A stretch of 38,464 nucleotides of DNA from assembly GCA_025464915.1 (NCBI GenBank), contig JAODNF010000311.1, positions 1 to 38,464 on the forward strand, written 5' to 3'. Position numbers and translations under genes: made by a program. The notes beneath the pieces are model-generated. The model was not told where the DNA came from. It was given only the letters and a program-made list of their open reading frames with translations, and ran no database searches. The stretch comes from Frankiales bacterium. Lineage in GTDB: Bacteria > Actinomycetota > Actinomycetes > Mycobacteriales > SCTD01. This document shows positions 1 through 38,464 of the stretch, piece by piece. The number at the start of each line of letters is the position of its first letter. Position 1 is the first letter of the stretch.

Positions 1-151
1 CGACCTCGGCGCCCCGGCCGCTCGCCTCGCCGGCGAACCACTCCTTCAGCTCCCGGTCCTGCGGGGTCCAGGCAAACCGCCGGTACCCGCCCGAACCGGT
101 GCGGCCGATGTCCGCGATCGAGCTCCAGAGCGCGGAGAATTGTTCGGCCAT
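1..151 (-). CDS. M20-family Zn hydrolase (allantoate amidohydrolase-like, hut-associated); only the 5' part is in the window
   Basis: Not in the ORF track. Manual minus-strand translation from ATG 151 (in-frame alternative ATG 160): MAEQFSALWSSIADIGRTGSGGYRRFAWTPQDRELKEWFAGEASGRGAEV. The IGR..SGGYRRFAWT..D.....WF N-terminus is typical of the allantoate-amidohydrolase-like gene in actinobacterial hut clusters. Confidence 0.75.
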   Translation of the reverse strand, partial: MAEQFSALWSSIADIGRTGSGGYRRFAWTPQDRELKEWFAGEASGRGAEV

Positions 152-175
152 GCTCTGCATGCTCTAGTAGGCGAC

Positions 176-1708
176 GTGCCTGACCAAGCGCTGACCCTCG
201 GCGGGTCGCCGATCACCGAGACCGACCTGGTGGCCGTCGCCCGGCACGGCGCCGCTGTCGCGCTCTCACCGGAGGTCGTGGAGGTGCTGGGCGCGGCCCG
301 GGCGCACGTCGACCAGCTCGCAGCGTCGAGCACCCCGTCGTACGGCATCTCGACCGGGTTCGGCGCGCTCGCCAACCGGCACATCCCGGTCGAGCGTCGG
401 GCGCAGCTGCAGCGGTCGCTCGTCCGCTCGCACGCCGCCTCGAGCGGCACGCCTGTCGAGGACGAGGTCGTGCGCGGCATGGCGCTGCTGCGGCTGCAGA
501 CGATGGCAACGGGACGGACGGGAGTACGTCCGGACACGGCGCTGGCGTACGCCTCGCTGCTGAACGCGGGCATCACCCCCGTCGTCCGCGAGTACGGCTC
601 GCTCGGCTGCTCGGGTGACCTTGCCCCGCTCGCGCATCTCGCCCTCGCGGTGATGGGCGAGGGCACCGTCGTGCTCGACGGCATCGAGATGGAGGCGTGG
701 GAGGCCCTCGCCTCCAAGGGGATCCAACCCCAGCAGCTCGCCGAGAAGGAGGGCCTCGCCCTCATCAACGGCACCGACGGGATGCTTGCCACGCTGATGC
801 TCGCCTGCCACGACCTGCACCAGCTCCTGAAGGTCGCGGACCTCAGTGCCGCGATGTCGCTGGAAGCCCTGCTGGGCACCGCCCGCACCCTCGCCGCGGA
901 TCTGCTGGCTCTCCGGCCGCACCCCGGGCAGCAGGTCGCGGCGTCCAACATGCGTCGCATCCTCGACGGATCGCCGATCGTCGCCTCGCACGCCGGACCC
1001 GAGGACACCCGCGTGCAGGACGCCTACTCACTGCGGTGCGCGCCCCAGGTCGCCGGCGCCGCGCGCGACACCCTCGCGCACGCCCGGACCGTGGCAGCGC
1101 ACGAGGCCGCCTCCGCCATCGACAACCCCGTGCTGCTCCCGGACGGGCGGATCGAGAGCAACGGCAACTTCCACGGTGCCCCGGTCGGCTACGTCCTGGA
1201 CTTCCTCGCCATCGCCGTCGCCGACGTCGCCTCCATCAGTGAGCGGCGCACAGATCGGATGCTCGACAAGAACCGGTCCTTCGGGCTGTCGCCGTTCCTC
1301 GCCGACGACCCCGGCGTCGACAGCGGGCTGATGATCGCGCAGTACACCCAGGCAGGCATCGTCTCGGAGCTCAAGCGGCTCGCGGCGCCGGCCTCGGTCG
1401 ACTCGATCCCGTCGAGCGCGATGCAGGAGGACCACGTCTCGATGGGCTGGTCGGCAGGACGCAAGCTGCGCCGTGCGATCGACGGCCTGTCTCGGGTGCT
1501 GGCCATCGAGGCGCTCACGGCGGCCCGGGCGCTGCAGCTGCGCGCGCCGCTGCGTCCGGCCGTCGCGACGCAGGCTGCCGTCGACGCCATCGGGCACCTG
1601 CCGGGGACGGACCGCTTCCTGTCCCCCGACATCGAGAGCGCCGTGGCGCTCGTCCAGAGCGGCGCGCTGCTCGCCGCCGTCGAGGCCGTCACAGGAGGGC
1701 TGGACTGA
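176..1708 (+). CDS. hutH: Histidine ammonia-lyase (histidase)
   Basis: [20 protein letters not shown] (MIO-forming CSG), [31 protein letters not shown] motifs. Start moved from TTG 140 to in-frame GTG 176 so it does not overlap the divergent gene. Confidence 0.96.
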
Positions 1709-1709
1709 C

Positions 1710-3328
<1,619 letters not shown>

Positions 3329-3332
<4 letters not shown>

Positions 3333-4462
3333 CCTCGACCCTCTTCCGAGGCGGCTCGATCACGACCTGGGCCGACGAGCCTGCGACCGCCCTGGTCCTC
3401 GAGGACGGCTTGGTCGTCAGCCATGACGAGCAGCCGTGCGACGAGGTCGTCGAGCTCGACGGCCGGTGCGTGGTCCCGGGGTTCGTGGACAGCCACACGC
3501 ACCTGGTCTTCGGCGGCGACCGGACAGCCGAGTTCGAGTCGCGGATGGCCGGGATCCCCTACGCCGCAGGAGGGATCAGGACGACCGTCGCCGCGACGAG
3601 GGCCGCCTCGACGGAGGAGCTGGCGTCCCGGGCCAGGAGGCTGGCGGACGAGTGCCTGCGGTCCGGCACGACGACGATCGAGGTGAAGTCCGGCTACGGC
3701 CTGACGGTCGAGGACGAGCGGCGGCTGCTCGAGGTGGCGCGTGGCATCACGTCGCACACCACCTTCCTCGGTGCGCACGTCCCTGACGGGGACGGGTACG
3801 TCGACCTGGTCACCGGTCCGATGCTCGACGCCTGCGCTCCGCTCGCGACGGCCGTCGACGCGTTCTGCGAGGAGGGAGCGTTCGACGTCGACCAGTGCCG
3901 TGAGGTGCTGAGCGCCGGCAGGGCGCGCGGTCTCGCCGTGCACCTGCACGCCAACCAGCTGCGGCCCGGCGGCGGTGTGCGGCTCGCCGCCGAGCTCGGC
4001 GCCCTCTCTGCCGACCACTGCACGCACGTCTCCGACGAGGACATCACGGCGATGAGGGACGCACGGGTCGCTGCCGTGCTCGTCCCCGCCGCCGAGTTCA
4101 GCACCCGGTCGCCGTACGCCCCCGCCCGTCGCCTGCTCGACGCGGCCGTCACCGTCGCCCTGGCCACGGACTGCAACCCGGGCACCAGCTTCACGACGTC
4201 GATGCCGTTCGTGATCGCGCTGGCCGTGCGAGAGCTCCGCCTGACACCGCTCGAGGCGCTGCGCGCCGCCACCCTCGGAGGGGCGACGGCGCTGGCGGTC
4301 GATGCCGGTCACCTTCGGGTCGGCGCGCACGCGGACCTCGTGGTGCTGGACGCGCCCTCGCCGGCGCACCTGGCCTACCGGCCGGGCGTGGACCTCGTCG
4401 CGCAGGTCTGGCGCGGCGGGACGCTCGTCAGCGGCCCTGCCGCGCGCAGTCGATGCAGGTGA
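3329..4462 (+). CDS. hutI: Imidazolonepropionase
   Basis: [55 protein letters not shown] motifs. GTG 3329 overlaps the hutU stop (GTGA). Confidence 0.93.
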
Positions 4463-4760
4463 GGGCGCTCGGACGCGCCTCGAGCCGCTCGGCGCCGATC
4501 TGCCTGCCGCACGCCCGGCAGATCCCGTAGGTCCCGTCCGCGCGGGCGGCGATGGCGGCTTCGGCCGCCGCCACGGACTCGGCCGCCTGGGCGATCAGGG
4601 CCGCGAGCTGCTCGCGCTCGTAGGCGATCGTGGCCCCCTCCGGGTCGTGCTCGTCGTCGGAGTTCGCCCCTTCGGCCGCGGCGACCACCTCGGCTCGGGC
4701 AGCCTGGAGGTCGACGACCCGTCGTCGGGCGTCGTCCAGGGCTTCGGAGAGCGCATCCAT
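4428..4760 (-). CDS. TraR/DksA-family C4 zinc-finger protein
   Basis: Coiled-coil with DDEHDPEG acidic tip, then YGICRACG...[15 protein letters not shown]. Confidence 0.9.
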
Positions 4761-4799
4761 GTGACGTCTCCCACCTCCCCCTCCGTCGCCGGCTCAGCC

Positions 4800-4819
4800 A
4801 TGTCATCATATGATGACAT
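4800..4819. promoter_or_regulatory. Perfect 20-bp palindrome, probable TetR operator
   Basis: ATGTCATCATATGATGACAT is its own reverse complement. It is an AT-rich island directly upstream of the MFS-TetR pair. Confidence 0.75.
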
Positions 4820-4842
4820 CACGCGCTGACATCGAGGTCCCC

Positions 4843-6270
4843 ATGCGCCACCGGCCCGGCACCCCCCTCGTCCCCGTCCTGGTCTACCTCGCGATGGTCA
4901 CGTCCGTCGTGAGCAGCCTCGGCGCCCCGCTGGTGCCGACGATCGCCCACGACACGCACGTGTCCCTCTCGACGGCGCAGTGGTCGCTGACCATCTCGCT
5001 GCTCATGGGGGCGGTCGCGACCCCCACCCTCGGGCGCCTCGGTGACGGCACCCGGCGCCGGCCCGCCGTCCTGGGTGCGCTGTCCGCCGTGCTGCTCGGC
5101 TGCATCCTCGCGGCGATCCCCGGCCCGTTCTGGCTGCTGCTCCTCGGCCGCGGCCTGATGGGGGTCGGCCTCGGGCTCATCCCGCTGACGATGGCGATCG
5201 CCCGCGACCACCTCGAGGGCGAGCACCGCACCCGCATCGTCGGGCTGCTCTCGATCGCGGCCGTCGCCGGCATCGGGCTCGGGTACCCCCTGACCGGCAT
5301 CATCGCCGAGCAGTGGACCTTCCGCGCCGGCTTCTGGTTCGGTGCGGGCGTCGTCGCCGTCGCCCTCGTGCTTGCCGTGGTCGCCGTGCCCGGCGTCACG
5401 GACCGGCCGGCAGCTCCCCTCGACGCCGTCGGAGCCGTTCTGCTCGCGGCCGGCGTTGCCGGCGTCCTGCTGGCCATCGGGGAGGCAGAGGTCTGGTCCT
5501 CCGCGCTGGTCCTGGCCCTCATCGCCGCCAGTGCCCTGGTGCTCGCCGGCTGGTTCTGGCACGAGCTGCGCACCCCGCACCCGCTGGTGGACCTGCGGTT
5601 GGTGAAGGACCGCACGGTGCTCACCGCTGACCTCACCGGCATCCTTGCCGGCGTCGGGATGTACGCCCTGATGTCGATGATCATCCGCTTCGCGCAGACG
5701 CCGTCGTCCGCGGGCTACGGCTTCGGCTCGAGCATCGTGGTCAGCGGCCTGCTGCTCCTCCCGCTGTCGGTCATGTCGACCGCGTCCAGCCGCATCGCAC
5801 CGCTGCTCGCGCGCCGCTTCGGGCAGCGCGCCGTCCTGCCCATCGGCTGCGGCATCTTCGTGCTGGCCAACCTGCTGTTCGCCCTCGAGCGCGGCAGCTA
5901 CCTGTCCGTCGTCGTCGTGATGGCCCTCGCCGGCCTCGGCGTCGGCTGCACGTTCGCCGCCCTGCCCGGCCTCATCGTCGCGAGCGTCCCGGCTCACGAG
6001 ACGGGCAGTGCGATGAGCTTCAACCAGGTCCTCCGCTACGTCGGCTACTCCACCGGGTCGGCACTGTCCGCGACGGTCCTCGAGGCCCACACCCCCTCGG
6101 GCGAGCTGCTGCCGACCGCGTCCGGCTACACCACCGTGGCCCTGCTCGGCGTCGCGATCCTCGTCGTCACGGGCATCGTGAGCGCGATCGTCCCAGGACG
6201 CGAGTCGGCACCCGGCCTCGAGCTCGCCGAGGAGAGCGTCGTCGACGGCATCCCTGTGTCGGTCGACTGA
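4843..6270 (+). CDS. MFS transporter (DHA2-like drug/metabolite efflux)
   Basis: About 14 hydrophobic segments; GRLGDGTRRR motif A; PLVDLRL motif. ATG 4843 follows GAGG (ORF track start is 4810). Confidence 0.88.
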   Translation: MRHRPGTPLVPVLVYLAMVTSVVSSLGAPLVPTIAHDTHVSLSTAQWSLTISLLMGAVATPTLGRLGDGTRRRPAVLGALSAVLLGCILAAIPGPFWLLLLGRGLMGVGLGLIPLTMAIARDHLEGEHRTRIVGLLSIAAVAGIGLGYPLTGIIAEQWTFRAGFWFGAGVVAVALVLAVVAVPGVTDRPAAPLDAVGAVLLAAGVAGVLLAIGEAEVWSSALVLALIAASALVLAGWFWHELRTPHPLVDLRLVKDRTVLTADLTGILAGVGMYALMSMIIRFAQTPSSAGYGFGSSIVVSGLLLLPLSVMSTASSRIAPLLARRFGQRAVLPIGCGIFVLANLLFALERGSYLSVVVVMALAGLGVGCTFAALPGLIVASVPAHETGSAMSFNQVLRYVGYSTGSALSATVLEAHTPSGELLPTASGYTTVALLGVAILVVTGIVSAIVPGRESAPGLELAEESVVDGIPVSVD

Positions 6271-6791
6271 TGGCCCGCGGGCAGGAGCTGCTCCTGACGG
6301 CGGCCCAGGAGCTGTTCGCCGAGCGCGGTTACGAGCGCGTCACCACCCGCGAGATCGCCGAGCGAGCCGGGGTCGACGCGACCCTCATCGCCCGCTACTT
6401 CGGGAGCAAGGCCGGCCTCTACCTCGCCTCGCTGCGCGCCGAGCTCGGCGACGGGCCGCCCCCGGACCTGCTGCAGCCGAACCGGATGGCGGCGCTGCTC
6501 GGGCGCGTCGACCATCGCGGACCCGGCCCCGTGTTCCAGTCCGCCGTGCACCCTCACGAGGACGAGGACGTGCAGGCGCAGGCCCGCGAGGCCCTGCACG
6601 CGCGACTGGTCACACCGCTGGCCGAGCGCTTCTGGGCCGCAGGTGTCCCCGACGCGCAGACCCGGGCGGAGGTCGTCGCCGCGGCCTTCGCGGGCATCGC
6701 GCTCGGCCGCGCCAGCGGCGCCTTCCCCGCCCTCGAAAAGCTGCCTGCCGACGAGCTGGTCGCGATGGTCCAGGAGCTGCTCACCCCGTGA
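6270..6791 (+). CDS. TetR-family transcriptional regulator
   Basis: AAQELFAERGYERVTTREIAERAGVDATLIARYFGSKAGL helix-turn-helix; coupled to the MFS stop (TGATG). Confidence 0.92.
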   Translation: MARGQELLLTAAQELFAERGYERVTTREIAERAGVDATLIARYFGSKAGLYLASLRAELGDGPPPDLLQPNRMAALLGRVDHRGPGPVFQSAVHPHEDEDVQAQAREALHARLVTPLAERFWAAGVPDAQTRAEVVAAAFAGIALGRASGAFPALEKLPADELVAMVQELLTP

Positions 6792-7036
6792 GGTGGTTTC
6801 TCACGGACCGGACGACGGGCCGGTACGTCGTCGCGCAGTGGCCCAACCCGCCGCTCTGGCTGTGGATCGTGCCGACCCTCGCGCACCGCGTGACCGGAGC
6901 TGCCTGGCTCAGCTGGGTCGCCACCGCCGCGCTGGGAGCGTGGGCGCTGCTCGAGCTGGTGCGCGGCCAGAGCCCCTTTCGCCGCCTCCTCGGCGCCGCC
7001 GTCCTGGCGGCGACGGTCCTCGGGCTGCTGGGCTAG
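6788..7036 (+). CDS. Small hypothetical membrane protein
   Basis: 82 aa, about 3 hydrophobic segments, VVAQWPNPPL and ELVRGQSPFRRLLG segments; GTGA overlap with TetR. Confidence 0.7.
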   Translation: MRWFLTDRTTGRYVVAQWPNPPLWLWIVPTLAHRVTGAAWLSWVATAALGAWALLELVRGQSPFRRLLGAAVLAATVLGLLG

Positions 7037-7065
7037 CAGCTAGCGCCGGGTCCCACGACGGCGGG

Positions 7066-7752
7066 TCAGAGCGGGAGCGCCTGTTCGAAGGTGGCCTGCA
7101 TCCTCTCGGTCCAGGTCGTGATGACGACCGGGGCGTCCGGCAGGCCGAGGGACTGGAGCTCCTTGGCGATCGGGTGGGTGCCGAGGGTGAGCGTCACGCC
7201 GTCCCCGAACCCCATCGAGGAGCCGGACCCGCCCTGCGTGAACCTGGTGGCGTGCGGCTTGCCGGCGATGAGGGTGTACGACGTCATGGGCAGCGGCGGC
7301 ATCTCGTCGGTGCCACCGCGCGGGACCGTGATGTCGAGGACGAGCTCGCCGCCCATGGTCAGGACCCAGCGCGAGGTCGTGTCGGTCTGGGTCACGTCGA
7401 TCTGCTCGACGGACTTCGGGAACCCCCAGATCCGGTTGCCGGCCACGTTGGTGAACTCCTGGTCGACGGGCAGGTGGGTGATGAAGTTGCCCTCCTCGCC
7501 GCCGCCGGTGGGGCGGACGAACAGGATCGTGCCGACCTCGTGGTAGGCCCCGAGGTCGTTGACCCGGTAGTCCACCAGCGCCAGCGCGAACTGGGCGCGG
7601 CCGGGTGCGGCCTCGATGACGTCGAAGCCCTCCGGGGCCAGCGCCTGCGCGGCGGCCAGGTCGACGTCGAAGATGACCGTGCCCGCGGAGGCGTCCGCCA
7701 CCTCGACGGGGAGCGTGACGGTCTGGCCCAGGATCTCGAAGGAGGTCGTCAT
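7066..7752 (-). CDS. Acetoacetate-decarboxylase-family protein (Rv3519-like)
   Basis: DLGAYHEVG, FITHLPVDQEFT..AG..IWGFPK with the Schiff-base-type Lys. Recalled resemblance to M. tuberculosis Rv3519 of the cholesterol cluster. Start 7752 preferred (alternative 7761). Confidence 0.82.
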   Translation of the reverse strand: MTTSFEILGQTVTLPVEVADASAGTVIFDVDLAAAQALAPEGFDVIEAAPGRAQFALALVDYRVNDLGAYHEVGTILFVRPTGGGEEGNFITHLPVDQEFTNVAGNRIWGFPKSVEQIDVTQTDTTSRWVLTMGGELVLDITVPRGGTDEMPPLPMTSYTLIAGKPHATRFTQGGSGSSMGFGDGVTLTLGTHPIAKELQSLGLPDAPVVITTWTERMQATFEQALPL

Positions 7753-7760
7753 GGCTGACA

Positions 7761-7774
7761 TGGAACACGTTTCA
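7761..7774. promoter_or_regulatory. KstR-type operator (TnnAACnnGTTnnA)
   Basis: TGGAACACGTTTCA matches the KstR consensus exactly and lies immediately upstream of the Rv3519-like gene. Confidence 0.72.
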
Positions 7775-7813
7775 CCTCAGAAGGGGAAGCGTGCGCTCCG
7801 AGGTCGCGTGGGT

Positions 7814-9238
7814 TCAGCGCGTGGAGACGGTGAGGGTCGCCGGTCCGTTCGCCTTGACCAGCAGCACCTGGGCGTTCGGCTTCGAGACGACCGTGCCACC
7901 CGTGAGCCGCACGCCGTAGCCCCGGGACGCCCAGCTCCTCGGCACCCACACCTCGGTGAGGCCCCTGCGGGCGCTGCCGGTCCAGGTCGCGACCAGCGCC
8001 GCGGCAGTGAGGTGGGTCGAGCCGGGTGTGCCGGCCCAGGCGCGGACGTACGGCTGCTCCAACAGGGCCAGCTTCGCCTTCTTCGCCGTCCGCAGGTCGG
8101 TGTCGTCGGCGAACAGGCCCTGGCCGCCGGAGTCCTGCGACTCGGTGGTCGGGTCGGCCCACTCCTTGTAGTGCCAGTAGACCCAGCCAGTCAGCGCCTT
8201 GTCCGCGGAGGTCGTGACCCGGCTGATGTCGCCGAGGTCGTCCGAGGCGCCGAACTCGGTCATCAGCGTCGCCCAGCCGTTGGCCTGCGCCGCGCTGCTC
8301 GCGTTGCCGAACACCAGGGCTCCCTGCGGACCGCACTCGGGCGTCGCCTTGCCGCCCGAGGAGTGCGTCAGGCCCGCGGAGGTGCAGTACTGGTGGAAGG
8401 ACAGCCCGATGTTGCTGCCCCTGAGGTCCAGGCCGGTCTGCGACCCGTCGTTGAACAGCACCTGCGGCTCGATCCAGACCAGGTGGACCGCGTCGACCCT
8501 GCGGATCGCCGAGAGCGCCTTCGCGTAGACGGGCTGCAGGTCCAGCCGGTCGAAGGCGGGGCACCCGGCCGGCTGGGCGCAGGTAGCTGTCTGGGTGCCC
8601 GGCCACGGCTCGTTCATGAGGTCGTAGCCGAGAACGTACGACGTCGTCGCGAAACGCTTCGCGACGGCGGCCCAGGCCTGGGCGTAGAGGTCCGCGAGGC
8701 CATCGTTGTTCGCGTAGAAGTTGTCGAAGGCGCGGCTCGTCGAGGGCTGGAAGTAGTTCCCCGGGAAGCCCGCGTCCACCGGGGTCGGCAGGCCGTCGTC
8801 GTCGACCGCCCACGCCGGGAAGCCCTCGCCGGAGAACTGCTCGCTGTAGAGGTCCTGGTGGAAGTCCAGCAGCACCCAGATCCTGCGGTCGGTCAGCAGC
8901 TTGGCCTCGGCGTAGACCCTGTCGAGGTAGGCGTGGTCGATCACCCCGCGCCTCGGCATGACGCCGGCGAAGATCACGCCCATCCGCACGACGTTGAAGC
9001 CGCGGGCAGCGATCCAGTCGGCGTCCTTCGCCGTGAAGCCCGACGGCGTTGCCGGTGGCACGTAGGGCGCGCGCTTCCACACGGCGTTGACGCCGTGCAG
9101 CGTGACCACGCGGCCCTGCGCGTCGGCGAGGAACCTGCCCTCGCGGTGCAGCACGACCGGACCCGAGGACGAACCCGAAGCGGGGACCGCGGTCAGAGCG
9201 GTGAGGGCCAGCAGCAACGGCAGCAGGAAGCGACGCAC
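7814..9238 (-). CDS. Secreted GH5 glycoside hydrolase, endoglycoceramidase-like
   Basis: Signal peptide MRRFLLPLLLALTALTAVPA; DAQGRVVTLHGVN, GFNVVRMG, LDFHQD, acid/base YDLMNEP, nucleophile MTEFG, C-terminal beta-rich domain. Confidence 0.85.
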   Translation of the reverse strand: MRRFLLPLLLALTALTAVPASGSSSGPVVLHREGRFLADAQGRVVTLHGVNAVWKRAPYVPPATPSGFTAKDADWIAARGFNVVRMGVIFAGVMPRRGVIDHAYLDRVYAEAKLLTDRRIWVLLDFHQDLYSEQFSGEGFPAWAVDDDGLPTPVDAGFPGNYFQPSTSRAFDNFYANNDGLADLYAQAWAAVAKRFATTSYVLGYDLMNEPWPGTQTATCAQPAGCPAFDRLDLQPVYAKALSAIRRVDAVHLVWIEPQVLFNDGSQTGLDLRGSNIGLSFHQYCTSAGLTHSSGGKATPECGPQGALVFGNASSAAQANGWATLMTEFGASDDLGDISRVTTSADKALTGWVYWHYKEWADPTTESQDSGGQGLFADDTDLRTAKKAKLALLEQPYVRAWAGTPGSTHLTAAALVATWTGSARRGLTEVWVPRSWASRGYGVRLTGGTVVSKPNAQVLLVKANGPATLTVSTR

Positions 9239-9276
9239 ACCAGCAACGTTCGACGGCTCGTCACTCTTGACCTGCT

Positions 9277-9314
9277 GAACTCCACAGGTGTAGAACTCAA
9301 CGCGTGGTGAATTC
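9277..9314. promoter_or_regulatory. Tandem imperfect palindromes, probable operator of the TetR at 10727
   Basis: GAAYTC recurs at 9277, 9293 and 9309 (16-bp period). GAACTCAAC-GCGT-GGTGAATTC is a 7/9 inverted repeat overlapping the ABC start. Confidence 0.55.
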
Positions 9315-10005
9315 AGTGAACGTGGAGGGCCTGACCGTCGTCCGGGGGCGTACCGAGGTGCTGCACGACCTGACGTTCTCCCTGCAGCCGTCGCGCATCA
9401 CCGGCCTGCTCGGCCCCAGCGGCTGCGGCAAGACCACCCTGATGCGCGCGCTCGTCGGCGTGCAGTCCGGCATCACGGGCACCGTCACCGTGCTCGGGCA
9501 GGCGGCGGGCACCAGGGAGCTGCGCAGCAGGGTCGGATACGTCACCCAGGCACCGGCCGTCTACACCGATCTCAGCGTCGGGGAGAACCTCCGCTACTTC
9601 GCCAGCGTCCTCGGCGCCACCGGGGTCGAGCAGGTGCTCGGGCAGGTCGGCCTCGCCGACCGGTCGGACCAGCTGGTCGGCACGCTCTCCGGCGGCCAGC
9701 GCGCTCGCGTCTCGCTCGCCTCCGCTCTCCTCGGCAGTCCTGAGCTGCTCGTCCTCGACGAACCGACGGTCGGGCTCGACCCCGTGCTCCGCCGTGACCT
9801 GTGGGCGCTGTTCCGGTCGCTGGCCGACGACGGCACGACGATCCTGGTCAGCAGCCACGTCATGGACGAGGCCGGCCGCTGCGACCGGCTGCTGCTGATG
9901 CGCGAGGGCCGGCTGGTCGCCGACGACTCCCCCTCGGGGCTGCTGATGGCGACCGGGGCGACAGACGTCGAGGGCGCGTTCCTCTCCCTGGCGCTGGCGT
10001 CGTGA
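9304..10005 (+). CDS. ABC-2 type exporter ATP-binding protein
   Basis: Walker A GPSGCGKT, signature LSGGQ, Walker B LLVLDEPT, H-loop SSH. Confidence 0.93.
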   Translation: MVNSVNVEGLTVVRGRTEVLHDLTFSLQPSRITGLLGPSGCGKTTLMRALVGVQSGITGTVTVLGQAAGTRELRSRVGYVTQAPAVYTDLSVGENLRYFASVLGATGVEQVLGQVGLADRSDQLVGTLSGGQRARVSLASALLGSPELLVLDEPTVGLDPVLRRDLWALFRSLADDGTTILVSSHVMDEAGRCDRLLLMREGRLVADDSPSGLLMATGATDVEGAFLSLALAS

Positions 10006-10730
10006 GGACCGTCGCCACGGCCCGGCGGGTCCTCAGCCAGCTGCGCCGCGACCGCCGCACGATGGCGTTGCTGCTCGTCGTACCGCTCGTGCTGCTGACC
10101 CTGCTCCGCTACGTGTACGACGACCAGCCGCGGGTCTTCGACCGCGTCGGCGGCCCGTTGCTCGCACTGTTCCCCTTCATCACGATGTTCCTCGTCACCT
10201 CCGTCGCGATGCTGCGCGAGCGCACGACCGGCACGCTCGAGAGGCTGCTCACGACGCCGATGGCCAAGGGCGACCTGCTCGTCGGCTACGCCCTCGCGTT
10301 CGGGCTCGTGGCAGTCGTCCAGACGTCACTCGCCTCCGCGCTGGCCCTGGGCCCGCTGGGTCTGGACCTCACCGCCGGACCGGTCCTCGTGGTGCTGCTC
10401 GCGGTCCTCGACGCCCTGCTGGGCATGGCCCTCGGCCTGTTCCTGTCGGCCTTCGCGCGGTCGGAGTTCCAGGCCGTCCAGTTCCTGCCGGCGGTCGTCC
10501 TGCCGCAGCTGCTGCTCTGCGGCCTGTTCGCCCCGCGGGCGACGATGGCGGCGCCGTTGCGCTGGCTGTCCGACGTGCTCCCCCTGACCTACGCCGTCGA
10601 CGGGATGCAGGAGCTGGCGCGGACGTCGTCGGTGAGCGGCCGCCTCGCACGTGACCTCGGAGTCGTCGCCGGGGCGTCCGTGCTGGCCCTGGCGCTCGGT
10701 GCCGCGACCCTGCAACGGCGCAGCGCGTGA
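10002..10730 (+). CDS. ABC-2 type exporter permease
   Basis: QLRRDRRT, RERTTGTLERLL, SEFQAVQF, LPLTYAVD motifs; about 6 TM segments; GTGA overlap at 10002. Confidence 0.9.
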   Translation: MRTVATARRVLSQLRRDRRTMALLLVVPLVLLTLLRYVYDDQPRVFDRVGGPLLALFPFITMFLVTSVAMLRERTTGTLERLLTTPMAKGDLLVGYALAFGLVAVVQTSLASALALGPLGLDLTAGPVLVVLLAVLDALLGMALGLFLSAFARSEFQAVQFLPAVVLPQLLLCGLFAPRATMAAPLRWLSDVLPLTYAVDGMQELARTSSVSGRLARDLGVVAGASVLALALGAATLQRRSA

Positions 10731-11305
10731 CCGGCCGACGGCCCGGGGACAGCGGCACCCGCGAGGCCATCCTGGCGGCGGCCAAGGAGGGCTTCGGGAC
10801 CCAGGGGTACGCCGCGACGTCACTGCGCTCGGTGGCCCGCGCGGCCGGGGTCGACCCGTCGCTCGTGACGCACTACTTCGGCGGCAAGGACGGGCTGTTC
10901 GAAGCGGCGCTGGAGCTGCCCATGGAGCCGGGTGCGCTCGTGACCGGGCTCCTGCAGGGGGCGGTGGGAACCCTCGGCGAGCGCGTCGTGCGGACCTTCC
11001 TGCTGGTCTGGGACAGCACCCCGGGCCAGGGCCCGATGCTGGCGATGCTGCGCAGCGCGGTGTCCCACGACGACAGCGCCGCGAAGCTGCGCGAGCTGCT
11101 GCTGCGGGTGCTCCTGCGCCCGCTCGCGCTCGGCGCCGGCGGCGACGACCCCGACCGGCGCGCCGCACTGGTGGCCTCGCAGGTGGTCGGCCTCGCCATG
11201 ACCCGGTACGTCCTGAAGCTCGAGCCGATCGCCTCCGCGCACCCCGACCAGCTGGCCCCGGTGATGGGAAAGACGCTCCAGCGCTACCTCACGGGTCCTC
11301 TGTAG
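10727..11305 (+). CDS. TetR-family transcriptional regulator
   Basis: GRRPGDSGTREAILAAA...GYAATSLRSVARAAGVDPSLVTHYFGGKDGLF HTH; SQVVGLAMTRYVL C-terminal domain. Confidence 0.93.
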   Translation: MTGRRPGDSGTREAILAAAKEGFGTQGYAATSLRSVARAAGVDPSLVTHYFGGKDGLFEAALELPMEPGALVTGLLQGAVGTLGERVVRTFLLVWDSTPGQGPMLAMLRSAVSHDDSAAKLRELLLRVLLRPLALGAGGDDPDRRAALVASQVVGLAMTRYVLKLEPIASAHPDQLAPVMGKTLQRYLTGPL

Positions 11306-11404
11306 GAGGTCACGTGAAGGGCGTCCAGCACCAGCTCGCCCGGCCCACACCGACCAGCAGCGCGTCCCCCAAGGGGATCGTCCCGACGCCGTAGCGTCAG
11401 CGGC

Positions 11405-12100
11405 ATGGCCCGTGTGCTGCTCCCGCTGCCCGACAGCGACTTCGACGTCACCGAGGTCGCGGTCCCCTGGAAGCTGCTGACCGAGGCGGGTCACGACGTC
11501 GTCTTCGCGACCGAGCAGGGCACCGTCCCTGCAGCGGACCGGCTGCTCCTGACCGGGGTCCTGTTCGGCCGGCTGGGCGCAGAGCCCGAGCCGAAGCAGT
11601 TCTACGCCGAGATGCTGCCCGCGATGACGCCCATCACCTGGGAGGCGATCGACACGTCGTACGACGCACTGCTCCTGCCCGGCGGGCATGCGCCGGGCAT
11701 GCGCCAGTACCTCGGCAGCGAGCTGCTGCGGCAGCGCATCCGGGACTTCTGGGACACCGGGCGGCCGGTCGCGGCGATCTGCCACGGCGTGCTGCCGCTG
11801 GCCCGCGCGGGCGTCCTGAAGGGCGTCCACACGACGTGCCTGCCGAAGTACATGGAGAGATCCGCCTACCTGTCGACGGCCTGGCTGCGCGGCCGCTACT
11901 ACCGGACCTACCCGGCGTACGTCGAGGACGAGGTACGGGCGTCCGGAGCCGTGTTCGAGCGCGGACCGCGAGTCCTGAACCGGCGCGGGACGCGGACCGA
12001 GCACTCAGCGGCCTTCACCGTGCGCGACGGGCGCTACCTCTCGGCCCGCTGGCCCGGCGACGCCTACCTGTTCGCGCAGCAGCTCCTGGAGATGGTCTAG
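11405..12100 (+). CDS. DJ-1/PfpI-family (class I glutamine amidotransferase-like) protein
   Basis: DFDVTEVAVPW, LLLPGGH, nucleophile elbow AAICHG. TAGCGT lies 7 nt before ATG (leaderless-type -10). Confidence 0.85.
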   Translation: MARVLLPLPDSDFDVTEVAVPWKLLTEAGHDVVFATEQGTVPAADRLLLTGVLFGRLGAEPEPKQFYAEMLPAMTPITWEAIDTSYDALLLPGGHAPGMRQYLGSELLRQRIRDFWDTGRPVAAICHGVLPLARAGVLKGVHTTCLPKYMERSAYLSTAWLRGRYYRTYPAYVEDEVRASGAVFERGPRVLNRRGTRTEHSAAFTVRDGRYLSARWPGDAYLFAQQLLEMV

Positions 12101-13506
12101 AGCTCCAGGCCCGTCAGCACCATGACGCGCTCCTCGGTGAAGTCGGCCATCGCCGACCGCAGCCCCTCGCGACCGCGGCCGCTGTCCTTGACGCCGCCGT
12201 AGGGCATCTGATCAGCGCGGTAGCTCGGCACGTCGCCGATCACGACGCCGCCGACCTCGAGCGCGGCGAACGCCTTCCAGGCCACCTGCAGGTCCGTGGT
12301 GAAGACGCCTGCCTGCAGGCCGAACCGACTGTCGTTGACCTTGTCGAACGCCTCGTCGAGGTCGTCGCAGGCGTCGAGCACGAGCACGGGCCCGAAGACC
12401 TCCTCGGCCAGCACCTTGGAGCCGGCGGGCGCGCCCTCGAGCAGCGTCGCCTCTACCGTTGTCCCCGTCCTGGATCCGCCCGTGACGAGAGTGGCTCCCC
12501 CGGCGACCGCCTCCTGGACCCAGTCGACGACGCGGATGGCAGCCCTCTCGTCGATGAGCGGCCCGATGTCGTCGGCCACGCTGAGGCCTTCGAGAGCGGC
12601 TACCAGCTTGGTCCGGAAAGCGTCGAGCACCTGCCGGGCGACGTAGACGCGCTGCACGCCGACGCAGCTCTGGCCGCCCTGGTAGGTGCCGAAGACCGCG
12701 ACCCGCTGCGCCGCCCAGTCGAGGTCGGCGTAGTCGGCGGCGACCACCACGGCCGCGTTGCCACCTAGCTCGAGGACGACCTGCTTGCGGGGCACGGCGT
12801 CGCGGATGCCCCAGCCGACGGGCACCGAGCCCGTGAACGACACCACGGGGAGCCGTGGGTCCTGCACGAGCCGGGCGGTCGCGTCGTTGTCGAGCGGCAG
12901 CACCGACCAGGCGCCCTCGGGCAGGTCGGTCTCGGCCAGCAGCTCCGCGAGCAGCAGCGACGACAGCGGTGTAGCCGGGGCGGGCTTCAGGATGATGGGG
13001 GCACCGACGGCAATCGCCGGCGCGACCTTGTGGGCCACTAGGTTGAGCGGGAAGTTGAACGGCGCGATGCCGAGCACCGGGCCGTAGGGCACCCGCCTGG
13101 TGACCGCGAGGCGGCCGTTGGCTGCGGGGTCGGTGTCGAGGCGCTGCAGCTCGCCGGAGAACCGGCGGGCCTCCTCAGCGGCCCAGCGGAACGTCGAGAC
13201 AGCGCGGCTGGTCTCGCCCTGCGCCCACTTCAGGGGCTTGCCGTTCTCGCGGACGATCGTCTCGGCGAACTCATCGGCGCGGGCGCGGATTCCGGCGCTG
13301 ACATGGTCCAGCGCGGCCGCGCGGACGTGCGCCGGGGTCGAGCGCAGCTCGCGGGCGACCGCGTCCGCAGCAGCCACGGCGCGCTCGACGTCGGCGTCGC
13401 TCGGCACCACGACCGAGCCGACCACCGAGCCGTCGGCCGGGCTCGTCACGTCCCGGGTGGCGCCGTCGCTGACGGGCTTGCCGGCCACCCACGCTGGTGT
13501 CGTCAT
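12097..13506 (-). CDS. Aldehyde dehydrogenase
   Basis: PFNFPLN, LKPA, FTGS, LELGGN, catalytic GQSC, EEVFGPV, FGLQAGVFT, PYGGVKDSG motifs. Confidence 0.95.
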   Translation of the reverse strand: MTTPAWVAGKPVSDGATRDVTSPADGSVVGSVVVPSDADVERAVAAADAVARELRSTPAHVRAAALDHVSAGIRARADEFAETIVRENGKPLKWAQGETSRAVSTFRWAAEEARRFSGELQRLDTDPAANGRLAVTRRVPYGPVLGIAPFNFPLNLVAHKVAPAIAVGAPIILKPAPATPLSSLLLAELLAETDLPEGAWSVLPLDNDATARLVQDPRLPVVSFTGSVPVGWGIRDAVPRKQVVLELGGNAAVVVAADYADLDWAAQRVAVFGTYQGGQSCVGVQRVYVARQVLDAFRTKLVAALEGLSVADDIGPLIDERAAIRVVDWVQEAVAGGATLVTGGSRTGTTVEATLLEGAPAGSKVLAEEVFGPVLVLDACDDLDEAFDKVNDSRFGLQAGVFTTDLQVAWKAFAALEVGGVVIGDVPSYRADQMPYGGVKDSGRGREGLRSAMADFTEERVMVLTGLEL

Positions 13507-13520
13507 GCCCTCATCCTGCC

Positions 13521-13553
13521 GCGGCCCTGCCGAGCCGAACCGGCAGGGGTCGC
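13521..13553. terminator. GC-rich hairpin, possible terminator between MarR and ALDH
   Basis: CCCTGCCG (13525-13532) / CGGCAGGG (13541-13548) perfect 8-bp stem that can be extended; no U-tract. Confidence 0.35.
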
Positions 13554-13641
13554 GTCAGACGGGTGTGGGACGACGAGGCGATGCGAGGCTCCAGGCGCCC
13601 GTGGGCCGCTTCGTGCAGGACACCAGCGACGGACAGCCCGA

Positions 13642-14067
13642 CTACTGAGCGAAGTGGCCGGCGACGAGCTTGGCCATCAGCTTCTCGAGCTGCTTCTGCT
13701 CGGGCTTGGTCAGCACCGCGTAGAAGTCCTTGTCCACCTCGCGGGCGAGCTCGTTGAAGCGGTCGAGGGTCAGCTCGCCCTTCACGGTGAGCGTCAGGTC
13801 GTACCGGCGCCTGTCCCCCTCCGCCCGGACGCGGGTGACCAGGCCGTACTCCTCGAGCTGGTCGACGACCTTGACCATGTCCGACGGGTGCACGCCGAGA
13901 CGCTCGGACACCTCGCGCTGCGAGATCGGCCCGTGGTGCGCGACCACCTTGAGGGTGCCGATCGAGGGCGGCCGCAGTCCCCAGTCGGTGAACGCGTCCT
14001 GCTCGCGCAGGTGCGCCTGCATGGCGCTGCGATAGGCCAGCGCCAGGCGGCCGAGTGGGATGTCCAC
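13642..14067 (-). CDS. MarR-family transcriptional regulator
   Basis: GPISQREVSERLGVHPSDMVKVVDQLEEYGLVTR...DRRRYDLTLTVKG winged helix. TACCCT lies 7 nt before GTG. Confidence 0.92.
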   Translation of the reverse strand: MDIPLGRLALAYRSAMQAHLREQDAFTDWGLRPPSIGTLKVVAHHGPISQREVSERLGVHPSDMVKVVDQLEEYGLVTRVRAEGDRRRYDLTLTVKGELTLDRFNELAREVDKDFYAVLTKPEQKQLEKLMAKLVAGHFAQ

Positions 14068-14095
14068 GTTGCCGAGGGTAGTGCGAGTCCCCTAT

Positions 14096-14112
14096 CGTTG
14101 GAAAGACCAACG
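14096..14112. promoter_or_regulatory. Inverted repeat, probable MarR operator
   Basis: CGTTGG-AAAGA-CCAACG in the 58-bp gap between the divergent MarR and ABC genes. Confidence 0.6.
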
Positions 14113-14125
14113 GTTGGGAGAGCGC

Positions 14126-15076
14126 ATGAGTGCGGTCGAGGTACGCGGCCTCAAGAAGTCGTACGGCGAGATCGAGGCCGTCAAGGGCGTCGACTTCGAC
14201 GTGCAGCCGGGTGAGACCTTCGGCTTCCTCGGCCCGAACGGTGCCGGGAAGTCCACCACCATCAAGATCCTCTGCACCTTGGCGAAGGCCTCCGGCGGCT
14301 CGGCCTCCGTCGCCGGCTTCGACGTCACCAGCCAGCGGGACCAGGTGCGCCGGCACATCGGCCTGGTCTTCCAGGACACGACGCTGGACAACTACCTGAC
14401 GGCCGAGCTCAACCTGCGCTTCCACGCCGAGCTCTACGGCATGCCGCGCGAGAGCGTCGCCCCGCGGTTGGAGCAGGTGCTGAAGATGGTCGGGCTGTGG
14501 GACCGCAAGGACTCGAAGGTCATCACGTTCTCCGGAGGCATGAAGCGCCGGCTCGAGATCGCCCGCGGCCTGATGCACTCACCCCGGGTGCTGTTCCTCG
14601 ACGAGCCGACAGTAGGTCTCGACCCGCAGACCCGCGCCTCCATCTGGCAGTACATCCACGAGCTGCGGCAGCAGGAGGAGATCACCATCTTCCTGACCAC
14701 GCACTACATGGACGAGGCCGAGCAGTGCGACCGGATCGCGATCATGGACCACGGGCTGCTGGTCGCCCTCGACACCCCAGCCGCCCTCAAGGCCAGCGTC
14801 GGCACCGACCGCGTCACCATCAGGACCTCCGATGACGAGGAGGCGCTCAAGCGCCTGCCGGACGCGATCCAGACCGGTGACGGGATCGTCCTCAACGTCG
14901 AGGACGGCGAGGGCTACGTCCCGAAGCTCTTCGCCGAGCTCGGCGTCCCGATCACGAACGTCAGCATCAGCAAGCCGTCGCTCGACGACGTCTTCCTCTC
15001 CTACACCGGACGCACGATCCGCGACTCGGAGGTCAACCCCGGCATGCCTGCCTTCTTCGCTGCGATGCGCCGATGA
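14126..15076 (+). CDS. DrrA-like ABC exporter ATP-binding protein
   Basis: GPNGAGKST, FSGGMKRRLEIARGL, LFLDEPTVGLDP, TTHYMDEAE, C-terminal SLDDVFL. ATG 14126 follows GGGAG. Confidence 0.93.
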   Translation: MSAVEVRGLKKSYGEIEAVKGVDFDVQPGETFGFLGPNGAGKSTTIKILCTLAKASGGSASVAGFDVTSQRDQVRRHIGLVFQDTTLDNYLTAELNLRFHAELYGMPRESVAPRLEQVLKMVGLWDRKDSKVITFSGGMKRRLEIARGLMHSPRVLFLDEPTVGLDPQTRASIWQYIHELRQQEEITIFLTTHYMDEAEQCDRIAIMDHGLLVALDTPAALKASVGTDRVTIRTSDDEEALKRLPDAIQTGDGIVLNVEDGEGYVPKLFAELGVPITNVSISKPSLDDVFLSYTGRTIRDSEVNPGMPAFFAAMRR

Positions 15077-15930
15077 CCACGCTCCCCGTCGCCTCGGTCG
15101 TCGTGCCGAAGCGCACCTTCGCCCTCGACGCGCGCGCCATCAAGATCGTGGTGCAGCGCGACCTCATCCGGACCTTCCAGGACCGGACGCGGTTCATCAG
15201 CCAGCTCATCCAGCCGGTGCTGTTCCTGTTCGTCCTCGGGTCGGGCCTGTCCAGCCTGACCGGCAGCGCGACCGGCCCGATCGACCTGCGGACCTTCATG
15301 TTCCCGGGCGTGCTCGCGACGTCGACGCTGTTCACCGCGATGTTCAGCGCCATGTCGATCGTGTGGGACCGCGAGTTCGGGTTCCTGCGCGAGATGCTGG
15401 TCGCCCCCGTTCGGCGCAGCTCGATCATCCTGGGCAAGGCCCTCGGCGGCGCGACGATCGCCACGGCGCAGGCGGTCATCGTCATGGTCCTCGGGGCCTT
15501 CGTGCACGTCCCCTACACGTTCGGCCTGGTGCTCACCCTGCTCGCCGAGGTGTTCCTGCTGTCGTTCACCCTGACCGCCTTCGGCCTCGCCATCGTCGCG
15601 CGGATCACCCAGGTGCAGACGGTCATGGGTCTCATGCAGATGCTCCTGCTGCCCCTGTCGTTCCTGTCCGGTGCGCTCTACCCGCTGTCGAACCTGCCGA
15701 CCTGGCTGTCGATCGTGGTGCGCTTCAACCCGCTCACCTACGCCGTGCACCCGGTGCGGACGGCGGTCTTCGCGCACCTGACCCTGCCGGACACCGTGCG
15801 GCAGCGGCTGAACCCGCCGCTGACCTGGTTCGGCTGGGACGTGCCGACGTGGATGCAGCTCGGGCTGGTCGCCGTGATGGGCATCGGCCTGATGCTCGTC
15901 GCCATCCGCCAGTTCCAGAGGGTCGAGTAG
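15073..15930 (+). CDS. DrrB-like ABC-2 exporter permease
   Basis: FMFPGV, DREFGFLREMLVAP, FLSGALYP, NPLTYAV motifs; ATGA coupling to the ATPase. Confidence 0.92.
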   Translation: MTTLPVASVVVPKRTFALDARAIKIVVQRDLIRTFQDRTRFISQLIQPVLFLFVLGSGLSSLTGSATGPIDLRTFMFPGVLATSTLFTAMFSAMSIVWDREFGFLREMLVAPVRRSSIILGKALGGATIATAQAVIVMVLGAFVHVPYTFGLVLTLLAEVFLLSFTLTAFGLAIVARITQVQTVMGLMQMLLLPLSFLSGALYPLSNLPTWLSIVVRFNPLTYAVHPVRTAVFAHLTLPDTVRQRLNPPLTWFGWDVPTWMQLGLVAVMGIGLMLVAIRQFQRVE

Positions 15931-15982
15931 CTCAGCCACCCTGGCACAGGACCGGCCGGCGGAGCCCCTTAGCCTCGTGACC

Positions 15983-16546
15983 ATGAGGATCTACCCCCTG
16001 GTCGCTCTGGCCGACACGCTCCTCGCCGCGTCCGGCCGTCATCGCGAGCGGTGCGTCACGAAGCCGCTGCTGATGCCGGCGCTGCTCGCCGGGAAGCCGC
16101 GACCCATCCAGCGCGCGCTCGCTCTGGGCGGTGCGGGCGACGTCGCGCTCCTGGGTACGTCGGACCTCGCGTTCACCGCAGGCCTGGGGTCCTTCCTCGC
16201 CGGGCACGTCGCGTGGATGGCCGCGCTGCGGCCACGGTCGCGCGGTGCCGTGACCCCGGCCCGCGCGGCCCCGTACCTGGCTGCATGGGTGGGCCTGAAC
16301 GCCTTCCTGTGGAAGCGCACCGGCAAGGACCGCGTCCCCGTACTGGCCTACTCGGCCGCGCTGATGGGCACCGCTCTGGCCGGTCTCGACACCGGCGACC
16401 CGGCCGTCGCCGCCGGCGGGCTGCTGTTCGTCGCCAGCGACACCATGCTCTCTCTCGAGAGGTTCGCCGGCGTCCACCTCCCCCTGCACGAGGGCCTCGT
16501 CATGGCTAGCTACACCGCAGCCCAGGCGCTCCTCGCGTCCGACTGA
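15983..16546 (+). CDS. YhhN / lysoplasmalogenase-family membrane protein
   Basis: TKPLLMP, GDVALL, GLGSFLAGH, GGLLFVASD, MASYTAAQ motifs. TAGCCT 7 nt before ATG 15983 supports that start. Confidence 0.85.
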   Translation: MRIYPLVALADTLLAASGRHRERCVTKPLLMPALLAGKPRPIQRALALGGAGDVALLGTSDLAFTAGLGSFLAGHVAWMAALRPRSRGAVTPARAAPYLAAWVGLNAFLWKRTGKDRVPVLAYSAALMGTALAGLDTGDPAVAAGGLLFVASDTMLSLERFAGVHLPLHEGLVMASYTAAQALLASD

Positions 16547-16594
16547 CCTCGTCGCCGCAGCTCCTGACGACCGACGGCCACACATGAGGCGGAC

Positions 16595-18007
16595 TCACGT
16601 GTGGGAGCCGCTGAGGTGGTCGGCGGCGAGCTGCGTGAGGGTGCCCTTGGCGAGCTTGCCGCCGGACGATCGGGGCAGCTCGTCCAGGACGAGCAGGTGC
16701 TCGGGCCAGGACTCCTTGCCGAGGCCGCGCTCCTCCAGGTGCGTCGTGAGCTCCTCGAGAGTCAGGGTCGCCCCCGGAAGAAGTGTGACCACCGCACACA
16801 CCTTCTCGCCGAACACCTCGTCCGGCACCGGCACGATGCCCACTGCGTCGACGGCCGGGTGGCTGTCGACGTGGTTCTCGACGACGACGGCGCTGATGTT
16901 CTTGCCGCCCCGGATGATGATGTCCGAGGTCCGGCCGACGACGGAGACGTAGCCGTCGTCGTCGACCGAGACCAGGTCGCCCATGAGCATGAAGCCGTCA
17001 GGGGCGTAGAGCTGCGCGTTGGCCGCGTCGTCGTCCCAGTAGCCGTTGCACGTCAGCGGACCCAGTCCCCCAGGGATGCCGGTCCCCTCGACCTCCTCGC
17101 CCTCCGGCGAGTAGAGCCGCATCTGCATCGAGGGGACGACCCGGCCTACCGTCGTGAGGCGCTTGTCGCGCGGGTCGTCGTGCCGGGTCGCCGTCAGCGC
17201 GCCGGTCTCGTTCGACCCGAAGAAGCTGAGCACGACCGCACCGGTGCGGTCCTCGAACTCGCGGGCGCGGTCCGGCGGGATCATCTCGCCACCGGTGAAC
17301 ATCACCTTCAGCGACGACAGGTCGTGCTCGCCCGACGCCGGGTGGTTGAGCAGCATCCGGAACTGCGTCGAGACGCACATCAGGACGGTGACCTGCTCCT
17401 GCTCGATGAGCCGCGCCATCGTCGGCACGTCGAACCGAGGGAGCACGACGCACGGACGACCCGAGACGATGGGCGCCACGTGGGCAGTCCAGAGCCCGAA
17501 GCCGAACGGCGCGGGGATGACCGACATGAAGGTCTCGTCCAGGCCGAGGTCACCGAACTCGACCGCGTGCTCGAAGAAGCGCATCCAGCGGGCCTGCGTC
17601 TGGGTGACCACCTTCGGCATGCCGGTCGTGCCGGACGTCGAGTTCAGCAGCCACAGGTCCTCGACCCCGAGGGCCCGAGCGGGGTCCAGCTGACCGGAGC
17701 CCGAGCCGAGGGTCAGCAGCCGGCGCGCCCCCGTCCTCGCGAGCAGGTGGTCCCGCTCGGCGTCCGAGGCACGGGAGCCGATGCCGACCCCGACGACGCC
17801 CGCCCGCTCCGTACCGAGGAAGGCCGCGTGCACCGCCTCGTCGTCCTGGAGCTGGATCCCCACCCGGTCGCCCGGGTCGAGATCCCTGAGCCCCCAGGCG
17901 ATGTCGTCCGCCATCGCCGAGAGGTCGGACCAGGTCGTCCGACCGGACGGAGTGACGTAGGCCGTGCCCGAGTTGCGACGGACCAGGTCAGACAGCGACG
18001 CCGGCAC
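16595..18007 (-). CDS. AMP-dependent acyl-CoA synthetase / ligase
   Basis: STSGTTGMPK, FGSNE, GDL, GRTSDIIIRGGKNI, LPRSSGGK adenylation motifs. Confidence 0.92.
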   Translation of the reverse strand: MPASLSDLVRRNSGTAYVTPSGRTTWSDLSAMADDIAWGLRDLDPGDRVGIQLQDDEAVHAAFLGTERAGVVGVGIGSRASDAERDHLLARTGARRLLTLGSGSGQLDPARALGVEDLWLLNSTSGTTGMPKVVTQTQARWMRFFEHAVEFGDLGLDETFMSVIPAPFGFGLWTAHVAPIVSGRPCVVLPRFDVPTMARLIEQEQVTVLMCVSTQFRMLLNHPASGEHDLSSLKVMFTGGEMIPPDRAREFEDRTGAVVLSFFGSNETGALTATRHDDPRDKRLTTVGRVVPSMQMRLYSPEGEEVEGTGIPGGLGPLTCNGYWDDDAANAQLYAPDGFMLMGDLVSVDDDGYVSVVGRTSDIIIRGGKNISAVVVENHVDSHPAVDAVGIVPVPDEVFGEKVCAVVTLLPGATLTLEELTTHLEERGLGKESWPEHLLVLDELPRSSGGKLAKGTLTQLAADHLSGSHT

Positions 18008-19262
18008 TGAAGCTCTCGGGGTCGTCGATCACCGACTGCGGGACCGGGTGCCGGTAGAGCTTCGCCGCGTTGCCGTAGGTGAGCTTGTCCTGCGTCACGC
18101 GGGGGAGGTCCTTCAGGCACGTCGACAGGACTGACTGCGTCTTCGGCCAGAGCGAGTCGCAGTGCGGGTAGTCCTCCTCCATGAGGACGTTGTCCTCACC
18201 GATCACGTCGAGCAGCCGGAACGCCGACGGGTCCTCGAGCGCGCAGTACCAGAAGTTGCGGCGCAGCACGTCGGCCGGCGAGACATCCTTGATATGGTCC
18301 CAGGTGCCGTACATCGACGAGTACGACGACATGTGGTCCAGCCGGTCCATCAGCGCGGGCACCCAGCCGATGCCGCCCTCGGACAGCGCGATCTTGATGT
18401 CCGGGAAGCGGACCGGGATGAGCGAGTAGAGCCAGTCGACCGCCGCGTACATCGCGTAGGCGAAGAACAGCACACCGACGACGTCCGGCGGCGCGTCGTC
18501 CGACGTGGACGGCGAGGAGCTCGAGGAGCCGATGTGAAGGTTGAGCACCGTCCCCGTCTCGGCGCAGGCGCGCATGATCGGGTCCCAGTGGCCGGTGTGG
18601 AGCGACGGCAGCCCGAGCTTGTGCGGCGCCTCCGTGAAGGTCATCGCCGAGAAGCCGCGCTCGGCGTTGCGGTAGACCTCCTGCGCCCCGATCTCCGGGT
18701 CGAGCATGTAGGGGATCTGGCACGGGATGATGCGGTCCGGGTAGGAGCCGTACCACTCCTCGAAGTGCCAGTCGTTCCAGGCCCGCACCGACGCGAGCGC
18801 GAGCTCGGGGTCCTTGGTCGAGAGCTGGAGCCGCTGACCGCCGAAGCCCGGCAGGAACGACGGGAACGACATCGAGGCGTAGACGCCCGACAGGTCCATG
18901 TCGCGGACGCGGTGGTGGATGTCCCACGACCCGCGACGCATGTCCTCGAAGCGGCTGGGGTCGAACCCCCACTCGTCGACCGGACGGCCGACGACGGCGT
19001 TGAAGCCGACGTTGGGGAAGACCTGCCCGTCGTACATCCAGACGTGCGCGCCGTCCTTCTCGATGACCCGGGGCTGCTGCTCGGCGAACTTCGCCGGCAT
19101 CCGCCCCTCGAAGGTGTGCGGCGGCTCGACGATGTGGTCGTCGACGCTGATGAACAGGTGGTCGCGCCTGGCCCGCGGCGGGTCGGGCAGCAGCGTGACC
19201 TTGCCCTTCACGGCCGTGGTGAAGCCGCTGCCGTTGTTGATGAGGTCGTCAAGGTCAGCCAT
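17988..19262 (-). CDS. Amidohydrolase_2-family metal-dependent hydrolase/hydratase
   Basis: ISVDDHIVEPP, RAWNDW, NLHIGS, LSEGGIGW, EEDYPHCDS motifs. ATG 19262 follows GGAGG, coupled to the upstream gene (TGATG). Confidence 0.9.
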   Translation of the reverse strand: MADLDDLINNGSGFTTAVKGKVTLLPDPPRARRDHLFISVDDHIVEPPHTFEGRMPAKFAEQQPRVIEKDGAHVWMYDGQVFPNVGFNAVVGRPVDEWGFDPSRFEDMRRGSWDIHHRVRDMDLSGVYASMSFPSFLPGFGGQRLQLSTKDPELALASVRAWNDWHFEEWYGSYPDRIIPCQIPYMLDPEIGAQEVYRNAERGFSAMTFTEAPHKLGLPSLHTGHWDPIMRACAETGTVLNLHIGSSSSSPSTSDDAPPDVVGVLFFAYAMYAAVDWLYSLIPVRFPDIKIALSEGGIGWVPALMDRLDHMSSYSSMYGTWDHIKDVSPADVLRRNFWYCALEDPSAFRLLDVIGEDNVLMEEDYPHCDSLWPKTQSVLSTCLKDLPRVTQDKLTYGNAAKLYRHPVPQSVIDDPESFSAGVAV

Positions 19263-20035
19263 CAGGAAAGGACCTCCGGGTCGTTGCGAAGCAGGGATCG
19301 CACGGCACCGTTCCAGTAGACCTCGGTACCGCGCTCGAGCAGGGACTTCTTCATGCCGACCTTGATCCCGCGCGTGATGGGCAGGGGCGAGCGGTCGATC
19401 GCGAGCAGGTCGTAGGCCAGCCGGCACACGCGGTCGATGGATGCGGCCTTGTAGGTCGCCTCCTCGATCGTCGGTGCCGTGACGATGACGCCGTGCGAGG
19501 CCAGGATCGTCGTGCTGTAGTCGCCGATCTGCTCCGCCAGCCGAACGGCCAGCTCGGCGGTGTCGACCTCGCCGGAGTACTCCTCGACGAGGTGCAGGTC
19601 GCCGTCGAACATCGACCCGGTCTGGTGCACCAGCTCGGGCAGGATGCCGGCGCCCGCGAGGACGCTCACGTGGTAGGGGTGGTTGTGCACGACGACCCGG
19701 GCGTCAGGGCGGCGGCGGTGCAGCTCGGTGTGGATGTGGATCGCGGGTGTGACGTCCCACTTGCCCTCCAGCACCTTGCCGTCGGCGTCGACGCGGCACA
19801 GGTCGGAGGCCTTCACCTCGTCCCACCACAGGCCCCAGGGGTTGACCCACATGCTCCCGGTGTCGGCGGCCACGGTGATGTGTCCGGCGATGTTCTCGCT
19901 GAACCCGCTGCGGGCCAGGATGCGGAACGAGCAGGCCAGCTGCTGCTGCATCGTCAGCTCGACGCCGATGCCCGGCGTGATCGACGGCGACCAGACCTCG
20001 CGGCCTCCGGCCCGGACCTCCTCGACGGCTGTCAT
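19262..20035 (-). CDS. Class II aldolase/adducin-family protein
   Basis: ENIAGHIT, IHIHTELH, VVHNH, LASHGV metal-binding histidines. Confidence 0.9.
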   Translation of the reverse strand: MTAVEEVRAGGREVWSPSITPGIGVELTMQQQLACSFRILARSGFSENIAGHITVAADTGSMWVNPWGLWWDEVKASDLCRVDADGKVLEGKWDVTPAIHIHTELHRRRPDARVVVHNHPYHVSVLAGAGILPELVHQTGSMFDGDLHLVEEYSGEVDTAELAVRLAEQIGDYSTTILASHGVIVTAPTIEEATYKAASIDRVCRLAYDLLAIDRSPLPITRGIKVGMKKSLLERGTEVYWNGAVRSLLRNDPEVLS

Positions 20036-20394
20036 GACCTCTCCACAAGCTGCTGGAGCAGGCCCTCGATGCGCTCGTTGGACGCACGCGTCTGGGACAT
20101 CTCGGCGTGCAGCCGGGTGAGCCAGAACGCGAAGTAGCTGAAGCCGCCGGCGATCACCAGGCAGCCGCCGAGGATGCCTCCGCTGATCAGGTAGGGGATC
20201 TGCTCGAAGACGTAGATCGTGTGCGAGGCGCCCATGTAGCCGAGGAACACCATGCAGAGCCCCAGCGAGATCGCTGCGCCTCCGAACACGAACAGCAGCT
20301 TCGACCGGTCCGTCGAGGTCTTGCCGCGCAGTCTGGTCGCGCGTTCCGACAGGTGCGCGTACCTGCCTGCCATCTCCGCTGAGAGCTCAGTCAT
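20032..20394 (-). CDS. Hypothetical two-TM membrane protein with C-terminal coiled coil
   Basis: Two hydrophobic helices around GYMGASHT...EQIPYLISGG.LG; ATGA overlap with the aldolase and 8-nt overlap with the upstream gene. Confidence 0.8.
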   Translation of the reverse strand: MTELSAEMAGRYAHLSERATRLRGKTSTDRSKLLFVFGGAAISLGLCMVFLGYMGASHTIYVFEQIPYLISGGILGGCLVIAGGFSYFAFWLTRLHAEMSQTRASNERIEGLLQQLVERS

Positions 20395-21688
20395 CGAGGT
20401 CCTCCTCCAAGGGGCACCGGACAGGGCGTGGTTCGACGAGCAGCAGGCCGGGCACCTGCCAGAGCCCGGCCAGGCCGAGCAGCCCGCCGACGACGGCCAG
20501 CAGCACCGACCAGGTCGGAGCGGTGCTGCCGGACGCGACGGGCTCGAGGGCGACGGTGGTCCCGTCCCCCACGGGCGCGGTGGTCGGGCCGGGTACGACG
20601 GGGACGACGACCCCGCCCGCGGTGCCGCCGGGCTGCACCGGCGCCAGGACCCCCGGGCTCGCGGGCTGCGGCGCCGACGTCGGCACGGTCACCACCGGGG
20701 TGAGGCCCGGCGGCAGCGGCGGGAGCACCAGGGGCGACGAGGCGCTCGCGCCGGCGACGACGTGCGAGCCGCCGAAGCTCGCGGTGAGGGTGCTCGGATA
20801 GCCGGGTGTGCGCCAGAAGACGAGCAGCGAGCCCGCGTCGTAGGTGATCGTCCCGCCGCTCTTCTGCTGCGTCGCTGAGGAGAGCGTGATGGACATGCCG
20901 AGCGAGGCCAGCGCCGAGTTGACGGTGGCGACGGCCGTGGGCGGCACGGCCCCGTGCTGGGTGTCGACGGTGACGCCCTGGTCGTCGACCACGACCGGGA
21001 CGCCCGCGACTGTCAGCCCGGACACGGTGGTCTTGCCCTTGGCCGTCGCGTTGACGCCGTCGGTCGTGGCCTCCGCGTGCGACACGACCGAGCCGATCTT
21101 CACGATGCCCGCGACGCTGACGTCCCTGGCGGTGCTGTCGGCGGTGACCTTCGCGGTGCTGCTGCCGAGCTGCGCCACGCTGCCGCTCGAGGAGCTGCCG
21201 AAGCCGAGCGTCGAGCCCGCTGCGCCGCCGTCGACCTGGGCGTCCGCCGTGGTCCTCGCCAGGGTGGCGTCCGCGGCCATGTGCGATCCGGGGACGGAGT
21301 CGTTGGTGGCCGTGTGCGACGCGCTGCCGCTGCGGGCCTCGGCGCGCACGGGGTCGTTGAGCGCCGTCACCTGCGACGGTGCACCCGGCTGCACCAGCAG
21401 CACCAGCGACCCCGCGTTGCCCACGAGCGAGCCCGGCCAGGCGACCGAGGACAGCGCGTAGCCGACACCGCCCGCCAGCGAGACCTGGCTCTGCGGGACG
21501 TCGCCCTCGGCCTCGGGGTGGGAGTTGGCGCTGGGCTCGTCCTCGGTGAACCGGATCGCCGCCGACTGGGCCTGCAGGTCGTAACCGAAGAACCCGCTGC
21601 CGGGCGAGCCCGCGGCGTCGGCCGGGTAGAGGAAGACGGCCGTGACGAAGCACGCAACCGCCGGGACCAGCAGCAGGAGCCTTCTCAT
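20387..21688 (-). CDS. Secreted, C-terminally anchored beta-rich protein (choice-of-anchor P-like)
   Basis: Signal peptide MRRLLLLVPAVACFVTAVFLYPADA; Ser/Ala/Thr/Val-rich body; Pro-rich linker; C-terminal TM helix and RCPLEED tail. ATG 21688 follows GGAGG, with ATGA overlap. Confidence 0.78.
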   Translation of the reverse strand: MRRLLLLVPAVACFVTAVFLYPADAAGSPGSGFFGYDLQAQSAAIRFTEDEPSANSHPEAEGDVPQSQVSLAGGVGYALSSVAWPGSLVGNAGSLVLLVQPGAPSQVTALNDPVRAEARSGSASHTATNDSVPGSHMAADATLARTTADAQVDGGAAGSTLGFGSSSSGSVAQLGSSTAKVTADSTARDVSVAGIVKIGSVVSHAEATTDGVNATAKGKTTVSGLTVAGVPVVVDDQGVTVDTQHGAVPPTAVATVNSALASLGMSITLSSATQQKSGGTITYDAGSLLVFWRTPGYPSTLTASFGGSHVVAGASASSPLVLPPLPPGLTPVVTVPTSAPQPASPGVLAPVQPGGTAGGVVVPVVPGPTTAPVGDGTTVALEPVASGSTAPTWSVLLAVVGGLLGLAGLWQVPGLLLVEPRPVRCPLEEDLDD

Positions 21689-22398
21689 GCCGCGCCTCCC
21701 AGGTACGCCGCCGACAGGTGCTCCTCGACCTCGGCCGGAGTCCCGCGCCGGGTGACGCGGCCCTGGGCCAGGATGACGGCGTAGTCGGCCACGGCGAGCG
21801 CCGTCTGAGCGAACTGCTCGACGAGCAGGATGGCGATCCCCTCCTCGGCAAGGGTGCGGACCAGCTCGTACAGGTCCGCCACGATCAGCGGTGCGAGCCC
21901 CATCGAGATCTCGTCGAGCAGCAGCACAGCGGGGTCGACGAGCAGGGCCCGCGACATCGCGAGCATCTGCTGCTCGCCTCCTGACATCGTCCCGGCGAGC
22001 TGTCCCCGCCGCTCCCCCAGCCTCGGGAAGCGCGAGAAGGTGCGCTCCTCGACCTCGGGCAGTCGCAGGCCGCCGACCCCGGTCCACATCCGCAGGTTCT
22101 CCGCGACCGTCAGGTTCGGGAAGATGCCCCGCCCCTCAGGGATCCGGCACACGCCGGCCTGCGCGAGCGAGGCCGCATCGGCCCCGTTCACGTGAACGCC
22201 ACCGACGTGCAGGCAGCCGCCCATCGGCGTGAGGGTGCCGCTCGTCGTGCGCAGCAGGGTCGTCTTACCGGCGCCGTTGGGGCCGAGGAGCGCGACGACC
22301 GTCGCCGGCTCGACCGTGAGGCTGACGCCGTGCAGCACCTCGATCGAGCCGTAGCCCGCCCGCAGGTCGATGAGCTCGAGGGCAGCGTGGGCTGTCAT
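21685..22398 (-). CDS. LivF-like ABC ATP-binding protein
   Basis: GPNGAGKTT, IPEGRGIF, FPRLGERR, MSGGEQQMLA, LLLDE motifs. Confidence 0.92.
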   Translation of the reverse strand: MTAHAALELIDLRAGYGSIEVLHGVSLTVEPATVVALLGPNGAGKTTLLRTTSGTLTPMGGCLHVGGVHVNGADAASLAQAGVCRIPEGRGIFPNLTVAENLRMWTGVGGLRLPEVEERTFSRFPRLGERRGQLAGTMSGGEQQMLAMSRALLVDPAVLLLDEISMGLAPLIVADLYELVRTLAEEGIAILLVEQFAQTALAVADYAVILAQGRVTRRGTPAEVEEHLSAAYLGGAA

Positions 22399-23120
22399 GC
22401 GGCACTCGTCCCGAGGTAGGCGGCCTGGACGGCCGGGTCCTGCTGCACCTGCTCCGGCGCTCCGCTCGCGATGATCGCGCCGAAGTCGAGGACGTGCAGG
22501 TGGCTGCTGACGCGCATCACGAGCTCGACGTCGTGCTCGACGAGCAGGATCGACCGGCTGCCGTCCGCGACGAGCTCGACGAGCAGGTCCCCGAGGGCCT
22601 CCGACTCCGTCGTGTCGAGACCTGAGCCTGGCTCGTCGAGCAGCAGCAGCCGAGGCTGCGAGGCGAGGGCGCGAGCCACCTCGACGAGGCGCAGCAGGCC
22701 GGTCGGCAAGCGGTCGACCCGCTCGTGCTCGATCTCCAGGAGACCGACGCGCTCGAGGAGGTCGGAGGCGGTACGGCCAGGGTCGGCGTCGTCCCTGGAC
22801 CAGCTGCGCCGGGCCTCGGCCGCGGCGAGCACGTTCTCGTGGACGGTCAGCGAGGAGAACACCTCGATCCGCTGGAAGGTCCGGCCCAGGCCCTTGCGCG
22901 CCCGCAGGTGCGGCGCCAGGCCGGTGACGTCCTCGCCGGAGAGCAGCACCCGACCGGCACTCGGCCGCTCAAGGCCCGTGATGACGTTGAACAGCGTGGT
23001 CTTTCCGGCCCCGTTCGGGCCGATCAGCCCGACGACCGCACCCTCGGGCACGTCGAGGGTCACGCCCTTCAGGGCCTGCACCCCGCCGAAGCGGACCTCG
23101 ACCCTGTCAACCTGCAGCAC
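22395..23120 (-). CDS. LivG-like ABC ATP-binding protein
   Basis: VRFGGVQAL, GLIGPNGAGKTTLFN, GRTFQ, LLLDEP, VEHD, AAYLG. In-frame GTG at 23120. Confidence 0.92.
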   Translation of the reverse strand: MLQVDRVEVRFGGVQALKGVTLDVPEGAVVGLIGPNGAGKTTLFNVITGLERPSAGRVLLSGEDVTGLAPHLRARKGLGRTFQRIEVFSSLTVHENVLAAAEARRSWSRDDADPGRTASDLLERVGLLEIEHERVDRLPTGLLRLVEVARALASQPRLLLLDEPGSGLDTTESEALGDLLVELVADGSRSILLVEHDVELVMRVSSHLHVLDFGAIIASGAPEQVQQDPAVQAAYLGTSAA

Positions 23121-24975
23121 GGGCCACCTCCCGGACTCTCGATACCCGGAGCGCGCGCAGCTTCTCGCCCGCGTCAGCGAGCTGGCCGCCGATGCCGTAG
23201 CGGTTGCGGCCCAGCGCCAGGACGCCCAGTCCGGTGAACAGGAACTGGACCTGGCCGAGGTCGGGGAACAGCTCCTGGAACTTGGGGAACAGCGCGTACG
23301 ACATCGCAGCCAGGAACGCCCCGGTCGGTGAGAAGAGGCCACCGAGCGTCGCGAGCAGCAGGAGCACGCACGAGTTGAGCAGCAGGAAGTCGTTGTTGCT
23401 GATCGACCCGTGCAGCCCACCCAGCAGAGCTCCGCCCACCCCGGCGATCGCGGCCGACAGGGCCATGACGACCAGCCGGGTCGAGGTCGCGCTGACGCCC
23501 ATCGTGGCGCTGGCAGCCGGGCTGTCGTTGAGGGCGATGAGCCGGCGGCCGAAGGCGCGGCGTCGCAGCGCGAGCACGCCGACGGCGGCGAGCGCGAAGA
23601 CGGCGGCGAGGAAGGCGAAGAAGACCCTGTCGTCCTGGAGGTCGATGCCCGGCAGCGACGGGCGCGGGACCTCGAGGCTCGAGCCGGAGCCCAGGGCGTG
23701 CAGGAAGAAGATCTTGTCCATCGCCTGCGCGAAGGCCAGCGTCGCGAGGGCGAGGAACAGCCCACGCAGCCGGACGACGGTGACGGCGACGAGGGCACCT
23801 GCCGCCGCGGGGAGCAGCGCCGCCAGCGCGAGCCCGCCCAGTCCTCCACCGGCCTTGGCCATGGCGTAGGCCCCGAGGCCCGCGAAGGTGAGCTGGCAGA
23901 GCGACACCTGCCCGCCGTAGCCCGACAGCAGGACCAGGCTGAGCATGACGACGCCGAGCACCATGCCCTGGCCACCGATGGCGAGGTTCGCCGGGGACAG
24001 CTGGGAGCCGACGACTCCCGCGACCAGGACGAAGGCCGCGCCGGAGAGCAGGGAGCGCTGCAACGACGGCGGCCGGGGCATCCGGAGTCCCTGCAGGGAG
24101 CCGGCCCGGAGCCGCTCGCCCTTGATGAACAGGACAGCGAGGAACAGCAGGATCATGGGGATCGCGGGCGACACGTAGTCGTTGAACCACGGCGGCGCGT
24201 AGCCGACGGCCTGCTGGTTCAGGAAGCCGATCAGCAGGGCGCCGCCCACCGTCGCGGGCAGGTTGCGCAGCCGGCCGATCATGGCCGCGGCGTAGCCGTT
24301 GATGACGAGCAGCGTGAGGTCGGTGACGTTCAGCGTCACGAGCGGGGCCAGCAGGATCCCGGCGAGGGCTGCGAGCGACGAGCCCATCGCCCACGACAGC
24401 TGCGAGACCCGCTCGGGCTTGGTGCCTGCTAGGGCCGCGAGCTCCGGGTCGTCGACCACCGCGCGCATGGCGATGCCGAGCCGCGAGCGGCTGAAGAACA
24501 GCCGCAGCGACACCGCGACCGTCACGGCGGCGGCGATCACGAGGAGCTGGTTCCAGTCGATGACGAGGCTGAAGACCGTCACGGTGTGACCTGCGAAGAA
24601 CCGCGGCAGCACCCGCGTCGTGTCCGGCGGCCAGACCAGGAAGGCGAGGCCGAGCAGCGTGACGAGCAGGCCGAGGGTCGCGACGAGCGTGACGCCGATG
24701 GGCGCGCCGTACAGCGGTCTAACGAGGATCCGCTCCACCACGGCGCCGAGGAGCGGCGCCAGGACGAGCAGCACGACGAGGAACGCGACCGGCGCCGGCC
24801 AGCCCCAGGCGATGTGCAGCTGCCAGAAGGTGAAGGCAGCCACCATGCCGATCGCGCCGTGGGCGAAGTTGAAGATGCCCGAGGTGACGTAGGTGACGAC
24901 CAGCCCCGACGCCGTCAGGGCGTAGACGCACCCGAAGACGAGTCCGCTGATGGCCAGCGCCAGGAAGGTCGTCAT
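23107..24975 (-). CDS. Fused LivH/LivM-like ABC permease
   Basis: LivH half (YALTASGL, GIFNFAHG, GIAMRAV) fused to a LivM half (GYGGQVSL, RLRGLFLALATLAF, GRRLIAL); 622 aa. Confidence 0.9.
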   Translation of the reverse strand: MTTFLALAISGLVFGCVYALTASGLVVTYVTSGIFNFAHGAIGMVAAFTFWQLHIAWGWPAPVAFLVVLLVLAPLLGAVVERILVRPLYGAPIGVTLVATLGLLVTLLGLAFLVWPPDTTRVLPRFFAGHTVTVFSLVIDWNQLLVIAAAVTVAVSLRLFFSRSRLGIAMRAVVDDPELAALAGTKPERVSQLSWAMGSSLAALAGILLAPLVTLNVTDLTLLVINGYAAAMIGRLRNLPATVGGALLIGFLNQQAVGYAPPWFNDYVSPAIPMILLFLAVLFIKGERLRAGSLQGLRMPRPPSLQRSLLSGAAFVLVAGVVGSQLSPANLAIGGQGMVLGVVMLSLVLLSGYGGQVSLCQLTFAGLGAYAMAKAGGGLGGLALAALLPAAAGALVAVTVVRLRGLFLALATLAFAQAMDKIFFLHALGSGSSLEVPRPSLPGIDLQDDRVFFAFLAAVFALAAVGVLALRRRAFGRRLIALNDSPAASATMGVSATSTRLVVMALSAAIAGVGGALLGGLHGSISNNDFLLLNSCVLLLLATLGGLFSPTGAFLAAMSYALFPKFQELFPDLGQVQFLFTGLGVLALGRNRYGIGGQLADAGEKLRALRVSRVREVARAAG

Positions 24976-24985
24976 CGCCGGGCCG

Positions 24986-26467
24986 TCAGCCCTTGTAGTG
25001 GTAGAAGGCGCCGCAGCGGAAGCCCGTCGCCGGCGTGTCCTTGCGCTGCCACACGCCGTTCACGATCGTGAGCACGACGTAGCAGCTGTTGGGACCCTTC
25101 CCCGCAGGGTCCGCCTTGGCGAACATGCCCATGCCGTCGTAGGTGTGGATCGTCGTGAGCGCGTCGAGGAACGCCTTGCGGGTCAGGTGCGGCCCGGCCT
25201 TCTGCAGGGCCTGGACGGCGAGCTGCGCCGAGCCCCAGCCCCACGCGGAGTAGAGGTCCTCGTGCGCCTGCTGGCCGGTCTGCTTCATCCACTTCTGGTA
25301 GAGCGCGACACCCGGGATCGCGGCATCGGCCGGGTTGAAGAACGCGGCGTGCGGCTGGTCGGCGAACATGCCGTTCGCGGCCGCACCGGCCTCCGGGATG
25401 AAGCTCGGGTCGTAGGCCGCGTCACCGGCGCCGACCGCGATCATGGTGGGGTGCCACTGCTGCTGCTGGGCGGCGTTCAGCACCTTGGCGATGGTGTGCG
25501 AGTCGGCGCTGACGAAGTAGAGGAACTGCACGCCAGCGTTGCGCATCCGGATGATGTCGGCGGTGAAGTCGGTCTCGCCCGGCGAGTAGTTGCGGGTGTA
25601 GACGAACTTGTAGCCCACCGAGCCCGCCGCGGCCTCGATGCCCTTGAAGATCTCGACGGCCGAGCCGATGTTGCCGACCAGGGACGCGGAGTGCGTGATC
25701 ATGTCTGGGTGCAGGCTCTTGTAGTACTGGAAGGAGCCGAGGCGGTAGCCGGGTGACAGCGGGTTGATGCTGAAGGCGTTCGGCAGTCCGCCCAGTGCCG
25801 TCGTGAAGGAGACCGAGACCTCCGACATCGTGGGGTTGCTCTTCAGCACCGGGGCACCGCAGTTGTCGTAGAGCGACAGCGAGCTGACCCAGCCGAAGAC
25901 GTGACCGGCCTGAGCGAGGTGCTGCGTGCGGTTCTGACCGCAGTCGAGCTGGTCGTCGGCGACCTCGAGCTTGAGCTGCCGGCCGAAGACGCCGCCCTGG
26001 CTGTTGATGTAGGCCAGGTAGGCCTGGGCGCCGTAGACGTCACCGGAGAACAGCCCGGGAACGGGGCCCGACAGCGTCGTCACGGCTCCGAGCGAGATGG
26101 ACGTCGCCGTGACGCCCCTGTCGGTCGCACCACCGTTGCCGCCGGGCGGTGCGGGCGCGATGCCGGTCGAGCCGCTCCCGGCGCCGGTCGTCGAACTCGT
26201 CCCCGTGGTGCTGCCCGTCGTGCCCCCCGTCAGTGGGGTGGACCCGGTGGTCGTACCCGAGCCGACCGCCACGCCCGTCGTGCTGCCGCCCGGGGACGCA
26301 CCACCGGTGGCCCCGCCCTGCACGACGCTCGCGGCGCCCTGGCCGGTGGCGCCACGGATGCCCTTCTCGCGCAGGGAGGAGTCGACGCGCAGGCCGCACG
26401 AGCTCACCGCGAGCACCGCGGTGGCCAGGGCAGCGGTCCGGATCAGGGCGGATCGCATGGGTAACAC
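24986..26467 (-). CDS. Liv-type (PBP1-fold) solute-binding lipoprotein with long Gly/Ser/Thr linker
   Basis: Lipobox-like LAVSSC; low-complexity linker; GVTATSISLG, INSQGGVFGRQLKL, DFTADIIRM motifs. Start is GTG 26467 (TACGTT 6 nt upstream) or ATG 26458. Confidence 0.88.
   Translation of the reverse strand: MLPMRSALIRTAALATAVLAVSSCGLRVDSSLREKGIRGATGQGAASVVQGGATGGASPGGSTTGVAVGSGTTTGSTPLTGGTTGSTTGTSSTTGAGSGSTGIAPAPPGGNGGATDRGVTATSISLGAVTTLSGPVPGLFSGDVYGAQAYLAYINSQGGVFGRQLKLEVADDQLDCGQNRTQHLAQAGHVFGWVSSLSLYDNCGAPVLKSNPTMSEVSVSFTTALGGLPNAFSINPLSPGYRLGSFQYYKSLHPDMITHSASLVGNIGSAVEIFKGIEAAAGSVGYKFVYTRNYSPGETDFTADIIRMRNAGVQFLYFVSADSHTIAKVLNAAQQQQWHPTMIAVGAGDAAYDPSFIPEAGAAANGMFADQPHAAFFNPADAAIPGVALYQKWMKQTGQQAHEDLYSAWGWGSAQLAVQALQKAGPHLTRKAFLDALTTIHTYDGMGMFAKADPAGKGPNSCYVVLTIVNGVWQRKDTPATGFRCGAFYHYKG
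26160..26350 (-). repeat. Low-complexity Gly/Thr/Ser linker-coding tract
   Basis: Encodes GGATGGASPGGSTTGVAVGSGTTTGSTPLTGGTTGSTTGTSSTTGAGSGSTG; boundaries approximate. Confidence 0.7.
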
Positions 26468-26482
26468 GTGCGGAACGTAGCC

Positions 26483-26500
26483 CCATCATCATAATGATGG
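26483..26500. promoter_or_regulatory. Palindromic operator, probable FadR/GntR site
   Basis: CCATCAT-CATA-ATGATGG with perfect 7-bp arms between the divergent solute-binding and regulator genes. Confidence 0.68.
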
Positions 26501-26524
26501 CAACACAGGTCTACAGTCCTTGGC

Positions 26525-27325
26525 GTGACGACCCCCCGGCCGCGCCGCTCACGCGCAAAGGTCCGGCAGCCGCGCGTGGCGGAGGTCCTCGCCGATGTGC
26601 TGCGGGACCGGATCCTGTCGGGCGATCTCGACGACGGCGCGCTGCTGCCGAAGCAGGACGACCTGCTCGCGGAGTTCGGCACGTCGAAGGCGTCCGCCCG
26701 GGAGGCGTTCCGGATCCTCGAGACGGAGGGTCTGGTGACGGTGCTGCGCGGCAACGTCGGCGGTGCGGTCGTGCACCGGCCCAAGCCGGAGACGGCGGCC
26801 TACATGCTGGGCCTGGTCCTGCAGTCCAAGCGGGTGGAGCTGTCCGACGTGGGCGCGGCCCTGCAGTACGTCGAGCCGCTGTGCGCCGCGCTCTGCGCCG
26901 GCCGCGAGGACCGCGCGACGCAGGTGGTGCCTCAGCTCGAGGCCGCCCATCAGGCGCTGGTCGACGCCATCAACGACGGTGACGAGGCCCAGGCGGTGCC
27001 GGCGTCCCGCGCCTTCCACGAGGAGCTCGTGAAGCGCTCGGGCAACGAGACGATGATCCTGCTCGCCGGTGCGCTCGAGTCGCTCTGGTCGGCCCACGAG
27101 GGCGCCTGGTCCGTGGCCGCCTCCGAGGCCGGCCGTTTCCCCGAGCCGCTGCTGCGCAAGCGTGCCCTGCAGGAGCACGAGCAGCTCATCGACGCCATCG
27201 CCGCCGGCGACATCGACCGGGCCACCCGCACCGCCCGCCGGCACCTCACAACGGCGCAGCAGTACCCACTGGGCGACGGGAGCGGTGGTGCAGTCCAGGC
27301 GTCGTACCTGCGCCGGATCCCCTAG
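26525..27325 (+). CDS. FadR/GntR-family transcriptional regulator (FCD domain)
   Basis: LRDRILSGDL...LPKQDDLLAEFGTSKASAREAFRILETEGLV..RG..GG winged HTH; FH...SGN and EH FCD motifs. TACAGT lies 7 nt before GTG. Confidence 0.92.
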   Translation: MTTPRPRRSRAKVRQPRVAEVLADVLRDRILSGDLDDGALLPKQDDLLAEFGTSKASAREAFRILETEGLVTVLRGNVGGAVVHRPKPETAAYMLGLVLQSKRVELSDVGAALQYVEPLCAALCAGREDRATQVVPQLEAAHQALVDAINDGDEAQAVPASRAFHEELVKRSGNETMILLAGALESLWSAHEGAWSVAASEAGRFPEPLLRKRALQEHEQLIDAIAAGDIDRATRTARRHLTTAQQYPLGDGSGGAVQASYLRRIP

Positions 27326-28170
27326 TGGTCAGCGGTTCTGATCAGCAGGCGGGGCACTGACCCGTCGAGGTCGGTGAAGCCGTACTCGTCCGCGAGGTCG
27401 GCGATCCGGACAGCCCTGCCGGTCTTCGCGATCACGTTCTCGTCGCCCGCCAGGGCGGCCACGCCGCGACCGACGAAGCGCGGCGTCTCGGCCTGACCGA
27501 GGTCGAACTTCCCCTCACCACCGAGGTCGAGGTACTGGCCGCCGGCCTCGTCGGTCTTCGCGCCGAACATGACCAGCTCGGTCTTCACCAGCCCGGGCCA
27601 GACCGAGATGGCAGCCACGCCGTGGTCGCGCAGCTCGTGCGCCATGTCGGCCGTCATCTTGTCCACCGCGGCCTTGCCCACGCCGTACGGCACGTTGTGG
27701 GCGTACTGCACCGCACCGTCGCTCGTGACGTTGACGATGAGCCCGCTGCCGGCCTCGACCATGCTCGGCGCGGCGAGGGCGCTGGCGACGTAGTGGCTTC
27801 GGCAGCCGATGCCGATGACCTCGTCCCACGCCTTGACCGGGAGCTGCCAGAAGGGCGTGCCGAGCCAGCCGGCGAGGTCGGGGGCGGAGAAGACGTTGTT
27901 GACCAGGACGTCGATGCGGCCCTGCTCGGCGAGGACCTGCTGAATCGCTGCTTCGACGGCGTCGTCGTCGTGGTGGTCGACCGCGAGGGCGATGCCCGTC
28001 CCGCCGAGCGCGTCGATCTGAGCGGCGGTCTCCCCCACCGTGCCCGGCAGCATGCCGCCGTCGACTGTGCGGCCGGTGACGTAGACCGTCATCCCGGCCG
28101 CGCCCAGCTCCAGGGCGATGCCCTTGCCGATCCCCCGGCTGGCACCCGTGACCACAGCGACCTTCGACAT
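27322..28170 (-). CDS. Short-chain dehydrogenase/reductase
   Basis: TGASRGIG, DVLVNN, YGVGK (YxxxK), WPGLVKTE. ATG 28170 follows GGGAGGG. Confidence 0.92.
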   Translation of the reverse strand: MSKVAVVTGASRGIGKGIALELGAAGMTVYVTGRTVDGGMLPGTVGETAAQIDALGGTGIALAVDHHDDDAVEAAIQQVLAEQGRIDVLVNNVFSAPDLAGWLGTPFWQLPVKAWDEVIGIGCRSHYVASALAAPSMVEAGSGLIVNVTSDGAVQYAHNVPYGVGKAAVDKMTADMAHELRDHGVAAISVWPGLVKTELVMFGAKTDEAGGQYLDLGGEGKFDLGQAETPRFVGRGVAALAGDENVIAKTGRAVRIADLADEYGFTDLDGSVPRLLIRTADH

Positions 28171-28184
28171 GTTGAGCCCTCCCT

Positions 28185-28220
28185 TGTGCGCAACATAGCA
28201 ATGATGGGACGTTGCGCACA
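28185..28220. promoter_or_regulatory. 10-bp inverted repeat overlapping a second FadR-like site
   Basis: TGTGCGCAAC (28185-28194) / GTTGCGCACA (28211-28220). GCAACAT-AGCA-ATGATGG (28190-28207) resembles the 26483 palindrome. Confidence 0.6.
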
Positions 28221-29566
28221 TGACTCAGGCGCGTACCTCCGTGGCTACCTTCGACGGCAGCGACGCAGGCGCGTGGCTCGGCATCCGCTACGGCGTGGCC
28301 GACCGCTGGCAGGCCCCGCGACCGGTCGGTCCGGTCGACGGGCTGCAACCGGCGAAGTGGTTCGGGCCGTCCGCCCCGCAGCAGCCCGGTCCGATGTCCG
28401 GCGCCGTCCCCGGCATGGCGGTCACCGACACGGCCGAGGACTGCCTGACCCTGAACGTCTGGGCACCGCACGCCGCGGACGGTCTGCCGGTGATGGTCTG
28501 GATCCATGGCGGCGCGTTCCAGATCGGCGGCACCAGTCTGCAGACGTACGACGGCAGCACCCTGTCCCGTGAGCAGCAGGTCGTCGTGGTGTCGCTCAAC
28601 TACCGCCTGGGGGCGCTCGGCTGGCTCACCGGCGTCGACGGCGTCGTCCCGAACTGCGGCCTGCTCGACCTGCAGCTCGGCCTGCAATGGGTCCGGGACC
28701 ACATCGCGGCCTTCGGCGGCGACCCCGCCAACGTGACGGTCTTCGGCGAGTCCGCCGGCGCGGGTGCGGTGCTGCACCTGATGGCGAGCAGCACCGGCCT
28801 GTTCGACAGGGCGATCGCGATGTCCCCCGGCGCCGGCCAGACGCTGCCGTCCGAGCTCGGCAGGCAGGTGGCGGACGCGTTGCTCGCCAAGGTGCCCCTC
28901 GACGCTCCGGTCGAGGACATCCTCGCTGCCCAGGCGGAGGTCAGCGCCGAGCTGCTCCCCCTCGTCGGCGCCATGCCGTTCCACCCGTCGGGGGAGCCGC
29001 TCTGGGGCCGCACGGGCGACGTGCCGCTGCTGATCGGCACGACGTCGCAGGAGATGTCGCTGTTCGTCCCGCCGATGGAGCTGGACGCCGACACCCTGAC
29101 GTCGCTGCTAGAGCCGCTGCTGTCAGCGGAGGCGCACCGGCCGCTCGGCGCCGATGCCGTGAACCGGGTCGTGAAGGCCTACAGCGGACCGACCGCCATG
29201 GCCGACATCGCCACCGACGTCACGATGCGGCTGCCCGTCGAGCGCCTCCTCGACGCTCACCCCGGGCCCGCGTACGCCTACCAGTTCACCTACGAGACGA
29301 CCCACGGCGCCTGCCACGCCGCCGACCTGCCCTTCGTCTTCAACAGCTTCGACGTCGAGGGCTGGCGCGACTGGGTCGGTGGCTCCCCCGACGGGCTGGG
29401 CCGCACCATCCGCGACGCCTGGGCGGCGTTCGCCCGCACCGGCGTCCCGCGCGACGACTGGCCGCCCTACGACGAGCGGCGCCTGATGATGGAGCTCGGC
29501 CCCGAGGTGACGGTGGTGGCCGACCCCCTCGCCGAGGCGCGCAGCCGCTGCGCCCCCGTCCTGTAG
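28220..29566 (+). CDS. Type B carboxylesterase/lipase
   Basis: EDCLTLNVW, VWIHGGAF, NYRLG, nucleophile FGESAG, catalytic His GACHAADL. Confidence 0.93.
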   Translation: MTQARTSVATFDGSDAGAWLGIRYGVADRWQAPRPVGPVDGLQPAKWFGPSAPQQPGPMSGAVPGMAVTDTAEDCLTLNVWAPHAADGLPVMVWIHGGAFQIGGTSLQTYDGSTLSREQQVVVVSLNYRLGALGWLTGVDGVVPNCGLLDLQLGLQWVRDHIAAFGGDPANVTVFGESAGAGAVLHLMASSTGLFDRAIAMSPGAGQTLPSELGRQVADALLAKVPLDAPVEDILAAQAEVSAELLPLVGAMPFHPSGEPLWGRTGDVPLLIGTTSQEMSLFVPPMELDADTLTSLLEPLLSAEAHRPLGADAVNRVVKAYSGPTAMADIATDVTMRLPVERLLDAHPGPAYAYQFTYETTHGACHAADLPFVFNSFDVEGWRDWVGGSPDGLGRTIRDAWAAFARTGVPRDDWPPYDERRLMMELGPEVTVVADPLAEARSRCAPVL

Positions 29567-29615
29567 CCGCGGCTCTCTGGTCCGTCCCCCGCCCCGTGCT
29601 GGCGAGCGCAGGACG

Positions 29616-29954
29616 TCAACGGCCGAGTCGCTCGCGGATGAGGAACTTCGGCACGCACATCGCCCACGCCTCGGTCACCCGCTCCTGCATCTCGTCCAGG
29701 TCCAGCTCGCCGATGCGGCAGGCGACCCACTGGTACCTCATGTCCGACGCGCCGGGCAGCAGGTAGCGGTCGTCGGACGCGACAAGGGCCGTCCGTTCCT
29801 CGCGCGGGAAGGCGAAGCCCATCAGCGTCTCGTCGCGACTGAAGGCGCAGTAGACGATCGACGTGACGCGGAACTTCACGCGGTCGTGGATGAGGTGCTC
29901 GGTGGTGCGGGGCAGCGTCAGCGCCAGCTTGCGCACGTCCTCGACGGTGGCCAC
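29616..29954 (-). CDS. MmcQ/YjbR-family DNA-binding protein
   Basis: ATVEDVRKLALTLPRTTE...DRVKFRV...EAWAMCVPK. In-frame GTG 29954 (alternative 29960); the ORF-track extension to 30053 is unlikely. Confidence 0.82.
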   Translation of the reverse strand: MATVEDVRKLALTLPRTTEHLIHDRVKFRVTSIVYCAFSRDETLMGFAFPREERTALVASDDRYLLPGASDMRYQWVACRIGELDLDEMQERVTEAWAMCVPKFLIRERLGR

Positions 29955-30029
29955 GCCCACATATTCGCTGGACTCACCGACAACCGCCAGGCATCCTGAC
30001 CGGCTCAGCACCGAGGAAGGACCGACCGC

Positions 30030-30077
30030 GTGACACGCAGACGAGATCAGCACCTACGGGTGCCCGTCCTGCGCTGA
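30030..30077 (+). CDS. Candidate leader peptide MTRRRDQHLRVPVLR
   Basis: GAGGAAGG SD upstream; candidate promoter TGGACT-N17-CATCCT (29969-29997); rare codons ACA/AGA/CGA/CTA; overlaps alternative hairpins. Confidence 0.5.
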   Translation: MTRRRDQHLRVPVLR

Positions 30078-30118
30078 TCGCGGGGTCACCCGGGCGCCCC
30101 GACCTACCGGAGAGCCCC

Positions 30119-31126
30119 GTGGACACCATCCTGGGACAGTTCGACCTGTCCGACCTGCACAACGACCTCGGTCCCTACCTGTACTTCCGCGCGCACGAGC
30201 GCCGCGGCGACGCGCACCTCGTGAAGCGCGACCTCAAGCACGCCGTCACGCGCGACGTGCTGCCCGACCGGGCCGTCCTCGTCCGGACCGTCGACAACGG
30301 TCCCTGCGTCGACGTGCTCGCCGAGGTGGACGACACCGTCGTGCTGCTCCGCACCTGGAAGCAGGCGGCCGACGTCTGGGTCACGGCTCACGACGAGCCC
30401 ACCGCCCGGGCCGTCGCCTCGGAGATCGAGGCGCGCGCCTTCAAGCAGCCGGCGCAGGGCCGCATCGAGCTGCGGTTCACCTCCGACGACAGCAGCACCC
30501 GGTACGTCGAGGTGGACGTGCCCACGTGGACCCAGGTCGAGGGCCACTACAGCCCGGCCGTGCACACCGCGCTGAACGGCCTCGTCGCGCACCGGCACTC
30601 GACGGCAGAGGCCCGTCGCCTGATGCTCTGGCACGGCGAGCCGGGTACGGGGAAGACGACCGCCATCCGGGCGCTCCTGCACGCGTGGCAGGAGTGGACC
30701 GAGGCGGTGGTCGTCACCGACCCCGAGTCGCTGCTCTCGAGCGGCAAGTACCTGCGCCGCGTGATGCTCGACGCCAACGACGACCACAAGTGGCAGGTGG
30801 TCGTCCTCGAGGACGCCGAGTCCCTGCTCCACAAGACCGGCGGCAAGGGGATGGCGAAGCTGCTGAACCTGTGCGACGGCCTGCTCGGGCAGGGCCTGCG
30901 CTGCCTGTTCCTCATCACCACCAACGAGCCGCTGCAGGCCGTGCACCCGGCGCTCGTCCGCCCCGGACGCTGCCTGTCGCGCGTCGAGTTCGACCGGCTC
31001 CCCGCCAGCCAGGCTGCCGGCCTGCTGGGCCGTCCCGTCGACCGCGGCATGACGCTCGCCGAGGTGATGGCGGCCAAGCCGGTGACGGTCGTGCAGGAGC
31101 CGGTCGCGGTGGGTCAGTACCTGTAG
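30119..31126 (+). CDS. AAA-family ATPase (DUF5925-like)
   Basis: RLMLWHGEPGTGKT Walker A, VVVLEDAE Walker B, LLNLCDGLLGQG, ITTN sensor 1, RPGRC arginine finger; GGAG SD. Confidence 0.85.
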   Translation: MDTILGQFDLSDLHNDLGPYLYFRAHERRGDAHLVKRDLKHAVTRDVLPDRAVLVRTVDNGPCVDVLAEVDDTVVLLRTWKQAADVWVTAHDEPTARAVASEIEARAFKQPAQGRIELRFTSDDSSTRYVEVDVPTWTQVEGHYSPAVHTALNGLVAHRHSTAEARRLMLWHGEPGTGKTTAIRALLHAWQEWTEAVVVTDPESLLSSGKYLRRVMLDANDDHKWQVVVLEDAESLLHKTGGKGMAKLLNLCDGLLGQGLRCLFLITTNEPLQAVHPALVRPGRCLSRVEFDRLPASQAAGLLGRPVDRGMTLAEVMAAKPVTVVQEPVAVGQYL

Positions 31127-32073
31127 AACCGCTGCACGTCGGCCCACTCCCGCTCGAGTCCCTTCGTCACCGCCGCGCTCAGCGGGGCGAAGGGCTCGAG
31201 CGCTCCGGACGACACGGTCCAGGTGGCGACGGCCCTGCCCCTGACCAGTGCGATCGGCTTGAAGATGCCGTTGACCGTGATGACGCCCTCGGCACCTGCC
31301 ATCACCCAGTCGCGGGAGTCCCAGCCGCAGAGCAGCTCGTCCCAGGGACCGAGCAGCGTGGGCCCGGGCACGGTCGCCTCGTACGCCGGAGCCTCGCGTC
31401 CCTGGAGGGCGGCGCGGGCGTCGCGCAGGGTCAGCCCGGCCCACTTCGCGAGGTCGCGGTCGGTCGAGGGGCCGTGGCCGGCGAGATAGCGGGTGCCGAG
31501 CTCCTGGAGCGCCGTCTCGCGCGACACCCTCGGCTGCTTGCCGAGCCAGTCGGCGACGAGCACGAAGGCCTGCTCCCGGCCGACCATCGGCCCACGCACG
31601 CAGATGCCTGCCAGCGTCGCCTTGAGGAGCAGGTGCACGATCGCCTGCCCCGCGACCGGGACGCCCTTGCGCTCCAGGGCGTCCTTGAGCTGCGTGCGGG
31701 TCGCCGGCCCGTCTTTCAGCACCCTCGTGATGATCGGCAGCGCCTTGTCGGCCTGGCCGGTCGAGACGCCCTCCTGCCGCAGCCGCGTCGCGTTGCTCGT
31801 CACGAGCTGGGGCGTGGTCAGCGCGTGCAGCCAGGCGTAGTCCTCCGACCGGATCAGGTGCAGCGTCCCGCGGTTCACCCAGGTGACGACCGCGGCGCGT
31901 GAGGCGAGGGCCTCGTCCACGTCGTCGACGGTCAGCCCGGTGCTGCGAGCTCGCACCCCGAGCTGGCCGGCCCGCAGCTCCTGGCACTGGACAGCGAGGC
32001 AGCGGTCGAGCACGCCGAGGACGGAAGTCGCCTTCGGGCCCGCGAGCAACTGGGCCGCGAGCCGTGGGATCAC
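31114..32073 (-). CDS. AlkZ-like (HTH_42) winged-helix DNA glycosylase
   Basis: AVQCQE (QxQ motif), NRGTLHL, RYLAGHGPST..DLAKWAGL, LLGPWDE motifs. Confidence 0.85.
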   Translation of the reverse strand: MIPRLAAQLLAGPKATSVLGVLDRCLAVQCQELRAGQLGVRARSTGLTVDDVDEALASRAAVVTWVNRGTLHLIRSEDYAWLHALTTPQLVTSNATRLRQEGVSTGQADKALPIITRVLKDGPATRTQLKDALERKGVPVAGQAIVHLLLKATLAGICVRGPMVGREQAFVLVADWLGKQPRVSRETALQELGTRYLAGHGPSTDRDLAKWAGLTLRDARAALQGREAPAYEATVPGPTLLGPWDELLCGWDSRDWVMAGAEGVITVNGIFKPIALVRGRAVATWTVSSGALEPFAPLSAAVTKGLEREWADVQRFYRY

Positions 32074-32405
32074 TCCGCGAGGGTAGGCGGGCAGGCTGAG
32101 AGCAGCGCAAGGAGGACGGCGTCCAGCTCGGGCTCCGGGGCACCGGATGCCATCTCGTCACAGGTGAGCAGCACCCGCGTGCCGCCCGACCCGACGGGCG
32201 TGAACGCCCAGGTCAGGAACACGCCGTCCTCACAGCCGTCGCCGACGGACATGAGCAGCTGGCAGGAGGTGCGGGACTGCAGCACCTCGGTCTGGTCGGA
32301 CCACAGCTGCGTGACGAGGCGGTGGACCTCGTCCCAGGCCCGGACGACGGGCACCGGCAGCAACGTTGTCGCCGACGTCGTCGAGAGCAGCTCGTCGGAC
32401 GTCAT
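32070..32405 (-). CDS. Hypothetical protein (possible minimal SRPBCC-like fold)
   Basis: ATG 32405 has ATGA overlap with the methyltransferase and GTGA overlap with AlkZ. The LPVPVVRAWD and LTWAFTPVGSGGTRVLLT segments resemble SRPBCC proteins. Confidence 0.6.
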   Translation of the reverse strand: MTSDELLSTTSATTLLPVPVVRAWDEVHRLVTQLWSDQTEVLQSRTSCQLLMSVGDGCEDGVFLTWAFTPVGSGGTRVLLTCDEMASGAPEPELDAVLLALLSACPPTLAE

Positions 32406-33019
32406 GGCCGGACCGCGATGCCCGTGAACAGCGAGCCGATGGCTCGGGGCACGCCCTTCTCGTACCGGTGGTCGACCTGCTTCACCTCGAGGCCGCCCCG
32501 GGTAAGGATCCCGGGGACGTCGCGGTCGAGGTGGCAGCCGGCGGCGAGGACCCGCTGAACCGGGTTGACCCGGCGCTGCCAGCGCACGACGCCGACGTCC
32601 GGCGCCAGCCCGTGCTCGGCGAAGTGCACTGCCCCACCCGGGCGCAGGACCCGCGCCATCTCCCGTACCGCCTTCTCGGGGTCCGGGATCGAGCACAGGC
32701 TCCAGGTGCACAGCACCATGTCGGCGGACTCGTCCTCGAACGGCAGCGCCTGCCCGTCGAGCCCGCTGATCTCGACCGGCACCGGCGACGCGGCGATTCG
32801 GTCGGCGGCCAGCCGGACGCCGACACCGAGCGGCTCGACGGCCCGGACGCGCGTGACGGTCGAGGGCAGGTACGGCAGGTTGTGGCCGGTGCCGAAGCCG
32901 ATCTCCACCACGTCGCCGGCGAGCCCTGCGCAGACCTCCGCGCGGACGTGCCGGGTCTGGGCCGTGTCCATCACCTTGTTCATCAGGTGCGGGAACACCC
33001 GCTCGCTGTAGCGGCTCAT
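32402..33019 (-). CDS. Class I SAM-dependent methyltransferase
   Basis: VVEIGFGTG motif I, LPFEDESAD, LCSIPD, RVLRPGG, EHG, GCHLDRD. ATG 33019. Confidence 0.9.
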   Translation of the reverse strand: MSRYSERVFPHLMNKVMDTAQTRHVRAEVCAGLAGDVVEIGFGTGHNLPYLPSTVTRVRAVEPLGVGVRLAADRIAASPVPVEISGLDGQALPFEDESADMVLCTWSLCSIPDPEKAVREMARVLRPGGAVHFAEHGLAPDVGVVRWQRRVNPVQRVLAAGCHLDRDVPGILTRGGLEVKQVDHRYEKGVPRAIGSLFTGIAVRP

Positions 33020-33121
33020 GTCGGCGTCGTCATCCCCCCCAGGTGTCAGACGTGCCCTCACAGTGTGACCGCACCAGCCCTCGCTGTGAAGAGAACGGGG
33101 AGTTCTGTGAGGATGACGCTC

Positions 33122-33970
33122 ATGCGTCTCGGTATCCAGATCCCGTCGTTCACGTTCCCCGGTGGCAAGGCCACCCTCGGCCAGGACCTCGCCGCGATCG
33201 CCCGTACGGCGGACGACGCCGGGTTCAGCGCCATCGCCGTGATGGACCACTTCTTCCAGATCGGCCCGGTGGGCCCGCCGGAGATGGAGATGCTCGAGGC
33301 CTACACGACGCTCGGCTTCCTGGCCGGCCACACCAGCCGCGCACAGCTGCTCACCCTCGTCACCGGCGTGATCTACCGCGAGCCGGGCCTGCTGGCGAAG
33401 ACGCTCAGCACCCTCGACGTCCTGAGCGGCGGCCGTGCGGTGCTCGGCATCGGGGCGGCGTGGAACGAGCAGGAGGCCAGGGGCCTGGGCTTCCGGTTCC
33501 CGCCGGTGGCCGAGCGGTTCGAGCGGCTCGAGGAGACCCTGCAGATCTGCCGGCTGATGTTCGACGGCCAGGACACGTCGTACGACGGGAAGCACTTCAC
33601 CCTGGAGCGCACCCTCAACGTGCCCTCGCCCATCAGCGCCCTCCCGATCATGATCGGCGGCGGCGGGGAGAAGAAGACGCTGCGGCTGGTCGCGCAGTAC
33701 GCGCAGCTGTGCAACCTGTTCCCTGGGCCCGACCTGGCGCACAAGCTCGAGGTCCTGCGCGGCCACTGCGAGGCGGTCGGCAGGCCGTACGACGACATCG
33801 AGAAGACCGTCTACTACACGTTCGACACGGCCAAGTCGTCCGCCGAGACGGTGGACGAGCTCGGCGCCCTGAAGGACCTCGGATTCGGCCTCGCTCTCGG
33901 CGGCGTGCGGGACGTCCACACCCTGGCGCCTCTGGAGACGATCGGCGCGGAGGTGCTGCCCCAGCTCTGA
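33122..33970 (+). CDS. LLM-class F420-dependent oxidoreductase
   Basis: MRLGIQIP, MDHFFQI, EAYTTLGFLA, TLVTGVIYREPG, DVLSGGR, IGGGGEKKTLRLVA motifs. Confidence 0.9.
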   Translation: MRLGIQIPSFTFPGGKATLGQDLAAIARTADDAGFSAIAVMDHFFQIGPVGPPEMEMLEAYTTLGFLAGHTSRAQLLTLVTGVIYREPGLLAKTLSTLDVLSGGRAVLGIGAAWNEQEARGLGFRFPPVAERFERLEETLQICRLMFDGQDTSYDGKHFTLERTLNVPSPISALPIMIGGGGEKKTLRLVAQYAQLCNLFPGPDLAHKLEVLRGHCEAVGRPYDDIEKTVYYTFDTAKSSAETVDELGALKDLGFGLALGGVRDVHTLAPLETIGAEVLPQL

Positions 33971-33987
33971 CCGGGTAGGGGCCGCCC

Positions 33988-34830
33988 ATGGCCTACGTCA
34001 GCGAGTCAGGTTCCTTCGAGCGCGACACCCGTTACCTGAACGGGGACTGGGGTCCGGAGCCCGGGCGCTACCAGCTGGTGGTGAGCCGGGCGTGCCCCTG
34101 GGCGAGCCGCGCGATCGTCGTCCGGGAGCTGCTCGGACTTCAGGAGGCGCTGCCGATGCTGGTCTGCGGGCCCGTGCACGACGAGGACTCGTGGACCTTC
34201 GAGGGCGGCCGGCTCAAGGACCTCTACCCCGACGGGTACGACCGCGGCATCACGGTGCCTGCGATCGTCGACCTCACCACGGGCACCGTCGTCAACAACG
34301 ACTACCCGTCGCTGACGCTCAGGCTCGAGACGGAGTGGACCGCCCTGCACGCCGAGGGCGCACCGGACCTCTACCCCGAGCCGCTCCGCGAGGAGATGGA
34401 CGAGGTGATGGAGCTGGTCTTCCACGACGTGAACAACGGCGTCTACAAGTGCGGCTTCGCCGGCGACCAGGACGCGTACGAGAAGGCCTACCGCACCCTG
34501 TGGGACCGTCTCGACTGGCTCACCGACAGGCTCTCGGGTCAGCGCTTCCTGATGGGCGACGCGATCACCGAGGCGGACGTGCGGCTGTTCACGACCCTGG
34601 TGCGCTTCGACGCGGTCTACCACTCGCACTTCAAGTGCAACCGCCAGAAGCTGAGCGAGATGCCGGTGCTGTGGCGCTACGCGCGCGACCTGTTCCAGAC
34701 GCCCGGGTTCGGCGACACCGTCGACTTCGAGCACATCAAGCAGCACTACTACGTCGTGCAGAAGGACATCAACCCCACGCAGGTCGTGCCCCTCGGTCCG
34801 GACCTCAGCGGGTGGCAGCAGCCGGTGTGA
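33988..34830 (+). CDS. Glutathionyl-hydroquinone reductase (YqjG/ECM4-like GST)
   Basis: ACPWA active site, ITVP, VNNGVYKCGFA, EADVRLFTTLVRFDAVY..HFKCN, HIKQHYY, INPT motifs. Confidence 0.92.
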   Translation: MAYVSESGSFERDTRYLNGDWGPEPGRYQLVVSRACPWASRAIVVRELLGLQEALPMLVCGPVHDEDSWTFEGGRLKDLYPDGYDRGITVPAIVDLTTGTVVNNDYPSLTLRLETEWTALHAEGAPDLYPEPLREEMDEVMELVFHDVNNGVYKCGFAGDQDAYEKAYRTLWDRLDWLTDRLSGQRFLMGDAITEADVRLFTTLVRFDAVYHSHFKCNRQKLSEMPVLWRYARDLFQTPGFGDTVDFEHIKQHYYVVQKDINPTQVVPLGPDLSGWQQPV

Positions 34831-36121
34831 GGCACGACCAGCGGAAGTGCCGGTGGGGCTGGAGCCTCACGGTGATGCGCAGCCCCGGGACGCCGGTCTG
34901 CTTCTCGTCCGCAGGGACGACGGTACGCGCGCCGCGACCGCCCTTGTCGATGCTGATGACGTCGAGCCCGCGGGTGTAGTCGGCGACGTAGACGAGGTCG
35001 TCGCGGCCGGGGAAGAAGTCGGCCTGAGAGGCGGTCGTGCTGTCGCCCGCCCAGACGCCGACGGGGCGCGGGTGCCTCGGGTCGGACACGTCGAGGAAGC
35101 GGACGCCGGCGCCGTACCACGCGTCGGCCACGACCTTGCTGCTGTTGAGCGAGAACCAGTGGCTGCTGCAGTACTGCTTCTGCGTCAGCGGCCCGTGGTT
35201 GTCGGCGTTGACAGGGGCGTTCCAGCTCGAGACGGGACGGAGCAGCTTCGCCTTGCGGTCGATGCGCCAGACCTCGAAGCGGCCGTCGTCCGTGCAGCCC
35301 GGTGCGTAGCTCTCCTCGGTGATGAGCCAGGTGTCGCGGTCGAGGCGCTTGCCGCCGTGCAGGATCAGGTTGTCGTTGGCCTTGTTGTCCGCGGCACTGA
35401 CGCGGGCGACGAGGGTCGGGTGCAGCGGGTCCTTCCCGAGGCGGTGGACCGCAGCCCCCTTGCTGCCGTAGACGGTGATGTCGCCGAAGCGGTCGACCTC
35501 GGCGTCGTGGACCGAGCCGCCGGCCGGTGTGGCGAACGTGCCGACGACCTTCGGCACGGCGAGGTCGCGCACGTCGACGACCACGACCTGGCTGCCTCCG
35601 GACACCCACAGGTAGCGGTCACCGTCGACGAGCGTCGAGGTGTGGCCGTACCCGCTCGGCAGGCCGACCCCGCCGATGACGGTCGGCCTGGACGGTGTGC
35701 GGAGGTCCACCAGGTTGACGCGTCCGGCGCCGCCGACCTGACTGTCCTGGCTCATGACGGCGAACCGCCGCGTCTGCGAGACCGCGATGTCCTCGTTCTG
35801 GTAGTTCGGCAGCTCGAGCTTCGCGAGCGGCTTGGGGGCCCGAGGGTTGCTGACGTCGAAGACCTGCAGGCCGCCGGTCAGCTTCACCGGCGTCGCGCCC
35901 GCCTCGTTCCAGACGAGGTCGGGCTCCGAGAGCACGTAGACCGTCCTGCCGAGGAAGTGCCCGCTGACGGCGCCCCCGGCGTCGAACGCGTGCGAGACCA
36001 GGTGCACGTTCGGTGTGGCCACGCCCGAGGAGCTGGAGGGCAGCAGCTGGGCCGGGGCGGCGTGCGCCGGCGGTGCGAGCACGGTGGCCGTGCAGAGGGC
36101 GGCGAGCAGGACGCGGCGCAT
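34805..36121 (-). CDS. Secreted LVIVD-repeat (beta-propeller-like) protein
   Basis: Signal peptide MRRVLLAALCTATVLAPPAHA; repeats LQVFDVSNPRAP, VNLVDLRTPSRP, VVVVDVRDLAVP, VRFLDVSDPRHP; CSSHWF; YVADYTRGLDVI. ATG 36121. Confidence 0.8.
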   Translation of the reverse strand: MRRVLLAALCTATVLAPPAHAAPAQLLPSSSSGVATPNVHLVSHAFDAGGAVSGHFLGRTVYVLSEPDLVWNEAGATPVKLTGGLQVFDVSNPRAPKPLAKLELPNYQNEDIAVSQTRRFAVMSQDSQVGGAGRVNLVDLRTPSRPTVIGGVGLPSGYGHTSTLVDGDRYLWVSGGSQVVVVDVRDLAVPKVVGTFATPAGGSVHDAEVDRFGDITVYGSKGAAVHRLGKDPLHPTLVARVSAADNKANDNLILHGGKRLDRDTWLITEESYAPGCTDDGRFEVWRIDRKAKLLRPVSSWNAPVNADNHGPLTQKQYCSSHWFSLNSSKVVADAWYGAGVRFLDVSDPRHPRPVGVWAGDSTTASQADFFPGRDDLVYVADYTRGLDVISIDKGGRGARTVVPADEKQTGVPGLRITVRLQPHRHFRWSCLTPAAATR

Positions 36122-36425
36122 GCCTCGTCGTTCGACGTGAGCGCGGCTATCCCTGCCTGGCAACACCCAGGGAACCCGGCGGCAACCCCGGGGAGACCGT
36201 CGACAGACCGGTCTGGCCGCACCGCTTGGCGCACGCCGATCAGGTACGAACCCGGTCAATGTGCGGCCGATGACAGGATGCCCTAACCTCGCCGGGTGGC
36301 GGCTCCCGACCTCCGAGGAGTGCCCCCGCTCCCCGTCCGAACAGGGGCTGCCGCGCGGACGGACGCAGCGGTTGCCGCGACGCGAGCCCGTGGTTGCCTG
36401 AGGGACGGCGGGGCAGGTCCCTGAC

Positions 36426-37136
36426 ATGCCCGCCCTGACCCTCATCGGCGTCTACCGCGAGCGCAACGCTGCGTGCATGCTGGCCATCGCGCGGCAGGCC
36501 ATGGCACTCGGGGCCGAGGTGCGCCTGCACGCCCTGGGAGAGGTCGAGCGCAGCCTGGCGCGCTGGACGGTCGCCCAGGGCGCCGGTGGTCGTTGCACGC
36601 TGCTGAACGAGCTGTACCTGGGCGCGCAGCCGACGGGCGACGTGGTGGTCTCCGACGACGACGTGGACTTCTGCCGCGGAGACCTCGCGCGGTTCCTCAC
36701 GCACTTCCACGAAGGCGGCTGGGACCTCGCCCAGCCGGCTCATCCCTGGCGGGGCAGCCACTCGTCGTACCGCTTCTTCCTGAAGCGGCGGCCCTGGCTC
36801 GTCAGCCGGGACACGACGTTCGTCGAGATCGGCCCCCTGTTCGCCGTTGCGGAGCGCGCGCGCGACGCGTTCCTGCCGCTGCCCGAGTGGGGCATGGGGT
36901 GGGGCGTCGAGCTGCTCTGGTGGGACCGGGCCCGGGCGGGTGCCCGTCTCGGCATGGTGGACGACGTGACGATCCGGCACCTGTCGCCGCTATACGGCGA
37001 CTACGGCCGCGCCGACGAGGAGCGCCGCTTGCGCGACCAGCTGGCGCTGCGCGACCTCCGGCACATCCGGCAGACCCAGCGCACGCTGCGCAGCACCCCT
37101 CGGTGGCAGCGGTTGCGCCCGCGGGGTGCGTCGTGA
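36426..37136 (+). CDS. Putative GT-A fold glycosyltransferase (DUF707-like)
   Basis: VVVSDDDV (DxD), LAQPA, FVEIGPLF, MGWGVE, GMVDDVTIRH motifs. Confidence 0.6.
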   Translation: MPALTLIGVYRERNAACMLAIARQAMALGAEVRLHALGEVERSLARWTVAQGAGGRCTLLNELYLGAQPTGDVVVSDDDVDFCRGDLARFLTHFHEGGWDLAQPAHPWRGSHSSYRFFLKRRPWLVSRDTTFVEIGPLFAVAERARDAFLPLPEWGMGWGVELLWWDRARAGARLGMVDDVTIRHLSPLYGDYGRADEERRLRDQLALRDLRHIRQTQRTLRSTPRWQRLRPRGAS

Positions 37137-38464
37137 TCAGACCGGCTTGCCGTCGCAGCGGAAGGCGCCTGCGGGCGTGTCGATCCGCTGGTACTCGCCC
37201 TTGCGGATGACCCAGAGGATGTAGCAGTTCCCCGGCTTCTTGCCCGCCGGGTTGGCGACGGCGTAGAAGCCGTGGTCGTCGAAGCTGGAGATCTTCGCCA
37301 GCTCTGCCAGCACCTTCGCCCTGGTGAGCCGGGGGCCGGCGGCTCTCAGAGCCTGCACGAGCAGGGCGGTCTCTGCCCAGCCGTCCGCGGCGAACGTGTC
37401 GGCCGCGGCTCCGCCGGAGACCGTCCGGTACCACTTCTGGAACAGCGCGACCTCCGGCACGTTCCTGGCGTCGGCCGCGGAGAAGAACAGCGTCTCGCCG
37501 TTGAACCCGTAGATGCCCTCGGCGGCCGCGCTGCCGCCGAGCTTCTTGAAGAAGGACTGGTCGTAGACGAGCGGCGCGAAGATCACCGGCCGAAACGACT
37601 GCTGGTCGGCCTGCGGCTTGAAGTTCGACAGCTCGTCGGCGTTGAAGAGCGTGAGGAACGTCTTGATGCCCTTGCCCTTCATCTGGATGATGTCAGCCGT
37701 GAAGTCGGTCTCCGTCGCCCCGACGGCCCGCTCGTAGTCGAACTTCCAGCCCACCGACTCGGCGGCCCGCTTCTGGAGGGCCGCGACGTTGGTGACCGCA
37801 GGCAGGTTGGCGTACATGAAGGCGGCGTGCTGCACGACCGACGGCCCGAACTTCTTGGCCGCCCAGGCGAAGTAGCCGTTGTTGAGGGTCGTGCCGATCG
37901 GGTTGACGCTGAAGTTGTTCTTGACCGCGTTGGCCTCGGGCGTGACGGCCAGGTGCGCGTCGGGGACCTGCGGGTGGTCCTTGAGGACGGTCGCGCCGCA
38001 CTGGTCGTAGAGCGAGAACGAGCCGGCGAACGCGAAGACCTTGCTGACCAGGCCGGACGTTCCGGTGCGGTCGCCCTCGCAGGACGTCTGCGCGTCGGCG
38101 ACGGCGATCTTGAGCTGCCGCCCGAACAGGCCTCCGGTGCTGTTGACGTAGGCGATGTAGGCGTTGGTGCCGTTGACGGCCGTCTGGAACAGGCCGGGCT
38201 GCGGGCCGCTCAGGTCACTGACGTGGCCGAGCAGGATGCTCGACGCCGTGACCCCGACGTCGGTCGCCCCGCCGTTGCCGCCGGGCGGAGCGGGGGCGGC
38301 CGGCCCGGTCGCGCCGCTGGTCGTGGTGGCGGTCCCGGTGGTGCCGCCGGAGCCGGCCGTCGCGCCGCCCGTGCCGGTCGCCCCTCCGGTGGACCCGGCA
38401 CCGGTGGTCGTGCCGCCGTCGCTGCTGACAGCTCCCGTCCCGTTGGCAGCAGCGCCCGTGCTCC
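37137..38464 (-). CDS. Second Liv-type solute-binding protein with Gly/Thr linker (start outside the window)
   Basis: The frame stays open upstream of ORF-track start 37835: PAPPGGNGGATDVGVTASSILLGHVSDLSGPQPGLF...YVNSTGGLFGRQLKI...SFSLYDQCG...ETDFTADIIQM. Collinear with the 24986-26467 protein. Confidence 0.88.
   Translation of the reverse strand, partial: STGAAANGTGAVSSDGGTTTGAGSTGGATGTGGATAGSGGTTGTATTTSGATGPAAPAPPGGNGGATDVGVTASSILLGHVSDLSGPQPGLFQTAVNGTNAYIAYVNSTGGLFGRQLKIAVADAQTSCEGDRTGTSGLVSKVFAFAGSFSLYDQCGATVLKDHPQVPDAHLAVTPEANAVKNNFSVNPIGTTLNNGYFAWAAKKFGPSVVQHAAFMYANLPAVTNVAALQKRAAESVGWKFDYERAVGATETDFTADIIQMKGKGIKTFLTLFNADELSNFKPQADQQSFRPVIFAPLVYDQSFFKKLGGSAAAEGIYGFNGETLFFSAADARNVPEVALFQKWYRTVSGGAAADTFAADGWAETALLVQALRAAGPRLTRAKVLAELAKISSFDDHGFYAVANPAGKKPGNCYILWVIRKGEYQRIDTPAGAFRCDGKPV

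Follow-up and report, generated by a model that had tools for sequence, protein, structure and literature searches.

A candidate leader-peptide translational attenuator upstream of a DUF5925-AAA ATPase gene in a Frankiales bacterium

The ATPase locus and its neighbours

The window, the whole stretch of 38,464 nucleotides from a Frankiales bacterium that was analysed, contains a gene for an uncharacterised AAA ATPase preceded by a short leader. An initial annotation had recognised in this leader a promoter-like pair of hexamers, a Shine-Dalgarno (SD) sequence, a 15-codon upstream open reading frame (uORF) and complementary sequences capable of forming stems, and all of these are present (Table 1), including GATCAGC at 30045-30051 and its complement GCTGATC at 30073-30079. 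The Pfam match of the divergent upstream gene to YjbR (1.1e-7) begins at residue 45 of the longest ORF, 29616-30053, and in a syntenic locus (L003) there is an ATG at the position equivalent to the GTG at 29954, most likely the start of the YjbR-family gene. As the start is placed there, the intergenic region extends from 29955 to 30118.

Table 1. Genes and leader elements at the ATPase locus; helices are designated in the text by the two segments that they join
Feature	Position	Strand	Description
YjbR-family gene	29616..29954	-	Divergent upstream neighbour; probable start GTG at 29954
Candidate promoter pair	29969..29997	+	-35-like TGGACT (29969-29974), 17-nt spacer, -10-like CATCCT (29992-29997)
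uORF Shine-Dalgarno	30013..30020	+	GAGGAAGG; 9 nt 5' of the uORF GTG
uORF (leader ORF)	30030..30077	+	15 codons; GTG start, TGA stop (30075-30077)
Segment 1	30024..30054	+	uORF start and 5' half, including GCACC (30050-30054); pairs with segment 2 in the minimum-energy fold
Segment 2	30058..30073	+	Final six uORF codons; 5' arm of the long anti-sequestor hairpin
Anti-sequestor apical loop	30074..30078	+	Contains the uORF stop codon
Segment 3	30079..30101	+	Anti-sequestor 3' arm (30079-30085 and 30091-30099); 30089-30101 alternatively pairs with segment 4
Segment 4	30108..30122	+	ATPase ribosome-binding site (RBS): SD GGAGAG (30109-30114) and start GTG (30119-30121); pairs with segment 3 in the minimum-energy fold
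ATPase gene	30119..31126	+	DUF5925 + AAA, 335 aa; Pfam and predicted fold (Bcs1/YjoB-like)

The ATPase matches the Pfam families AAA (PF00004; 9.5e-13, 49.2 bits against a cut-off of 21.2) and DUF5925 (PF19347; 6.6e-8, 32.7 bits against a cut-off of 27), and its AAA domain was placed in the classical clade. In Foldseek searches with the predicted model (mean pLDDT 80.9), the best whole-length matches were to structures of Bcs1 (E = 4.7e-12) and YjoB (5.2e-9), namely 8tby, 8tp1 and 7w42, over 324-393 aligned columns with TM-scores of 0.41-0.53, and the protein is predicted from this best match to fold like Bcs1/YjoB. Sequence profiles gave no link of the N-terminal domain to the Bcs1 type, naming by defence-system and NCBIfam models returned only sub-threshold P-loop matches, and a full-text literature search for 'DUF5925' found no paper.

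The DUF5925-AAA family is large, with at least 3197 proteins at E <= 1e-10 among the 8000 candidates scored, and many metagenome homologues among the candidates scored are 47-89% identical to the ATPase. Of the 78 genomes in the window's family, 9 have the gene, as do 8 of 401 sampled across the class, a patchy distribution that suggests an accessory, possibly mobile, stress function. RNA-repair genes are found beside it at two loci (RtcB downstream in L017, Hen1 divergent in L140) and alkylation-repair genes at four (AlkZ in the window and L003, Ada-AlkA in L132 and L133), neighbours that would fit a role for the ATPase in nucleic-acid damage and translation quality control.

Conservation of the leader and its short ORF

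The initial annotation had proposed a search for conserved uORFs and covarying stems upstream of homologues, and both were found. Of 21 distinct loci with ATPase identity >= 41%, 20 have an SD, a uORF and a hairpin before the ATPase gene (public loci: 19 of 20), and helix 2:3 covaries, as detailed below. These loci come from several actinobacterial families and have unrelated upstream genes. Their common layout is an SD, a uORF of 11-17 codons and a stop codon inside or next to the loop at the tip of a strong hairpin, with the ATPase start 36-54 nt further downstream. The 19 leaders in the set are public sequences, several of them closely related; judged by uniform criteria, 17 of them pass, compared with 2 of the 23 regions examined upstream of distant homologues. 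In 17/19 leaders the uORF stop codon is spanned by a hairpin with 10 or more pairs. The fold predicted for the window leader (-58.2 kcal/mol) has a z of -3.19 relative to 200 dinucleotide shuffles and, together with the recurrence of SD, uORF and hairpin before homologues, this shows that the layout in the window is more than chance. Clades B and C form the same hairpin from different sequence, and the stop codon is kept in the loop in three sequence-unrelated clades. A whole-leader alignment made with MAFFT was rejected, and since it misaligned clades B and C, column statistics were limited to clade A (alignment A5, which is model-based and biased towards helix 2:3).

A covariance model of the leader, R1, gave nine strong matches (E <= 3e-10) when run on the window's family of 78 genomes. 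The genomes matched and the genomes that carry the ATPase are the same nine, each match is directly upstream of the ATPase gene, and the window's own genome has one copy. Seven of eight weaker matches (E from 4e-4 to 9e-3) lie in or beside unrelated genes and resemble noise; the eighth, L154, is a real leader before an internally deleted ATPase. The sole addition from three further families searched was L159, which lacks the hairpin layout. A metagenome scan with peptide patterns (generic AAA motifs) returned a best 80 loci at most 45% identical, none with a leader, and no Rfam 15 model matched within 29955-30125 with the E-value threshold relaxed to 10.

The promoter-like hexamers of the initial annotation fared less evenly: a TSGAC/(TG)nCAYCCT-like pair aligns in all 19 leaders, with the A of the -10 element invariant and its T nearly so, but a generic sigma-70 scan called no promoter site at the window leader.

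Several features indicate that the uORF is probably translated. An SD-like run of 5-7 nt is positioned 5-9 nt before an ATG, GTG or TTG in every leader, and this SD, its spacing and the start codon are kept where the flanking sequence diverges. The uORFs have 11, 14, 15, 16 or 17 codons, so that changes in length are always of whole codons and the frame is kept, and the M-P-A-R-L start shared by L004, L013, L015 and L140 is preserved through synonymous changes (GCA/GCT, CGG/CGC/CGA and CTG/CTC). An open frame by itself means little, because other frames over this span are also open in 29 of 38 cases, and this abundance of open frames lends something to a different explanation, in which the ORF is incidental to GC-rich sequence and the hairpin is a 5'-UTR element that acts independently of any reading of the uORF, as an mRNA-stabilising stem or a site for a protein or small RNA. 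The leader peptide also differs in sequence between clades, with no family-wide conservation, and there is a precedent in the actinobacterial LEU element, for which the relevant passages of Seliverstov et al. 2005 (PMC1262725) describe a leader ORF and yet propose a regulatory protein. Such an element would not, however, account for a strong SD at canonical spacing from a start codon in every leader, for a frame that survives changes in length and a start motif that survives synonymous change, or for the placement of the stop codon in the loop in unrelated clades, and we regard it as improbable. The strict co-occurrence of uORF and ATPase, and the Arg-Arg or Arg-Leu pairs that recur early in the uORFs of several clades, could alternatively reflect a micropeptide with a function of its own, perhaps as a partner or substrate of the ATPase, with the hairpins only tuning its synthesis; for a product of 11-17 residues that has no family-wide sequence and whose C-terminus is set by an RNA arm, this would be very surprising indeed.

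Codon usage within the uORFs is unusual. In their 5' halves, 37 of 111 codons have A at the third position (6 of 152 in ATPase codons 2-9), and of 27 Arg codons, 16 are CGA or AGA (ATPase genes: 41 of 589). This enrichment of rare A-ending codons, CGA and AGA among them, agrees with what the initial annotation remarked on rare codons, but other explanations are possible. There are only 1-3 Arg codons, and no single amino acid has a run of regulatory codons. The R/K-x-R/K macrolide-arrest motif, also pointed out initially, is not a feature of the family, as it occurs in 2 of the 19 public leaders (the window and L140) and in the degraded copy L154.

Alternative helices in the leader

The initial annotation's central proposal, a leader ORF coupled to mutually exclusive structures of which one hides the ATPase RBS, gains strong support from conservation and covariation. 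The pairing it had offered as an alternative, of GGGTGCCCG (30058-30066, the outer part of segment 2, TCCTGCG being the inner part) with CGGGCGCCC (30091-30099), proves to be within the best-supported helix of all, 2:3, and this helix is supported by covariation. In clade A, 89.3% of its cells pair, compared with 35-58% when slid, and 12 cells are changed on both sides, compared with 4.5 +/- 2.1 in shuffles (0/500); there are four compensatory pairs, and RNAalifold independently recovers the core of the helix. When the 3' arm was shuffled, the mean z over the leaders was -2.3, with 18/19 below -1. Helices 2:3 and 3:4 share nucleotides in 17 of the 19 leaders, and at least four in 16.

The masking helix is not the one first suggested. 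CGCGGGGT (30079-30086) and GCCCCGTG (30114-30121), the proposed partners, are both present, but in the minimum-energy fold of the window the SD and GTG of the ATPase are masked by pairing of 30089-30101 with 30108-30122. In the core of this helix, 3:4, 79.8% of cells are paired (25-46% when slid), and in 16 of 19 leaders pairing involves 10-15 of the 17 RBS nucleotides; the figure is 5/17 in clade B (L132, L133). Complementarity between segments 3 and 4 is conserved and tracks its own partner: native duplexes come to -19.3 kcal/mol and partner-swapped duplexes to -16.2 kcal/mol (0/10000 over all leaders, 6/10000 within clade A), a test that is inflated by composition differences between clades, as the 1:3 control also gave 29/10000 across all 19 leaders. 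Column-wise covariation of helix 3:4 was not significant (49/500). Helix 1:2, a local hairpin of the CACC/GGUG type, has 78.6% of cells paired (21-41% when slid) and gave 113/10000 in the partner-swap test in clade A, with covariation that was not significant; it is weak (mean z = -0.8, 9 of 19 leaders below -1), and weak or absent in L002, L018 and clades B and C.

Folding with and without a ribosome mask, as had been recommended, gave a divided outcome. With a ribosome masked at codon 4, helix 2:3 belongs to the minimum-energy fold in about 11 of the 19 leaders, but the RBS opens only modestly: in an equilibrium mask scan its unpaired fraction rises from 0.37 to 0.45 in the window, with the largest rise in L015 (0.15 to 0.51) and no change in L016, L017, L135 and L136. 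This is due in part to the predicted folds, in which the far 5' end is a partner of the ATPase RBS. As the opening was so modest, the scan was discarded as support for a switch. Similarly, the inequality E12+E34 < E23 < E34 is true in 18/19 leaders and was given no weight, because the window sizes alone would yield it.

A strong GC-rich hairpin directly after a leader ORF is also the classical arrangement for transcriptional attenuation, in which the 2:3 hairpin, or the C-rich, G-poor stretch that lies 3' of it, would stop RNA polymerase by intrinsic or Rho-dependent termination unless prevented by a ribosome on the uORF. For the cys leaders of mycobacteria, Rho-dependent control has been proposed as a possibility (PMC1262725). 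There is, however, no U-run 3' of the hairpin, a terminator scan found no sites in 29800-30300, the C-rich stretch is merely ~10-20 nt long, and the conserved complementarity of segment 3 to the SD and start of the ATPase points to control of initiation; polymerase termination is consequently an explanation to which we attach very little credence.

A model for control of the ATPase

Our preferred reading, with a probability of about 0.55, is that 29969-30122 comprises a promoter and a four-segment leader-peptide translational attenuator that switches the ATPase on when a ribosome stalls early in the uORF. The comparative data make the existence of such an attenuator well supported, and we infer the direction of control and, as the signal, slow or arrested translation of the uORF. 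The message would have two cistrons, the 15-codon leader ORF followed by the Bcs1/YjoB-like AAA ATPase. In RNA free of ribosomes, or with a ribosome at the uORF stop, helices 1:2 and 3:4 would form and the ATPase start would be hidden; because the stop codon is in the 2:3 loop, a terminating ribosome would cover segment 2 while the core of segment 3 stayed accessible. Were a ribosome instead delayed in the first half, with approximately codons 3-6 in the P site, it would cover segment 1 and leave segment 2 available. The strong 2:3 hairpin could then form, segment 4 would be released and the ATPase would be translated. Such a stall might be caused by the rare A-ending codons, including CGA and AGA, by the early Arg-Arg or Arg-Leu pair, or by a drug, and the ATPase would presumably be induced by translation stress.

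The same parts could operate with a reversed logic, in which what matters is a ribosome at the end of the uORF that breaks helix 2:3. Helix 3:4 would then form and ATPase synthesis would fall as translation of, or dwell on, the uORF rises; or else, the ribosome would cover the first nucleotides of segment 3, expose the start and so couple the two cistrons positively. The quantity sensed would be the speed of termination or late elongation, at a UGA that comes after a Pro-rich tail and usually has C as the next base. Consistent with this, the uORF stop lies in or beside the loop in 17/19 leaders, 13 of 14 clade-A leaders end in CGC or CGG followed by TGA, the 5' arm of helix 3:4 begins in several leaders 3-7 nt past the stop, within the footprint of a terminating ribosome, and helix 1:2, needed for a stable OFF state of the classical type, is weak or absent in several leaders. 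Against it, purely positive coupling leaves the best-supported helix, 2:3, without a role, and a specific termination-arrest peptide is unlikely because L017 and L131 stop at TAA or TAG and the clades vary in their C-terminal peptide. Base pairing accounts for the conserved C-terminal codons, and the RNA arm encoded there can explain why the C-terminus of the peptide is conserved in clade A. We consider control from the end of the uORF unlikely, if the most credible departure from control by an early stall.

If early stalling is the signal, the conserved leader provides a first testable clue to the function of the DUF5925-like ATPase, as a leader that senses ribosomes would show when the cell wants the enzyme, most likely at times when ribosomes have trouble translating a short test ORF. 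One step further, and doubtful at present, the rare A-ending codons and early Arg pairs could make the leader a sensor of decoding failure that induces an unfoldase against stalled or damaged translation machinery or its products, in which case the trigger might be cognate tRNAs that are scarce, damaged or undermodified. This, if true, would be a previously unrecognised bacterial stress module.

The closest parallels are the ermC, cat and cmlA attenuators, in which a short leader ORF with its own SD lies upstream of an antibiotic-resistance gene. In the ermC type, helices 1:2 and 3:4 alternate with 2:3, segment 4 contains the SD and start of the regulated gene, and early arrest frees that start. 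The window leader shares the SD-led ORF, four segments predicted to compete and the RBS in segment 4, and release by early arrest is what is proposed here. It differs in that the regulated gene encodes a Bcs1/YjoB-like AAA ATPase and is no known resistance gene, in that the uORF traverses segment 2 and stops in the 2:3 loop, and in that the family has no conserved known arrest motif (+x+ in 2/19), no sequence similarity to that type and no Rfam family. In secM-secA and mifM-yidC2, a ribosome stalled on an upstream ORF also remodels a hairpin that hides a downstream SD, but those upstream ORFs are long, with defined arrest sequences and release by the activity of the regulated protein, whereas uORFs of the window type have 11-17 codons and no conserved arrest sequence.

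The product of the regulated gene also has established relatives. Bcs1 is a mitochondrial AAA translocase and YjoB is from Bacillus subtilis; proteins of this kind combine a Bcs1-type N-terminal or middle domain with a classical AAA domain and assemble as ring oligomers. The window ATPase differs from them in having only 13-17% sequence identity and an N-terminal domain that is Pfam DUF5925 (for the B. subtilis protein, see PMC9565160).

With the trp, ilvB and leuS leaders and the LEU element, the window leader shares the succession of a leader ORF and alternative hairpins in high-GC actinobacteria and, with trp, the proposed blocking of the second segment by a ribosome at the leader stop. For the LEU element of leuA in Actinobacteria, a stem involving the SD of the regulated gene is described, and classical attenuation considered unlikely, in the passages on this element (PMC1262725). 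The window leader is unlike the trp kind in having neither a U-run terminator nor a run of codons for a single amino acid, and the regulated gene, unlike those of the trp and LEU systems, is not for amino-acid biosynthesis or a tRNA synthetase. Overall, the leader is best regarded as a further case of the known leader-peptide translational attenuators. It adds to them a structured leader family from high-GC Actinomycetota that is absent from Rfam, and an unusually clean natural case in which three clades unrelated in sequence have preserved one geometry, placing the uORF stop within the anti-sequestor loop.

Leader organization and promoter region

The leader of the ATPase gene lies in high-GC actinobacterial DNA, within an intergenic region of ~164 bp that separates a divergent YjbR-family gene from the ATPase ORF. 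The initial annotation had proposed a leader-peptide translational attenuator here, and the elements and complementary stretches on which it was based were all recovered at their coordinates. The downstream product, there called a DUF5925-like AAA ATPase, matches both Pfam domains (DUF5925 above cut-off). Segments 2 and 3 of the leader RNA form a long hairpin (2:3, the anti-sequestor) with the stop codon of a short leader ORF (uORF) in its apical loop, segment 3 has an alternative partner in segment 4 (3:4, the predicted sequestor helix, which would hide the ATPase RBS), and 1:2 pairs the 5′ half of the uORF with its last six codons. The fold energy of the leader is -58.2 kcal/mol (z = -3.19), and no Rfam family matched it, even at E <= 10.

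Features of the leader, and genes neighbouring the ATPase gene in the window and at homologous loci in other genomes (L numbers)
Feature	Location	Strand	Remark
YjbR-family gene	most likely start GTG 29954	-	divergent from ATPase
Promoter-like TGGACT-N17-CATCCT	29969-29997	+	read from sequence
uORF Shine-Dalgarno (SD) GAGGAAGG	30013-30020	+	read from sequence
uORF, 15 codons, GTG start	30030-30077	+	read from sequence
Segment 1	uORF 5′ half	+	RNA folding
Segment 2	30058-30073	+	last six uORF codons
Segment 3	30079-30085 and 30091-30099	+	pairs with segment 2, long hairpin
Segment 4	ATPase SD and start codon	+	alternative partner of segment 3
ATPase ORF, 335 aa	30119-31126	+	Pfam AAA 9.5e-13, DUF5925 6.6e-8
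AlkZ-like glycosylase	31114-32073	-	ATPase neighbour
AlkZ-like glycosylase	L003:371-1498		ATPase neighbour
RtcB RNA ligase	L017:2608-3921	+	downstream of ATPase, same strand
Hen1 RNA-repair domain	L140:2908-3990	+	divergent from ATPase
Ada-AlkA and ResIII helicase	L132:3252-4004; L133:6-1265		ATPase neighbours

The longest YjbR ORF on the minus strand would start at 30053, its additional stretch (29954-30053) running into the uORF, but the position of the Pfam domain, and the ATG that L003 has at the matching codon, speak for the GTG as the true start. The promoter-like sequence is present, but generic scans of the site called no sigma-70 promoter, and no terminator either. In L015, L137, L138 and L140, the -10 region reads TGGCAC-N5-TGC-like (alignment A6, columns ~36-50), which resembles the sigma-54 -24/-12 consensus; an extended -10 seems more likely, given that TGnCAYCCT occupies this position in other leaders. 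In L019, a distant homologue that lacks a uORF, the -10-like hexamer, as CACCCT, directly precedes the start codon, 6 nt from the ATG of the ATPase, which suggests a leaderless message transcribed from a related promoter.

Conservation of the leader and reading of the uORF

One fixed rule was applied throughout, taking the best SD and an ORF of 8-22 codons whose stop falls 15-70 nt short of the ATPase start. It yields an SD-led uORF at 20/20 loci where identity is at least 43% and the upstream DNA is intact. These uORFs have 11-17 codons and end 36-54 nt before the ATPase start. The hairpin layout is absent upstream of the ATPase in L159 (41% identity), so that the layout was found at 20/21 loci, or 19/20 in the public tally, which excludes L134 from the unpublished genome G300; L134 enters these locus counts only. 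The L159 region (G810:C53, ~130 nt upstream of the start) has a 25-codon ORF without a clear SD, with an ATGA overlap with the ATPase start. Uniform criteria, namely an SD of 5 nt or longer and a hairpin with 10 or more pairs across the stop codon, selected 17/19 leaders versus 2/23 upstream regions of more distant homologues. Of these two, L023 may be a genuine, distant version of the architecture, as may L030, which narrowly failed. They come from a Geodermatophilus MAG and Patulibacter brassicae, respectively, both upstream of distant DUF5925-AAA homologues with uncertain ATPase starts, and their uORFs, of 10 and 12 codons, have Arg-Arg near the beginning and a stop that falls within or next to a hairpin loop.

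The genes flanking the ATPase differ from locus to locus, and the leader therefore travels with the ATPase. A covariance model of the hairpin region found one copy in the genome of the window and, in 78 family genomes, 9 strong hits (E <= 3e-10), in exactly the nine ATPase-bearing genomes and all directly upstream of the ATPase gene. There were also 8 weak hits, one of which (L154) is a leader before an internally deleted ATPase; the others look like noise. L154 (G488:C24, leader near 1501-1579, minus strand) retains the SD, a 15-codon uORF and the hairpin, with the ATPase alignment covering only residues 4-28 and 277-335, the product of an internal deletion or an assembly artefact. Whole-genome searches with the ATPase revealed a patchy distribution: 10/41 relatives (E <= 0.001), only four genomes of the genus having close copies, 8/401 genomes sampled across the class, 8/401 across the order, all 8 within the window's own family, and 9/78 genomes of that family. 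A one-genome-per-species scan added MAGs labelled Streptomyces, Mycobacteriales, Kineosporiaceae, Frankiaceae and Actinomycetota.

That the frame is open says little by itself about translation, because other frames are open over the uORF span in 29/38 cases. The uORF is nevertheless probably read, to judge from its sequence. In every leader, an SD of 5-7 nt is placed 5-9 nt before an ATG, GTG or TTG, with the surrounding sequence drifting; at lengths of 11, 14, 15, 16 and 17 codons, the frame is always kept to a stop in or beside the hairpin loop, an arrangement that holds in three clades (A, 14 leaders; B, L132 and L133; and C) with no alignable leader sequence in common; and an M-P-A-R-L opening is kept in four leaders through synonymous third-position changes. 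The clade A uORFs end P-V-P-(V/A)-(L/P)-R and those of clades B and C differently; this conservation was rejected as a sign of a functional peptide, as the codons concerned form an RNA arm.

Support for the alternative helices

Helix 2:3 is the best supported. In a model-based alignment of the 14 clade A leaders, which leans towards the structure, 89.3% of 2:3 cells pair versus 35-58% with the partner slid, four pairs are compensatory and twelve cells change on both sides versus 4.5 ± 2.1 in shuffles (0/500). RNAalifold finds the 2:3 core independently, shuffling the 3′ arm alone gave a mean z of -2.3, and native arms outperformed exchanged ones (0/10000 over the whole set; 20/10000 in clade A).

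Helix 3:4 is predicted by folding to pair 30089-30101 with 30108-30122 in the window. Its core is paired in 79.8% of cells versus 25-46% when slid and hardly varies, and column covariation (49/500) did not reach significance in this nearly invariant core. The evidence that needs no alignment is better: 10-15 of the 17 RBS nucleotides are paired in 16/19 leaders, and at least 4 nucleotides are common to 3:4 and 2:3, also in 16/19. Native segment 3/segment 4 duplexes come out at -19.3 versus -16.2 kcal/mol when swapped (0/10000; 6/10000 in clade A), and the 2:4, 1:4 and upstream:3 swap controls were flat, but 1:3 also scored 29/10000 across all clades, and composition differences between clades therefore inflate the all-clade figure. 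Helix 1:2 is the weakest. It forms in most clade A minimum-energy folds (swap test 113/10000 in clade A; mean z -0.8), and is 78.6% paired without significant covariation; L002, L018 and clades B and C lack it.

The ATPase, candidate signals and a proposed mechanism

By sequence profiles, the C-terminal half of the ATPase belongs to the classical AAA clade, with best matches to p97/Cdc48/AFG2 D-domains, and a structural model (mean pLDDT 80.9) matches Bcs1 and B. subtilis YjoB from end to end; NCBIfam and PADLOC gave nothing above threshold. RNA-repair and alkylation-repair genes are neighbours in several independent contexts, with unrelated neighbours at other loci, and as a functional clue this is a lead only. 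A full-text literature search for 'DUF5925' returned no paper and, among the matches listed for leader peptides, AAA, ribosome stalling and Actinobacteria attenuation, none concerns this leader, by title and the start of the abstract. ATPases go unmentioned in the excerpt of PMC4833913, and the actinobacterial leaders in the excerpt of PMC1262725 are those of trp, ilvB, leuS, cys and leuA, the present leader not being among them.

The R/K-x-R/K motif, noted initially as a macrolide arrest motif, is present in only 2/19 public leaders, and macrolide-type arrest is thus no family trait. What recurs in the leader peptides is an Arg within positions 2-6, often as part of Arg-Arg or Arg-Leu, and the uORF 5′ halves are markedly enriched in locally rare codons that end in A. 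In counts that ignore kinship, third-position A occurs in 37/111 of these codons versus 6/152 in ATPase codons 2-9, and CGA plus AGA make up 16/27 Arg codons versus 41/589 in ATPase genes. This excess could also help to prevent structure at the uORF start. CTA, a rare Leu codon, is another that recurs in the uORF 5′ halves of the 19 leaders. Their GC3 is 0.61 versus 0.91 in ATPase genes and 0.84 in ATPase codons 2-9, and is lower even than the GC of the non-coding spacer as a whole (0.76).

Ribosome-free RNA would favour 1:2 and 3:4, hiding the ATPase start. A ribosome that has reached the stop of the uORF would cover segment 2 and ~12 nt beyond it, leaving the segment 3 core free to hold segment 4, and one halted in the uORF 5′ half would cover segment 1 and free segment 2, so that 2:3 forms and the start is released. 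Computed stabilities are -20 to -34 kcal/mol for 2:3 versus -12 to -26 for 3:4. When the footprint of a ribosome at codon 4 is masked, 2:3 becomes, by our reading of the folds, the minimum-energy fold in about 11/19 leaders, but the RBS is computed to gain only modestly in accessibility, and in some leaders not at all, and the masking result is therefore taken as consistent with, rather than proof of, release by an early stall. The main rival is a reading centred on termination or on coupling. Under the early-stall reading, leaders without 1:2 would be three-segment switches, repressed by running ribosomes and relieved by early stalls, with the early-stall direction predicted alike in three- and four-segment versions. 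The existence and anatomy of the switch are well supported; its direction of control and signal we infer. As a leader-peptide switch it belongs to a known kind, but this one, real and conserved, had not been described before. Its layout is that of a classical four-segment attenuator with its output presumably at translation initiation.
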